Source: a virus. From it: a stretch of DNA of 51,465 nt. Numbering within the stretch: the first letter of the stretch is position 1; each line of letters opens with the position of its first letter. Positions 1-51,465 of the stretch are shown in pieces. The notes below the pieces were generated by a model. The model did no database searches. It was not told where the DNA came from and was given only the letters and a program-made list of their open reading frames with translations. Both the position numbers and the translations under genes were made by a program. The stretch is from the UHGV virus genome UHGV-0241168, one strand, 5' to 3'.

Positions 1-441
1 CGGAGCGGCGTCCTGGTCGTCCAGAAACGCTTTCGCAATTTCGGCATAGAAGTCGATGTTGCTGACATTGAGCTTCTTAGCAACCTTGCTGTAATCCGAA
101 TAGACCATGTTCATAGCTACCCACCATTGATATGGGTCGCAGTTGATTCCCCTCTGCGTCATGATCTGGTTGGTTTGTTCCAACGTCCAGTGAGGGCCGG
201 TAGTGCCGTCTACATTCTGCATTGCGCTGGTCCACTCTTTCGCCTCTTCCTGTGTGAACGGTTTAGCTGAATTGGAATAGGAAGGGTTTCTGTTTTCCCA
301 TTGGCAGATAGCGTTGTAAGCGCCGCTGTAAGCGCTTAAACGTTCTGCCGTCCGTTCGCTCATTGGTTCAACCATGCATTCCGCAATTTTTAAAAGGAGC
401 CATTCTCGGGAGCCTTCCCGCGCTTCGTTGGTGCCATTCAT
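1..441 (-). CDS. Conserved phage cassette protein, 5' part (147 codons; completed by 51424..51465)
   Basis: Manual translation MNGTNEAREG...FTQEEAKEWTSAMQNVDGTTGPHWTLEQT...WWVAMNMVYSDY...FYAEIAKAFLDDQDAAP with no stop before base 1; absent from the ORF track because it is truncated. Confidence 0.85.
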   Translation of the reverse strand, partial: MNGTNEAREGSREWLLLKIAECMVEPMSERTAERLSAYSGAYNAICQWENRNPSYSNSAKPFTQEEAKEWTSAMQNVDGTTGPHWTLEQTNQIMTQRGINCDPYQWWVAMNMVYSDYSKVAKKLNVSNIDFYAEIAKAFLDDQDAAP

Positions 442-453
442 GGCGGCACCCCC

Positions 454-867
454 TTACTCACGGTCCAGCTGTTCCATGCAGCGGCGGATAGCCTCACGCT
501 CCCGCTCATTTGACACAGAGCCCATCATATCCTCCAACTGGGCCATCATCTGCTCTTTTGCATCATGACGGCTGTAACCGCTTTCACGACCGCGATTACT
601 GTAACCATCTCGGGAGTAGTGACCCCGGACGTAGTGTTTTCCGCGATTGGCGTAGCTGGAACCGCGGTTATAAGCCCCGCGCCCTTCCCAGTCTCCGGCC
701 TCGGAGTAACCACCATCTTCCTCCAGAGCACAGATTTTGTCAATGTTCTTGATGGTGTCGGTGAGCTTATGTGCCAGCTCCAAATCGCCAGCGCCCAGCT
801 CTCCCTTCCGAGCTAGTTCCTCCAGCTCCATCTCAAACTTATCTTTCAGCTCATACAGTGCTTTCAT
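454..867 (-). CDS. Hypothetical protein with helical ends and a central RG/YS-rich low-complexity region
   Basis: MKALYELKDKF start after AAAGGAGAG RBS; tightly packed operon. Confidence 0.85.
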   Translation of the reverse strand: MKALYELKDKFEMELEELARKGELGAGDLELAHKLTDTIKNIDKICALEEDGGYSEAGDWEGRGAYNRGSSYANRGKHYVRGHYSRDGYSNRGRESGYSRHDAKEQMMAQLEDMMGSVSNEREREAIRRCMEQLDRE

Positions 868-881
868 TTTGCTCTCTCCTT

Positions 882-1304
882 TCAGCATACACGCTCAACG
901 ATCACGTTGGCATTTTCCAGCTCAATCGTCTCTGTGGAGGTGTTTTTGACAGCCACTGTCACACAGCAGCCCCGGGGAACCTCAATAAATGCGGCAGCAA
1001 ATACATTGAAGAACTCATTAACTGCTGCAGGGGTGACAATAGCGGTCGCACTTCCAAGGGCCTCGCCCTCCACGGCGATAGCGACAGAGATGGGTCCAAC
1101 TGTCCCGCCGGTCGGGATGGCAATATTCCCGCCAAATACCACCTTGTAACGGGCACGGCACTGATTGGTCATCCCTCGCAGAGTGATGATACCAGAACCT
1201 TCCCGATGAACGATACAATTGGAGCCGGAAACGGGCGTTTCGCTGAAAACTGCATTCCCATTAGCCGCGATCTGCTGAACAAATACTCCGGTAAATTCAG
1301 CCAT
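882..1304 (-). CDS. All-beta protein, possibly BclA C-terminal/C1q-like jelly roll
   Basis: 140 aa alternating hydrophobic beta pattern (G.ITL...YKV.F.GNI...), AGAAAGGA RBS; the fold is an inference. Confidence 0.6.
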   Translation of the reverse strand: MAEFTGVFVQQIAANGNAVFSETPVSGSNCIVHREGSGIITLRGMTNQCRARYKVVFGGNIAIPTGGTVGPISVAIAVEGEALGSATAIVTPAAVNEFFNVFAAAFIEVPRGCCVTVAVKNTSTETIELENANVIVERVC

Positions 1305-1323
1305 AAAATCAATCCTTTCTCGT

Positions 1324-1356
1324 AAAAGAATACGGCGGAGCCATTGCCCCGCCGCG
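1324..1356 (-). terminator. Intrinsic terminator-like hairpin inside the cassette
   Basis: GCGGCGGGGC-AATG-GCTCCGCCGT followed by ATTCTTTT on the minus strand. Confidence 0.55.
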
Positions 1357-1419
1357 TTGTTGTAGTATCGGCACGGGGCCGAACATTCCGGTCATGCCGG
1401 AAAGCTGATGTATTTGGTT

Positions 1420-2235
1420 TTAGCAGCCACAACCGCAGGAGCTATAGCACCCACAACCGGCATAAGGGTTCGGAACCTGATAGGCCGGAACGGGACACGG
1501 ACGGAGCTGGTTGACCAAGTAATTGTTCTGAGCCTGCTGAGAAGCCGCCAGCCGCAGAGCCTGATTCTCGTCCCGCAGGGCCTGAGCCTTATCCGCCGCA
1601 AGGTAATCAATGATGCGATCTCCCACGCGGTCAATGGCTTGCAGGGTGTTGCAATTCATCTGCTGGGCCTCGAAGCGCGTCTGCATGGTGGACTTCTCAA
1701 TGTCACAGCAGCAATTTTGAATCTGGTTCTGGATGGCAGTGGTGTTCATCACACCCTGGGTAGTGTTCGCCTGGATCATCGCCTGTGTCGCATTTGCGTT
1801 TTGAAGCGCGTCATAGCGATTGGTGCAGCAACAGTCTGCAATCTGTGCCTGCAAAGCGTTGTTGCCCTGCATGATTGCCATCTGGGTTGCGTTGCCGTTG
1901 GTCAAAACAGCGGTGTTTAAACCGTTGATCTGCTGTGCGGTAGTGTAAAAACCGTCGCAAAGACCCTGCTGAACAGTGTCCAGCTTGCGCTCTACCTGGG
2001 CGAAGTCAGAGGCGAGGACATAGTTGTCGATAGCCCCGGAGCCGGAGGGGGTTGCACCGTTTCCATTGCCGCCCCAGTTGCCGCGATTCCAACCACCGGC
2101 GAAGATAAACAGGAACAGGATAATAATCCACCACGAGCCATCGTTACCCCAGCCCATGCCACCGCCGCCATTGCCGCTCGTAGAACCAGCTGGAACCACA
2201 GGCATGGTAAAGGGAGTTTCAGAATTAAGAGACAT
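1420..2235 (-). CDS. Gly-rich/hydrophobic N-terminus, Gln/Asn coiled-coil, Cys-cluster protein
   Basis: 271 aa; WWIIILFLFIFAGGW segment; DCCC, NCCCD and C-terminal GCGCYSSCGCGC; GAAAGGAG RBS. Confidence 0.9.
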   Translation of the reverse strand: MSLNSETPFTMPVVPAGSTSGNGGGGMGWGNDGSWWIIILFLFIFAGGWNRGNWGGNGNGATPSGSGAIDNYVLASDFAQVERKLDTVQQGLCDGFYTTAQQINGLNTAVLTNGNATQMAIMQGNNALQAQIADCCCTNRYDALQNANATQAMIQANTTQGVMNTTAIQNQIQNCCCDIEKSTMQTRFEAQQMNCNTLQAIDRVGDRIIDYLAADKAQALRDENQALRLAASQQAQNNYLVNQLRPCPVPAYQVPNPYAGCGCYSSCGCGC

Positions 2236-2291
2236 GTGATTTCTCCTTTCAAAATTTGTTTTCTATGCTAAATCGTGGCCACGATTCAAGC

Positions 2292-2516
2292 CTATTGATT
2301 GCTCATCATTTGCTGAAATGCTCTTGCCATTCCCTGCAATTCGTTGAATTGCGCCTGGGTCATCTGTCCGGAATTAAGAAGCTCCTGTACCTTTGCTTTT
2401 GGGTCACCCTGAAAAGTTTGGCGGAATTCCTTGAACTGTTGGAGCATTCCCATCATGTTTCCCATAGGGCCGGGGAGATTACCGCCGCCCATAGCGTTGA
2501 AAAACGGATTACTCAT
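2292..2516 (-). CDS. Small Met/Gln/Asn-rich helical protein
   Basis: 74 aa, overlaps the stop of the upstream gene. Confidence 0.85.
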   Translation of the reverse strand: MSNPFFNAMGGGNLPGPMGNMMGMLQQFKEFRQTFQGDPKAKVQELLNSGQMTQAQFNELQGMARAFQQMMSNQ

Positions 2517-2970
2517 CGTTCGCGGCCTCCTTCTTCGCCTTTGCGATTTTTGGCGTACTCAGAGCGTCCACACGGGCCGCTAGAGCGTCCAACTGCTCCC
2601 GGGTGGCATATTCCACTGCCGGGGCCTGCGAGGGCTGTGCAGGGCTTGCAGGAGCATTTGAGGCGATTCTTTCCACCAGGTCGTAAATCTTGGTAGTGGG
2701 CTTTCCAGAGGCGTCAGCCTGTTTGAGGTAGATCACCGGCGCGGTGCTGTCCCACAGGGCAACGGCACTATTGGGAGCTACCGGGTACTCGAATGCCGCC
2801 TGCCCACCGGGAACCCACACAATCTGTGTGTTGTTCTGCTGGGGTGGTTGTTGCATATTTTGCAACGGTTGGGGCTGATACTGCCCAGCTCTCAGCTGTG
2901 CCATCTGGTCAGGCATAGGCGGCTGATAGGGTTGATAGGGATTGTAGTAAGACGGATAACCATAAGCCAT
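2509..2970 (-). CDS. Protein with Tyr/Pro/Gln-rich N-terminus, small beta domain and C-terminal coiled coil
   Basis: 153 aa, GAAGGAGG RBS. Confidence 0.85.
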   Translation of the reverse strand: MAYGYPSYYNPYQPYQPPMPDQMAQLRAGQYQPQPLQNMQQPPQQNNTQIVWVPGGQAAFEYPVAPNSAVALWDSTAPVIYLKQADASGKPTTKIYDLVERIASNAPASPAQPSQAPAVEYATREQLDALAARVDALSTPKIAKAKKEAANDE

Positions 2971-2973
2971 GAA

Positions 2974-3342
2974 TTAATCCTCCTTCATCCAGTAGTACAA
3001 AACGATCTCATTCCCGCTGTCCCAGGTGTCATATATAATAGAATCCTGAACGCAGACCACATGTCCGGACAGCGCCAGAATATAGGTCCCATGAGGGTTC
3101 TCTGTTGCGAAATCCGCTACAGACATATCATCTCTGACAATATCCCTCTCGAAGCCCTGCCTGCGCAGATACGCTCCCCACACGGCGTTGCTTGAAGGCA
3201 TATCTTTGAGCAGGTTCCCTTCAATGCAGAGATTCCAATAGGTAGCGTCCCAACTTTGGCCCAGGGCTTTAGAAATCGCTCTGACTGTGCAATCTCCAAC
3301 ATTGCGTCCGGCTGGGTTTTCGTTGTAAAATTCAAACCGCAT
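2974..3342 (-). CDS. Papain-fold/C39-like cysteine peptidase-like protein
   Basis: Start refined to MRFEFYN; GDCTVRAI, GHVVCV and YDTWDS give a Cys-His-Asp arrangement. Confidence 0.65.
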   Translation of the reverse strand: MRFEFYNENPAGRNVGDCTVRAISKALGQSWDATYWNLCIEGNLLKDMPSSNAVWGAYLRRQGFERDIVRDDMSVADFATENPHGTYILALSGHVVCVQDSIIYDTWDSGNEIVLYYWMKED

Positions 3343-3505
3343 ATTCACGCCGGTCATCGAACAACAATTCCTGCTGCCGGATGAACGCCTCCAATTCTGA
3401 AAATTTTCCCTCTGCCGCGTACTGAAAACAAGTGTCTGTGGCATTAGAGGCCGTCCATCCACAGGCTACCAGCCGCTTGACAAGCTCAGACCCATTCACA
3501 AGCAA
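3332..3505 (-). CDS. Small hypothetical protein, first gene of the cassette
   Basis: Probable TTG start 9 nt after AAAGGA; overlaps the next gene. Confidence 0.6.
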   Translation of the reverse strand: MLVNGSELVKRLVACGWTASNATDTCFQYAAEGKFSELEAFIRQQELLFDDRREYAV

Positions 3506-3677
3506 AATAACACGTCCTTTCAAACAAAAAACGGAGTCCGTGAGGAGGGCGGCGACGTGTACCAACCCTTGAATCCTCACGTCCTCCATGTCTCTATTGT
3601 CGCATAAAAAATCCCCGCATGGGTGGCATCCATGCGGGAGTTATGTGGAAGTTATGATGAAATCCTTTTTCCTTATA

Positions 3678-3706
3678 TTGTATTGGATATGCTGACATGG
3701 TATAAT
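3678..3706 (+). promoter_or_regulatory. sigmaA promoter of moron
   Basis: TTGTAT-17-TATAAT with TG extension. Confidence 0.7.
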
Positions 3707-3732
3707 TTATTGTATAAAAGCGAGGTGATAGT

Positions 3733-4620
3733 ATGGAAGGAAAAAGTTGTTTAACGTTTTCTTTTTGCGGAGACAATGAAGTAAGCGCCTTAGCTGTATC
3801 TGATGCTATAAAATCTCTGGTTGAATTGTCAACAGTTATTTACGAAAAAGAATATCCAGATGTTGAATTTCGGCTAACTGTTCGCGCCGTAAATCCCGGA
3901 AGTTTAGAGTTTGTATTTTCTGCCGCCGCGTTTGTAACAGGAACTTTACTATCTCCGGAAAATGTGAATTATGCAGCTGATTTAATTTCTGTAATGGGGG
4001 CCACATTTTCTATAAAGAAATTTCTGGCTGGAAAACCTCCGAAGAGCGTTAAAAGAGAAAACGGTAGAACTGTTGTTATAAATGCTAACGGGATTAAAGG
4101 AGAGTTCCCTGTTGGAGCTGGGGTATTTTTTGTAGATAACCGTGTAGACAATTCTGTTAGAAACATTATAAACTGTGCCTCGCTTTCAGATGGTGTTACT
4201 GGAATTTCAATAGATGCAAATGGAAAAATAGAGATTTCAAGAGAAGAGTTTGATGATTGTTTTCAAAAATTAGAATTAGATTTACTTGAAGATAAATCTG
4301 ATGTAGAGCCAATTGTATCAATGAGCTACAAACAGGTTTTATTTATCAGGCAAGTCGATTTTTCTGGAGACTTAAAGTGGAGATTTACAGGAATCAACGA
4401 TGAAAATATTACAGCCTCCATTCTTGACAAGGATTTTATGGAAAAGGTTCACTCCGGAGGTCAAAATATAAATGCTAATATGTACTTAATTGCAGATGTG
4501 CAATCTACAGTTCATATTTTGGAAAACGGAAGACCAGACAAGTCTAAATGTACTTACGAAATAATAAAAGTTCATTCCATCAAATCTCCTGGGGATGGGC
4601 AGATAACATTCGATGTATGA
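3733..4620 (+). CDS. AT-rich moron, hypothetical protein (possible C-terminal OB-like domain)
   Basis: 295 aa, opposite strand, own promoter, GAGGTG RBS, visibly AT-rich. Confidence 0.85.
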   Translation: MEGKSCLTFSFCGDNEVSALAVSDAIKSLVELSTVIYEKEYPDVEFRLTVRAVNPGSLEFVFSAAAFVTGTLLSPENVNYAADLISVMGATFSIKKFLAGKPPKSVKRENGRTVVINANGIKGEFPVGAGVFFVDNRVDNSVRNIINCASLSDGVTGISIDANGKIEISREEFDDCFQKLELDLLEDKSDVEPIVSMSYKQVLFIRQVDFSGDLKWRFTGINDENITASILDKDFMEKVHSGGQNINANMYLIADVQSTVHILENGRPDKSKCTYEIIKVHSIKSPGDGQITFDV

Positions 4621-4654
4621 AAAGGAGCCGGGTTAATCCCCGGCTCCCTTGTTT
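4621..4654. terminator. Hairpin between convergent genes, probable bidirectional terminator
   Basis: AAAAGGAGCCGGG-TTAATC-CCCGGCTCCCTTGTTT. Confidence 0.65.
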
Positions 4655-4893
4655 GTATAGAGTTGTTTTGCTACTTCCTCAACCCTTTGGAATATGTACT
4701 TTTCATGGTCACTAACTGTGCTTCGGTACCATCCCAGTTCCGCCGCCACGTCCATCTGACCCCATTTATCAATGATTCGTCGTTTTGCGATCAATTCATC
4801 GTCTTGGTTTAGGGCAGACTCATAGATGGCTCTTTCCAGCTGAGAGCGCAAGAGTTTATCCAGCGGCGGCGGTAATTTCACTCTTGCGCTCAT
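4633..4893 (-). CDS. Small sigma region-4-like HTH protein
   Basis: MSARVK start; QMDVAAELGWYRSTVS helix-turn-helix. Confidence 0.75.
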   Translation of the reverse strand: MSARVKLPPPLDKLLRSQLERAIYESALNQDDELIAKRRIIDKWGQMDVAAELGWYRSTVSDHEKYIFQRVEEVAKQLYTNKGAGD

Positions 4894-4907
4894 TGGTCCA
4901 CGTCCTT

Positions 4908-6242
4908 TTACTTCAAATTGTGATACCTGTACAGCATCACAGCAAACTGTCTGCGGGTAACGGGCTGGTCCAGCATCATGTCGCCGTTCGTGCTGCCCAG
5001 CATAATGCCGTTCTCCTGCACCCACTGGACAGCCAGATCACTTTCAGAAGGCTTGTCCACAGTTTCCTCCTTCCAGGCAATCCCCAGATAGTTCAGGACG
5101 CCCTTTGCTTCCGCTTCCGCCAGTTTCTGCCGGTATGCGGAGTTCTTGAGATTTGCGGCGTCTGTTTGATTGGTGTGGAAGCCATGCTCGATTAGAACAG
5201 CCGGAGCCACGGTGCCTTTCAGGACATACAGCGACGGGTCCGCCACAATCGGTGTAGACCTGACAGTAATTCCGGCGTCTTTGACGGCCTCCAGGATATC
5301 CTTTGCTGCCTCATAGCCGCTCCCGCTGGTCTTATAGACATATGCGCTCCAGCCAGAGGCAGAAGACCAGCCTCCATCTCCAGCGGCGTTGCTGTGCAGG
5401 CTCACGAACAAATCCAGGTCTTTGATGGCGTTTGCAATCGTACACCGCTGCGCAAGGCTGACTTCCCCGCCGCCAGTCCTGGTCATGGTGGCAGCAACGC
5501 TATGCCGCTCCAGGATGCTCTGAATGAGTTTCCCCATGTCCAGGGCAAACTCATGCTCATAATAGGTTCCGTCCGGGCTTTTGTTGGCGAGGTTTCCCGC
5601 GTCATGGCCCGGGTCCAGGACCACCTTCTTCTTTTCCACAGTTGTCTCCCCTTTCTTGAGATAGACCAGAATCAAATCATGCACGGCTCTGCTGCTCTGG
5701 ATGACCGCGCCCTTGAAATAACACTGGCTGGAGCCGCCGCCATCCAGCATAACCGCGGAATCCCATCCTGCCGCTGTCAGATCGTCCCTGAGCGATTCCG
5801 GCGTCCGGGTCATACTCCCTCCGTCCCTCGTACAGTACAGGGCCAGAGAGCCGCCCTTGACGCCAATGGCAGAGCGTCCCCGTTTGCCGCCCTGCCCCAC
5901 GTCATAGATCAATTTGGAGACTGGCTTTCCGGAAACAATCAGCGGTGTGCAAGTGATATAATTGCGCTGAGAGGCGTCTGGCAGCGTGTCCATAGAAATG
6001 TCCGGCCCATCATTCCAGGAGTAGCCGGAGACTGTGTAAGCCGGTTTGCAGAGTACCTTTCCGTCTGCTTTCAAGTGGCAATTAGGTACAAATGTACTCA
6101 TGTTATAGAGCGTGCCGTTGAGGATGTAATCCGCCCCGGTCTCCCTCTGAATTTGAGAGAGAGACCGGCGAGCGGTGTTGATGTAGAGCTGGATGCGCTG
6201 GATATCTTTCAGGGGGATTGTTACCGCCAGATGGTCAGGCAT
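4908..6242 (-). CDS. Endolysin: phosphodiester glycosidase (NAGPA-like) + Amidase_3 + SLH
   Basis: RSAIG and MLDGGGSSQ motifs; VVLDPGH/E/FVSLHSNA/PAVLIE zinc amidase motifs; C-terminal GIMLG...VTRRQFAVMLYR SLH pattern; next to holin. Confidence 0.88.
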   Translation of the reverse strand: MPDHLAVTIPLKDIQRIQLYINTARRSLSQIQRETGADYILNGTLYNMSTFVPNCHLKADGKVLCKPAYTVSGYSWNDGPDISMDTLPDASQRNYITCTPLIVSGKPVSKLIYDVGQGGKRGRSAIGVKGGSLALYCTRDGGSMTRTPESLRDDLTAAGWDSAVMLDGGGSSQCYFKGAVIQSSRAVHDLILVYLKKGETTVEKKKVVLDPGHDAGNLANKSPDGTYYEHEFALDMGKLIQSILERHSVAATMTRTGGGEVSLAQRCTIANAIKDLDLFVSLHSNAAGDGGWSSASGWSAYVYKTSGSGYEAAKDILEAVKDAGITVRSTPIVADPSLYVLKGTVAPAVLIEHGFHTNQTDAANLKNSAYRQKLAEAEAKGVLNYLGIAWKEETVDKPSESDLAVQWVQENGIMLGSTNGDMMLDQPVTRRQFAVMLYRYHNLK

Positions 6243-6513
6243 TTCCACCACTCCCCAGCTGCTTGAAAACCTGATTTGCACCGGTAGCCGCCAGGCCAGA
6301 CACGATGCCGACAGCCGCAGCGGTGATGTAATCCGTGGCGGGGAATTCTGGCATAATGAACATGCCCGCAACACCCAGAACGCCGCCAAACACTCCGCAG
6401 ACAATGGGAATCCACTTGTTGTCAAGCCCGGATGCCTTCACGCCTTGCCCGATCAGCAGGCAAATGACGGTGATCGCCGCCACGCCGGTGATGCCGAGAG
6501 AAGAAACATCCAT
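6235..6513 (-). CDS. Holin
   Basis: 92 aa, three hydrophobic segments, NKWIP motif, directly upstream of the endolysin. Confidence 0.88.
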   Translation of the reverse strand: MDVSSLGITGVAAITVICLLIGQGVKASGLDNKWIPIVCGVFGGVLGVAGMFIMPEFPATDYITAAAVGIVSGLAATGANQVFKQLGSGGNA

Positions 6514-6516
6514 AGA

Positions 6517-6918
6517 TTAACCCCTCCCGTGGTCCTTGTCGTAGTCCGCCATAGACTTGGGCTGATACTTGCAGGACCCGTCCTCGGCATAGATGTACCG
6601 CAGAGCGCCCTTCACCACGTCCACACCATGATACTTGGGCCGGTTGTACACCATATCCTGTTCGGGGATGTACTTGTCGATCTCCTCCTGCCACGCGACA
6701 GCGCCGGTGAAGGTGTGCATGGAGGCCCACCAGGGAGTTTCAACGGGAGCGGGAATAAAGCCCTCCTCCATCTCTTCCTTCGTCCAGCCGCCTCCAGGAT
6801 TCTTGTTCGGGTCCAGAGAAAAGTTCGCGCCAGCCTCTTTCAGCTTCGCGTTGGCTTCCTCCACCGTGATCTTACCGGCCTTGTACTGCTCCATGATGTC
6901 GTTGATGGTCTTGTTCAT
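6517..6918 (-). CDS. Hypothetical protein
   Basis: 133 aa with AGAAAGGA RBS, in the lysis region. Confidence 0.75.
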   Translation of the reverse strand: MNKTINDIMEQYKAGKITVEEANAKLKEAGANFSLDPNKNPGGGWTKEEMEEGFIPAPVETPWWASMHTFTGAVAWQEEIDKYIPEQDMVYNRPKYHGVDVVKGALRYIYAEDGSCKYQPKSMADYDKDHGRG

Positions 6919-6939
6919 AATATGTACTTCCTTTCTTTT

Positions 6940-7269
6940 TTACAGCCCGATTCGGGCCAGAATAAACGTAATCACTGCCGCCAGGACCGCCCAAATCGCT
7001 TTATCCACAATGGAATCCCAGCGCTTCTTTGGGCTGGCCTGTTCTGTCTCCTGCCATGCGATCAGCTTGTCCAGCTTTTTCATGATGTTGTTATACTGTT
7101 CGTTCCGGGCGGCTTCTACCTTTTCAAGCTCCCGAATGCGGTCAAACATCTCTTTATGAGTCCCTCGCGCGGATTCTCGGAGTTCCGTTATCTGTTTTTC
7201 TAGCATGTTTGCTTTTTGCAGGCCCAAACAATCCCGCTGTGGGTCTATGATACATTTTTCATTACTCAT
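6940..7269 (-). CDS. XhlA-like lysis accessory protein (coiled coil + C-terminal TM)
   Basis: Coiled coil followed by AIWAVLAAVITFILARIGL; position before holin. Confidence 0.65.
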   Translation of the reverse strand: MSNEKCIIDPQRDCLGLQKANMLEKQITELRESARGTHKEMFDRIRELEKVEAARNEQYNNIMKKLDKLIAWQETEQASPKKRWDSIVDKAIWAVLAAVITFILARIGL

Positions 7270-7314
7270 GGGCAGCACCGCCTATCTGTGGTATAATCTT
7301 TTTGAGGTGATGAT

Positions 7315-7509
7315 GTGGATATGGATTTGTATAAAGTTACCGTGATCTGCTCAAAGTGTGGACGAATGGCCCCTTTCACTCTGCCAGATGGTTCCAATAT
7401 ATGGGGTTCTTGGGACTGGCATCATCCCTGTTCCTTTTGCGGGGAAACTGCATGGGTTGCCCACGAACCGGGCCGGGACTGGAAAACCGGGAAGCCGCTG
7501 GACCTTTAA
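7315..7509 (+). CDS. Small zinc-ribbon moron
   Basis: CSKC and CSFC pairs; TGgTATAAT at 7289-7297 and GAGGTG RBS. Confidence 0.65.
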   Translation: MDMDLYKVTVICSKCGRMAPFTLPDGSNIWGSWDWHHPCSFCGETAWVAHEPGRDWKTGKPLDL

Positions 7510-7599
7510 GGTTTGGCGCGCATACTTAATCTCGCTTTTTTAGAAAAAGCCTGTGTGATTTGCTTGTTGAAAATGTATGGACATTACGCCACAAAGATT

Positions 7600-8097
7600 T
7601 CATGTTACTTTGTATACTCTCACATCAGTGCCAGGAGCATTCATATCGGTAACATTTCCTGATAATGTCAGATATGAGCTATATTTCATATAAATTAAGG
7701 TGCCCTGCACGGCATTGAATGAGTCTCCACTTGCTGTACTAGGGGTTACTAATACACTAGTCTGAATAAGATAGCCTGCATTCAAAGCTGTAAAATATAT
7801 ACGAATATTATCAGATATACCTGAATTTGTAATCGTGATCCTTTTCACAGCTGGCGCTTTAACAGATAGTGTACCCACAACATTAACACCGGACACGCTT
7901 GTAAATGTCTTTCCACTCGTTACATCTGCCGCAGTAGCGGTTCCCAGGTTTGCAAGCATATCACAAACTTCTGCCGTGCCAGTGATTATTTCACCGCTGC
8001 TATCTATGGCCTGTTTTCCGGCAGCTAGATTCTCCGCTGTTGCTGGATTAGACAGCTCTGGAAGAGATGTACCAATGATCATCTGATTTGCAATCAT
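7600..8097 (-). CDS. Tail fibre-associated protein
   Basis: Shares LP.L.NP.TA...GKQ.ID..GEI.TGT and ATAADV..GKTFTS motifs with 12883..13650. Confidence 0.7.
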   Translation of the reverse strand: MIANQMIIGTSLPELSNPATAENLAAGKQAIDSSGEIITGTAEVCDMLANLGTATAADVTSGKTFTSVSGVNVVGTLSVKAPAVKRITITNSGISDNIRIYFTALNAGYLIQTSVLVTPSTASGDSFNAVQGTLIYMKYSSYLTLSGNVTDMNAPGTDVRVYKVT

Positions 8098-8166
8098 GTG
8101 TCCTCCTTCATCAGTAGCAGCAATAGGCAGACTTTCTATTGGCTACAACGCATATATTGAGGAAAA

Positions 8167-8637
8167 TTATATGGTCATGTTGATTCGCCAATACCCGTCG
8201 CTTCCTCTGACTGCTTTTGCGTATTTGTTGGCATCATCGGTGACGCCATATTTCACAGCTCGATAATCAATGACCTGCGGCCAATACCTAGCAAAATGTG
8301 CTTTAGAAGTTCCAGAATAGCTGAAACTCGATATTTGCCCATAAAAAATACCATTGATCTCAAAATATTTATTGGATAAAAGACTATTTTCGTTGGTGTC
8401 ATATGTTCTATCGGCTGGTAGGGTTATGGTCCCTCTCCCCGGTCCAAGAGTAATCTTTCCGTTTGCATCTACTACAGCCGTACTAGAATATGTTAATACG
8501 GTACCGGGCCTTATGTTGTTCAGATCAGAGGTTGAACTCCCCCTATTAGCAACTGCTTCTGCCACTTTATACACTTGCTTACCTTCATGACTTTCTGCTT
8601 CGCCAGATACAGGTCCAATAATCATGTTTTGAATCAT
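8167..8637 (-). CDS. Tail fibre-associated hypothetical protein
   Basis: 156 aa, AT-rich, N-terminus MIQNMIIG similar to neighbour MIANQMIIG. Confidence 0.65.
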   Translation of the reverse strand: MIQNMIIGPVSGEAESHEGKQVYKVAEAVANRGSSTSDLNNIRPGTVLTYSSTAVVDANGKITLGPGRGTITLPADRTYDTNENSLLSNKYFEINGIFYGQISSFSYSGTSKAHFARYWPQVIDYRAVKYGVTDDANKYAKAVRGSDGYWRINMTI

Positions 8638-8643
8638 CGAATA

Positions 8644-9042
8644 TCACCCTGCGTTTTCCACTTCCTGTATCACCACATACACCATCAAATTCCCTTTTGG
8701 AACCGTCTGGCAGGTGAAGGTAAGACTATTGGCGGCTTGTCCGGTGCAGAGGATTCCGGAAGCGAGGTAAGCGGCTTGGGAGGCAATAGCAGGCACGGGC
8801 TGAATCAGCTGCTTTGTCTCGTCTGCAAGTACTCCTGGAACAGTGATTGTCTGAGCATTTCCAGACCATGCAGACGCGAGAAGCGTCACACCATGCCCCA
8901 TCGGCTTTCCGCCCGCATTGGCGAGTACTTCCTGAAATTCTTCCTCCGTCCCCGTATATCCCCCATCAACCGCATACTGATAAGCTGATTTGCCGGGAAG
9001 ACCAATCCCGGCCACTTTTTTGCCGTTTACGTAGAGTGCCAT
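8644..9042 (-). CDS. Tail fibre-associated protein
   Basis: GKSAYQYAVDGGYTGTEEEF motif; beta-rich C-terminal domain. Confidence 0.75.
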   Translation of the reverse strand: MALYVNGKKVAGIGLPGKSAYQYAVDGGYTGTEEEFQEVLANAGGKPMGHGVTLLASAWSGNAQTITVPGVLADETKQLIQPVPAIASQAAYLASGILCTGQAANSLTFTCQTVPKGNLMVYVVIQEVENAG

Positions 9043-9051
9043 AGAGACCTC

Positions 9052-9795
9052 CTAATACTTGATGATGGGGGTTAGGGCGATGTTATAGGGGCGAATAGAA
9101 GAATTATAAGCATAAGAAGGTTCCGTTCCATCAACTCGGTTCGCAGTTTCGGTACCCTTCGAAATCCATTTATCTACATATTGTATGGGTGATGCCAGAA
9201 TGTGTAGATCGGTATTGCTGACTTCTATAGTAGTCGCTTCCTGCTTCTGTCCGAACGTGGCGGAGTACCCATCCTGAGACCCGGCACCACGAATAAACGC
9301 CGCCTGCAAGTTTGGAAGCGAAAAAGTCGTGCTTCCATCTCCCGCCCCAAACGTGGTTCCAATCTCCGCAAACAGGTCCGCGTACTCTGTACGGCTGACC
9401 GCGCTTCCATCGCAAATTAAGTACCCCTCCGGCGCTGTCTGTGTCGTCAGCCAGAATACAGACCCTACCGGAACGCCGGGGCCGCCTTTTGGCGCTGTGC
9501 TCAGTTCTGTAATGGCATCCTGTACGTTGGTAGCGGTCATGCCGGACTCCGTGTTGTCATAGGTGATCTTGGAGGCGCTTACATCATTCTCGCCATCTTC
9601 TGTGAAGGTGAGGGTAAACGGGGCGGCACCAAAGGATTCATTCATGGACATTACGCCCCCGCCATCTACGGTGACTGAATTCACAAGCGATGTATTAAAT
9701 TCATCTTCTGTGCCGGTATAGCCGCCATCCTTGGCCGATTCATAGGCCGATTTACCAGCCCCTGCCACCAGCTTTCCATTTACTTTGATTGCCAT
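9052..9795 (-). CDS. Tail fibre protein with phage tail collar domain
   Basis: PVGSV...APEGYLICDGSAVSRTEYADLFAEIGTTFGAGDGSTTFSLPNL..FIRG collar signature; ends RPYNIALTPIIKY. Confidence 0.88.
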   Translation of the reverse strand: MAIKVNGKLVAGAGKSAYESAKDGGYTGTEDEFNTSLVNSVTVDGGGVMSMNESFGAAPFTLTFTEDGENDVSASKITYDNTESGMTATNVQDAITELSTAPKGGPGVPVGSVFWLTTQTAPEGYLICDGSAVSRTEYADLFAEIGTTFGAGDGSTTFSLPNLQAAFIRGAGSQDGYSATFGQKQEATTIEVSNTDLHILASPIQYVDKWISKGTETANRVDGTEPSYAYNSSIRPYNIALTPIIKY

Positions 9796-9798
9796 TGT

Positions 9799-9951
9799 TT
9801 ACCCCACCATCTTATTCATCATTTCGCCCAGAACGCTGTACTCCTCCGGGGTCAGCCTGTCCGCCGCCAGATACACGTCCATCTTCTCCTGCAGGCCTTC
9901 CGTCCGGCCTCGGTCAATCAACAGCTTGCAAAGATTATACACAGTGGACAT
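9799..9951 (-). CDS. Small XkdX-like tail-associated protein (50 aa)
   Basis: Manual translation MSTVYNLCKLLIDRG...LTPEEYSVLGEMMNKMVG; AGAAAGGAG RBS. Confidence 0.65.
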   Translation of the reverse strand: MSTVYNLCKLLIDRGRTEGLQEKMDVYLAADRLTPEEYSVLGEMMNKMVG

Positions 9952-9969
9952 AGGGTTTCTCCTTTCTCA

Positions 9970-10149
9970 TCATAGGGTGGTGAGTTCCAGCATACACAGG
10001 CGTTCTTCGTGGTCCGCAAGCATATCCAGGGTAATGTCTTCCATAGAGAGAGCTGGTTCCAGATCTGTCTCCGGTTCTGGTTCCGGAATATCCATCATTT
10101 TTGCTTCTTTTGAACCATCTGATTTTAATACTGTAACAAGCTTTTTCAT
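9970..10149 (-). CDS. Small tail-fibre chaperone-like protein (59 aa)
   Basis: Manual translation MKKLVTVLK...DMLADHEERLCMLELTTL. Confidence 0.6.
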   Translation of the reverse strand: MKKLVTVLKSDGSKEAKMMDIPEPEPETDLEPALSMEDITLDMLADHEERLCMLELTTL

Positions 10150-10157
10150 TTTTGCAC

Positions 10158-10952
10158 CTACTTTACAACCCTGTAAATTTTTAATGATTGTCCAATGTTT
10201 AAATCGATACTGAAAATTGCAGTTTTGTAATTATCGGAATTACCAGTACAGTTGAAAAATTGAAGTCCATTGATATCGTGTACAATTATTTGTACACCTA
10301 CAGCATTACTTCCTGACACAGTACCAGAGAATCTAAAAACAAAAAATGATGGATGTTGTTGATCAATAACTATACTAGTTGTTGTTGAGTTAAATATGTA
10401 GTCTGAGCCAGCTTGTATCTTAGAGTATCTTCGTGAAGAAGAATGGGGAGAACTTAATTTTACAGAAGAAGCATTTCCACTGATACCAGAAATAGAAGCA
10501 ATAAAGGTTTCTCTTAAATCGTTTTCTGTAACTGCAAAAGCAAAAACATCAGAATCTTCCGTTGCTTCAAATTCATTGACTTTTTCCAAATAGGTGTTTT
10601 CGTCCATAAACGTTCCAATCTTTCCGAAAACATCATTTGGCATTGGATTCTCTGGTAGTCCAGGAAATAAAGCCGCCGTCTCAGCGCTCAACAGATCACT
10701 CTTGCTCATGATCGGCCCTACAACATTATCCTCGACATAGCCAAGAATTTGCCCTGCGGAGCCGTCTGGGAGACTTCCTCCCCCAGAACCAGCCTCCTCA
10801 GTAAACTCAATCGTGTACGGGCCGGAGCCGAGGGTTTCGGACATAGACACCTCACCACTGTTCTCCACAGTAATTGCCTGATTTGCTCTTGCGATTCCCG
10901 CGTCAATTTCCGGTCCCGTGTAGGCCCCGTTATATCCATCTGTTGTCGGCAT
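10158..10952 (-). CDS. Tail fibre / receptor-binding protein candidate
   Basis: YTGPEID N-terminus, G..GQIL motif, AT-rich C-terminal half. Confidence 0.7.
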   Translation of the reverse strand: MPTTDGYNGAYTGPEIDAGIARANQAITVENSGEVSMSETLGSGPYTIEFTEEAGSGGGSLPDGSAGQILGYVEDNVVGPIMSKSDLLSAETAALFPGLPENPMPNDVFGKIGTFMDENTYLEKVNEFEATEDSDVFAFAVTENDLRETFIASISGISGNASSVKLSSPHSSSRRYSKIQAGSDYIFNSTTTSIVIDQQHPSFFVFRFSGTVSGSNAVGVQIIVHDINGLQFFNCTGNSDNYKTAIFSIDLNIGQSLKIYRVVK

Positions 10953-10956
10953 ATGA

Positions 10957-11331
10957 TCACTCCCTCATGCAGAGATATGGCTCCCCATCGGCGGTAATGT
11001 AGGCTGTGCTGCCAACAGGAATATAATAGTAGTTGTCGTTCCAGCTTCCGTCTTCCCCCTGTGCAAAGAGGGAAATTCGATAGTTCCCGTCTCCATGAAC
11101 AAGGTAATCGTCATACACCTCGAAACTCCGCTGTGTGTTCGCCGGGGTGGTGGAGAAGGACGCGATCAGCGCCCCCTTCCCCACGCCGTACTCCTCCCCA
11201 GCCTTCGTAGCGCGGCACTCAAACGCCTGATAGGGAATATCTGACTGAAACGCCACAATGATATAATCAAAGCCAGACACAGCGGAGACCTTTTCTCCAG
11301 AAATAGAGAATGTCAGCTTTGGGGCCGCCAT
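10957..11331 (-). CDS. Ig-like virion protein
   Basis: MAAPKLTFS start; beta-sandwich pattern, GDGNYRISLFAQ. Confidence 0.65.
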   Translation of the reverse strand: MAAPKLTFSISGEKVSAVSGFDYIIVAFQSDIPYQAFECRATKAGEEYGVGKGALIASFSTTPANTQRSFEVYDDYLVHGDGNYRISLFAQGEDGSWNDNYYYIPVGSTAYITADGEPYLCMRE

Positions 11332-11993
11332 TATGCCACACTCCAAATGCCTGCGGCAGTCTTGACGAAGACCTTGACAATCTTCACGCCGTCTCCGGTA
11401 GACGCGCTCTCCAAATCGGTTCCGTTAATCGTAACCTGGATATTAGTGGTGGCGGGATAATTGCCTTCGTTTCCGCTGGTGTTGATGGAGCCGCCAGTGG
11501 TGGGGATCAGGGTGCCCGCATCCTGCTCGCTGGAATTGGCAGGAACCACGCAAACCTTGTACTCGTCAAACTCCACATCGGAAGTAAAGTTGATAACAGA
11601 CTGATTGAATCCCGCAATCTTGGAAATCTTGCTCTTGTCCGGGCCGGTGACTGTGACCACGGGAACCGTAGTGTTGAGAGTGATATCATCCGTCACCTCG
11701 GCGCTCTCGTTGCCCACATCGTCACGGACCTTGATATGTACAGTCTTCAGGCCATCCCCAGAAGTCAGGTTGACGCTCTTGCTGGTGGCAAAGGTCTCCC
11801 AGCTGGCGGACTCTTCCTCCGCGACACCATCAATTCCCCAGATTTTCATCTGGTAGCCGGTGGTCTGCTCGTCGCTGACTCCAATGGTCAGCTTTACCGC
11901 TGTACTGGTCGCATACAGTGCCCCATCATTGATTTGCAGTGTCAGGCCAGACGGTGCGGTGGTATCAAGAGTTAGGTTAAAATAGCTTGCCAT
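11331..11993 (-). CDS. Ig-like domain virion protein
   Basis: LDTTAP and repeated GDG.K.V.(I/V).V motifs typical of bacterial Ig-like repeats. Confidence 0.75.
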   Translation of the reverse strand: MASYFNLTLDTTAPSGLTLQINDGALYATSTAVKLTIGVSDEQTTGYQMKIWGIDGVAEEESASWETFATSKSVNLTSGDGLKTVHIKVRDDVGNESAEVTDDITLNTTVPVVTVTGPDKSKISKIAGFNQSVINFTSDVEFDEYKVCVVPANSSEQDAGTLIPTTGGSINTSGNEGNYPATTNIQVTINGTDLESASTGDGVKIVKVFVKTAAGIWSVA

Positions 11994-12137
11994 TTACTGA
12001 CTCTCCTTTGTGTCAAGTTGGATATATACATAGGCCCCTGGCCTTTCATAAACATTCTCGCTGCCAGCCATGATGGTTTTAATCCCCATCTCTCCCAGCA
12101 TCAAGGTCTCTATGGTCTCTGTTCCTGCATAAATCAT
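11994..12137 (-). CDS. Small tail-associated protein (47 aa)
   Basis: Manual translation MIYAGTETIETLMLGEMGIK...; fills the gap, stop abuts the next start. Confidence 0.6.
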   Translation of the reverse strand: MIYAGTETIETLMLGEMGIKTIMAGSENVYERPGAYVYIQLDTKESQ

Positions 12138-12141
12138 TTTG

Positions 12142-12819
12142 CTACCCCCGAATCAGATAGAGCGTGGTGGGGCTCTTTGTGGGAAGCTCCTCATATTCCT
12201 GCCTGTCCATCACACGGATCACTGATATCTCCGGAGATGATACATTGCCGGAACCGGAGCCTCCCAAAACCCACTCCGCAGCGCCGTCCAGAACACCCAG
12301 AAACTTTCCTTCGTCCTCTGGGGTAATTTCCGGCACTCCATCTCCGGGCGGTCCCTGTGGCCCCTCCGGGCCGGGTTCTCCATCAAACTTTCCGGCATCC
12401 GCGTCATCCCGTACACTCTGCGCAATCTTTTCCGCCTGTTCGGCGGCTTCTAAAATCTGACTGTACACATCTGGCGTGGGAGGCTGCGCGTTGCTGCCCA
12501 GCGACACGCCCTCCCGAATTTCTCCCAGCTGCGCCCAGATGGTGGGGAGAACGACTGTGCCGCCCTTTGTTCCATATACGCCAACCGACAGGTTTCGTCC
12601 CGGATTCTCCAATACCTCCCACGGAATTTGGCACTCGTTAGAGTCGTCCAACACCACGGAAATTTGATCGTCGCCCGCGTGGAATACCGCCGTCCTGTCC
12701 AGGCCATCCCAATCCGAGTTGAAGGAAAATCGAACCATGTAGACATTAACGGAACCACTGGTCACGCCCTCTTTTGCGCAGACTTCCAAATATATTTTGT
12801 TGGCTTGTAGATGGAACAT
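12142..12819 (-). CDS. BppU-like baseplate/upper fibre protein with short collagen-like repeat
   Basis: F...WDGL..TAVF...CQIPWEVL N-terminal domain, GEPGPEGPQGPPG, C-terminal YEELPTKSPTTLYLI. Confidence 0.72.
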   Translation of the reverse strand: MFHLQANKIYLEVCAKEGVTSGSVNVYMVRFSFNSDWDGLDRTAVFHAGDDQISVVLDDSNECQIPWEVLENPGRNLSVGVYGTKGGTVVLPTIWAQLGEIREGVSLGSNAQPPTPDVYSQILEAAEQAEKIAQSVRDDADAGKFDGEPGPEGPQGPPGDGVPEITPEDEGKFLGVLDGAAEWVLGGSGSGNVSSPEISVIRVMDRQEYEELPTKSPTTLYLIRG

Positions 12820-12882
12820 GATGCACCTCTTTCGGACGCTGAATTAGGAATAAATTACTGGAATAACTCCGCACAAAGGCAA

Positions 12883-13650
12883 TTAAAATATGTCGAATTC
12901 AATGTTATACACACTGTAGCCAGGTTTTGCGATAAAGGCTCCGTAGGAAATTCTATATCCAGAAACGTCCTTAGTAGTGTCTACCCAGTATGTATTATCA
13001 AAGCCTTCAATAACTTTAGGGCGAAACTGATTGTTGTTTGAGTCCATAATGTTAACAAAAATAACAGTACCAGGAACATAAACCGATATGACATCATTAA
13101 CAACTTGATTATATCTTTGTATAAGTCCTGCGGGTGATACAAACTCAACAATATCCGTCGCGCTTCTAACACGAAGGGTGCCTGTGAAAAACTGTGATAA
13201 TTGTCCTGTACCACTCACCTTTACCCCCGCCTCGCTGGTAAAGGTCTTTCCTGCGGCTACGTCTGCGGCGGTGGCGTTGCCAAAGTTGCTAATTGGACAC
13301 ATCATATTAAGTATCGAATCTTTTCGCATGATTCTGTCCATTTCAAATGTGTAGTCCAGCTGAAGATTGGTACTGTTTAGTGTTGGGGTCGTATCTATCA
13401 CCGTATAACCGGAACCTGCGGTACTTTCTCTTAATGTCCCCGTCACAATCTCGCCATTCTGGTCAATCAGCTGCTTCCCCTGTGCCATATCTGCCGCCGT
13501 GCCGGGATTTGTCAATGTTGGAAGCTGCGTCCCCGTCTCAATCGCCGCGATTCTCGCCGGGAAATCATTGGCAGCAATAGGGTCAGAGCTGCCTTCTTTC
13601 GCTCTAATAGCGTCCGCAATCGCTTTCAGCTTGTCCCCCTGAGTGCTCAA
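12883..13650 (-). CDS. Tail fibre-associated protein
   Basis: LKAIADAIRAK N-terminus, AADV..GKT repeats, AT-rich C-terminus; TTG start after GGAGG. Confidence 0.72.
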   Translation of the reverse strand: MSTQGDKLKAIADAIRAKEGSSDPIAANDFPARIAAIETGTQLPTLTNPGTAADMAQGKQLIDQNGEIVTGTLRESTAGSGYTVIDTTPTLNSTNLQLDYTFEMDRIMRKDSILNMMCPISNFGNATAADVAAGKTFTSEAGVKVSGTGQLSQFFTGTLRVRSATDIVEFVSPAGLIQRYNQVVNDVISVYVPGTVIFVNIMDSNNNQFRPKVIEGFDNTYWVDTTKDVSGYRISYGAFIAKPGYSVYNIEFDIF

Positions 13651-14261
13651 TAGCTCGCCTCCCAACTGTCCAGGATCGCCGCCTGAATAGAGGTATCTGT
13701 GTGGCTCTTCGCGGAGTCCAGAATCCCGTCCGCGTAAGTAAAAATATCCGTGTTCTTATTCTTCGTGTCGTATACGCTTTTCAGCATATCGCCGGAGCCG
13801 ATGCCGTCCGCGCCATTGTACACGGTAAATGTTCCAATCGCTTCATCGTCCGAATCGTACATCGTGTAGGTGTCTGTGGTTCCCGCCGCTCCGGTACCGC
13901 TGGTGCGCGTAATGCTTTTTACAGACGTTCCCTGCGGGCCGACAGGACCCTCCGCCTGAATGGTGGTATCTTCATAGGCCCCGGTTCCGCTGTTCCATAC
14001 CTGCCAGAAGCCCGTCTCCTCGTTCACCTGGGGCGGGTGGGCTGTTACCTGCGCCGCCGCTTCTGCAGTCTCTGCGGCCTCCTGCGCTTTTTCCGCCGCG
14101 TCCACAGCCGCTTGTACATTGGCGTTAGCTGCTTCCTTGGCAAATGACGCAACCTGCGCGCCCGTCACTTTGGAGGCCACCCCCTGCTGCTCCGCAACAA
14201 AGAGGGAGTCATTGTCGATGCTCTCCACTGCCGGGAGTGTGCTGATATTCTTATCGGCCAT
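13647..14261 (-). CDS. Tail fibre/baseplate protein
   Basis: MADKNISTLP start, Ala-rich coil, GDMLKSVYD motif. Confidence 0.72.
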   Translation of the reverse strand: MADKNISTLPAVESIDNDSLFVAEQQGVASKVTGAQVASFAKEAANANVQAAVDAAEKAQEAAETAEAAAQVTAHPPQVNEETGFWQVWNSGTGAYEDTTIQAEGPVGPQGTSVKSITRTSGTGAAGTTDTYTMYDSDDEAIGTFTVYNGADGIGSGDMLKSVYDTKNKNTDIFTYADGILDSAKSHTDTSIQAAILDSWEASY

Positions 14262-14400
14262 CGTGTTCCTCCTTGAGATTTGCGGATGCTTTCCGCAGCT
14301 TGCTCTTGGCTGCTGCCATCACTTCTACCGCGTCTCCATTCACAGAAAGCGTTGAAAGAATGGCAATCGCATCATCAATCAATTTCTTTGTCTCTTCCAT
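14251..14400 (-). CDS. Small hypothetical protein (49 aa)
   Basis: Manual translation MEETKKLIDDAIAIL...; GGAGGG RBS. Confidence 0.6.
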   Translation of the reverse strand: MEETKKLIDDAIAILSTLSVNGDAVEVMAAAKSKLRKASANLKEEHDGR

Positions 14401-14401
14401 A

Positions 14402-15754
14402 TCAGCCCTCCAAAGCTTTCAATCGTTGTTCCAACTGCTGAATTTTCGCCGTCAGCACCGCGACAAACTCTCCATAAGAAAGGCCATACCGCCCCTCGTC
14501 ATCTACGGACAAGGCCGCGAAATCATCCAGCGGCATCCCGATTTCATTTAAAACATCCTCCACATCCTGTGCGATAAAGCCCAGGTGGCGCTTGGCTTCT
14601 TTCCCTTTATAGAGAAAGCTCACTGGGTTCAGCCGGTCAAACAGAGAGATATATTTTTCAGCAACATCATACCGAATGTCATCCTTTGCGTTCCGATCAG
14701 AAGTCACATTCAGCTCCACATCTGATGTAAAGCGGTTTGCGTACACATTGACGGCATTTCGGGTGTCCAGTGTAATATTGGTTGCCACAACGACCTCGCC
14801 ATTATCGGTGGTCATACGAACGCCGCCGCTAGTAGCAACTACCTGATTTTCACTGACAGCTTCAATCATACCCATCCCATAGGTGCGGGAGCCGTTATAA
14901 TCGTAGCTGGTCACATACCCGATGTAGCCGCCCAGGTCAGCCCTGGAACTAAGGCTCTCATAGACTGCCATTTCTCCGCCCAGCCGGATATATTCTGCGG
15001 AGACCTCGCCAGTCAAAATGTTGTCTCCGGAAATCATGGTGGAGCCGTCGGTCAGGCTGGACTCAAACACCACATCCCCAGTAAATCGAATGACCTGCGA
15101 GGCAACCGTAACGCCGCCCACAGAGAGATCAATATACGAGCGGTCTGTGCCGTTTTGCACTGTGAGTGTGATGTTGTTCACCTTTTGCGAAATCGTGGAA
15201 ACCTGTCCATTCAACCCCTGCACTGTGGATGTAATGCTGTCCAACTGAACGGAAATGCTGGATGACAGACCTTCAATCTCGTTTTCCACTTCCAGACGGA
15301 TTTCTTCCGCCGTTTTTGTGATTGTGGAACGGGTCTCTGCGATCTTGCGATTAAACTCCTGCGTCATGGGACCTGCGGAAGGGTACTCGTCCTCAAGCTC
15401 TACTTCTCCGGGGGCGGAGATGCTTGGGAATCCCTCTCCGTCGTCCTCAAGTCTGGAAATGAAAGAATACAGGCCGCTAACAGTCACGCCGTCTCCAAGT
15501 TCAGCCGACGGGTCCAAATTGGCCGCATCCGCGGTAAACGACTGATACTCATAGCCTTGCAGCTGTGAAAGAATCGCGTTGACCATCGTCTGGGTTGCGT
15601 GGGGACAGGACGCCGTGATTTCAAGACCTGTATCATCCCCTGCTGTCAATACATTTTCATCATCCACCATCAGTGTCACACGGGAGATGGGCTTATATTT
15701 CCCGGTATTCTCAAAGCCTGTGATGTCCAGGCCGACAAAGAATTGTTCAGACAA
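14402..15754 (-). CDS. Tail tip/spike protein with C-terminal intramolecular chaperone (peptidase S74-like)
   Basis: SDRNAKDDI autocleavage motif, HLGFIAQDV, LSYGEFVAVL and terminal coiled coil. Confidence 0.82.
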   Translation of the reverse strand: MSEQFFVGLDITGFENTGKYKPISRVTLMVDDENVLTAGDDTGLEITASCPHATQTMVNAILSQLQGYEYQSFTADAANLDPSAELGDGVTVSGLYSFISRLEDDGEGFPSISAPGEVELEDEYPSAGPMTQEFNRKIAETRSTITKTAEEIRLEVENEIEGLSSSISVQLDSITSTVQGLNGQVSTISQKVNNITLTVQNGTDRSYIDLSVGGVTVASQVIRFTGDVVFESSLTDGSTMISGDNILTGEVSAEYIRLGGEMAVYESLSSRADLGGYIGYVTSYDYNGSRTYGMGMIEAVSENQVVATSGGVRMTTDNGEVVVATNITLDTRNAVNVYANRFTSDVELNVTSDRNAKDDIRYDVAEKYISLFDRLNPVSFLYKGKEAKRHLGFIAQDVEDVLNEIGMPLDDFAALSVDDEGRYGLSYGEFVAVLTAKIQQLEQRLKALEG

Positions 15755-16424
15755 GAATTCTGTCACCTCCAAAGGTGATGGCGTCTCCGTGTTCATCCAC
15801 TAAATAATTTGTTTCCGGAGGAGCGGACAGGAGCGGAACCAGATATAAGGTATTTGCGTCTGTTATCATCCAGTTCCCCGCATGGGCGGCGGCGATAAAA
15901 CACAGTTCGTTCCGGATGGTGTAATCGTTGGCCGGATAATCAATGGTGTAGTTGGCGTTCAGCGCCGTCCGGCTGTCCAGCGTTACTCCCAGAATGCGGC
16001 AGAACTCCGCAACAGCGTCCGGCATGGTCATGGGAAATTCCAGGCTCTGGTCCGGCTCCCAAACCACCTCCGCCTTGCGCATGGCATCATAGGCTTCCAG
16101 CGTCCAATAGCTGTCGTCCTCGCTCCTGCGGTTGGTGAAGAATGTGCCCTTCGGAATCCATTCGGAAACCTGTGTCCCATTTTTCAGGCGGATATACCGC
16201 TTGATGGTCGCCGCCTTTGGAATGTTGTCTGTAAAAAGGCTGATTTTCAAGCTGGCGGTGTATGCGTTGCCAATTCCGAAATCCTCAAACAGGCCGTTGC
16301 TGTAAGAGTGCTCCACTTCCTGATCTGGACCGTACTCAACGCCATTAATCTCAAACTTGTATTCCCGCTCTGTGTTTGGCATCCTCCAAAGGCTTTTCCA
16401 AAGTTCGCTTGTCGTCTGTGCCAT
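15747..16424 (-). CDS. Tail hub/baseplate protein
   Basis: Second gene after tape measure; MAQTTSELW start. Confidence 0.68.
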   Translation of the reverse strand: MAQTTSELWKSLWRMPNTEREYKFEINGVEYGPDQEVEHSYSNGLFEDFGIGNAYTASLKISLFTDNIPKAATIKRYIRLKNGTQVSEWIPKGTFFTNRRSEDDSYWTLEAYDAMRKAEVVWEPDQSLEFPMTMPDAVAEFCRILGVTLDSRTALNANYTIDYPANDYTIRNELCFIAAAHAGNWMITDANTLYLVPLLSAPPETNYLVDEHGDAITFGGDRILV

Positions 16425-16426
16425 AG

Positions 16427-16795
16427 CTACACCTCTATGATATTGAAAGACGCTCCCTCCCAAATATCAGTATCGCCGTCCCATACTTCGCTGATATTGG
16501 CATTGAACGAGGAGCAGTAAAAGGTCTTGGTCATGGTACCATGCAGATCACGGTATGTAGCTGGAAACGTGGCGGCGCTTAAATCATCATCCAGCTGCGC
16601 TAAAAGCTCGCGGTTCATTCCTAGCATGGTATAAGACAGCTTTCGCTTGGTTGTAATCTTATGGCGGCGCATTTTCCCATTTTTTGTGCGGGTCGTTTTA
16701 TCGCTGTCTAGGTCCTCCCTGCTCCAGCCAAAGCCTTTGCTCTTCACATATGGGGAATAGTCGTGCCCGTTGATTTTCAAAATCTCCATATCCAC
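16427..16795 (-). CDS. Distal tail (Dit)-like protein
   Basis: 122 aa right after tape measure; DLDS..T.RT..G.M.R motif. Confidence 0.7.
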   Translation of the reverse strand: MDMEILKINGHDYSPYVKSKGFGWSREDLDSDKTTRTKNGKMRRHKITTKRKLSYTMLGMNRELLAQLDDDLSAATFPATYRDLHGTMTKTFYCSSFNANISEVWDGDTDIWEGASFNIIEV

Positions 16796-16796
16796 C

Positions 16797-19133
16797 TCAG
16801 AAGTTTAGAACCGGCTTTCCGGCTTGCTGTGTCATGCGATTGATCTGCGGAACGATGACCTTTGCAAGTGTACGGCCGTCCACCACAAGGTTGATTGTCT
16901 GCGTTCCGCCAGATGTAATTCCAATTTCTCGCATTGCCTGCACCAACGCCTGCTGAATCGTATCAAGCGGCGCTTCAATGTTGGTTCCGCTCCGCTGATC
17001 GCCTAAAACTGCCAGAAATTCGCGATTTGGAGGGATGACGGCACCAGCAGCTAATGCAGGAACTGAACCGCGCGGCAAAGATATATCTCTAGTTGCGGCT
17101 CGGTAATTTACAGAATACTCAGCAGAAGCCTTTTTTTTCGTTCCGCTGAATTGACCTGTAATCCATCCAACTTTTTCTGATACCCAGCTAGAAACACTGG
17201 TCCAAATACTTTTTAAACCATCCAGCAGTCCATTTAAAATGTCTTGTCCAAGCCCTTTCCAAAAATCCAAAGTAAAATACTGAGCAACATTTGTTTTCCA
17301 CCAATTTTTGATATTTGCCAACACTTCTTTGAACTTATCTAAAATGAAGTTCCAGTTTGGTGCAATCTCAGAAAAGGCAACTGCGCCGATTCCAGCAAGC
17401 ATCATACCAATACCAACGCCTTGCATCCCAGGTACAAACATCATAATTACGCCAATTACAAAGAGGAATCGACCTATTTCATGCAAAATATTCGATAATG
17501 CCAAAATAATATCTGTTTTGAAGAGGTCCCAATTAAGTGCAGTTTCGCCTACAGCAAATAAGGAAATTCCGGCAATTAAGAATCCAACGCCAAGTGCAAT
17601 CCTTCCAACGCAAAGAAATACAACACCAATAATTGCAAGCATTTTCCCAACTTCTACTGCAATGTTGCTTAGACCTGTTACAATCTTTTGCTGCAACGTC
17701 ATGCCATTATCATCTTCCACAGAGGCTACTTCAAGCAATGCAATGCCTGCAATTATGAGCGAAACCCCTTGCAATAGTCGTCCCATACAAATTAGAACTA
17801 CTCCCAAAACAGCAATGAGAGGACCTATTACTTTTGCCGCCTCCAGCAATCTTAACTTGATATTTTCCGCAAAGTTCCCCTCATCTCCTGCTGCTGCGCC
17901 CACAGAAAATATAGAAATTCCCGCTAGAATCATGCCAATTCCAACCAAAAAATGGCCTGTAACAACAAGAACTACACCTATAACCGCAAGAAACGCTCCA
18001 ACAATTTCAAGAATTGTATCTAGCCCTCTTTCCACTAAAGCTGCTGCCAATCCTGGATTTGATGTTGCTGCATCCCAGATTGCAAGCGCACCCAGCACCA
18101 TAAGACCAATTCCCAGAAGAACATGTACTCCTGTAAAAGTGAGAATTGCGCCTAGTGCCAAAAGCGCTGCACCCGTAAACAATTCAACAATCCCCAACAA
18201 TTGGTCACTGATCGAACCACGAAAATCAGGTGAAATCGTATCTAAAGAACCAGTCCCCCCACCAGAACCGCTAGAAGAGCTATCAGATAACTGATTGATC
18301 TCGTCAAATCCAGCCAATGATCCAGCAGCTTTTTCCGCCGCAGAACCCACACTCTCTATTGCATTTGCCTCGTTATAAAGGTTTTCTGCTGCTTCCGCAG
18401 ACTGTTCAGCTGTTGTACCAAAAAGAGCAGAAACAACTTTTGCAACCGCAGAAACTATCCTAGATAGCACATTTACAAATGCTGTAAATGCTGGTATAAT
18501 CACGTTTACTAAGGGCTGTACTAATGTAAGGAGGGCTCCCTTTAATCTACCGATGGCCGCAGTCGCTTCATCATTGGTTTTAATGACCTTTCCAAACCAT
18601 TCTCGCAGAGAGGCAAGACCCTGAGAGATCACTGTAAAAATCAACGCGCTTCGTACCACTTCTCGTAGTCTCATGGAAAACTTTCCTGCGTTCTTTTGCA
18701 TCCGCTCCATGGCCTGTGACATTCTTTCTGTGTTTGGTCCAGAAGATGCAAGTTGTTTTTGAATGTCTCCCGCTCTTTCTTTGGTCAGATTAAGGGCAAT
18801 GTTGCTTTTCTCAATAGAAGCATCATAGCTTTCTACCTTTTTCTGCACAGCATCCCATTCTTTTTGGAGCTGCTTTACCTTTTCTGCCTGTTGATTGATA
18901 CTAGAAGATGTGAAAAACTCGCCACCGCTTTTCATGCTTTCTAGTTTTGCTTTTGCAGCATCCAGCTCTGCACCAAGCTGCTTAGATTGTTCAATCAACG
19001 GCATTTGTTGTTGCTGCTTAATATAAATCTGGTCGTTTAAGCTCTCAATTTTTTTGTTTAGTTTGTTCAGTTCTTGTTGCGCCTTTTTATTATCAAGATC
19101 AACATCAATTACGATAGAGCCATCAGAGGCCAT
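16797..19133 (-). CDS. Tape measure protein
   Basis: 778 aa, MASDGSIVID start, coiled coil, LAGFDEINQL motif, many hydrophobic repeats. Confidence 0.9.
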   Translation of the reverse strand: MASDGSIVIDVDLDNKKAQQELNKLNKKIESLNDQIYIKQQQQMPLIEQSKQLGAELDAAKAKLESMKSGGEFFTSSSINQQAEKVKQLQKEWDAVQKKVESYDASIEKSNIALNLTKERAGDIQKQLASSGPNTERMSQAMERMQKNAGKFSMRLREVVRSALIFTVISQGLASLREWFGKVIKTNDEATAAIGRLKGALLTLVQPLVNVIIPAFTAFVNVLSRIVSAVAKVVSALFGTTAEQSAEAAENLYNEANAIESVGSAAEKAAGSLAGFDEINQLSDSSSSGSGGGTGSLDTISPDFRGSISDQLLGIVELFTGAALLALGAILTFTGVHVLLGIGLMVLGALAIWDAATSNPGLAAALVERGLDTILEIVGAFLAVIGVVLVVTGHFLVGIGMILAGISIFSVGAAAGDEGNFAENIKLRLLEAAKVIGPLIAVLGVVLICMGRLLQGVSLIIAGIALLEVASVEDDNGMTLQQKIVTGLSNIAVEVGKMLAIIGVVFLCVGRIALGVGFLIAGISLFAVGETALNWDLFKTDIILALSNILHEIGRFLFVIGVIMMFVPGMQGVGIGMMLAGIGAVAFSEIAPNWNFILDKFKEVLANIKNWWKTNVAQYFTLDFWKGLGQDILNGLLDGLKSIWTSVSSWVSEKVGWITGQFSGTKKKASAEYSVNYRAATRDISLPRGSVPALAAGAVIPPNREFLAVLGDQRSGTNIEAPLDTIQQALVQAMREIGITSGGTQTINLVVDGRTLAKVIVPQINRMTQQAGKPVLNF

Positions 19134-19168
19134 AAGATCACCACCTTAATTTTTTGTGGAGGGGAAAA

Positions 19169-19816
19169 ATGGATGCTATTCTAGGTCTTTTATCAATTCT
19201 TGGTTTTTTTGTTTCGTTTCTCTTGTTTGTAGTTGCTTTTCTAAGAAAGAAAGCGAAAAAGAAATGGGCAATCAATATGGCTGTCTTTTTCGCTGTTTTT
19301 CTCTTTGCTATCTCTTGGCCTTCTGAACAAGCAAATACAGAAAACAATACTTCTAGTCAGCCAGCAGATGATAGTAAGCAGTTGGAAACAACCGAACAAA
19401 GTATTGGGATTGATGGAGTTTTAAAAGGAGACTGTTTTGATATCTCCGTTGTAGATATTAAATGGACTGATGCACTTGAAACATCTCTTGGAACAATAGA
19501 GCCAGACGATGCAAGCAACGGACTTTTGTGTATAATCTTCTCCGCAAAAAACACAATGGACAGCGTTCAAAATGTAGCCAGCATCGGGTTTAATGCTTAC
19601 GCCGATGGAAAGAAAGTAATTCCAAAAGTCGTAGTTGGCAGTATTGATGATGCAGTTGCCTTTGTAGGAGCCGTTTCTCCTGGAATGGAAATCGTTGGTC
19701 ACGTAGTTTGGGAACTACCATCGGATTGGGATGAATTTCAAACATCTTACATAGACGCCGGAACAGCTGTGGAAAGCAAACAGCATTTTGTAATTTGTAA
19801 AGAGGACATAAATTAG
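19169..19816 (+). CDS. Membrane-anchored moron (DUF4352-like extracellular domain), possible superinfection exclusion
   Basis: Two N-terminal TM helices, S/T/N linker, VSPG...G.VVWELP motif; opposite strand within the tail operon. Confidence 0.7.
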   Translation: MDAILGLLSILGFFVSFLLFVVAFLRKKAKKKWAINMAVFFAVFLFAISWPSEQANTENNTSSQPADDSKQLETTEQSIGIDGVLKGDCFDISVVDIKWTDALETSLGTIEPDDASNGLLCIIFSAKNTMDSVQNVASIGFNAYADGKKVIPKVVVGSIDDAVAFVGAVSPGMEIVGHVVWELPSDWDEFQTSYIDAGTAVESKQHFVICKEDIN

Positions 19817-19863
19817 TAAAACCTCCTCCGTTTCAATATGGAGTTGTTAACAAATCAAGTTTC

Positions 19864-19892
19864 TTGACAGCTATCCAGCCAGCCCGTATAAT
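19864..19892 (+). promoter_or_regulatory. Consensus sigmaA promoter
   Basis: TTGACA-17-TATAAT. Confidence 0.85.
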
Positions 19893-19904
19893 AGCAAACA
19901 AGAG

Positions 19905-20183
19905 GTGATCGGGATGTTAGATGAAAAGGACCTGCAAGCGATTCATACAATGATGGAGCAGCAGAAGAAAGAAATCCTCAAAGAGTCTATGGCAAATATG
20001 CAGGTAATCATTGAGAATACATTTGCCCCACAATTCAAATTATTGTTTGAAAAGCTAGATTCGATGGGGTCTAAAATGATCCCGCAAGAAGCTATGGACA
20101 TTGTGGAAGATCGCATGGATGATCTTGAAAAGACGGTGGCTATACATACCCGGCAAATTGAAGAATTGAAAAAAGCTCAGTAA
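19905..20183 (+). CDS. Small coiled-coil moron protein
   Basis: About 90 aa heptad pattern; own promoter and GAGGTG RBS. Confidence 0.8.
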   Translation: MIGMLDEKDLQAIHTMMEQQKKEILKESMANMQVIIENTFAPQFKLLFEKLDSMGSKMIPQEAMDIVEDRMDDLEKTVAIHTRQIEELKKAQ

Positions 20184-20191
20184 TGAATGCC

Positions 20192-20791
20192 TCAGACGGT
20201 GCCTGTTTCGGGTGCCGTCTTACTTTTTGTCCATGCCTTCAAAAGCTCTTGCTCTGTATCGGTGTACTGTGTTTTTAGGTCAATGATATCCCGGTTTTTT
20301 CTATAAAACTCTTTGTCTGCTTTATCCAACGGTTTTCCAAGCGCTCTTTTTTCCCGAATACGAATGATCTGCGCAAATAAGCAGTCCCCAATTTCCATGT
20401 AGGCACCTAGCCAAGTCCACCAATGGACTCCTCCTGTATTGGTCTGCGGATCATATTCTTTTGCCCGCACTTCATATCCAAGGACTCGGTTGATTGGGGC
20501 AACAATCATAGAAAAATCATGTTTCCAGGAAATCAGCTGCGGCTGTTTTTGTTTGGATATTTCTTCTCTTCCACCGTTAATAAAGCGAAAGCACTCCTGA
20601 ATCGCCGCGTCATAATCCGTCAGTTGGTCAAATTCCACATAGAAGATTTGGAGCACGGCAAGAGCTCGTTCTTGATCGTTGAAATCTGGGTTGTTCAGAA
20701 TTTCAAAAATGTCAAGGATGACACGATAGTCATAGCGAATAGCAAACTCTTCTCCGTCTATTTCAACGGTTTTGGGCAGTCCATAACTCAT
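20192..20791 (-). CDS. Gp15-family (A118-like) tail assembly protein
   Basis: LP.TVEIDG...IRYDYR, HWW.W, II.IR motifs; position before tape measure. Confidence 0.8.
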   Translation of the reverse strand: MSYGLPKTVEIDGEEFAIRYDYRVILDIFEILNNPDFNDQERALAVLQIFYVEFDQLTDYDAAIQECFRFINGGREEISKQKQPQLISWKHDFSMIVAPINRVLGYEVRAKEYDPQTNTGGVHWWTWLGAYMEIGDCLFAQIIRIREKRALGKPLDKADKEFYRKNRDIIDLKTQYTDTEQELLKAWTKSKTAPETGTV

Positions 20792-20806
20792 GCCGTGCTC
20801 CTTACT

Positions 20807-21238
20807 TCAGTTTCTTTGATACTTTTGGTACTTATTTAGATACTTTTGGAGCTTGGGATTCGTGGCTTTCTGTTCGCGCGCAAATGAAGAATCAATTTCA
20901 TCCATCACAGCCAGCACGAGATTACACCACACCGGAATCCCGTTTGCCAAAGCATAAACATTCATACCGCCAAACAGCACATCACAAACCGCGTCGCCAA
21001 ACACGCCGTCAATGATGCCGCGCATTTCAGCATCCCGCTCTTTTGCAAAGGCAAAGATTTCCCGCTTGTCTGCAATTTTTTCAATTTGTGCCTTATACCC
21101 TTCCTGCTTTTTATCCAGTTCTTCAAAGGCGGAGTACAGCTTTTCCACAAAGTTGCTGTCAGTCGGGTTAAAAGATACCTCACACTTCCCATTCAGGGAA
21201 TATGTAACAAGTCCGCTGTCAAAGCTCAGTTCTTTCAC
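20807..21238 (-). CDS. Tail assembly chaperone
   Basis: Between tail tube and gp15-like gene; IDGVFG...LFG. Confidence 0.7.
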   Translation of the reverse strand: MKELSFDSGLVTYSLNGKCEVSFNPTDSNFVEKLYSAFEELDKKQEGYKAQIEKIADKREIFAFAKERDAEMRGIIDGVFGDAVCDVLFGGMNVYALANGIPVWCNLVLAVMDEIDSSFAREQKATNPKLQKYLNKYQKYQRN

Positions 21239-21241
21239 GTC

Positions 21242-21769
21242 TTACACCTCGTCTGGAGTAAAAGTCACCTTAGCGCCGGAAACAGACGCCGTTCCGGTGG
21301 TTCTTGTACCACCCAAGGTCACATCATAGGGCATTCCAACAGAGCCGCCGCCCTCCCCGCCCAGGCTGGACGGCTTAACCATACAGGCGGAATAGCGCTC
21401 CGCAAACGCAGCGGTTTGGGCTGTGCCAGCATAAAGGTGTACAATCAACATGTCCTGGTTTGCAAGAGCAGCAGCGTTCTGCTCTCTGACCGCCAAATTC
21501 CAAATCTTTGTGATGGCGGGGTCTCCTGCATCCAACTCACTGGGGTCAAAGCTCTGTGTGATGATCGGCTTTTTCATGCTGGTTCTGGTGGTCCCCAGGA
21601 TATCCTTTGTAGAGTCCTCCTGCCAATCGTATTCCATAGAACTGTCTGTGACACGGGTCCCCAAGGGACTCCAAACAGGTGTAGAACTGTCCCCCGTATT
21701 GAGATACGCCACCAAAAGCTCACGGTCTACCGTTTGACCGGCTGTCGTATTAAATTCCATATCGGGCAT
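21242..21769 (-). CDS. Major tail (tube) protein
   Basis: Size, position, GGEGGG motif; GAAAGGAG RBS. Confidence 0.8.
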   Translation of the reverse strand: MPDMEFNTTAGQTVDRELLVAYLNTGDSSTPVWSPLGTRVTDSSMEYDWQEDSTKDILGTTRTSMKKPIITQSFDPSELDAGDPAITKIWNLAVREQNAAALANQDMLIVHLYAGTAQTAAFAERYSACMVKPSSLGGEGGGSVGMPYDVTLGGTRTTGTASVSGAKVTFTPDEV

Positions 21770-21783
21770 TGGTTTCTCTCCTT

Positions 21784-22260
21784 TCAAACTCCGACTTCAT
21801 AAGTCAGGCGCATTAAAATCTGATAATCTTCATAGCCGTTTTCAAGTGCGGCCAGCTTTGCGGCCTGTGTGGTAGGCTCCACTCTCAGTGCGCGGATTCC
21901 CTCTCCCAGCTCCGGTTTATTCGTTCTGGCCCAGTCTCCGAATCTGTTCAACAGCTCGACAGCTTCTAATCGTGCATCTATGCTGTTTCCCGGTTTGATT
22001 CGATAGAGCATTTCAAACTGATATTCCGCTTGATATCCGCCCAGAATGTATTTGCTTGTAATGTAAGTTCCCGGAATCGTGGAGAGAGTCATTCCTACCT
22101 CAGCGGGCTTTGCCATGTCCACATCTAAAAATTCATAGTTGATGATGGCAACGGGCTTGTCCGGAAAGGTATTTGCCCAAACCAGCATAGAACGGGAAAT
22201 TGTTTGAACCTCTTCCGCCGCAGCCAACACTTTAGGTCCTTCTTTTTTATCAGAGATCAT
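21784..22260 (-). CDS. Tail terminator/completion protein
   Basis: Synteny before tail tube. Confidence 0.6.
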   Translation of the reverse strand: MISDKKEGPKVLAAAEEVQTISRSMLVWANTFPDKPVAIINYEFLDVDMAKPAEVGMTLSTIPGTYITSKYILGGYQAEYQFEMLYRIKPGNSIDARLEAVELLNRFGDWARTNKPELGEGIRALRVEPTTQAAKLAALENGYEDYQILMRLTYEVGV

Positions 22261-22660
22261 TCTTCACCGCCTTGTCTGCTACTCGCACCCACTTCTCAAG
22301 GTTTTCTGACTTGCTAGCCTCGAACCAGTGGGATTGGGCCTGTGCGTGCATCGATTTGTTAAAAACCAGGTCCTTATCTGTGACCACCTTTGTGCCGCCT
22401 TTTGGCGCGTAGCTGCTTCCCGTCTCGGGATCAACCATCAATTTCCCGTAATATAGCATCCTGGATTCTGGCCCTGGATATATAATGCGAGGCCCGTCTA
22501 CTTTTGTTCTCCTATCCAAGTCTCCTGTTAAGGCAGGAACGTAAGGAGACGTGTCCTTACGGATTTGAATAGCAAGAGTGTGTTCAGCTTTTGAAGATGC
22601 TTGCATCAATTTATCCTTGATTTCCTCCAGGCCTTTGGTGTGTACCGTGAGTCTCAGCAT
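22250..22660 (-). CDS. Minor capsid/neck protein (A118 gp10-like)
   Basis: PYVPALTGDL, YYG, HWFE motifs. Confidence 0.72.
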   Translation of the reverse strand: MLRLTVHTKGLEEIKDKLMQASSKAEHTLAIQIRKDTSPYVPALTGDLDRRTKVDGPRIIYPGPESRMLYYGKLMVDPETGSSYAPKGGTKVVTDKDLVFNKSMHAQAQSHWFEASKSENLEKWVRVADKAVKNDL

Positions 22661-22661
22661 T

Positions 22662-23114
22662 TCAAACACCTCCCACTTGAAAGTGCGACATATCTCCGCC
22701 AAAATCCTTGAAGTCCACCTTACTCACATCGTAGACGTTATCATATGCCGCTTTGATGGTCTGCACCGTCCAATCTGGGTGTACGGCCTCCCCTTTGACG
22801 AAAAAGCAGTCGCGGCTTACAGAGAGCGTCCACAGGCCGGTCTTGTCGTCTGCATTCCAAAATTCTCTTGGTCCGACATACCGCTTCTTTCTGCCTGTTA
22901 AGCCATCCACAGCATCAACATTGACCGGGATATACAAGGTAACGGCGTCCGCCCCTTCCAGGCCGCTCTTGTTCACATTAACGCCCTTGGAGGCGTCCAG
23001 GAGTACACCACGCAGAACAGTGATGTGATTGACCAAAGTAGGCTCAAATTTGTTTTCCGGCAGCTCTATACTCTTCGTGTTATAGAGTGTAACAACATGT
23101 GGAAACATGCTCAT
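22662..23114 (-). CDS. Head closure/stopper protein
   Basis: MFPHVVTLYN, LYIP, DFG..MSH.QVGG; synteny. Confidence 0.65.
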   Translation of the reverse strand: MSMFPHVVTLYNTKSIELPENKFEPTLVNHITVLRGVLLDASKGVNVNKSGLEGADAVTLYIPVNVDAVDGLTGRKKRYVGPREFWNADDKTGLWTLSVSRDCFFVKGEAVHPDWTVQTIKAAYDNVYDVSKVDFKDFGGDMSHFQVGGV

Positions 23115-23533
23115 GCGTAGTACCCCTTTGCTTTCAAAAGCCCAGTTCCAGCAAGATACATTTTCGCCGTCTCCATAAGAGCTCCTTGTGCACTTTCTGC
23201 CGCATTCAGCGCGTCTTTGGCGCTTGACCCCCCGGAACGATAGGTTTTGGACCAGCTTCCAACGGTTTGGCTTTGTAGTTCCCCGGAATCGCCGACAGAC
23301 GCAGATAAGCTTTTGCTTGCCGAACTCCTTGCCGCGTCAATCGTTTGATAAGCTTCAGCGATTGCACAACACGCCATCTTTACCGCTTCCAGGTCTGCAT
23401 GTTTGGCGGCTCTTCCAGCCGTACACCAGTCAAGGTAGGAGCTTGCCCGAAGCGCGAGTCTCGGAAAATCAGATGGCTCAATAGATTTCCCGAAGTACAC
23501 ATACGAATAGAACTCGTAACTCGCATAAATCAT
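23111..23533 (-). CDS. Head-tail adaptor protein
   Basis: Y..Y.FY...Y, RAS..LD, VKMACC, SQTVGSWSKTY, YL..TGLL. Confidence 0.78.
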   Translation of the reverse strand: MIYASYEFYSYVYFGKSIEPSDFPRLALRASSYLDWCTAGRAAKHADLEAVKMACCAIAEAYQTIDAARSSASKSLSASVGDSGELQSQTVGSWSKTYRSGGSSAKDALNAAESAQGALMETAKMYLAGTGLLKAKGYYA

Positions 23534-23697
23534 AGCGCCGTCCTCCGGAGTACCGCTAAAATATCGGCCTTTTTCATGGAGCTGTTGACACCCCCCACGC
23601 CGTTCTCCACAGCATAATCAAGCATTTCTGCCCGAGTCATGCTGGAGAAGTCGGGCGTGGAGAGTGAAGCCGCGCTCAACAGCTCATTTAACCCCCC
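23530..23697 (-). CDS. Probable -1 frameshift extension of the major capsid protein (Rho-N/HeH-like helical domain)
   Basis: Open -1 frame from G GGG GGT TAA; DFSSMTRAEMLDYAVENGV..NSSMKKADILAVL; stop overlaps next ATG (ATGA). Confidence 0.62.
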   Translation of the reverse strand, partial: GGLNELLSAASLSTPDFSSMTRAEMLDYAVENGVGGVNSSMKKADILAVLRRTAL

Positions 23698-24731
23698 GAG
23701 GCAGCGTCTGGCTTTACAGAGGCCACAAACAGGCCGTTGGGGTCAGGAAGGACCGGGATAAACAATCCGGTGGCCTTCGTCCACACCGCTACAGGGTCAG
23801 GCGTCGCCCATTGGGTGATGGTGATGTACTGATCGGCGGACTTTTCGTTGTATTGTCCATACTCCGCCTCTTCTGGAGACACGCCCCACAAGCCAACACC
23901 CACCTGCGGAACTGCGGTGAAAGTGATCTTATCCTCCGGATAGAAGCGGTGCGTCGCCTCCGTGCCGTCCGCCTTCTGAGTCTTATATCGCAGATCATAG
24001 GTTGTGATGGTTCCAAATCCGAAGAGCTGCGAAAACAAACCGCGTAGACGCTCGTTGGGAACATAGGTCCCCTGTCCAACAGAACCAAAGATCAGGGTCT
24101 GAATGCCCTTGTTGGTCGCTAACTTACGGACTACCTTGTTAGAGGTAATCGCCTCGTTGATGGTGTACCCCATCTCAGCGGCTTGGTCCACAATGGCTTG
24201 AATCTGACCAATGACATCAGCATCAGCGGACATGTCCAAATCGAAGGCCAGGTTTTCACTGGGAACTTTATAATCAACGGTCATCTTAAGGCGATTCTCA
24301 TTGATGTTCATCTTGCCGGTGGCAAGCACATCCATCTTGGCAACTTCGGTTCGGACCTTGACTGCATCCGCCATCAGACGCATATCATCAAACACATAGC
24401 GCACGATAGCCTCATCGCCATACACGCCGGATTCAGTCAGGAGCCGCACGCGCTCGGTCTGATTGATCTTGCGCTTGATCAGCAGCTTTTCGACCTCCAT
24501 CTTGTCAAAGGTAGGCCGGGAACCGATTTCCGCCTCCGTGTCAAAGGCGTGGACGGTAGCCATCACAGGCAGGGTAGCGCCATTGGCAAGACGCATATAT
24601 TCCGCCTTGAGGTTTTCGGTCTTCTGATCAGGGAAAAGCCGGTCGCCTAGGTATGCAGGGCGGGCAACAGACAGGTTCTGAGAGAAGTCCAGTCTTTCAG
24701 CATCGGAAATCAAAGTTAAAATATCAGCCAT
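23688..24731 (-). CDS. Major capsid protein (lambda E-like family)
   Basis: 347 aa after scaffold and decoration genes; LFP, DP..VW.K....FIPVLP motifs. Confidence 0.85.
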   Translation of the reverse strand: MADILTLISDAERLDFSQNLSVARPAYLGDRLFPDQKTENLKAEYMRLANGATLPVMATVHAFDTEAEIGSRPTFDKMEVEKLLIKRKINQTERVRLLTESGVYGDEAIVRYVFDDMRLMADAVKVRTEVAKMDVLATGKMNINENRLKMTVDYKVPSENLAFDLDMSADADVIGQIQAIVDQAAEMGYTINEAITSNKVVRKLATNKGIQTLIFGSVGQGTYVPNERLRGLFSQLFGFGTITTYDLRYKTQKADGTEATHRFYPEDKITFTAVPQVGVGLWGVSPEEAEYGQYNEKSADQYITITQWATPDPVAVWTKATGLFIPVLPDPNGLFVASVKPDAASGG

Positions 24732-24747
24732 TTGTCAATCCTCCTTG

Positions 24748-25311
24748 TTAGACGCCTGCGGAAGTCCAGACGGGATAGAGTTTTGCATCCTTGGTCATCT
24801 TGACCGATGTAACCGCAGGCCCGCCGCTGGAGAGCGCCCATCCGGTTTGTGTATTGCTCGCTTTAGTCAGCGGATAATCGGTTGATACAGGGGCATAACT
24901 GCCCTCCTGGTATTCATGGGTATCAACCGGAGGCGTGCCTGTACCATCGTCCTTTTCATAGGTCAGGCAATATCCCCTGGTAACTTCGGGCGCATCCACA
25001 AACACAATCCCAGCCGCTTTCAGCGGTGTCTCGGCGGCGCTCTGGATATTCAGGCGTTCTTTCAGAACACGGCCAGCCAGCATGACGCTCCCTTCGTGGT
25101 CGCCGTGGGTGACATCCACATCGTCAAAAACGATACCCGCGGCGCTCCCATCATTGGACGGGAACACAGTTCCGGCGGCAACGATTTTGTTTCCATACTC
25201 ATCCGCCACGCCCATAGAAGCTGGAATCTGATAGGTTTTCAGGACAAGCCCAACCTCGCTTTCCAGGAAGTTCGGCCGAAAAGTGCCATTCACTCTGTAA
25301 AAATGAGACAT
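24748..25311 (-). CDS. Head decoration-like protein with C-terminal InlB B-repeat-like domain
   Basis: KIVAAGTVFPSN...GIVFDDVDVT; C-terminal LTY...GTG.PP...TGW...LYPVW. Confidence 0.68.
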   Translation of the reverse strand: MSHFYRVNGTFRPNFLESEVGLVLKTYQIPASMGVADEYGNKIVAAGTVFPSNDGSAAGIVFDDVDVTHGDHEGSVMLAGRVLKERLNIQSAAETPLKAAGIVFVDAPEVTRGYCLTYEKDDGTGTPPVDTHEYQEGSYAPVSTDYPLTKASNTQTGWALSSGGPAVTSVKMTKDAKLYPVWTSAGV

Positions 25312-25316
25312 TCGTT

Positions 25317-25910
25317 TCACTCCTTCGTAGTATTTTGGGTTGCGTACATTTGATTGAACTGCTTGGCGTACATGGCTCCTTTGCTCTCGTGAGCAGGAGG
25401 CCCGCCAGGGCCAACAGGCTTTGCAAACGACGGGGCAGGCTTGTCCCCCTGGAACGCAGCTGGGTCGCTGTCTTGCTGCGCCTTCAGGTAATCTTCAAAC
25501 CCTTCCAGAGCCCCGTTTTTGAGCGTCAGGCGGTTGGCGGTAAGGTCCGCAACAAACGCCTTTTCCGCGGCTTTAGAGCTGAACTTTACACCCTTGTCGG
25601 CAATCGCATGATTGACAGCATCTGCATAGTCACGATCTGCAATCTGCTTCTGATACTGCTCTGTCTCCGTGGTGTACTTGGCCTGCAGGTCAGCTAACTG
25701 CTGCTTGATGCCATCCACATCACCGGCAGATTTTTTTAACTTCTCAATATCCGCATCTCTCTGTGAAAGTTGTTCCTGAGACGCTTCAAGGTCCGCCTTT
25801 GCTGTATCTGCCGCCTTTTTGTATCGTTCAATGTCTTTCCCGTTGATCGCCAAAACCTTTGTCGCTTGTTCCTCTGTCAGTCCAATTTCAAGCAGTTCTT
25901 CTGTTTTCAT
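25317..25910 (-). CDS. Capsid scaffolding protein (GP20 family)
   Basis: MKTEELLEIGLTEEQ..KVLAINGKDIE N-terminus, coiled coil. Confidence 0.85.
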   Translation of the reverse strand: MKTEELLEIGLTEEQATKVLAINGKDIERYKKAADTAKADLEASQEQLSQRDADIEKLKKSAGDVDGIKQQLADLQAKYTTETEQYQKQIADRDYADAVNHAIADKGVKFSSKAAEKAFVADLTANRLTLKNGALEGFEDYLKAQQDSDPAAFQGDKPAPSFAKPVGPGGPPAHESKGAMYAKQFNQMYATQNTTKE

Positions 25911-25929
25911 GCGTTCTCCTTTGCGGCTA

Positions 25930-26028
25930 GGCTTTTTAGGTCGTTGCCGTGACCAACCGCCCCGCACTTTTAGGCTTGCGGATAGCCAAATTTAATTGAA
26001 TCTCCCGTAGTTTAGCGACTTCGGGTCG
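25930..26028 (-). ncRNA. Three tandem mini-pseudoknots in the scaffold 5' leader (GP20-type cis element)
   Basis: CGAC/GTCG+CCG/CGG, GGCT/AGCC+TCCGCA/TGCGGG, GGTC/GACC+GGC/GCC, each with a TAAA linker. Confidence 0.65.
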
Positions 26029-26032
26029 GTCA

Positions 26033-26077
26033 AAAGAAAAAGGGTCAACCACCGAGAAATCCTCGGTAGTTGACCCC
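26033..26077 (-). terminator. Intrinsic terminator
   Basis: GGGTCAACTACCGAG-GATTT-CTCGGTGGTTGACCC then TTTTTCTTTT. Confidence 0.8.
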
Positions 26078-26096
26078 AACGGTCCTTCCCCGGCCC

Positions 26097-26252
26097 CTAT
26101 CGGTCGGGGGAGCGATATACTGTTTTTTTCTTTTCCTCGATGATGAGAAATCCACTTTCTTTTTTTCGAATAATCGCGTCATTCCCGCGGTCAAGAATGG
26201 CCCCAATTATGGCCCACGCTTTAATAGTTTCTTTGTTTGTTTTTTCATCCAA
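26097..26252 (-). CDS. Small basic protein upstream of the scaffold leader
   Basis: 51 aa, IL.RGNDA.IRKK...IIEEKKK; overlaps the upstream stop. Confidence 0.6.
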   Translation of the reverse strand: MDEKTNKETIKAWAIIGAILDRGNDAIIRKKESGFLIIEEKKKTVYRSPDR

Positions 26253-26463
26253 TAATCTCGATGCGCTCAATCTCGTCCTCCGTAAATCCAATCAACAAGC
26301 CGTGTTCATTCTCCACATCGAACTCCAGAAATTCATTTCCATCATCATCAAAATCGTAGTCATACCCATAGAGTTCCCCGGTCGTTACACGTCCACTTGT
26401 GGAAAAAACTTTAATTTTCTTCCCAAAGTAAATCGTGGGATCGTTAATTATCATTTTTTCCAC
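26245..26463 (-). CDS. Putative immunity protein for the MuF toxin
   Basis: Small acidic beta protein overlapping the toxin gene stop. Confidence 0.6.
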   Translation of the reverse strand: MEKMIINDPTIYFGKKIKVFSTSGRVTTGELYGYDYDFDDDGNEFLEFDVENEHGLLIGFTEDEIERIEIIG

Positions 26464-28013
26464 CCCCCTGAAAACGGAACACCATGCGTACCGCTTTTGC
26501 TGTAATGGATTTTGATACTTCTTGCAATTATTATATCACCGTTTCTGTTAACTGTATAGCCAATTTCTTTTCCGGCATCAATAATTTCTGTGTTTTTCCA
26601 CTTTGTAAAATCATCTGTAAGATTGATTTTTCCGCTACCTGCCTTCGCGTTTATGATCGCTTGCAACTCCTCCACAGAAACCGTTATCACGCTTCTGCCC
26701 GGTGTAGCAGTGCCGGCCATATGCCGCGCCTGTTTCTCCGGATTGATCTCTAATGGATATTCACCGTTGCGGATCGCCTGCCTGATTGGCGCTTCTGCAT
26801 CACGCTGCACTTTGAGTGCCGAGGCGGTTTGTTCGGATTCAATATCCGTATAGGTAACCTGCATCCTTTCCCGCTGCAATGGCAAACCCGCAGCTTCGCT
26901 AAAATCTCTGTATTCCTTGTTCAGACGCCGGATGCGGGCTGTCACCGTCTGGGCGTCCTCTTCAAGCCCTGCCGCCTTATATGCAGTCTGTTCCCGCTTC
27001 AGCTTTCGGATGGTCCGCTCGATCTGGCGTTGCTTTTGTGTAGCTTCATAAGCTGTATAACGTTTGCCCTCAAACTCCACATCATGCCCGTCGTCAATGT
27101 GTTCCAGTTCTTTGTCGGTATACGTCCGCTCCATCACGCCGTCTACAAAAGCGGTCCTGATATGACGGCAGTTGGCTCCCTCTAAACCATCCACATAGCC
27201 AAGTCCGCATACTTCATAGATACTTGGGTATTTGTCTCCGGTTCTAACAGAATACACCCGGCCCTGCCACGCTTTATGGTTCTGCCATCCAGTACCTTGA
27301 TCTCGTGCCCCGATGTGGGCTGATACTTCAAAATATGGCGTTTCTAAGTATTCCGCACTCTGCTCCGTATATTTGGCACAGAGCTGGGAGACGCCCGTCA
27401 TCACTGCTCGGCGGGCTGCTACGTCGATTTGGTCTCGGTGTCCGCTCTCATAAGCCACGATCTTGATGCCGCTGTCTGCAAGCTGCTTAACAGTATTTCT
27501 AATAGCTTGGTTATAGCTGACTGCTCCGCTCATAACCTGCATCTCCGCGTTATCCAGCGCCCATTGATAAGCACGGGCTGGTGCCAGCATCGTCCGCCCA
27601 CTGTCCACCAGAAAGCCCATGGATCGGGTCAGGTTGCTGACCTCTCTTTGTGCCTGCGCCGTAATCGCGGCAATATCCATAGCGCTTACCAATGTCTCAG
27701 GAGCCGTCATCCCCGCAAGGTCTATGACCTCTTTGTAATACCGCTGGTTACGTTCCACCACGTCCTCCAGCAGTCTATTGAGCCGTTGCTCGCTGATATT
27801 GGCCGTTCGCTGGATGGCCCTCTCTATCTCTTTTAGGCCAATTCCATGTGACCGCAGAGCCCGGATATCCTGCACCGTGACCTCATTCAGTTCTCCGGCC
27901 AGTTTCAGACGAGAGCATATTTCATCAAGGAGCGTCTCTTCCAGGCTTCGGAACAACTCCGCTAATTCTTCCGGAAGCGCATCCAAAACTTCTGGAGAAA
28001 ACGGGTATCTCAT
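26451..28013 (-). CDS. Minor capsid (MuF-type) protein with C-terminal Ntox50-like polymorphic toxin
   Basis: VSAH.GAR, H..WQG.VY, GL.GANCRH, YEATQKQR..ER; C-terminal KQARH...KIHYSKSGTHGVP. Confidence 0.82.
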   Translation of the reverse strand: MRYPFSPEVLDALPEELAELFRSLEETLLDEICSRLKLAGELNEVTVQDIRALRSHGIGLKEIERAIQRTANISEQRLNRLLEDVVERNQRYYKEVIDLAGMTAPETLVSAMDIAAITAQAQREVSNLTRSMGFLVDSGRTMLAPARAYQWALDNAEMQVMSGAVSYNQAIRNTVKQLADSGIKIVAYESGHRDQIDVAARRAVMTGVSQLCAKYTEQSAEYLETPYFEVSAHIGARDQGTGWQNHKAWQGRVYSVRTGDKYPSIYEVCGLGYVDGLEGANCRHIRTAFVDGVMERTYTDKELEHIDDGHDVEFEGKRYTAYEATQKQRQIERTIRKLKREQTAYKAAGLEEDAQTVTARIRRLNKEYRDFSEAAGLPLQRERMQVTYTDIESEQTASALKVQRDAEAPIRQAIRNGEYPLEINPEKQARHMAGTATPGRSVITVSVEELQAIINAKAGSGKINLTDDFTKWKNTEIIDAGKEIGYTVNRNGDIIIARSIKIHYSKSGTHGVPFSGGWKK

Positions 28014-29392
28014 TCAATCTCATTCTCTCCTTCGTTCGTCATGTCCTCCATTTTCGGCAGCATTTTCTTGGCTGTGGCCTCGTCCTCTCCATACCATTTT
28101 GCCCGGTATTCCCAATCATTCATCACGCCCATGGAAACATCCTGCCGGTCGTTAGCCCGCTCCTTTTCCTTTGCGTCAGCGTCATCAAGAACGCTGTCTC
28201 CCCAAGAATAGGTGACTTCATAGCCTCCAGCAGGCGCCAGATTGTACAGTGTAGCATACACGTCCATGGCATAGATCAGGCTGTCAAAGGTATGCTGTAA
28301 CGCTTTTTGAATGCTATCGATAGTGATAAACATCCGCTGTTTGCTGTTGCGAATCTCTGTCGCCGTCTTTTCAACACTTTGTGGGTCTGACAGCGTGCCA
28401 TAAGAGAGGCCAACCTGGAACTCAATTTGTTTCAGAATATTTTGTAGCCCTCGATAAAGCGGTTCGTCCCGAAAAGAGGGTTCAAACTGTTCAAAAAACT
28501 TGCCGTCCCTGGAGAACGGAGCAATCTCAAACAAGCGTTTGTCGAAGTCCCTTGCTACTGTTTCTGTAGCGTCCATAAATATCTTTCTCTGGCCGCTCTT
28601 GTACTCCCACCGGATCAAATCCCACTGCTCGTCCGCTCTTTGGATGAGGTCTACCGCGGCCCCTCCATATACGGACACACCGGTTTTATCATCGGTGTCC
28701 ACATTGTTTGACTGCGGGGGCTTAAAATAGGCAAAGAGCGGTCCTTCCAGGTTTTCTATCTTGACTTCTGGCGGGATATCCGCCCAATCCGGAACCTCAT
28801 TCAAAGCGGCTGCAGGTCCCACGGAACCGCTGCTGTCGCTGCGGTATGCTTTGTTCTGGATGGTATATGTAGTACCCTCTAAGTTGTGGTATTCCAGCCG
28901 GACATAGTATTTATCATTGGCTTGTGCTTTTTCACGGAACACGCCTCCAACACAGGTACCAGAAGCATCAAATTTTGTAGGCTGAAACGCTGCCGCGCTA
29001 GTTCCGTCCACCAAAATACGGTTCCCATAAACATACGGTTTCAGCGCAATACCACCTGTTGCAAGCCCAAGCTCAAGCTGCTGTAGGAACCTTTCTTGCG
29101 CTGCTTGAAACTGCTCGTTGTGATAGTCCGCCCTGGCACTGCCCGCAATGCTTACTGTGAGTTCCGCCAGCGTCGGGCGGGCAATCTCTCTACAGATCGC
29201 TGCTGGCAGGCCCATCGGAACCACAGGAGGAACCGCCCAGGGCGGTCGGTTGACATACATAGCAAACCACAGGTTGATGTTCCGCTCCATTGTCTGTCCC
29301 GTGGCAGGCTTAACGCCAAACTCCCGCTGAGTCACCGCCTGCGGAAATATGAAGTTTTTCAAGCGGCCCAACCAGCCGACAAAAACACTCAT
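28010..29392 (-). CDS. Portal protein (A118/SPP1-like)
   Basis: 460 aa after terminase; GLSYGTL, KTATEI, WYGEDE.TA. Confidence 0.88.
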   Translation of the reverse strand: MSVFVGWLGRLKNFIFPQAVTQREFGVKPATGQTMERNINLWFAMYVNRPPWAVPPVVPMGLPAAICREIARPTLAELTVSIAGSARADYHNEQFQAAQERFLQQLELGLATGGIALKPYVYGNRILVDGTSAAAFQPTKFDASGTCVGGVFREKAQANDKYYVRLEYHNLEGTTYTIQNKAYRSDSSGSVGPAAALNEVPDWADIPPEVKIENLEGPLFAYFKPPQSNNVDTDDKTGVSVYGGAAVDLIQRADEQWDLIRWEYKSGQRKIFMDATETVARDFDKRLFEIAPFSRDGKFFEQFEPSFRDEPLYRGLQNILKQIEFQVGLSYGTLSDPQSVEKTATEIRNSKQRMFITIDSIQKALQHTFDSLIYAMDVYATLYNLAPAGGYEVTYSWGDSVLDDADAKEKERANDRQDVSMGVMNDWEYRAKWYGEDEATAKKMLPKMEDMTNEGENEIE

Positions 29393-30564
29393 GCGATCTC
29401 TCTCCACATAATGGTGTTACAAAAATAGCGCATCTGGTCCATTGAGTGATCTGACTCTTTAATGACTTTGTCTTCCCCGGCATCTCCATCCCACATGTAG
29501 GATTGAAATTCCTGGAACGTATTCTCGCAGCTCTCGTGAAACTTGATCCGTCCGGTTTGCAGCAAAGTTGCCGTCAGCCGGATTCCATCCAAAACAGAGT
29601 TATCCGCATCCCACACGGCAAATTTCCCATGCCGATGTATGCACTCCTTGAAACTTGCCGCAGAAGGGTCAACGATCACACGTTCGATCTTCTTCCCATC
29701 CGCAAACTTCTCCAGGTCCTGATAATATTCTTCATCGGTCTTTTGTTTTTTCTTGGCCCGACCATCGTAATAATACTCCTTCAGCATGACAGCCTCCCCG
29801 CGATAAACGCGCCAGAGCCCCATCGCCGTTGGATTCATTGTGCCGTAGTCGATAGCGATATAATATAATCCAGGTCCATCAGGGTTTCCGCGAATAACAT
29901 GCTTGTCCATGCTGAACATAGGGTAGACAAGTCCCTCTGCCAGCGCCCATTCTCCTAATATGTACCGATCATAAAATACCGTTCCGGTGTACTCTCTTTT
30001 TAAATCGTCAACAAATTTTTTTGGCAAAAACGGGTTATCATCAATGGTATATGTCTGGCTGTATATATCCGCATCACTATCAAGAAACTGTTTTAGCCAG
30101 TGTCCGGGATATTGCGGATTGAAGGTACCATCAAAGCAAGAATACTCTTTATCTAGGCGGCTTTTCAGAAGTTCAAATACCTCTTCGCTCCAGTCGGCCA
30201 CCTCATCCCCATAGCAGTATTTGATGGATGCGCCACGAATTTTTGATACTTGGGAAACCTTCTCAGCTCCCAGGCAATAGCATTTCTCTCCAAACAACCA
30301 TGCTGTGTTATCACTGGAAATTGAGCCAACCAGCGTGTCTCCATATAGGTTCCGCATCGGCTCCAACACATTTCGTTCAATCGTTGATTTTGTAACCCCA
30401 AGAATAACTGTCAGCCCATCTTTCCCGACGCGATCTCGGATGCGAATTGGAATCATCCACCGAAAATCAAGATAAGTCTTTCCGCTTCTGGTTGCGCCAC
30501 CTTTGAAATTCCACCGCCTATTGGCGTTCAGAACAAATTCATGTTGTTTCGGACTTAACAGCAT
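29389..30564 (-). CDS. Terminase large subunit (PBSX-like)
   Basis: Walker A GATRSGKT, Walker B YGDE, IDYG..NP, DPSA, DH.MD..RY. Confidence 0.95.
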   Translation of the reverse strand: MLLSPKQHEFVLNANRRWNFKGGATRSGKTYLDFRWMIPIRIRDRVGKDGLTVILGVTKSTIERNVLEPMRNLYGDTLVGSISSDNTAWLFGEKCYCLGAEKVSQVSKIRGASIKYCYGDEVADWSEEVFELLKSRLDKEYSCFDGTFNPQYPGHWLKQFLDSDADIYSQTYTIDDNPFLPKKFVDDLKREYTGTVFYDRYILGEWALAEGLVYPMFSMDKHVIRGNPDGPGLYYIAIDYGTMNPTAMGLWRVYRGEAVMLKEYYYDGRAKKKQKTDEEYYQDLEKFADGKKIERVIVDPSAASFKECIHRHGKFAVWDADNSVLDGIRLTATLLQTGRIKFHESCENTFQEFQSYMWDGDAGEDKVIKESDHSMDQMRYFCNTIMWREIA

Positions 30565-30958
30565 CTTTGAACTCCTTTAACAGCCCATCCAATTTGTTTA
30601 AGCTGTCGTTTCCGCTTGCCGTGTTCTTTGTGGCTTTATCAACGATGATCCCGAAGGAAGTCGCAATTTGAGACAAACCAGCATCGTCTATCTTTTCAGG
30701 GTCCGTCAGTGCATTAAGATGAAGGTCTATTGCCTCTTGCATCTTCTCTTTACGGGAATCCATAAAGGCAAGCATATCCAATGTATTCTGTTTCTTTTTT
30801 TGTTGCGCTTTTTGGAAGAATCCTTCGCAATTCAGCACAATGCGTTTTACCGTGTCCTTTGATACACCATTCATCTTTGCCGTGGCGTTATAACTCTCGG
30901 TTTCCAGATAATCAGCCACTATTTTCTTTTTCTGGCGATCTGTCAGCCGTGCAGCCAT
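30539..30958 (-). CDS. Terminase small subunit
   Basis: N-terminal HTH, overlaps the large subunit start. Confidence 0.8.
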   Translation of the reverse strand: MAARLTDRQKKKIVADYLETESYNATAKMNGVSKDTVKRIVLNCEGFFQKAQQKKKQNTLDMLAFMDSRKEKMQEAIDLHLNALTDPEKIDDAGLSQIATSFGIIVDKATKNTASGNDSLNKLDGLLKEFKDAVKSETT

Positions 30959-30983
30959 AACACCACCTTCCTGTCAACTATTC

Positions 30984-31619
30984 TTATAGTTCCATATTGG
31001 GGTAAACTTTTTCCCACACGTTCACGTGGTAAGTATTGACTTCGCCATAATTGGCATCGAAAATCTTTTTAACTCCATATCCCTGTCGTTGGCTTTCGAG
31101 TTTGAGCTTCCGCCAGTCAAAAACCTTATATGATACTCCATTCAGATGTGCTACTCGTTTGATGGAATACCATTCCTTGCTCCTATCCAGCTCTGTCTCC
31201 AGCGCCTTTCTCTTATCCTGTTCGTCTCTTAGCGCAGTAAGCAGTTTGATGCCAAACTCCGGAGAGTTTATCATCTTATCGATCGTGTCCGAGGTCATGT
31301 AAGCCCCGTGCTTGCGAATGCTGGGTAATACCTCACTCGTCACCCAGCGCTTGAACTTCTTGGCCCCGGGAAGCTTGCTGGAAAGGACGAGGGAATACAG
31401 GCCGCTCTCGTTGATAAGTACAATCGGTGTCCCGTTGACGCTGAACGTTTCGTTCACCGTCTTATCCTCATCATCAACGTGGTCACGGATTGCCTTTTGT
31501 GGGTTCGTGTAACCCAGTGCTAATGCCACATCCTTACCAACCAGCAATGGCTCCCCGTCCAATCCCACAGTACGAATCTCCCCAAACTCAGGGTTGTTAA
31601 AAATCATCAAGTCGTTCAT
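30984..31619 (-). CDS. BRO-N domain (antirepressor-like) protein
   Basis: FNNPEFGEIRT, GKDVA.ALGY, INESGLYSLV, FKRWVTSEVLPSIRKHGAY. Confidence 0.92.
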   Translation of the reverse strand: MNDLMIFNNPEFGEIRTVGLDGEPLLVGKDVALALGYTNPQKAIRDHVDDEDKTVNETFSVNGTPIVLINESGLYSLVLSSKLPGAKKFKRWVTSEVLPSIRKHGAYMTSDTIDKMINSPEFGIKLLTALRDEQDKRKALETELDRSKEWYSIKRVAHLNGVSYKVFDWRKLKLESQRQGYGVKKIFDANYGEVNTYHVNVWEKVYPNMEL

Positions 31620-31624
31620 GGATA

Positions 31625-31729
31625 TACCGCCTTTCTGAATTTTCGTTTCCACCATTTATGTTGACCCAGGGAAGAGGAGTAAGGCGGCACCTCCCTTTTC
31701 AGCCCGTCGGCCTATCCCCGGTATTCAAC
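31625..31729 (-). promoter_or_regulatory. Structured 5' leader with anti-Shine-Dalgarno loop upstream of the BRO-N gene
   Basis: Multi-stem fold; loop TGCCGCCTT (31681-31689) complementary to RBS AAGGCGGTA (31625-31633). Confidence 0.55.
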
Positions 31730-31899
31730 CATTTTTCGAGAGGCGGCGGGATATTACCCCGCCATGCGTTTCCTCCCATTAGTCCCGCCCCCGTCTCGTG
31801 CAACTGCGGGGCGGCATATCCCCCTTTGCGAGGGAGCTGTGAGTTTTTCGGCTTTTCTCACTTGCCTTTCGCCAAGAAATTCTGTAAGGACTTGCGCCC

Positions 31900-31973
31900 T
31901 GGCACGGGTGGAAGGCTCTGTTCCCCCAACCTCCGGTTTTGGAGACCGGCGCTCTCCATTGAGCTACACCCGT
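31900..31973 (-). tRNA. tRNA-Trp(CCA) with atypical T-loop
   Basis: ACGGGTG/CACCCGT acceptor, GCTC/GAGC D-stem, CCGGT-CTCCAAA-ACCGG anticodon arm, encoded G-CCA end; T-loop AACAGAG. Confidence 0.85.
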
Positions 31974-32112
31974 ATATGTGCGCTTCCCGCTTAATTGTCA
32001 CACGCCGCATATCGGCCCCGATTGCGGAATTCTGGCGCAGTTTTCAGCGGGCATTGTCATTCTCTCTGAGGACTTGCGCTACGCTCAGATCATCCGGGAG
32101 CGACCCGGCCTC

Positions 32113-32206
32113 TGGTGGAACATCGCGGCCCTGCCCCGCTTTAGCACTTAGAGCAACGTGCCCTTCGCTTGCTGTGACCTCCCCGTTTTTGGGGTGCCTA
32201 TGTTCC
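32113..32206 (-). ncRNA. tRNA-like RNA without a canonical anticodon arm
   Basis: Perfect GGAACAT/ATGTTCC acceptor + A-CCA; GCGG/CCGC arm with 7-nt loop at the T-arm position. Confidence 0.55.
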
Positions 32207-32287
32207 GCATGCCCCCGTCTTTCCGGGGTGTCAGCTCCGTGGCCTTTGGAGCAGGCTTCATTTATGCCTCGCGAGGAGATCGTAAAT

Positions 32288-32346
32288 TGCCGCATGGAGG
32301 GTGCGACCCTCCGGCCCGGATGCGTGGGCTGATTCACTCGTGCGGC
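32288..32346 (-). ncRNA. Minimal tRNA-like RNA (acceptor + T-arm + one hairpin)
   Basis: GCCGCA/TGCGGC stem stacked on GGAGG-GTCGCAC-CCTCC. Confidence 0.5.
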
Positions 32347-32428
32347 ATAGGAGGCCCGGAGGCGGAGGCGAACCCCCGGGCAGAGGGGAAAAGGAGTGGG
32401 AGTGCAGAGATACGCCCCCACACTCCCA

Positions 32429-32469
32429 TTTTCCCATACATTGACTTTTCTGCTCCCACTTTTGTGGGA
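32429..32469 (-). promoter_or_regulatory. Putative late promoter with palindromic operator
   Basis: TCCCAC-N4-GTGGGA (32454-32469) upstream of a TGgGAAAAT extended -10-like element, right after an HTH gene. Confidence 0.45.
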
Positions 32470-32502
32470 ATTACCGCCTTATATTTTTGAGATGATGAAA
32501 AG

Positions 32503-32733
32503 TTATAGCCTGTGTACAAACGGGAAATTTGTCCGCCCCAGCAGATAGTCAGTGCTGACTCCATAGTAATCCGCGATCTTGTAAAGCGCATCCATTGAGG
32601 GCTCTACTTCTCCCCGCTCATATCGTCTCAACATATCAGGGTGCAGCCCCATCAGCTGTGATGTAACTGTCATACTCCGAACTGGCCGCATACTCTCCCT
32701 CAGCCTCCTCAGCCTATCCGGGAACTCATTCAA
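32503..32733 (-). CDS. XRE-family HTH protein, probable late regulator
   Basis: YERGEVEPS..L.KIADYYGVSTDYLLGR; last gene before the packaging operon. Confidence 0.85.
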   Translation of the reverse strand: MNEFPDRLRRLRESMRPVRSMTVTSQLMGLHPDMLRRYERGEVEPSMDALYKIADYYGVSTDYLLGRTNFPFVHRL

Positions 32734-33092
32734 GGGCTATCCCTCCTCACCTTTGGCGTATAAATTCGATTCTCGGTGTTCTTCTCAGCTTTCCGCACAT
32801 CTCCTAGCAACCGCTCAAGGCTTTTGATCGTTGAACGATTTGCGTCTATCCAGTCAAGAACCGGGGCCGTCTCACTCATAGTGTCCTTGGCAGCCCGTCT
32901 TTTCTGGCGGACTCCTCTCAGCTCCTTTGATAGACGAGCAAAGTCGTGATAGTCATGATCTTGAAGCTCCAAGCTATGTAGAATGTCCTGTGTCTCGTCA
33001 TTTGCTTCCTGCTCGTCCAATTCTGCCATGTGGTAACGTTTCTCGGTTTCTCGTAGATAGGAGAGGAAGGCTTCTATTCCTTGACTGGTCAA
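32730..33092 (-). CDS. Conserved coiled-coil hypothetical protein
   Basis: QDILHSLEL, R..RR.AKD, R.YTP motifs. Confidence 0.75.
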   Translation of the reverse strand: MTSQGIEAFLSYLRETEKRYHMAELDEQEANDETQDILHSLELQDHDYHDFARLSKELRGVRQKRRAAKDTMSETAPVLDWIDANRSTIKSLERLLGDVRKAEKNTENRIYTPKVRRDSP

Positions 33093-33095
33093 TCG

Positions 33096-33233
33096 CTATC
33101 CCTCCTCATGCTTGTCTCTGTTCTTGCTTGCAAGGGCATTCGCAATCGCGCATACTATTTCGTCGATGACGAGCAGAGCAAAAGTCAGCAAGAAAAAGGT
33201 CATCCACGGATGGGCAAGACACCATTCGGTCAT
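33096..33233 (-). CDS. Small membrane protein (45 aa)
   Basis: Manual translation MTEWCLAHPWMTFFLL...; GGAGGG RBS. Confidence 0.55.
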   Translation of the reverse strand: MTEWCLAHPWMTFFLLTFALLVIDEIVCAIANALASKNRDKHEEG

Positions 33234-33511
33234 GTGGCTATCCCTCCCACAATTCTAGCGCCCGCTTCAGACTCTAAAACGGTATGTAAATCCTCAATGC
33301 TGCAGTAGCCTTCCGCGATGCTGTCCGCCAAGTCTCCAACCTCTTTCCAGACCTTTTGCAGAGCTTCCAGATCAAAGCCCTCCTTATCGCGCAGGGCCAT
33401 CAAGAATAGAGCGCTTGCGAATTTGATGCCATCATCCCGCCCACGAAGCTCAGCCCGTTTTACATCTGCCTTTGACGCCGGTTGTCTGCGGGGGTTGACT
33501 TTTTTACTCAT
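33230..33511 (-). CDS. Hypothetical protein
   Basis: MSKKVNPRRQPASKADV start. Confidence 0.75.
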   Translation of the reverse strand: MSKKVNPRRQPASKADVKRAELRGRDDGIKFASALFLMALRDKEGFDLEALQKVWKEVGDLADSIAEGYCSIEDLHTVLESEAGARIVGGIAT

Positions 33512-33512
33512 G

Positions 33513-33722
33513 CTACTGATTCTCCTTTGGTGGTTCGGGGAGGGGCATCCATGCAACAACCTCAATCCAAGGTCGGCCTGTATTGTCAAGTAAATACCAA
33601 TGGTCCCCTGTGTAATGTGTCAATTCAAAATGTTCCGCTTTTTGAGATGTATTCCGCCAGTATACCAACACTTCTTGCCTCACTTCCGGCAACCGCTCCC
33701 TGACGCTAATCCAATCGCTCAT
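33513..33722 (-). CDS. DUF551 family protein
   Basis: WISVRERLPE ... VVAWMPLPEPP. Confidence 0.85.
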   Translation of the reverse strand: MSDWISVRERLPEVRQEVLVYWRNTSQKAEHFELTHYTGDHWYLLDNTGRPWIEVVAWMPLPEPPKENQ

Positions 33723-34126
33723 GCTGTCCGCCACCTCTCTAACACATTGATTATCTCAACTGCCGTGTCATAGTCGATACGGAATCTATTATAATATAGT
33801 TCGGAAATCAGGTTCCGCGCCTTGTAGGTGGTGTCTCGCCGCTTCTTCTCAGCAGCATCTTCCGCTTCTTGAAGCTCTGCCTCGATAAGCAATTCTGCCG
33901 TTGGCGGGCTAATCTCTCCAGGTGTTTTCCCATAGCCGCCTACTCTTCCAGACCAGCTCCATGGAGATTCTTTAAAACTGCCCCGATTGGTCCTGACAAT
34001 ACCAGATGGAGTGACTTTTTCTACTTTGGCAGTTTGAATCCTTCCCGCAACCCCAAACCCGCTGTATATCACGATATCTCCCGGCTTTAACGATTTCACC
34101 CATGCCAGTGATTCTTCTTTTGTCAT
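33719..34126 (-). CDS. Hypothetical protein
   Basis: 135 aa, LKPGD.V..., VEKVTPSG; overlapping start/stop. Confidence 0.75.
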   Translation of the reverse strand: MTKEESLAWVKSLKPGDIVIYSGFGVAGRIQTAKVEKVTPSGIVRTNRGSFKESPWSWSGRVGGYGKTPGEISPPTAELLIEAELQEAEDAAEKKRRDTTYKARNLISELYYNRFRIDYDTAVEIINVLERWRTA

Positions 34127-34503
34127 TGCCCGCCCTCCCCGTCGTGGATGTTGCTGATGATCTCAATTCCGCTCGTTGAAAGGTGCTTGTTTGCGCCCAT
34201 ACTTTCAGCGCCATTCAGCCAAACGCAAAATCTATTCCATTCTGGGTCATAGCATACAGGAGCTTCTTTTTGTTCACCTTTCCAGTTCGTCCAGCGGATA
34301 ATATCCCCCTCAAAAATCTTCTTCCTGTTCCTGTTGGTCAGGCCGGTGTACTCGCAGACCGTTGAGGGGTCAACCTCGTAAGCTTCACCATGTCGATTTC
34401 TGAGCATAATAAAGGGATTTAAGCTATCATGGAGTCGGTATAGATAACCTTCCACCCATGCACCATCACTCAGCCGTTTGGCTTTGAAAAGGATATCTCT
34501 CAT
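34123..34503 (-). CDS. YopX family protein
   Basis: MRDILFKAKR, WVEG, EYTGL.....KIFEGDII, EIISNIHD. Confidence 0.9.
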   Translation of the reverse strand: MRDILFKAKRLSDGAWVEGYLYRLHDSLNPFIMLRNRHGEAYEVDPSTVCEYTGLTNRNRKKIFEGDIIRWTNWKGEQKEAPVCYDPEWNRFCVWLNGAESMGANKHLSTSGIEIISNIHDGEGGQ

Positions 34504-34820
34504 TCTTTGCCCTCCATCTCAATCAAAAACGCCGCATTGCAGGCCAGATGCCATAGATGAGGCAGGCCGCTTTCCGGATCGCACTTCTCACCCTTAAGAT
34601 AGGACAGCCAGTGCCGGTATAAAGCATCCTGATAGCGCTGCGGCTCCACCTGCCGCCAATTCTCCGGGTCGTGGTACTTTTCATTTCCGTACATGCGGAC
34701 CGCCGTCACAGCCTCGATCAGAGACACAGGAACCAGAGTAGGGCGAGGCTTCCCTGCGTCGGCTTTGGCCTTCTGGTCATCTTCATGGACCCATTTGTTG
34801 GTAATCATAACTTCGTTCAT
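34500..34820 (-). CDS. dATP/dGTP diphosphohydrolase-domain (DUF5664-like) protein
   Basis: K.D.GKP, YG.EKY...NW, DALYRH, DPESGLPHLWHLACN..FL. Confidence 0.85.
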   Translation of the reverse strand: MNEVMITNKWVHEDDQKAKADAGKPRPTLVPVSLIEAVTAVRMYGNEKYHDPENWRQVEPQRYQDALYRHWLSYLKGEKCDPESGLPHLWHLACNAAFLIEMEGKE

Positions 34821-35125
34821 TCCGCACCTCCGCTGTTCTCATCCGAAAACGGGTCAGGAGTCAGAATCTTATCTTCCCATCCAAGCTTCTCATAATTCGC
34901 CCTGCAAGTTGGGCAATTATGACCTACACGAACTTCCAGCGGATCATAGAAACAGCCGCCCAGAACATCCCCAATTTGTTCTCCACACCGTGCACAGTAG
35001 ACATACCCGAAGCAACCTGTGGTAATATGGCTATGTCCAAGGAGCGCACACGTCACGCTTTTTCGCCTCTCCTCATCGAGCGGTTCCAATGCCGCAATTT
35101 TCTTTTCATATTCTTTTCTTGTCAT
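34817..35125 (-). CDS. Cys-rich hypothetical protein
   Basis: MTRKEY start; CARC and CPTC. Confidence 0.7.
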   Translation of the reverse strand: MTRKEYEKKIAALEPLDEERRKSVTCALLGHSHITTGCFGYVYCARCGEQIGDVLGGCFYDPLEVRVGHNCPTCRANYEKLGWEDKILTPDPFSDENSGGAE

Positions 35126-35289
35126 TGGGCACCTCCGATTGTTGGAATATAATCCATGCTGAAAGAAACTTCCTCCATCATAGAGCCGCATGGGCAAGTG
35201 CATATTTCCTTCCGCTCCTCCTCGGAAATATCGTCAGGAAAATCTATGCTGAAAAAGAACCCGCAATCAGGGCATTTCAAGGAAATCAT
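35122..35289 (-). CDS. Small zinc-ribbon protein (55 aa) bounded by 18-bp direct repeats
   Basis: Manual translation MISLKCPDCG...CPCG...IGGAQ. Confidence 0.65.
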   Translation of the reverse strand: MISLKCPDCGFFFSIDFPDDISEEERKEICTCPCGSMMEEVSFSMDYIPTIGGAQ

Positions 35290-36017
35290 TGGGCACCTCC
35301 GATGATCTCGTCAAGGGTGGAAATTTGTCCATTTTTCATGCTTGGAAATAGGTCAGCATGCAGATAGGCTATTGCCCCAATATCCGTGTAAACACGAATA
35401 ACACATGGTATTAATTCCAGTTTTTCAGCATTTGGATAAATAAGTTTGATCGCCTTCGCCCTCTCCACCTCCTGCTCCGTCCAGCGGGACGGTTCAGACA
35501 GGTCCCAATATTTGGGGCTTGCGGATTCTCCTTTTTTTCCGAGGTATTTGTCGCAGAATTTTTTGATTTTGCACGAACTGCACCGTTCAGAAGTGTTTCT
35601 CTGTTTTTTGCAATATTCCTGCACCTCAGAAAACGTCCAGTCCTTCAATGGCTTGTCCATGTTGGCCTCCTCCTTCGTGTATGGTACCCAGCAAGTGCCG
35701 TCCTTTTTCCTGTGCTGACAATCCTCGTTTTCGTCCCAAGAGCAACAGGGGCCGCCATGAGCACAGTCGCAGCACATACCCTCCACGGCGTTAGCCGTGT
35801 TGGCCTCCCCCTTTACCGGGGTACAATTTGTACCCTCATTCAATCCGTTACAATCTGAAACGGGTTCATCCTCCACCACCTCATAGCCCATCAGGCGGGC
35901 GGCTTCGTGGGGATGCACTTTTACCCATTCTGTATCACGGAACATAAAAAATCTCAGCCATTCCATAGAAAGCTCTTTAACGCTAAAAACTTCCCCCGTC
36001 TTACTTCGAAACTTCAT
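35286..36017 (-). CDS. Modular hypothetical protein
   Basis: MKFRSKTGE start after AAGGAGG; Cys-rich modules. Confidence 0.7.
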   Translation of the reverse strand: MKFRSKTGEVFSVKELSMEWLRFFMFRDTEWVKVHPHEAARLMGYEVVEDEPVSDCNGLNEGTNCTPVKGEANTANAVEGMCCDCAHGGPCCSWDENEDCQHRKKDGTCWVPYTKEEANMDKPLKDWTFSEVQEYCKKQRNTSERCSSCKIKKFCDKYLGKKGESASPKYWDLSEPSRWTEQEVERAKAIKLIYPNAEKLELIPCVIRVYTDIGAIAYLHADLFPSMKNGQISTLDEIIGGAQ

Positions 36018-36162
36018 GGTCGGCCTCCTTTCTCTCCCACTCCCTGCACCGCTGCTCCGGCTCCGTGAAGTCGGCGCAGTGCTGGGAATCTCCATTGAAA
36101 CACACGCCCTGGAAGTCCTCATACCAGACGCAGGTGGCGCAGGTGTTAAAAAGACCATTCAT
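36001..36162 (-). CDS. Small Cys-rich protein
   Basis: TCATC.WY....GVCFNGDS.HCADF. Confidence 0.6.
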   Translation of the reverse strand: MNGLFNTCATCVWYEDFQGVCFNGDSQHCADFTEPEQRCREWERKEADHEVSK

Positions 36163-36496
36163 CTGCTTCCGTGTTCCTCCATTCCTCAAATTCAACTTCT
36201 GGATCGTCTCTGCTGGTTTCCAAAGCGTCATCAAACGATTTGGCTTCAATGATGTAATAGCCCTCATAATAAACCTTAACTTTCATGCTCGGCCTCCTTC
36301 ATCAAAGCGCCGCAGTTGGGGCAGTATGGAGTTTTGTCTCTGCATTCTCCCTCTCGATGTACTCCTTCATTCGTCCACCGCCCACTTCTTCATATTCACG
36401 TATAGTTCATCCATTTTTTTGTTCCATCCCTTAAGTTTCCAAAAGGTAAGAATACCCAAGACTATCCACTCCACAGCGGCTATAATTGTCAAAATA

Positions 36497-36694
36497 TCAG
36501 CCATCCTGCTCCCTCCTTAGTGCGTCCCTTAAATCCTCCAGGTCGTACTCGTCGCCCAGGATGTCCTCAATAGCTGCGAGGCGGTCTATAACATCCGTTA
36601 TTTTCATTGTCTGCTGCAACGGCGTAGCCCCATCTCTGTTCGCGATTGACGCTCGCCCGTCCTTTCTCCATACAGTTAATCGCTCCACGCTCAT
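36497..36694 (-). CDS. Hypothetical protein
   Basis: ERLT...RLAAIEDILGDEYDL. Confidence 0.65.
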   Translation of the reverse strand: MSVERLTVWRKDGRASIANRDGATPLQQTMKITDVIDRLAAIEDILGDEYDLEDLRDALRREQDG

Positions 36695-36897
36695 TCCTCC
36701 CAGCTCTTCAAAATCTGATGTTTCCGCTTCTGGCACCATGCGAACACCGGGAACCGAAAGCCTCTATTACTTTCGCACTGGTTGAGATATCCGCATTCAT
36801 TACACTTCCCAGTAGCCACGGCCTCGGAAATCGCAAGTCCTTCTGCCTGCTTCTCCTGCGAATATTCCCGGTCAAAAATGGTAATATGCTTTCCCAT
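36691..36897 (-). CDS. Hypothetical protein
   Basis: 68 aa, GGAGG RBS, overlapping stop/start. Confidence 0.6.
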   Translation of the reverse strand: MGKHITIFDREYSQEKQAEGLAISEAVATGKCNECGYLNQCESNRGFRFPVFAWCQKRKHQILKSWEE

Positions 36898-36898
36898 G

Positions 36899-37369
36899 TC
36901 ATTCCTCCTTCTGGCCGTCCCACTTCCATGTGGGGCAAAGTTTGTGTAGGTCCTCTACTGCCGCATCCCTCTCCCGCTTCATCTGATCCAACTCGGTCTC
37001 TTGTTCTTTCAGCAGTTTGTCCCGCCGTTCCAATTCTGCGGCCTGCTGAGCAATCAGTTTTGATTTCTGCTCCAGCTCGGCTTGTACCGCTTCCAACTCC
37101 TCGTGCGCCTTGATGATTTCCGTTTTTGCACAGACGATGGGGCAGTCATGGCATTTGTCCTCGTAGTGTTTCAGGCGGGTGATCTCTGCCCCGGCCTGCT
37201 CAAGCTCGGCCCGCAGCTTCTCGTTTTCGGCCTGGAGCGTGGAGAGGGCGGTGGCGGCATTGTCCAGCACGTCCTCCTGATCGGCAAATGCCCGCCCAAG
37301 AGTTTTCCCATTTCGATATGCGTCGGCATCATTCCGCAATCGTCTAATCAGCTTTTCGTAGTCCATCAT
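36899..37369 (-). CDS. Coiled-coil hypothetical protein
   Basis: MMDYEKLIRRLR start. Confidence 0.7.
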   Translation of the reverse strand: MMDYEKLIRRLRNDADAYRNGKTLGRAFADQEDVLDNAATALSTLQAENEKLRAELEQAGAEITRLKHYEDKCHDCPIVCAKTEIIKAHEELEAVQAELEQKSKLIAQQAAELERRDKLLKEQETELDQMKRERDAAVEDLHKLCPTWKWDGQKEE

Positions 37370-37649
37370 GGTTCTCCTCTCCTTTGTCCCCCCAGCCAAA
37401 GGCGCTTTTAACCGCCTCCAACAGTTTCCTCCACATTGATTTCCTGTTTTTCAGTCTAGCGTTTTCATCCAACAGGGCAGTGATAGCATCCGCAGCTTCT
37501 TCCACTAAGTTACATACCTCATCAGAATACACCAATGGACCTTGCAGGTTGTATGGATATGGCGCGCCGACTAGTTCTCCGTATGGGATTTTCTCACTTT
37601 CCGGTGGCAACCAATCTCTTAAGTCAGCCACAAGCTTTTCGTAGTCCAT
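37344..37649 (-). CDS. Hypothetical protein, N-terminus paralogous to the neighbour
   Basis: MDYEKL start. Confidence 0.7.
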   Translation of the reverse strand: MDYEKLVADLRDWLPPESEKIPYGELVGAPYPYNLQGPLVYSDEVCNLVEEAADAITALLDENARLKNRKSMWRKLLEAVKSAFGWGDKGEENHDGLRKAD

Positions 37650-37972
37650 CAGGTGTACTCCTCTCCCTCCGGCGGGCGGCGGTAGTAATTATCTTTTTTG
37701 TCTCTCATACAAGACGAGCATTTTTCAAGTGCCCCCATTTCCGCCCATAGACACCCATCGCATATTAGCGCCTCGTTCGGCGGGGTGAGGGTGGGCTGAT
37801 ATGGAATCGCCTCGTTCGGGTGTGAGTCCTCCCATTCCAGGATGGCCTTGACCAACTCGGCATTGTTCCGGCTGTTAAAATGCAGGACAAATGTTGTATT
37901 CCCCATCGGGATATCCAATGCCCAGCCACAGACCATCGGCCTTATTTGGTATTCCCTAATCACCTTTGCCAT
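37649..37972 (-). CDS. Hypothetical protein
   Basis: 107 aa, PTLTPPNE and YRRPPEG linkers. Confidence 0.65.
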   Translation of the reverse strand: MAKVIREYQIRPMVCGWALDIPMGNTTFVLHFNSRNNAELVKAILEWEDSHPNEAIPYQPTLTPPNEALICDGCLWAEMGALEKCSSCMRDKKDNYYRRPPEGEEYT

Positions 37973-38129
37973 CTTTCATCGCCTCCCTCTCCGCCGTTTT
38001 CCAAACGCTATTATGGAATTTGGCTATATCTTGTGTGCCTTTTTTGTACCCGGCTAAATAGCAACAGGTGCATAAAATCAGGAGCAATATCGCTCCAAAA
38101 AGAGCACAAACCACGATTTTATCCATCTT

Positions 38130-38465
38130 TCAGCGCTCCCATTTTCCACTCTGTAAATACAGGCACTTTTCCCACCCTCCCGCTTCGTCTGCATACTTAC
38201 AGGATTCAGCTATACAACTTTTCCCCTGATAGTCAGGGTGTCCACACGCTTTCGGCCAATCAGGGTAAAATACACTGTTTAACCCAAGAATGGTAGAGAG
38301 GTCAGGGCCACAGAACTTCGGCGTAGTCAACCGCTTAAAATGCTCTCGAACTCCTGCCGGGATTTCCTCGAATTTTTCAAATTCCTCAACCAGCCCAGTA
38401 TCAGTATGCTTCAATGTGTATGCGGTTTTCGTCCCGTTGGTAAAATATCTGCAATCAATGCTCAT
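38130..38465 (-). CDS. Hypothetical protein
   Basis: 111 aa in operon. Confidence 0.65.
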   Translation of the reverse strand: MSIDCRYFTNGTKTAYTLKHTDTGLVEEFEKFEEIPAGVREHFKRLTTPKFCGPDLSTILGLNSVFYPDWPKACGHPDYQGKSCIAESCKYADEAGGWEKCLYLQSGKWER

Positions 38466-38811
38466 TTGTCATTTCCTCCATATTGTTAATTTTCTCCATC
38501 ACCATCTCCACGGCCTCGTCCGTCATGGGAGCGCCGCACCATGCGCAGAAAGGTGTTTCTACATCAGGGGTTCTCCCGCATTTTGTACAGCGGCACTGTA
38601 TATTTCCAGCTCCCAAAGGCGGCAAATAGTGTTTCCACACACCCCTCCAGACCTTCTCCACCTGCTCCCGGCTGACGGGGCGGAGGGCGGAAATAATCTC
38701 TAACGGGTCTAAGGCCGATATGACCGCTTCTGCGGCCTCTCTGCTGGGAGTATAATGGCAAAGGTTCCAATCCTCTAAAATTTCGTTCGCTTCTTCCCGC
38801 GTCATTTTCAT
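38455..38811 (-). CDS. Zinc-ribbon hypothetical protein
   Basis: CTKCG...FCAWCGAPM. Confidence 0.7.
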   Translation of the reverse strand: MKMTREEANEILEDWNLCHYTPSREAAEAVISALDPLEIISALRPVSREQVEKVWRGVWKHYLPPLGAGNIQCRCTKCGRTPDVETPFCAWCGAPMTDEAVEMVMEKINNMEEMTNEH

Positions 38812-39005
38812 GGCTGGGCCTCTTTTTCGCCTTTTCCTATCGGCCAGTCAACGGGGATAACCGTTTTTAAGATGCAACCATCATCTCCATCAAATCTGCA
38901 ACCACTACATGAAAACTGTTTGGCGCAATATCCTTTCAGCCTTTTATAGGCCCTGTCTACTGGGTCAATACGCTTGAATAAGTTCATTCCATCCCCTCCA
39001 CTCAA
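38808..39005 (-). CDS. Small Cys-rich hypothetical protein
   Basis: YC....CSGCRF...C.L...P.DW. Confidence 0.6.
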   Translation of the reverse strand: MSGGDGMNLFKRIDPVDRAYKRLKGYCAKQFSCSGCRFDGDDGCILKTVIPVDWPIGKGEKEAQP

Positions 39006-39565
39006 TCTTCTTTGATACGAACAGGAAGAACCATCTTAATGTCCTCCTTGTTGGTGCGGAGAAGAATAGGCTCTACATTGCTGCGGAATTCCAAAATTAC
39101 CGGCTGCCTAAAGCTTTCTCCAGCAGATACCTTTGCTGCCTGTAAAGCTGCCAGGAGGTAATTTCCGTTGAAGCCAATCCGGTATTTTACCTCACTTGTT
39201 GGAATTGCTTTTTCCCATTCAAATCCGCTGTCCTGCGGCTGGGTATATCCGAACGAGAACCCACCGCACCGGATTACAGCCTCTTTCCCTTCTTCTGTCA
39301 GAGAGATGGTTGCATACTGCTTGTTTGGGAGTTTGGTATTGCTCTTGATGAATGCCACAAAGTCTTCGTCGCAATCACTGATAATTGAGTGCTCCACAGA
39401 CATCCGATAGCCATCAACGGCCATAGCCGCGACTTAATTTTCTGCTGCATGGAACTCCAGCTTAATGTATTGATTGCAAGGACGGGTGGCGCTATCGCTC
39501 ACAAAAGACTTGGTGGCCGCAATCAAGCGGTTCAAGTCGTTAGTGTAAATCTTTGCCGACTTCAT
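39002..39565 (-). pseudogene. Beta-clamp-like gene interrupted by an in-frame TAA
   Basis: MKSAKIY...HAAEN*VAAMAVDGYRMS in one frame, stop at 39434-39436; IGFN..YLL.AL and MVLPVR clamp-like motifs. Confidence 0.65.
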
Positions 39566-39870
39566 GTGTTTTCCTCCAATCTTTGTAATTCCTCCGCGCT
39601 CAGAATCAGTGCGCGGGTGTTCCAGGCGAGCATAGCCTCATACTCAGTGTCATATCGGCCTCCATAGTCAACATCCCATCCGAACATCATTTCACATTCG
39701 TTGCAAGAAACGCTATAAACATGGTTCCTTGATGGGCGCAATAATCTTGGGCCATATGCTACAACTTCCGCCTCTCCCCCGCAGAACGGGCACGGAACCA
39801 GCACACCCGCGTCCGTTAGTCGCTTACTTGCCTCGTGGTCGCCCAGGAGGGCGCGCCTTTCGTCTGTCAT
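39562..39870 (-). CDS. Lar-family (restriction alleviation-like) zinc protein
   Basis: PCPFCGGEA ... C..C ... AWNTR. Confidence 0.8.
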   Translation of the reverse strand: MTDERRALLGDHEASKRLTDAGVLVPCPFCGGEAEVVAYGPRLLRPSRNHVYSVSCNECEMMFGWDVDYGGRYDTEYEAMLAWNTRALILSAEELQRLEENT

Positions 39871-39915
39871 GTCATCCTCCTGACTGGCTCTGCGTAAATC
39901 TCAAGCAGAAGCGTT

Positions 39916-40248
39916 TTACTTTTCATGCCGTCCAGCCTCCCACTCCCGGTAAATGGTCATGAAATCCTCTGCCCGGAGCGTTACAAGCCACTCCTCCCGG
40001 CTGTGCCTGTGAAATACCACGGGAATCAAAGAGGCAACCGCGTCCCTGACAGCTTGCTTCAATGCCTCCCGAACATTCAGCCGTTCAACGGCCTTGCACT
40101 CGATATGGAGGCCCGGAAGCCCGATCACGTCCGCTGCCTCTCCGGTTTTTCCGCAGTACTGCGCTGTTCTGCGGCACTCATAGCCCTGCTCCCGCAGGAA
40201 GTGGACCAGCCGCAGCTCTCCCTCTTTTCCCTTGCGCTTGCTGTTCAT
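39916..40248 (-). CDS. Holliday junction resolvase-like PD-(D/E)xK nuclease
   Basis: MNSKRKGKEGE, ADV.G, HIECK, QA..DA. Confidence 0.78.
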   Translation of the reverse strand: MNSKRKGKEGELRLVHFLREQGYECRRTAQYCGKTGEAADVIGLPGLHIECKAVERLNVREALKQAVRDAVASLIPVVFHRHSREEWLVTLRAEDFMTIYREWEAGRHEK

Positions 40249-40955
40249 TTCACATACCCCCAGGCGCTTTTGTTCGAGCTCTCCGCTGAGGACTTCTTGC
40301 CGAATTCCCGCTTTTTCTCCAGCGCGTCCCAATCCGCAAGGCACCGGACGCCGCGCGATTGCTTGTCCTGCAGGATTTTGCGGATATACGGCCATGTGGC
40401 CGCTTTGCTGTCCAGGGCGATGTCAAAGGCCCTCCGGCATACTTCTGCGCCCATGACTTCTGCAAACCCGCGCAGTTCGTCAAGGGAGGACGGGGACGCG
40501 GATGGGTTTACCCGGTTCAGATAGTCAGACACTACCTCCGCTTCCGCTCCTGTTGGCAGTGGGGGGGTAGGGGGGGGACAACCCTGACCCTGACCCTGAC
40601 CTTGTCCTTGTCCTTGACCTTGTCCATGGCTTTTTTCGCTTTCTTCAAAACCCATTGGGTTTTTTGGGTTTTCAGTAAACCAATTCGGTTTTTCTCCCTT
40701 AGGTGGTCTTCCGCCTTTTTTACCATTTTCCCGGTTGGTTGTAGCGGTTGCCTCTTGCGCCTGCAAAGATTCGTCGATGTCCCTTTTGATGGCTGGCCAA
40801 ACGTACCGTTCATTCCCGTTGAATTCTGGCTCCACTCCCGACGCACGATATTTCATCATGGCCAGCACCAGACGCCCCACTTCACCGTCACTGTACGGCT
40901 CGAAATAGCTTTCGTAGCTCATCCAAAGCTTGACATATTCCCTTTTTTCCGCCAT
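40245..40955 (-). CDS. Replication initiator (DUF6291-like N-terminus, DnaD-like C-terminus)
   Basis: NRENGKKGGRP, (GQ)n linker, WPYIRKIL; follows ssb. Confidence 0.8.
   Translation of the reverse strand: MAEKREYVKLWMSYESYFEPYSDGEVGRLVLAMMKYRASGVEPEFNGNERYVWPAIKRDIDESLQAQEATATTNRENGKKGGRPPKGEKPNWFTENPKNPMGFEESEKSHGQGQGQGQGQGQGQGCPPPTPPLPTGAEAEVVSDYLNRVNPSASPSSLDELRGFAEVMGAEVCRRAFDIALDSKAATWPYIRKILQDKQSRGVRCLADWDALEKKREFGKKSSAESSNKSAWGYVK
40582..40695. repeat. Hexamer repeat and AAAACCCA iteron-like/inverted repeats, putative origin
   Basis: (accctg/ccttgt)n and AAAACCCATTGGGTTTT within the initiator gene. Confidence 0.55.
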
Positions 40956-40959
40956 TGCC

Positions 40960-41124
40960 TTACTCCTCTTCGGAGCGTCGAACTACAACGTCAAAGTTGT
41001 TCTTTCCTGCGGTAAACAACCGGAGCAAAGCGGGAAGTTCGCATTCACGCATCCCTTGAATAGTTACCGTATCGTTTGCATCGTCCAGATAACCACCATC
41101 AATAACAAACAGTGTATATTTCAT
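40960..41124 (-). CDS. Small hypothetical protein
   Basis: MKYTLFVID start after GGGAGG. Confidence 0.55.
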   Translation of the reverse strand: MKYTLFVIDGGYLDDANDTVTIQGMRECELPALLRLFTAGKNNFDVVVRRSEEE

Positions 41125-41138
41125 TGATAGACCTCCCA

Positions 41139-41555
41139 TCAAAACGGCAGCTCGCCGTCTTCCTCGCTGATCTCTGCGAAGTCGGAGGCGGAAACGTCCA
41201 CACCGTGGGAGACAGGACGGGAGCCCTGGTCATCTTTCTTGGAATCCCCAAAGTAGACGTTATTCGCGATCACCTCGGCGCTGCGGCGCTTGCCGCCGTC
41301 CTTGTCCGTCCAGTCCCGGATTTGAATATGGCCCTCCACAACGGCCATGCGGCCTTTGGTGAAGTATTTGCTGACAAACTCAGCGGTAGAGCGCCAGGCC
41401 ACAATATCAATAAAGTCCGTCTCCTTCTCTCCGGACTGGGACTTGAAGTCCCGGTCCACGGCAAGGGAAAACGACGTCACGGCGGTGCCGTTTCCGGTGC
41501 GGCGCAGCTCCGGGTCTTTGCAAAGACGCCCTTGCAAAATGATTTTATTGAGCAT
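41139..41555 (-). CDS. ssb: Single-stranded DNA-binding protein
   Basis: MLNKIILQGRL..DPELR, acidic C-terminus DGELPF. Confidence 0.95.
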   Translation of the reverse strand: MLNKIILQGRLCKDPELRRTGNGTAVTSFSLAVDRDFKSQSGEKETDFIDIVAWRSTAEFVSKYFTKGRMAVVEGHIQIRDWTDKDGGKRRSAEVIANNVYFGDSKKDDQGSRPVSHGVDVSASDFAEISEEDGELPF

Positions 41556-41766
41556 TGTTGTCCTCCAATCTGTACTCGGCGTAGCTGACGCTCTCGCCGT
41601 AACGGTTCTTTGCGGAGACCATGCGGCGGGTGATGTGGTGTCCGCCCTGCCGCAGGTCGTATATGCGGGCCCCTAAACGGTAGCAGTCCAGGTCGCCTAG
41701 CGCCTGCATGGGGTTGATGGAACCGAAGTCCTGCATGTACTGTAAAACGCGCTCACATTGGGTCAT
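41545..41766 (-). CDS. Small winged-HTH protein
   Basis: MTQ.ERVL.Y....GSI, RLGARI.DLR. Confidence 0.8.
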   Translation of the reverse strand: MTQCERVLQYMQDFGSINPMQALGDLDCYRLGARIYDLRQGGHHITRRMVSAKNRYGESVSYAEYRLEDNNAQ

Positions 41767-42068
41767 GGGTTCTCCCCCTTCCGATAGATCATATCCTCCC
41801 GGTTCCAGTCAGGGTAAAAGCATTTTAGATAGGAAATGGCATGTACGTACATGGTCTCCCGGTTGCGGCCCTCGTCAAACTCTCTATGGCATTTCTGGCA
41901 GGCCGTAACAACGTTTCTCTCAATGCCAAGACCGCCCTGAGAGCGGCGTACAATGTGAGCAATGGGGGCGCCGGGCCTCCTGCAGAAAATGCACAGGTGG
42001 TTGTCCCGCTCCCACACGGCCCGCTTGACCTTCGGAGATATGGATGTGGCCTTAGTGAGTTTGTTCAT
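41763..42068 (-). CDS. HNH endonuclease-like protein
   Basis: VWERD..CIFC, AHI..RSQGG.G.E.N....C..CH. Confidence 0.82.
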   Translation of the reverse strand: MNKLTKATSISPKVKRAVWERDNHLCIFCRRPGAPIAHIVRRSQGGLGIERNVVTACQKCHREFDEGRNRETMYVHAISYLKCFYPDWNREDMIYRKGENP

Positions 42069-42585
42069 CCCATCCCTCCATCATCGCTGCTAGTTTCTCT
42101 GGCTGTAAGATCTCGATTCCCTGCTCTCTGCAGTCCTCAATAATTAGGTCGATTAGACGGGACATCTGAACAGTGTCATAAGTACTGGAGCCGTAGTAGA
42201 GTGTGACATTGGTGCAGCCACTGATCTTACTTGGGAACGTCTCCGTCTGCCAGCCAATTCCATTGTGCCGCCAGCCATCCACCAACTTGTCCACGGCCTT
42301 ATTTCGAACGCAGACAGTCTCGGAATTTCCTCCGATGTCACGGATGTACTCCCGGTAAAGGTCTTCTTTCTTTACCTGCAGGACTTCCGCAAGTTTGTCT
42401 AGCAGCACCCAGCAATAAGCGTTGGCGTCCAGGCTGCGGCGCTCTCTGTGGGGTTTGATGGTTACGTCATAAGTCTTTCCAGGGCGGATGCTGCTACAGA
42501 CATCCAACGCCTGCCGGTGGGACACTTGAACACAAACCCAGGTGCCATCACTGTCCTGTTGCCAGCGTACGTTGTTCGTCTGCAT
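42052..42585 (-). CDS. NinB-like recombination accessory protein
   Basis: RSLDANAYCW, GSSTYDT.QMSRLID. Confidence 0.72.
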   Translation of the reverse strand: MQTNNVRWQQDSDGTWVCVQVSHRQALDVCSSIRPGKTYDVTIKPHRERRSLDANAYCWVLLDKLAEVLQVKKEDLYREYIRDIGGNSETVCVRNKAVDKLVDGWRHNGIGWQTETFPSKISGCTNVTLYYGSSTYDTVQMSRLIDLIIEDCREQGIEILQPEKLAAMMEGWDEQTH

Positions 42586-43123
42586 TAGGCCACACTCCTT
42601 TTTTCAAGCAATTCGACAAATAAATCAGACGGGGCAAATATTCTGTCTTGACCCATTCCGCGTCGTATTGGATTGGGTAGTAAGAAATTCTAGCATCATC
42701 GATAGGGGAAAACCAGTTAAGATAGTCCTCTGGAAGCAGATGATATGCAACAATACGGCATTGCTTCTTTGCGCCGAACATCTCTGCTTGGCACTGCTGC
42801 CAATAGGCTTTTGATACTACAAAATGGTCCTTTCCATAAGTTTTTACCTCGCTGATTTCGTCCTTGGTCTCGCCATCCAGATTAATGCGAAGACATAGCC
42901 GAGGAATTCTGATTTGACGGTCCATTTTCCGGATGCCGATATGTTCCAGGATTCTGTGTTCAAAAGCTGTTCCTGTCAGCATTGCATCTGTGGTAAAGTC
43001 CTCTTGTCGAATGCCCAGTTTTACCATCCACCACTTTTCAAATGTGGGTGTTTCCCAGCTCCCCACGATTTTTCCTGTATCGCTGGCACCAAACCAGCCA
43101 GACCTTTCATGATCGTGAATCAT
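42548..43123 (-). CDS. YqaJ-like (lambda-type) exonuclease
   Basis: R...FGASD, G...E, NLDG, EVKT, YWQQ.Q. Confidence 0.8.
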   Translation of the reverse strand: MIHDHERSGWFGASDTGKIVGSWETPTFEKWWMVKLGIRQEDFTTDAMLTGTAFEHRILEHIGIRKMDRQIRIPRLCLRINLDGETKDEISEVKTYGKDHFVVSKAYWQQCQAEMFGAKKQCRIVAYHLLPEDYLNWFSPIDDARISYYPIQYDAEWVKTEYLPRLIYLSNCLKKGVWPNADEQRTLATGQ

Positions 43124-43764
43124 AATTGCTGAAGTTTCTGTTCTAGGGTAGCGATGTTGTTGAATTGCAACATCAGTGTGCGGAATTGCTTATCATTAAG
43201 ATTCAGTGTCGACAAAAGGTCTCTATGGTCCAATCCAGCTTTCTCTTTTGCGGTAATCAACCGCTCAATGCGTTCTTTGATGGACCAAATACTATGTCCG
43301 CTCAAATCGTCACTATCCCGTTCTGTGTCCTTTTCTGTGGTCCACAGATTAAATCCGAGGCCTGTATGGATGGCAACGCCTTTGACAAACGCTCTTGCGT
43401 GGGCGTTGGAGATTCTAAGCTGATTGAGTGTATCTTCGTACACTACTAATGACCCATTCATCAGGGGCATATCCATCGTGAATACCAAATCATCAATGTG
43501 TACCTCAACAGACACAAACCAGCATCCGGTCTTTCTTCCATCTTTATTTGCCACATCGGCAGAGGTAAAAAGATAGCTGCCCTCCAATGTTTTCAAAGGT
43601 GTAAAGTAAACAGTTTCTGCTCCGTTCTCATGGAGCATAGATTTGCAGGTGGCCCAGTTCAGATAAGGAACCTTGATTTTTTTCCCGTTATCGTCCTTCG
43701 CCTCTCGGTAATCGCAGCGAGGCAGTACATCAACCTGCACCATCTCATGGTATGGTTTCAACAT
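43120..43764 (-). CDS. Sak3/DUF1071-like single-strand annealing protein
   Basis: YLNWA motif; R.FVK.VA..TGLG..LW; next to exonuclease. Confidence 0.75.
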   Translation of the reverse strand: MLKPYHEMVQVDVLPRCDYREAKDDNGKKIKVPYLNWATCKSMLHENGAETVYFTPLKTLEGSYLFTSADVANKDGRKTGCWFVSVEVHIDDLVFTMDMPLMNGSLVVYEDTLNQLRISNAHARAFVKGVAIHTGLGFNLWTTEKDTERDSDDLSGHSIWSIKERIERLITAKEKAGLDHRDLLSTLNLNDKQFRTLMLQFNNIATLEQKLQQL

Positions 43765-43766
43765 TG

Positions 43767-43967
43767 TTATTCCTCCACTCTGACTACCGGTATGTCCATC
43801 ATTCCGGCAATCTCATCTAAATTCGTGTCTATCCAGTCTAAAACGTAGTCTTTGAAACAAAATTTGCAGTAAATCTCCCCGTCTACGATGTAATACTTTT
43901 CGCAGTCATCTTCCAGAACGGGGTTCAGGGTGTGTGTGCACTGACTGCATTCTGGATATTTTTTCAT
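43767..43967 (-). CDS. Small zinc-binding protein
   Basis: CSQC ... YCKFC. Confidence 0.65.
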   Translation of the reverse strand: MKKYPECSQCTHTLNPVLEDDCEKYYIVDGEIYCKFCFKDYVLDWIDTNLDEIAGMMDIPVVRVEE

Positions 43968-44191
43968 CTCGCATCCTTCCGCTTTTGCTGTTTCCAAACC
44001 CTGCCGGAACAATCGACAGAGCAGAATCGTTTTTGCCGTCGCTTCAAAACTGCGCCGCACACCTCACAGTACCGGGTTCCAATTGATGGATGTCCTTTTC
44101 TTGGCGGTGGGTCTCCAGGGTGAAGCAATTTCCATTGCCCGTAGGTCATATGGGCTTTACGTGCGGAAACCGAATCCTCAATCAGGCTCAT
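43964..44191 (-). CDS. Small zinc-finger protein
   Basis: MTYGQW, CEVCG, FCSVDC. Confidence 0.65.
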   Translation of the reverse strand: MSLIEDSVSARKAHMTYGQWKLLHPGDPPPRKGHPSIGTRYCEVCGAVLKRRQKRFCSVDCSGRVWKQQKRKDAR

Positions 44192-44736
44192 TCCTCGCAC
44201 CACCAAATATCAGCCGTTTTCACGCCCAAAGATAAAGCCTCCTGGTGACCTTGTACCGCAATGTCCAGCCTGTTTCCCCGGATAGCAGGGCCGGTATCGT
44301 CCGCCCGCAGATACAGCATTTCGCCATTGTGCTCGATCATGATGGTGCTGCCCAGCGGAATCACGGCAGGGTCCACAGCGCAGCTCACATACGGAGTCAC
44401 GCGCCGTCCGCTGGCCGTGATGCCGGAGCCTGTCCCGCAGATGTGGGGCCGTTCCTCGCAGCAGTAGAAGGTGATCGTCACGTCCTCCAGCTTGGTTGAG
44501 CGGGCCAACAGCGCGGCCTCAATAAGCTCATTCTCTGCGGCCTCCAGCTCGTCCAACGTGATCTCCGGCATGGTGGCTTTTGTGTGCTCTGGGCGCGGAG
44601 GCTTGGCATCCACATTCATCGCCAGGAATCCAATTAACCAGATTGCCAGAAGCCCGACGAAGCAAAGATATGTAAGAATCCGCAGCGTTCGATTACTGCG
44701 CCGCCGTCGTTCCTCGCGGGTAAGCCGTCGCTTCAT
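44188..44736 (-). CDS. Membrane-anchored 3D-domain protein
   Basis: N-terminal TM; ITASG, AVDPAVIPLGS, ADDTG.AI.GNRLDI. Confidence 0.85.
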   Translation of the reverse strand: MKRRLTREERRRRSNRTLRILTYLCFVGLLAIWLIGFLAMNVDAKPPRPEHTKATMPEITLDELEAAENELIEAALLARSTKLEDVTITFYCCEERPHICGTGSGITASGRRVTPYVSCAVDPAVIPLGSTIMIEHNGEMLYLRADDTGPAIRGNRLDIAVQGHQEALSLGVKTADIWWCEE

Positions 44737-44839
44737 ACCCGCCCCTCCAGCTTGTCCACCACCCAGAAAAGGCCTCTGGTAAATGTGCATACTCCCAGCA
44801 CCACAAAGAAAAATGTTAAATTGCTCATTGGCTTCTCCT

Positions 44840-45043
44840 TCAACACATCCATCTTGCCAAGCCAACCAGCGGTATAATGTATTTCCCACTGACTTTCTTA
44901 ACTGGAAATGTTTTGTCCTTTAAGATTGTGTGCCTGTCACAACCAAGCATTTCGCAACAGGCCTTAATATCTATCGCTACTTTTCCTGGAAATCTTTTCA
45001 CAAGATCATCGTACTGATCTCGGAATCCTTCTTTTTCTCGCAT
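44840..45043 (-). CDS. Excisionase-like HTH protein
   Basis: MREKEGFRDQ start after AAGGAGG; ACCEMLGCDRHT, KY.IP...LARWM. Confidence 0.65.
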   Translation of the reverse strand: MREKEGFRDQYDDLVKRFPGKVAIDIKACCEMLGCDRHTILKDKTFPVKKVSGKYIIPLVGLARWMC

Positions 45044-45054
45044 GAAAATCCTCC

Positions 45055-45158
45055 TTGCTTTTCCCCTTCGGAGGTTGTATAATGAGTTCAAAGGGGTTGT
45101 TTGTGCAGATTCAATCCCGGCCCTGTTCAATGTTATTAGCATTGGACGGGGCTCTTTT
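45055..45158 (+). ncRNA. Antisense small RNA unit 1
   Basis: TTGCTT-17-TATAAT, about 70 nt, hairpin 45120-45152 then TCTTTT. Confidence 0.6.
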
Positions 45159-45949
45159 CATAGGAGGTTTGGGAGCCTGTTTTCTTCCCGCTGTCCAAAG
45201 TTATATGCCAAAAGGATTTGTACGGCGTATTTCCTGGCTCCAGAAGTGCGGTCCGCCTGGGCGTCTCGAATAATTTCGGTTGGCGACTTTTTTGACAACT
45301 TCATGATGCAAACATCTTCTTTGTACTGTCCTTTATATGTCCTAACAAACAGCCCAAGCCCCCTCAATATTTGAGACTGTGACCCGCTGGGGTCTCCATT
45401 CCACGTGCCCTTGATAATCCGAATAAATGATGCGTAAAGATCGTTGTCGTTCATGGTGTTGTATTCGTTCCAGAGCGTACTAACAGCCACCACCGCATTC
45501 TTTGCTTTGTTCCCTGTCCAAGAAATTTCAAGGCCATTCTTTTCCGTAATTCTCTGAAAATCCACGGATTTTTGATCTCCATAATTTCCAAGAACCCTGA
45601 TTTTATCGGTAAGTGTAACTCTGCTGGTGGTTCCTCGCTGATTGATGAACATATTTGCCGCATCCATCTTAGTCATGCCGTTGTAAACTCTGCATTTTAC
45701 GCAGAGGTCTCGCCCGGCGTTTCTGGCCTTAAGAACTTTCATTGTCATTTGCCCGTCAAAGCAGTAATACTTTCCGTCAATGAGGGCAACACTGATCGGC
45801 TGAACAAGATTGGGGTCAAATGTCCTCATGATTTTGTTGAACTGTGCCCGACGGCGATTTACGTCACGCTGCCCAAGATCATCGACCAAAATATCTCGAG
45901 TATTGACATCTGCAATCTGATATTCAATTTTCTGTGCCACTCTCTTCAA
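45158..45949 (-). CDS. ParB/Srx-like (DUF6551-like) protein
   Basis: QR, FDPNLV.PI.V, Y..FDGQ motifs. Confidence 0.7.
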   Translation of the reverse strand: MKRVAQKIEYQIADVNTRDILVDDLGQRDVNRRRAQFNKIMRTFDPNLVQPISVALIDGKYYCFDGQMTMKVLKARNAGRDLCVKCRVYNGMTKMDAANMFINQRGTTSRVTLTDKIRVLGNYGDQKSVDFQRITEKNGLEISWTGNKAKNAVVAVSTLWNEYNTMNDNDLYASFIRIIKGTWNGDPSGSQSQILRGLGLFVRTYKGQYKEDVCIMKLSKKSPTEIIRDAQADRTSGARKYAVQILLAYNFGQREENRLPNLL

Positions 45950-46829
45950 TCCTCCTTATCATATTTTTGTATTTAGTTGCCACATCAATCACCCGATCGA
46001 TGGATTTAACTGCGGCTTTACGACCTTCTGCCGTATCTAAAATGTCCCGGTGAACCAAGACAAGATGCTGTTTCAATGCAAAATCAAGATTATTCGCAGC
46101 GGCATTGATTAGCTCTTCCAAATCACTAGGTAAAAACGGAGGGGCCTCCGCTTCTGGCTCCTTCTTTGGAATTGGACGAAGAATCGCTTTTGCGGTGTCC
46201 GTGTCCCCCTTCTTAATAGCCTCCACGGCCTCGCGTTTCTTTTCTTCCGGCGCATTACGGATTTCAGAGATAACGGACTTAGGGGCTTTTATTGTCCCTG
46301 ACAGAACAGCTTCTTTGATGCCAGGAGAAACCTTTTCGGCAGCGTCCAGTCCACGGCCAAACTCAACAGCCTTTTGAACTTCATATTGAGAAATGTTATG
46401 AGACTTCGCTATTGCAGCTCTTGTGTCTCCTTTTGCAATTTGATGGTTTTCATCTAATTGCTCTTTCTTCTCGTATTGGTTTGAGCCGTCTCCACCAACC
46501 GTCTTGCACTGGGCCTCGTACTCTTGAGATAGAAGGTAATTGCGCTGTTCCCTGGTAATATTCCGCCGTCCCAACTGGTTACGGCACATCCAAACAATAG
46601 CGGCCCACTTATCAGCGAAGTCCATCTGCTTCACCTTGAATGGAATCTCTGGATGCTTCTGGACAATTTTGTAACGGTGGTGGCCGTCAATGATAGTGTT
46701 GCGCCATACCACTAGCGGCTCCCGGACTTCTCCATCCTCCAAAATATTCTGCTCAAGTTTGGAGAACTCGTCCTCTGATAGAGGCGGTATTTTGTCCCGA
46801 AATTCCGGGTCGATGGTTAGTTGTCTCAC
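45924..46829 (-). CDS. ParB-like N-terminal domain protein with HTH
   Basis: IDPEF...IPPLS..E...LE..IL..G, IIDGHHRY, NQLGRRN. Confidence 0.8.
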   Translation of the reverse strand: MRQLTIDPEFRDKIPPLSEDEFSKLEQNILEDGEVREPLVVWRNTIIDGHHRYKIVQKHPEIPFKVKQMDFADKWAAIVWMCRNQLGRRNITREQRNYLLSQEYEAQCKTVGGDGSNQYEKKEQLDENHQIAKGDTRAAIAKSHNISQYEVQKAVEFGRGLDAAEKVSPGIKEAVLSGTIKAPKSVISEIRNAPEEKKREAVEAIKKGDTDTAKAILRPIPKKEPEAEAPPFLPSDLEELINAAANNLDFALKQHLVLVHRDILDTAEGRKAAVKSIDRVIDVATKYKNMIRRIEESGTEN

Positions 46830-46987
46830 ATCTCCTCCTTATTTGTATCTAAAATTTTAGTTGCCTTTCCAATCCGGATAGCCTCTTCAAAGGTCATTCC
46901 ATACGCTGCACGGTTGAGCTTGTCCATCAGGTGCTTCGTGTTTCGCGCCTGGGCTTCCAGGTCTTTGATACTGTCTTTTTCGTTCAC
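46826..46987 (-). CDS. Small hypothetical protein (53 aa)
   Basis: GTG start after AGGAGG; stop overlaps next start. Confidence 0.6.
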   Translation of the reverse strand: MNEKDSIKDLEAQARNTKHLMDKLNRAAYGMTFEEAIRIGKATKILDTNKEEM

Positions 46988-47005
46988 AAAAATATCCTCC
47001 TATTC

Positions 47006-47116
47006 TTGCCAGAGGCCGGAGGATGTGTTATACTGTCTCCGATACCTCGTAGCTGTGATACGTGGTGTCATGGGCTGTCCTCTGTTTCCGCCAGAGGCAG
47101 CCCGCTTTTTATTTTT
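47006..47116 (+). ncRNA. Antisense small RNA unit 2
   Basis: TTGCCA-17-TATACT with TG extension; hairpins 47041-47069 and 47072-47103; T-rich tail. Confidence 0.62.
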
Positions 47117-47531
47117 CGTCCACAATGATTGTCCCTGTGGTGTAATAAATCATGTGACGATTCCCGTCTTCATCATCGAATAAAATGTAACTCTCCCGGT
47201 CTGTTTCAACGTCAAACTTTCCCGAATACTCCTTGATAAGCTGACCGTTTATGTCGTAGACAGATACTGTCCTCTCAATCCCACCAGACAAATTGCTCTG
47301 CTGGTCTTTCAAAGCCCTATGTCCGCTCTCAGAATTAAGCCGATACCAGATATAGGCGCCACAAATCAGCGCAGTAATTAAAACTGTTGCCGCTGTTGCG
47401 ATTGAGAGTCCAATTTTCAAGCCCTTTTCGTATTGTTTATCAGTCGCTATTGCTCCCCGTAACAAAAATCCTGCGATAGATAGGCCGAAAACTCCTGTGA
47501 TAATAACGAATACCCATGCTCCGATTGTCAT
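47109..47531 (-). CDS. Membrane protein
   Basis: Two N-terminal TM segments, beta-rich C-terminus. Confidence 0.75.
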   Translation of the reverse strand: MTIGAWVFVIITGVFGLSIAGFLLRGAIATDKQYEKGLKIGLSIATAATVLITALICGAYIWYRLNSESGHRALKDQQSNLSGGIERTVSVYDINGQLIKEYSGKFDVETDRESYILFDDEDGNRHMIYYTTGTIIVDEK

Positions 47532-47627
47532 AGTTTATAAACCTCGCTTTTTTATTTTCCTAAAAATAGGTGCGCTGTTGTGCTCACTTACTTGCCATGG
47601 TAGAATGTGGGCGAAAGGGGTGTCTTT

Positions 47628-48308
47628 ATGGGTTATCTTTGTCCGTACTGTAATCACACTTGTTTTGACAATGGAGAAATCACAACAACTTACTATCCTT
47701 CACACGATAGCGCAGATTTGCCAGAAATGAGCGAAAAGGATGCTATAACCAATGCTGTTCAACTTGATTTCAGTACTTGTCCAAACTGTGGAAAAACCGC
47801 CATTAGGATGATTCCGTATTGGAAAAATGGAAATATGAAATTCAGTTTTTCCTACCCTCCAACTATGGCAATCCACCTCCCTGAATATATTCCAGAGGCA
47901 ATCCGTTCTGATTATGAAGAAGCTGTGTCCATAGTAGATCTAAGCCCAAAAGCGTCCGCTACATTGGCACGCCGCTGCTTACAGGGAATGATCCACGATT
48001 TTTGGAAGATTAAAGAGAAAAACTTAAATGCAGAAATCACAGCACTCAGAGGAAAAGTCTCTTCTTCCCAATGGAAAGCGATAGACGGGCTTCGCAAAAT
48101 CGGAAACATTGGGGCACATATGGAAAAAGATGTTCAACTGATTATTGATGTTGACCCAGGAGAAGCAAAAAAACTAATCAAGTTGATTGAACTTTTGATT
48201 GAAAAATGGTATATTTCCCGATATGATGAAGAACAACTTTTCGATGAAATATCAAGTATGGCTGATGAAAAAGAATCTAAACGAAACTTAGGACCCAGTG
48301 GCAAGTAA
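47628..48308 (+). CDS. DUF4145 (HEPN-like) domain moron
   Basis: Zn ribbon N-terminus; DYEEA, SPKASATLARRCLQ, LRKIGNIGAH; promoter TTGTGC-17-TAGAAT at 47578-47606. Confidence 0.85.
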   Translation: MGYLCPYCNHTCFDNGEITTTYYPSHDSADLPEMSEKDAITNAVQLDFSTCPNCGKTAIRMIPYWKNGNMKFSFSYPPTMAIHLPEYIPEAIRSDYEEAVSIVDLSPKASATLARRCLQGMIHDFWKIKEKNLNAEITALRGKVSSSQWKAIDGLRKIGNIGAHMEKDVQLIIDVDPGEAKKLIKLIELLIEKWYISRYDEEQLFDEISSMADEKESKRNLGPSGK

Positions 48309-48724
48309 TTCCCCTTCCAAACTCCAGTATCGTGTTTGGATTCTGCAAGGATCTTCTTCAGTCCCCCTCCCCTCCAAGGATTTTGTAACAATAACCTGAA
48401 TCACCTTTGCGCTGTCCGTCCCTCTGGGGCGGGCAGTTTTATTTCCTTCCATCCTCTCACCCCCTCACCATCCATAAGAAACGAATGTCATGTAAAAATG
48501 ATAGCCCACCCAAGCCACCATAGCGCCTCGTCATTCTCTTTCTCATATTTAAAATGGGTGGCGGCTGTTGCACATAAAATATAGATTATAAACACAATCG
48601 TTTTAAAAACCGACACTTCAATCTCCTGTCGCTCCCGTCATGCTGGTAATGCGGCGGGGCATCTTTATTTGGTTGTCCTCCCTGCTATGCCGTGCTATAC
48701 TGGCGGGGAAAGGAGGTGAATTTT

Positions 48725-48970
48725 ATGAGTTTCCCATCGTTCAAAGATTTTCGTGAAACACTTACAGAAGAACGATTATCAGAAATTTTTTCTGATATAT
48801 ACCGAATAGATGTCATTGAAATAAATGGATTGACGCCAGAAAACATAAATGCTTTTATTTCAAAGCTTAGATATGACACGATCGGTGCTTCTATTAGTGC
48901 GTCTCTCGATCTGCTTGAAGCCTATCATGAGTGGCTTTCACAAGAACTTTCGGGTCAATATCTACCTTGA
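48725..48970 (+). CDS. Small moron protein
   Basis: TTGTCC-17-TATACT promoter at 48673-48701, AAAGGAGGTG RBS; ends LLEAYHEWL. Confidence 0.75.
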   Translation: MSFPSFKDFRETLTEERLSEIFSDIYRIDVIEINGLTPENINAFISKLRYDTIGASISASLDLLEAYHEWLSQELSGQYLP

Positions 48971-49120
48971 TTTCTCCATTCCATCGCTGGCCCTGTAGTG
49001 CAAGTACAAGGTCAGCGATTTCTTTTGGCTCACCCGTAATTTTGATTTCTATTGGTTTCACCTCCACTCCACTCTATTTGCGTGTGCAGTTATTGTTGGC
49101 TTTGCTTCTGCTGCCCTCTA

Positions 49121-49345
49121 TCATTGGAGGACTTCCTTTTCTCCGTTGGTGCTGCTGTCTTCTGAAAGCAGCTCGTCCAGTGTTATGCCAAAAAAGTTAG
49201 ACACTGCTGTAGCTTTTTCAAGCGTTGGGCTTGATGTTGCCCATTTTGAAATAGTGCTATTGCCAAACCCCAGCCTTTTTTCAAGGCCAGATATTGTGAT
49301 TCCATGCTTCTTGCAAAGAATCTCAATATTTTTAGTAATCATCAT
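49121..49345 (-). CDS. Cro-like XRE repressor
   Basis: ITISGLEKRLGFGNSTISKW..SSPT; divergent from cI. Confidence 0.88.
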   Translation of the reverse strand: MMITKNIEILCKKHGITISGLEKRLGFGNSTISKWATSSPTLEKATAVSNFFGITLDELLSEDSSTNGEKEVLQ

Positions 49346-49355
49346 AACCTCCTTC

Positions 49356-49510
49356 TTGACAAACATGCGAAAATATTCTAAACTATTGCTGTCAACAAGC
49401 AGAATATTTTCTATTGCAACACCAAGACTCATGGTGTCTTTTGTGTTGCTCTCTATTTGCTATTATATGAATATTTTTGTAATTGTCAAGTATTTTTGAG
49501 AAAAGTTTCG
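49356..49510. promoter_or_regulatory. Genetic switch: face-to-face promoters and operators
   Basis: Plus TTGACA-17-TAAACT (49356-49384); minus TTGACA-16-TATAAT (49462-49489); related 12-mers at 49368, 49401, 49468, 49499. Confidence 0.7.
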
Positions 49511-49530
49511 TAATTCGAGGAGGTGGTTTT

Positions 49531-49869
49531 TTGTCACTACTTGAAAGAATAAGAGAACTGCGAGAAGCAAACGGAAACATATCAATTAACCGACTTGAAA
49601 AAGAGGCCGGATTAACACGGGGTTCTATGTCTAAATGGGATAACCATGCTCCTAGCTATGATAAGCTAAAAAAAGTAGCTGATTATTTTAATATTCCTGT
49701 TTCTGATTTGACAGAAGAACAAAAAGAAAATACCGCCCCCATTTCTGAGGACGGTAAAGCTGAAATCTTATCTATTTTTGATTCCTTATCTCTTGATAGG
49801 CGTTCCAAATTGATTGAACTGGCTCGTCTTTATTTAGCCGATCAGCGCAAAAGCGAAGAAATGAAATAA
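49531..49869 (+). CDS. CI-like XRE repressor lacking an S24 autopeptidase domain
   Basis: TTG start after GGAGGTGG; HTH N-terminus; short helical C-terminus; 112 aa. Confidence 0.88.
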   Translation: MSLLERIRELREANGNISINRLEKEAGLTRGSMSKWDNHAPSYDKLKKVADYFNIPVSDLTEEQKENTAPISEDGKAEILSIFDSLSLDRRSKLIELARLYLADQRKSEEMK

Positions 49870-49933
49870 AATCATTTTCATTATCGACTCTTTCGCAGAG
49901 CAATTCACCGCAGGTCATATCTCGTTCATCCAT
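49772..49933 (-). CDS. Putative SOS-induced antirepressor (53 aa) overlapping the cI 3' end
   Basis: Manual translation MDERDMTCGELLCERVDNENDFISFLRFCADRLNKDEPVQSIWNAYQEIRNQK; GAGGAGG RBS; own promoter and SOS box. Confidence 0.6.
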   Translation of the reverse strand: MDERDMTCGELLCERVDNENDFISFLRFCADRLNKDEPVQSIWNAYQEIRNQK

Positions 49934-49957
49934 ATTCCAGTTGCCCCTCCTCGTTCA

Positions 49958-50014
49958 AGAACATTTGTTCTAGTGATTTGATAATATCATAGCACCGAGG
50001 ATAATATAAGGCAA
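49958..50014 (-). promoter_or_regulatory. sigmaA promoter with LexA/DinR (SOS) box
   Basis: TTGCCT-17-TATGAT with TG extension; AGAACATTTGTTCT at 49958-49971 matches GAAC-N4-GTTC. Confidence 0.72.
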
Positions 50015-50111
50015 TCAGCAGATTTTCACAATTCTTTCCATTTATATTTTGTATTGACCTATATCTAGTGGTCTTTACTTTTATACCACAATTTTATTAA
50101 GGAGGCGCACA

Positions 50112-51155
50112 ATGCCAAAAATTCCAAAATATTATGTGCGTCCGGATGGTCTACATGAATCTATCTTGCGTATAAAAATGCCGGACGGAACAACGAAACG
50201 AAAGGCATTCCGTGGAAAGACGGATAAAGAGGTCTGGGAAAAGATTAAAGCATATAATCGAGATGTAGATAATCGCCCAACTTGTGTTCTGTTTAGTGTC
50301 TGTGCAGATTCTTGGTGGGATGAAATCGAACCAACTTTGGAACATAATACCGCGAAAAGTTATCGGCCAGCTCTTATGCGTGCAAGAGATCACTTTGGAA
50401 AATATCCAGCGGATCAAATAACAGCGCAGGATATTGATCGGTACATTAAAGATTTTTCGGTAACGAGAGCTCGAAAAACCGTCGTCACTCAGTTGCAAGT
50501 AATCCGGCAAATTATGCGGAAAGCGGAGGTCGATGGATATATCAAATATAATCCGGCTCAAGCTATTAAGCCTCCACGCAATTTACGGCAAAAGCGTCGC
50601 GATGCTCCTGATAAAAATCAGATAGCCCTCATAAAAGCTTCTACAGAGCTTCCATTTGGTCTTTTTGCCTATTTAATCTATCATACCGGGTGTCGTCGCG
50701 GAGAGGCGTTAGCGTTAACCGGAGGCGACATTGACAGAAAAAACAAATTAATACATATCACAAAATCAGTTTACTATATGGGCAACCAGCCACATATTAA
50801 ACAGCCGAAAACAGAAAAAGGATTCCGGGATGTTCCTTTGTTGGACGCATTAGATAAACTGCTCCCAAAACGACTCCCGAAAGGATATTTGTTTGCAGAG
50901 CCAGACGGTGGATTATTAACTAATGACCATTTTACTGTACTTTATAATAGGTATCGTGATGAATCCGGAGTAACCGTTACCCCACATCAAATTCGGCATG
51001 GCTACGCTACTGCTCTATTTGAAAATGGTATCGAGCCAAAAACTGCGCAAGTTCTTCTGGGGCACGCCCAGCTTTCTACCACGATGGACATCTATACACA
51101 TGTTTGCTCCGATATAATTGAAGAGGCAGCGAAGAAGATGAACGATGGATTTTAA
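50112..51155 (+). CDS. int: Tyrosine integrase
   Basis: HTGCRRGEAL (R), K in QPKT, HQIRH, LLGH, TMDIYTH. Confidence 0.95.
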   Translation: MPKIPKYYVRPDGLHESILRIKMPDGTTKRKAFRGKTDKEVWEKIKAYNRDVDNRPTCVLFSVCADSWWDEIEPTLEHNTAKSYRPALMRARDHFGKYPADQITAQDIDRYIKDFSVTRARKTVVTQLQVIRQIMRKAEVDGYIKYNPAQAIKPPRNLRQKRRDAPDKNQIALIKASTELPFGLFAYLIYHTGCRRGEALALTGGDIDRKNKLIHITKSVYYMGNQPHIKQPKTEKGFRDVPLLDALDKLLPKRLPKGYLFAEPDGGLLTNDHFTVLYNRYRDESGVTVTPHQIRHGYATALFENGIEPKTAQVLLGHAQLSTTMDIYTHVCSDIIEEAAKKMNDGF

Positions 51156-51239
51156 TCCTCGTTTTTTTGCACTTTTCTTGAACACAGAACAAAACACAAA
51201 AACAGGTTAATGTATTGAAAATCAAGAAAAGAAAAATGC

Positions 51240-51262
51240 TTCAAATCCCTCCTTCCGCGCCA
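51240..51262 (+). other. att core: 3' end of a tRNA (Ser-like)
   Basis: TTCAAATCCCTCCTTCCGCGCCA = T-loop, T-stem, acceptor strand, G-CCA; no 5' half present. Confidence 0.8.
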
Positions 51263-51266
51263 GAGC

Positions 51267-51315
51267 AAAAACCGTTGAATTGCTAGAAAACCTAGCATTT
51301 CCAACGGTTTTCTTC
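51267..51315 (+). terminator. Hairpin after the att core (replacement tRNA terminator)
   Basis: AAAAACCGTTG..TGCTAG/CTAGCA..CAACGGTTTTT. Confidence 0.6.
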
Positions 51316-51388
51316 TGCTTTGCGGTTGTTGAATTTTGATGTATTTGTGTGTATTTTTTTATACCTATGTACACAGAACGAACACAGC

Positions 51389-51419
51389 AAATCCCCGCCC
51401 TCATGAGAGAGCGGGGACT
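51389..51419 (-). terminator. Hairpin ending the post-lysis cassette
   Basis: TCCCCGCTCTC-TCAT-GAGGGCGGGGA right after the stop codons. Confidence 0.55.
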
Positions 51420-51423
51420 ATCA

Positions 51424-51465
51424 TCAGTGCTTCACGACAAACTCATAGTACCGAGCGAGTTTGTC
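51424..51465 (-). CDS. 3' end of the gene that starts at 441 (DKLARYYEFVVKH*)
   Basis: In-frame continuation across the window junction, followed by tandem TGA TGA. Confidence 0.8.
   Translation of the reverse strand, partial: DKLARYYEFVVKH

Follow-up and report, generated by a model that had tools for sequence, protein, structure and literature searches.

INTRODUCTION

Theta ribozymes are minimal HDV-like ribozymes located at the 3' ends of phage tRNAs (PMC10879173). In plant mitochondria, t-elements adopt non-canonical tRNA-like folds that may be reduced to acceptor-like stems; they keep the canonical T-arm motif, set mRNA ends in the organelle and have been proposed as cut signals for RNase P and RNase Z (PMC1920247). 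The TMERs of gammaherpesvirus-68 are clustered viral tRNA-like units that are co-transcribed with cargo RNAs, and they are described as not aminoacylated and as processed by RNase Z (PMC4337559). GOLLD and ROOL are structured noncoding RNAs found near tRNAs in prophages (PMC5737381). Thousands of unnamed viral RNA candidates, including tRNA-like ones, have also been reported (Fremin 2023, PMC10690425).

In this work, we analyzed the 51,465-nt viral genome UHGV-0241168, referred to at its whole length as the window. The minus strand at 32430-31740 had been described in an original prediction, made from the sequence, as a cluster of tRNA-like and hairpin RNAs. Comparison with related phages indicates that the region is a real, selected, modular array of noncoding RNAs. 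With theta ribozymes it shares a setting in gut phages and a structured RNA that starts within about 1 nt of a tRNA 3' end. Unlike t-elements, the units of the array flank noncoding RNAs of a phage; their T-loops are altered, and CCA is often part of their encoded sequence. TMERs are eukaryotic Pol III genes with miRNA cargo, whereas the array, with its exchangeable cassettes, is predicted to form a single late transcript in a bacterium. GOLLD and ROOL are much larger than the modules of the array, none of which matched their family models. The literature searched gave no description of such arrays in these phages or of a widespread RNA in them, here called the tRNA-trailer RNA; the candidate-RNA alignments of Fremin 2021 (PMC8040213), Fremin 2023 (PMC10690425) and Weinberg 2017 (PMC5737381) may list some of the modules.

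RESULTS

Phage setting of the array

Annotation with Pfam and PHROGs indicated that the window is an apparently complete temperate phage genome. An integrase gene (50112-51155) is followed by replication genes, and the terminase, portal, head, tail and amidase genes are on the minus strand. The nearest named phage match to the array region is Flavonifractor phage Chenonceau. A search of GTDB with a module pattern gave six matches, including Flavonifractor plautii, Pseudoflavonifractor phocaeensis, Muriventricola aceti and an Oscillospiraceae MAG, and locus L377 is an array carried by F. plautii ATCC 29863; the host group is Oscillospiraceae-type gut bacteria. Elsewhere in the window, the known Rfam motifs RAGATH-31 (3533-3587) and GP20-b (25928-25987) are both on the minus strand.

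The array sits at the head of the packaging-gene operon, between a gene for an XRE-type HTH protein (32503-32733, minus strand; Pfam HTH_3, PHROG 8) and the BRO-N antirepressor gene ant (30984-31619, minus strand, likely start 31619), which is followed by putative terS, terL and portal genes. In many relatives, ant is missing behind the array. The HTH protein is a likely activator of the downstream promoter, and a 16-bp palindrome at 32454-32469 is its predicted operator. An extended -10-like element, TGnGAAAAT (32428-32436, minus strand), is a predicted promoter and is kept across homologous leaders. Among 24 leader variants, the palindrome sequence changes together with the helix sequence of the HTH protein, and the spacing between the palindrome centre and the -10-like element is constant in 19 variants and differs by 1 nt in one more. 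A consensus promoter scan, which requires a -35 element, had no match at the TGnGAAAAT element. From these features we infer an activated late promoter upstream of the array.

In the leaders of L031-L382 and of the window (32733-32428, minus strand), the small XRE-HTH gene and the palindrome vary as a pair. The palindrome stands at a class-II-activator distance from the -10-like element, and the gene and the palindrome together resemble a swappable late-activator/operator module. In locus L380, the slot of the HTH gene holds a longer ORF, which we take to be ArpU/RinA-like. Many viral contigs (L048, L049, L062, L066, L067, L077, L083, L084, L090 and L092) end 95-165 nt upstream of terS, which would fit either assemblies that break in the variable array or genomes that end close to a packaging site.

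Just outside the array is a known RNA motif, int-alpA (RF02996; 31652-31722, minus strand), with a score of 40.7 bits against a gathering threshold of 35.8. It appears not to be mentioned in the main text of PMC5737381. The int-alpA loop (GCCRCCUU) is complementary to the ribosome-binding region of ant (window 31722-31617, minus strand). The pair is GCCGCC/GGCGGU in the window and, with compensation, GCCACC/GGUGGU in L035, L050, L053 and L111; it is mismatched in L031, L044 and L242. The complementarity suggests that int-alpA, a motif without known function, may have an anti-SD role.

In phage P1, C4 RNA controls ant. The antisense C4 RNA is also an RNase P substrate (PMC11143913), and the likeness to the array is that RNAs of the RNase P substrate type precede an antirepressor gene in both. 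A C4-type antisense immunity RNA was rejected, since Rfam gave no C4 match in the region. A duplex scan against the ribosome-binding region of ant found notable pairing only from int-alpA and from M9, a module of the array.

Modules of the array

As had been predicted, the region holds no credible coding sequence. Its 224-, 125- and 110-aa ORFs had no PHROG match. Among 81 homologous loci, the 224-aa ORF reached at least 80% of its length in none, and the 125- and 110-aa ORFs reached 80% only in one near-identical phage. Coding readings of the region were therefore rejected.

All the elements listed in the original prediction are present on the minus strand of this modular region, in the order M3, M4-M5, M6, trailer RNA, tRNA-Trp, M8, M9 and M10. 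Four tRNA-like units (a 59-nt mini-cloverleaf, a 94-nt CCA element, tRNA-Trp and a minihelix) alternate with structured spacers. The module M1 (32385-32428) contains the predicted 5' hairpin, a leader hairpin at 32428-32397, and a pyrimidine tail; it gave a terminator-like match, and its fold is kept in other sequence variants. The M2 hairpin (32354-32381) is a predicted fold in a slot whose content differs among relatives.

The 59-nt acceptor and T-arm element is M3 (32346-32288), a miniature tRNA-like unit with 63 distinct variants and no Rfam match. It has a 6-bp acceptor stem, no proper D stem, a 3-4-bp stem with a variable loop, and a T-arm with the loop GUCGCRC. The spacer M4+M5 (32287-32213) consists of a weak hairpin, a GCUCC/GGAGC hairpin, UGAC and a hairpin with a GGAAAGAC loop, and includes the predicted element GCTCC/GGAGC-TGACA-CCCCG-GAAAGA-CGGGG at 32252-32213. 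M4 is present in four loci only, and M5 recurs with variant stems. The 94-nt ACCA element is M6 (32206-32113), a descriptor match with a perfect 7-bp acceptor stem and a 4-bp T-like arm. It has only 10 close viral copies, and its slot in relatives is occupied by true or near-true tRNAs starting with GGA. A loop-loop pseudoknot within M6 is a possible pairing, for which the 10 close copies gave only a one-sided G-U/G-C change.

The trailer RNA (M6b+M7; 32112-31978) is followed by tRNA-Trp(CCA) at 31973-31900, the spacer M8 with the predicted GNRA hairpins at 31899-31820, the minihelix-like hairpin M9 at 31815-31785 and the M10 hairpin at 31778-31737. By comparison of module orders, M9 is usually the last tRNA-like unit; it ends in CCA in some relatives and not in the window, and its 5' strand is predicted to form a 12-bp pairing with the ribosome-binding region of ant. 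M10 is a predicted fold with 16 variants in 60 matches.

In the array region, Rfam identified only tRNA-Trp (53.9 bits) and, just downstream, int-alpA, and it found no families beyond tRNA and int-alpA in 20 homologous loci; an Rfam identity for any other module was therefore rejected. ARAGORN missed the tRNA-Trp of the window. A further predicted feature, the repeat GCGCAAGTCCT, does occur twice, with its second copy at 32069-32079 instead of 32068-32078. Its reading as a shared motif or antisense target was rejected, as it is not conserved and falls in a variable loop of the trailer-RNA family; judged from its variation, the repeat is probably a coincidence.

The folding energy was not significantly different from that of shuffled sequences for the whole region (z -0.93) or for the trailer RNA (z +0.80), and was thus rejected as proof of structure. 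The case for structure therefore rests on comparison. Four of 20 listed sequencing runs, all in the form of contigs, were compared with the array: the one recorded as RNA and two presumed RNA runs gave no coverage of it, and the fourth is probably DNA.

Exchange of modules among related phages

The comparison set consisted of 80 loci anchored on terS, 120 on M7 and 120 on M3; because the homologues are kin, the counts taken from them overstate independence. Figures for 44 loci with an intact leader showed that the array slot is filled with differing strings of modules, in 21 orders, and that the array varies from 357 to 2036 nt in length, most modules being dispensable. Alignment ends of relatives against the window pile up at the unit borders 32349, 32287-9, 32252, 32115, 31974-7, 31900 and 31819. 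In relatives, the module borders are the 5' ends of acceptor stems and the CCA or discriminator 3' ends. The clustered ends may reflect recombination or selection, and either implies discrete units.

A descriptor of acceptor stem, T-arm and NCCA had 107 sense matches in 59 de-duplicated arrays, compared with 21 antisense matches and with 14.9 +/- 1.9 matches in 20 shuffles, in a count where the arrays are kin and not independent and some 5' ends are mis-assigned. Some tRNA-like units in the arrays are true tRNAs (Gln, Thr and Ile), and at the other extreme are units that lack a D stem and minihelices of 36 nt.

Further units were seen in the relatives. The tRNA-like class E (L031:1975-2140, L044, L070, L076 and L377) has a fixed acceptor, D-like start and T-arm, the last with the loop UGCAAAU, and a hypervariable middle of 40-140 nt. 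Two units placed after M7 in L094, L050 and L377 are very common: a CCA-ended class-D unit of 81-84 nt without a D stem and with the T-loop CUCAAUR/CUCAUUA, and a 36-nt CCA-ended minihelix. In most close relatives (L031:1650-1950, L133, L123 and others), the cargo slot holds a larger RNA, which is opened by UGAC-stem-GGAAAGAC, is closed by the M7 stem and tail, and has no Rfam match. In L033:1226-2130 and L069:1985-2760, accessory genes on the reverse strand are inserted between M7 and M9, so the slot also accepts protein morons.

tRNA-like units

Five classes of T-arm occur in the arrays, and all have lost the canonical UUC loop. The third loop position is still C in all of them, and the fourth is nearly always a purine. 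Loss of the UUC loop with retention of the third-position C is as expected if only processing is selected. The base before a tRNA-like unit is a pyrimidine in 97 of 98 distinct leaders; 61 leaders end in AU, and 78 in AU or AC.

For M3, 97.7% of cells pair, and changes on both sides of a pair numbered 18, compared with 3.8 in shuffles. Only three pairs covary, a count reached by 236 of 500 shuffles. The covariation lies in the acceptor and T stems, in a set of which part was pulled with the T-arm pattern. The loop of M3 is hypervariable, and only 9 of the 63 distinct variants end in NCCA. The M3 model matched three genus genomes and L382, and none of 151 order-wide genomes, a draw without a positive control. 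AAUGAC often stands directly after M3. A G-UCGCN-C loop is common to the M3 T-arm (window 32310-32290) and P1 of the trailer RNA (32109-32093), possibly a shared tertiary module of the two RNAs.

The tRNA-Trp has a cloverleaf with anticodon, discriminator and encoded CCA. Its 95 redundant matches comprise nine variants. All nine keep the anticodon and have the non-canonical T-loop AACAGAN (AACAGAG in the window); none has a TTC T-loop, and the elbow-forming UUCRA is absent. One compensatory change was found in the anticodon stem. Every one of the 59 viral matches to the spacer M8 starts right behind the NCCA of one of two unrelated units (tRNA-Trp or a 36-nt minihelix) and ends before the next tRNA-like start.

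Covariation and distribution of the trailer RNA

The trailer RNA at 32112-31978 (minus strand, 135 nt) has the consensus GNNG-P1(UMGCN loop)-(A/C)UGAU-P2-RRAGAAUGAMAAUG-P3(variable)-AANNGCAC. Its sequence stretches include UGAU and GAAUGACAAUG, and P3 spans 15-178 nt among the cores. The original prediction had listed CCGG-GTCGCTC-CCGG (32108-32094) and a CCCGCT...AGCGGG domain (32051-31986) as separate elements; they are the two ends of one RNA.

A pattern derived from M6b, which held no tRNA information, gave 86 viral matches, six of which were dropped as chance (L386, L389, L400, L407, L409 and L438). A related pattern gave 119 metagenome matches, with about 340 estimated. The trailer-RNA cores numbered 104 distinct sequences, or 103 after L539 was dropped. 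In 60 cores, 94% of cells pair and 8 of 13 pairs change on both sides. Cells with changes on both sides numbered 70, compared with 18.1 +/- 3.2 in shuffles, none of 500 reaching the observed value; the four invariant P2 pairs, which stood in the search pattern, carry no weight in this covariation. RNAalifold recovered P1 and P2 unaided. The closing pairs of P3 vary compensatorily in the 66 cores with a parsed tail, for which the parser requires pairing.

A third pattern, which lacked the 3' half, gave 116 matches, 71 of them distinct. The strand GAAYGANAAYG was found in 55 of the 71, with near variants in the other 16, and because the pattern lacked the 3' half, this conservation is not a search artefact. 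Covariation was found in the trailer RNA as well as in M3. Taken alone, M7 covaries weakly (1 of 15 pairs), and in most close relatives it occurs without the 5' half, usually at the end of a different, larger RNA. Since M7 covaries weakly and occurs separately, the trailer RNA of the window could be recombinant.

The covariance model matched 1 of 151 class-wide genomes, namely the one that has phage DNA in common with the window. Among 121 genus genomes it matched six, of which L661 and L662 look like chance coding matches. The trailer RNA is also found inside large tRNA clusters; L393:374-645, a single phage tRNA cluster, holds two copies, each behind a different tRNA. Rfam gave no match to the trailer RNA in 20 diverse loci, and ROOL and skipping-rope RNAs adjoin some members. 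On the covariation, 32112-31978 is one RNA of a family without an Rfam match.

Resemblances to hammerhead, twister, twister-sister, pistol, hairpin, SAM-I, c-di-GMP-I, ToxI and tmRNA-like RNAs were rejected, since the cores misfit and Rfam gave no match. The signal for a pseudoknot between L1 and the tail was slight (2.85 vs 2.69 bp, 27/2000 shuffles), and the pairing is broken in several members; it was likewise dropped. The RRA-GA/UGA arrangement of the trailer RNA may be k-turn-like, and a double T-loop is another conceivable reading.

Position of the trailer RNA relative to tRNAs

The trailer RNA was found behind M6, tRNAs, class-D units and a minihelix. A T-arm lies upstream in 81 of 103 cores; the other 22 have no canonical T-arm upstream, and several of these are behind aberrant units. 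In the 81 cores, the 5' edge falls in discrete registers after the discriminator: +3 in 42 (38 with CCA), +1 in 28, 0 in 5, +4 in 4, +2 in 1 and -2 in 1, with none at 5-25. The same register pattern was obtained in an independent pull with the pattern lacking the 3' half. The 5' edge is 0-1 nt from the mature tRNA 3' end in 40 of 45 cases, compared with 4 of 20 tRNA-to-tRNA spacers in the same loci. P3, the last stem, ends 8-15 nt before the next tRNA, also in 40 of 45. The upstream tRNAs encode CCA in 25 of 45, compared with 45 of 98 other tRNAs (p 0.37). A divergent copy found with the covariance model is flush between tRNA-Lys and tRNA-Ile. Another divergent match (L660, G417:C15:1223-1290) has no tRNA upstream, and may be a counter-example or a free-standing form.

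DISCUSSION

On balance, we favor the reading that the tRNA-like units of the array are punctuation, at which RNase P and a 3' cut would free the spacers as cargo RNAs with a possible anti-host role. Judged from known enzymology and the sequence, one late transcript would start at the HTH-activated promoter, and host RNase P would cut it at the 5' end of each acceptor stem. A 3' cut at or beside CCA would then free the spacer RNAs, chiefly the 135-nt trailer RNA, and these may work in trans to counter functions or defences of the host at a late lytic stage. An anti-host purpose, taken by itself, is only a tentative proposal, to which cassette turnover, restriction to mobile DNA and late position point.

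The observed basis of the punctuation reading is position, alternation, mosaic exchange, covariation and flush ends, the borders being defined by conservation. As in t-elements and TMERs, acceptor and T-arm folds were found whose ends coincide with these borders of the neighbouring RNAs. E. coli RNase P cleaves acceptor plus T-arm hairpins at the right site and reads RCCA, and leaders with A-2/U-1 stack favourably for the enzyme (PMC11143913). The reduced units keep the acceptor, the T-arm and the leader context, and cargo abuts both of their ends; tRNA punctuation is therefore favoured. The polycistronic precursor of the original prediction, with RNase P-type sites, agrees with the comparative anatomy of borders, leaders and flush spacers. 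The same proposal had invoked RNase Z, whose part in cutting the CCA-ended units is doubtful, as the B. subtilis enzyme is repressed by CCA (PMC7479834). The 3' cut would then need another nuclease or a Thermotoga-type RNase Z; enzymes able to cleave behind CCA are the RNase Z of T. maritima and the RNase E of E. coli (PMC7479834). Cleavage after CCA is the weak step of the reading. Exonucleolytic trimming, an alternative for 3' processing, would destroy the cargo. Further points stand against punctuation: tRNA-Trp keeps an anticodon that is needless for a mere cut signal, folding energies are no better than those of shuffles, M7 alone covaries weakly, 22 of 103 cores lack a canonical T-arm upstream, and the divergent member L660 has no upstream tRNA.

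The main rival, which we consider rather unlikely, is that the trailer RNA belongs to an uncatalogued class of self-cleaving ribozymes. It would cut at its own 5' edge and, like theta ribozymes, mature the 3' end of the upstream tRNA; the array would then be a tRNA cluster with its own processing elements. Self-cleavage would remove the problem of CCA and RNase Z. The discrete registers of the 5' edge, the conserved single strands beside freely varying peripheral stems such as P3, and a compact tertiary fold suggested by the k-turn-like arrangement and the weak L1-tail pseudoknot signal (27/2000) also speak for it. The RNase Z gap, the flush 5' edge and the conserved joining strands are the reasons for which this rival was kept. 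The nested P1/P3/L3 topology of HDV and theta ribozymes is lacking, however, as none of 103 cores fit a nested double-pseudoknot descriptor in which the 5' strand of P1 is closed after P3-L3 (UYCNCG). Rfam gave no HDV-type match in the region or the diverse loci, and the models of other self-cleaving ribozymes in Rfam 15 matched nothing, with a cutoff of E<=5 for the region and of E<=0.5 for 20 diverse loci. No single scissile position would yield a mature end in every register, and just 79 of 103 cores begin with G. Whereas 4.5% of theta-linked tRNAs encode CCA (PMC10879173), about half of those upstream of the trailer RNA (25/45) do so, and a CCA end left with a cyclic phosphate would have to be healed; scans that covered 47 window proteins with Pfam and 21 with PHROGs gave neither a ligase nor a CCA-adding gene. 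Unlike theta ribozymes, the trailer RNA is also bounded at its 3' end by the next tRNA, which is needless for a ribozyme that cuts 5'.

Less probable still is that the array serves to make the tRNA-like units themselves, which would be decoys or substitutes towards host nucleases, synthetases or sensors that target tRNAs, with the spacers as structural by-products. From array to array, the slots hold many different tRNA types and reduced forms, and tRNA-Trp keeps the anticodon CCA, G73, A1-U72, an encoded CCA end and a compensated anticodon stem. The anticodon, G73 and A1-U72 are, we assume, TrpRS determinants. Phage tRNAs can counter a retron defence (10.1101/2023.03.15.532788). However, no tRNA-like unit is as widespread as the spacer RNA or covaries as strongly, the hypervariable loop of M3 and its scarce NCCA ends fit poorly, and the anticodon loop of tRNA-Trp is identical to that of the host and is thus not an anticodon-loop escape variant. 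The anticodon-nuclease decoys of the original prediction are neither shown nor favoured, since this loop is that of the host and the best-conserved part of the array is the non-tRNA RNA between the tRNA-like units.

We give little credence to the view that the array acts in cis as a late leader, for antitermination, formation of an mRNA 5' end or translational control of ant, without release of free RNAs. It does lie between the predicted activated promoter, with its terminator-like hairpin, and ant/terS, and the ribosome-binding region of ant can pair with the int-alpA loop and with M9, which most often closes the series of tRNA-like units. A leader of this kind is hard to reconcile with the range of array lengths and dispensable modules, with the reverse-strand genes that interrupt the array in some relatives, and with the presence of the trailer RNA within large tRNA clusters; the cis reading may hold for M1, M9, M10 and int-alpA only. 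That the array is a decaying tRNA cluster with hairpins as remnants, as the aberrant T-loops, missing D stems and unremarkable folding energy might suggest, is largely refuted by the compensatory changes in M3, tRNA-Trp and the trailer RNA, with aberrant loops fixed across many phages and modules exchanged whole.

Processing punctuated by tRNA-like units has precedents in t-elements and TMERs; an array of this kind in a phage, with an uncatalogued RNA family, appears to be new. The array suggests that part of phage biology escapes gene callers and tRNA finders, namely a set of recombining noncoding RNAs in a slot used by temperate phages for accessory genes, with punctuation by tRNA mimics that would be reduced to processing signals. 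The trailer RNA provides more than 100 distinct, strongly covarying examples with sharp ends. Should it be self-cleaving, which we regard as rather unlikely, it would be a new structural class of ribozyme in the tRNA clusters of gut and rumen phages; in these temperate phages, the ribozyme together with stripped-down tRNA mimics would divide a late transcript into swappable small RNAs. If it is not, it would still be a widespread phage small RNA and part of a natural scheme for multiplex RNA expression in gut Clostridia. Either way, the array bears on why phages retain odd, apparently non-decoding tRNAs.

Follow-up and report, generated by a model that had tools for sequence, protein, structure and literature searches.

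Organisation of the cro-cI-int region

The window, i.e. the whole 51,465-nt stretch of DNA that was analysed (UHGV-0241168), is by ORF annotation a temperate phage genome with terminase, capsid, tail, amidase and replication genes. Its right end carries cro and cI followed by a tyrosine integrase gene. The features of this region are:

49121..49345, minus strand: cro-like HTH gene, 74 aa (Pfam HTH_3, E 2.6e-8), opening the leftward lytic operon, in a position corresponding to AimL
49462..49489, minus strand: consensus promoter TTGACA-16-TATAAT of cro and the lytic operon (12/12 match)
49531..49869, plus strand: cI repressor gene, TTG start, 112 aa
49721..49756, minus strand: intrinsic terminator with a stem of 11 bp (49756-49731) followed by a U-tract, within CI codons ~64-76
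49772..49933, minus strand: 53-aa ORF, predicted antirepressor, the final 98 nt being antisense to codons of the CI C-terminus
49946..49952, minus strand: RBS GAGGAGG, 12 nt ahead of the ATG (a long spacing)
49958..49971, no strand assigned: predicted LexA-type operator AGAAC-AAAT-GTTCT, plus-strand reading AGAACATTTGTTCT
49986..50014, minus strand: leftward promoter, -35 TTGCCT (50014-50009), 17-nt spacer, -10 TATGAT (49991-49986)
50112..51155, plus strand: tyrosine integrase gene, replaced in relatives by a different integrase or another gene

The box described below, the gene content and the occurrence in faeces and wastewater suggest a Clostridia-type gut bacterium as host. GenBank phages contained no match to the DNA of the module or to the peptide, and the nearest GenBank capsid, 76% identical, belongs to an unannotated human faecal phage record. 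Several other genes of the window are worth recording. A minor capsid protein (Phage_min_cap2; 26451-28013, minus strand) carries a C-terminal Ntox50 toxin domain in a MuF-type polymorphic toxin arrangement. A Bro-N domain protein ahead of the terminase genes (30984-31655, minus strand) is a second antirepressor-like annotation, situated in the late region. Within the early lytic operon, a DUF4145 protein (47607-48308, plus strand, i.e. the cI strand) and an 81-aa protein (phrog_7728; 48725-48970, plus strand) apparently have their own promoters and are moron-like.

The first-pass annotation had described CI as a 112-aa protein without an S24 autocleavage domain, and this description holds. 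Pfam matched HTH families only (residues 5-62) and detected no Peptidase_S24 domain of the lambda-type autocleaving CI, and the structure model, composed of a predicted HTH domain (1-61), a disordered linker (64-71) and a C-terminal helical hairpin (73-85/88-110), is likewise free of a peptidase. Foldseek matches of this model all had E-values above 0.001 and were driven by the HTH, including SinR/SinI (1b0n, rank 8, E 0.012) and AimC-AimX (9sf2, rank 37, E 0.11). The reported absence of an ImmA-like gene between cI and int was also borne out. As int alone comes after cI, the gap is too small for ImmA, and no metalloprotease-sized ORF lies in it; the 51 other window ORFs scanned, a subset of the total, gave no ImmA/IrrE or AimR/TPR-type Pfam match. 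The TTGACA-16-TATAAT promoter is the presumed target of CI, and clear operator repeats were not resolved in the cro-cI gap. Rfam returned no matches in 49000-50300.

A complete leftward gene ends inside cI

Promoter, RBS and 53-aa ORF are each found where they had been placed, and the coordinates agree with the 98-nt antisense overlap between the ORF and the 3' end of cI. The -10 element is of the TG-extended type. Upstream of the ORF, 140 nt are followed by int on the opposite strand. The ORF consists of a 12-codon leader (MDERDMTCGELL) and a body with two amphipathic helices (residues 19-34 and 39-52), whose conserved hydrophobic face comprises F22, I23, F25, L26, F28, C29 and L33 in the first and V39, I42, W43 and Y46 in the second. 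Modelling predicted three helices (mean pLDDT 79). Neither Pfam nor PHROGs contained a matching family, the Foldseek search with the peptide model gave no match at E <= 0.001, and the ESM Atlas yielded no usable match.

The unit is closed by an intrinsic terminator that was absent from the first-pass annotation. It starts 16 nt past the stop codon of the ORF, inside cI, and its fold is significant (z = -3.9; none of 200 shuffles folded equally well). A terminator after the ORF stop was present in all nine divergent loci that were folded, and compensatory changes were found in five of the ten stem pairs among 13 relatives. With a terminator just past the ORF, the leftward unit is complete as a gene and measures about 255 nt. 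Between 49869 and ~49721 its predicted transcript is complementary to cI. A contig from a chicken-gut metatranscriptome spans 49711-49947, near the predicted transcript and with no loose end, and a second RNA run contained two 151-nt pieces of the region; both data sets are unstranded, so that strand and level are unreadable, and since the runs had been selected for containing the region we excluded these contigs from the evidence.

Conservation and dual coding of the small ORF

A survey of related cI loci established that the ORF is conserved, as the first-pass annotation required of a functional gene. The peptide has 22 near homologues, and a profile search retrieved 125 clusters at 50% identity (median 60 aa), 93 of them not longer than 70 aa. 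All 13 distinct relatives examined combine an SD sequence, an ATG and a frame of 50-61 aa, often behind unrelated upstream DNA. In the overlap, codon position 3 of CI corresponds to codon position 2 of the peptide. Across nine divergent loci, CI is 59% identical in this part, and where two CI proteins share a residue they use the identical codon in 363 of 508 pairs (71%), compared with 34% expected. The peptide identity of 0.54 in these loci compares with 0.19 +/- 0.02 under synonymous shuffling. The peptide frame is open in nine of nine loci, an outcome reached in 3 of 3000 simulations, and each of the two remaining antisense frames is interrupted by stops in all nine.

Both the 13-locus and the 9-locus set were retrieved with the peptide as query and consist of related loci, and thus the constraint statistics overstate independence. 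For this reason the search was repeated with the CI C-terminal alignment, which led to 38 loci that have DNA at this position and contain the peptide core. Six of them have a stop at W43 (L274, L275, L277, L278, L283 and L284). This clade comprises large phages in which the start is not clear, and it possibly represents a decaying or an N-terminally extended version. In metagenome loci, the peptide was frameshifted in 2 of 26 (L234 and L236), which may be assembly errors. Taken together, the 53-aa ORF is a real gene under selection.

A short CI can occur without the cassette, since eight loci with an HTH like that of the window (L005, L009, L011, L014-L017 and L019) lack an SD-led antisense ORF as well as a box, and no ImmA is visible nearby. 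Four other HTH relatives (L029, L041, L045 and L050) carry an ImmA-like gene with an EExxH motif at the position of the peptide.

A LexA-type box follows the leftward promoter

The palindrome reported just past the predicted start site is present at 49958-49971. It begins 14 nt after the -10 element and lies at about +8 to +21 relative to the predicted start site. The GAAC-N4-GTTC core occurs once in the window compared with 0.75 expected, which is chance level. Hence, the core alone is unremarkable and the weight is carried by the position and conservation of the box.

Its previous assignment as a LexA-type box agrees with the presumed host lineage. The nearest available genome, G001, contains a related prophage and served as a proxy for the true host. 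Its lexA gene has GAAC-AAAT-GTTT over the -35 region, and among 30 lexA genes of the order, 16 are preceded by RAAC-N4-GTTY (0.47 in shuffles). In a matrix built from lexA-promoter sites, the box ranks second among all positions of the window. We therefore predict from these sequence matches that the palindrome is a LexA operator of the host-lineage type. The top-scoring site of the same matrix (28528-28541, CAAACAAGCGTTTG) lies inside a structural gene and probably arose by chance. The ~255 nt preceding recA of G001 contain no box, and the peptide family was encountered in just 2 of 301 genomes from the family of G001 (one of them a weak match).

Conservation of the box stood the test in the near clade and failed beyond it. 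Relatives that retain the box, L098 and L100, have exchanged the promoter for TTGCAC/TTGCGC...TATACT, and the spacer of the box varies between AAAT and AAGT. Most distant relatives have no box. Among 21 peptide core types, three have the box, one a degenerate version, eight a CTRCCGGYAG-like motif and nine neither within 150 nt. As the box is confined to the near clade, LexA control is not a family-wide property.

A viral scan for box, RBS and ATG yielded 97 loci with 69 distinct ORFs, 39 of which encode 25-75 aa. Eighteen of these 39 converge on a short HTH gene, two of them doubtfully. Other phages also contain LexA-boxed helical ORFs of 33-45 aa that converge on a short cI with little or no overlap (L105, L106, L116, L117, L126, L134, L138, L149 and L172), which appear to be a non-overlapping version of the same switch.

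A second leader motif

The motif CTRCCGGYAG, which is absent from the window, is a palindrome located 4-14 nt after TATAAT, at the predicted start site. A viral scan found it in 112 loci with 87 distinct matches, and in 21 of 37 cases with a start call and enough DNA a small ORF converges on a short HTH gene. Such ORFs of 41-60 aa converging on a short cI were seen in L287 (911-950), L293, L297, L305, L314, L315, L319, L324, L333, L336, L339, L344, L345, L348, L359, L363 and others. L339 and L340 represent two tandem units of CCGG leader, peptide and cI, about 950 nt apart on one phage contig. The inner pair of the palindrome covaries (12 G-C and 8 A-T of 21), and many loci allow its 3' arm to base-pair with the RBS region. 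Rfam gave no match in 20 loci of this class. The motif may be an operator or an RNA switch.

The motif is not a variant LexA box, as it occurred in none of 30 lexA promoters. A host-wide regulon behind TATAAT was not supported: 18 of 301 genomes had one match each, compared with about nine in the reversed control.

Three blocks recombine at fixed points

Comparison of the loci revealed that the HTH, the CI C-terminal domain (CTD) with the peptide body, and the promoter/box/leader segment recombine as three blocks. Two boundaries were mapped:

49699-49724: left module boundary, at the terminator, breakpoints in 4 of 18 loci
49895..49898, no strand assigned: right recombination boundary between the leader and the CTD/peptide-body block, alignments end here in 10 of 18 loci

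A leader scan retrieved 19 viral loci. When L076 and the window are added to these, six peptide bodies are seen behind a common MDERD(M/V)T(C)(G/V)ELL leader, and in five of the six the overlap with the cognate CI C-terminal type measures 38-98 nt. In the exception, L211, leader and peptide lie ~420 nt from cI with other small ORFs between them. This lack of overlap fits a protein that acts in trans. L106, L117 and L126 similarly dispense with the overlap, which is thus not obligatory.

Peptide identity tracks the identity of the CI C-terminus, not that of the HTH. L203 and L216 are 90% identical in the HTH, 18% in the CTD and 10% in the peptide; the window and L202 share CTD and peptide at 100% and the HTH at 40%. 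Through the overlap, CTD and peptide body form one indivisible block. The first-pass annotation had proposed that shared DNA locks repressor and antirepressor together during module exchange. Discordant identities and common breakpoints support this for the CTD and the peptide body; it does not apply to the HTH and the promoter/box, which are exchanged independently. In L227 (1565-2332), CI CTD, terminator and peptide are fused in frame to a long, repeat-like ORF without HTH, and this join is either an assembly artefact or a genuine recombination event at the linker.

Sister cassettes that share the leader of the window encode peptides that resemble their own CI C-terminus (z 8.3 in L205, 4.1 in L218 and 2.9 in L215). 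Resemblance was seen in 4 of 15 rows of this leader class (L205, L209, L215 and L218), a set that includes near-duplicates of the window type, in 16 of 23 pairs of the CCGG class and in 1 of 11 remaining LexA-boxed pairs. The peptide of the window is not similar to the C-terminus of its cognate CI (z 0.7, no match by hhalign). Given these values and three predicted helices, sequence mimicry is not seen in the window pair.

Discussion

At the border of cI and int, the window contains a compact leftward gene that is read into the repressor gene and stops in the codons of the CI linker. We consider it likely, with a probability of about 0.7, that this gene is a DNA-damage-inducible, LexA-gated antirepressor, predicted to bind the C-terminal hairpin of CI and thereby to wake the prophage. 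This reading is based on the conservation and dual coding of the ORF, on the lineage-type LexA box and on a layout shared with phage phi106. In the lysogen, host LexA would occupy the box past the start site and keep the promoter shut. Upon DNA damage, RecA would trigger self-cleavage of LexA, and an RNA of ~255 nt ending at the hairpin in the cI linker would be produced. By analogy with AimX/AimC and SinI/SinR, the helices of the peptide might then replace the second CI CTD and break the CI dimer, and the TTGACA-16-TATAAT promoter of cro and the lytic operon would be freed.

The closest known system in terms of architecture is the AimX module of arbitrium phages. According to Kabel et al. (10.1101/2025.11.23.689978), AimX of phi106 is a 29-aa protein encoded behind a LexA site with a 30-bp antisense overlap with aimC, and it is an antirepressor that forms a heterodimer with the repressor as judged by two-hybrid and SEC-MALS experiments; some aimX transcripts continue through aimC. 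The authors liken AimX-AimC to SinI-SinR and report few close homologues of aimC/aimL outside arbitrium loci in Bacillus, with Clostridia unmentioned. LexA control of aimX is described in a second report (10.1101/2021.09.20.460909), and PDB entries 9sf2 and 9iaq belong to this system.

The AimX module is marked by an 80-140-aa HTH repressor without autocleavage, a divergent cro-like gene and a 29-80-aa helical ORF at the 3' end of the repressor gene, with aimR and aimP upstream on the strand of the small ORF. The window has a 112-aa CI, a 74-aa HTH protein and a 53-aa ORF with three predicted helices; AimR and AimP are absent, which places it outside the arbitrium module. Both this system and the phi106/phiW23 modules pair a short non-cleavable HTH repressor with helical CTD and a divergent cro-like gene with a small ORF that converges on or overlaps the repressor 3' end and has a LexA site just upstream, and in both the peptide varies with the repressor type. 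Unlike phi106, with its AimR/AimP, the ORF of the window is driven by a sigma-A-type promoter of its own. It overlaps cI by 98 nt instead of the 30 bp of phi106, and its predicted transcript stops at the terminator in the cI linker; some transcripts of aimX, in contrast, cross aimC. A further difference from the AimX module is that HTH, CTD/peptide body and sensor leader of the window type exchange at fixed points. The likeness is one of architecture, and we claim no sequence homology.

Other switches share individual traits. The C-terminal helical oligomerisation domain of SinR is disabled by a small helical mimic, as discussed by Kabel et al. (10.1101/2025.11.23.689978). CI of the window resembles SinR from B. 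subtilis (PDB 1b0n) in combining an HTH with a C-terminal helical domain, and by analogy it may be disabled by a small protein in the same way. In contrast to the sister peptides, which resemble the C-terminus of their CI, the peptide of the window has no such likeness in sequence and in this respect differs from SinI. SinI-SinR is a chromosomal biofilm switch under Spo0A control, and its genes do not overlap. Tum of phage 186, AntC of N15 and GfoA/GftA of the Gifsy phages are LexA-controlled antirepressors of non-cleavable repressors. LexA gating of an antirepressor, predicted here from the box, would be common to these phages and the window; they differ in having a proteobacterial LexA box and separate genes that do not overlap cI, and no PHROG or Pfam match connects the peptide with the Tum, AntC or Gifsy families. 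ImmR of ICEBs1 and phi105 is a short non-autocleaving HTH repressor encoded next to int that depends on the metalloprotease ImmA. The repressor of the window is likewise short, non-autocleaving and adjacent to int, but it has no adjoining metalloprotease gene, which is present in L029, L041, L045 and L050.

Other readings of the leftward gene deserve consideration. The peptide might be produced in the SOS response but bind LexA, RecA or another host protein, or tune CI without inactivating it. GIL01 gp7 and AriS of Listeria are parallels for such partners, and the lack of similarity between the peptide and its own CI C-terminus, like the lack of a fold or family match, would suit this option. 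Yet the peptide body changes wholly whenever the CI C-terminal type changes, which is hard to reconcile with one conserved host target, and sister peptides do resemble CI C-termini. We regard a partner other than CI, or mere tuning of CI, as unlikely.

Alternatively, the transcript could act as an RNA, either by pairing with the 3' ~150 nt of the cI mRNA or through polymerase collision, with the peptide being secondary. The promoter points into cI, the transcript is complementary to 49869-~49721, and an RNA function was an earlier proposal for aimX (recounted by Kabel et al., 10.1101/2025.11.23.689978). The terminator, however, ends the transcript far from the RBS of cI, the antisense frame is constrained at the amino-acid level, and versions without overlap exist (L211, L106, L117, L126, L134 and L138). 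Moreover, recoded and start-to-stop alleles of phi106/phiW23 showed that the protein and not the RNA is active. Antisense silencing of cI, which the first-pass annotation had offered besides peptide binding, is thus weakened by the linker terminator and by the start-to-stop mutants described for phi106/phiW23, and we think it very improbable that the RNA is the effector.

Similarly slim are the prospects of an antirepressor gene whose palindrome works in the RNA or binds another factor, such that induction may be independent of LexA. In the window, L098 and L100, base pairing is possible between the RBS region and the 3' half of the box, comparable alternative pairing is found in many CCGG-class leaders, and the same peptide family also occurs without the box. 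Against this, the fold of the leader is no better than that of shuffled sequences (z -1.1), and the motif matches the lexA box of the lineage with a varying spacer (AAAT/AAGT). An RBS-occluding hairpin in the window leader was rejected at the same value (z -1.1), which is not significant. Finally, the ORF might be a mere shadow of conserved CI C-terminal codons, with promoter, box and RBS being accidental. The expected 0.75 box cores per window, the long RBS spacing and the 10-53% of the synonymous shuffles of a locus that leave one frame open by chance would suit this notion. It is largely refuted by codon constraint, covariation in the terminator and the recurrence of a correctly spaced SD and ATG in upstream sequences that are unrelated, and we attach next to no probability to it.

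The LexA-gated antirepressor gene thus remains the preferred reading. Its switch logic has precedents; the novelty lies in the terminator within the linker, the exchange of three blocks and the second type of leader. In the literature covered, which includes few subscription journals, neither the cassette nor the linker terminator or the CCGG motif is described outside arbitrium. The gene would extend the logic of AimX beyond arbitrium and Bacillus. Tentatively, and with less confidence, we propose that phages of gut Clostridia-type bacteria might possess a mix-and-match switch composed of an HTH that sets operator specificity, a dual-coded lock-and-key block of CTD and peptide with a linker terminator, and a sensor that is either the LexA box or the widespread CTRCCGGYAG, the latter maybe responding to signals other than DNA damage. 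If such a three-block switch exists, phages would change their waking signal by exchanging about 100 bases.

Many gut prophages have short repressors without a self-cleavage domain or ImmA, and their induction therefore cannot be read from annotation. The combination of a linker terminator, an antisense small ORF and an operator after the -10 element provides a recognisable signature. Cognate pairs of CI and peptide are candidate orthogonal switches, and the second leader motif offers a handle on which non-SOS signals induce gut prophages.
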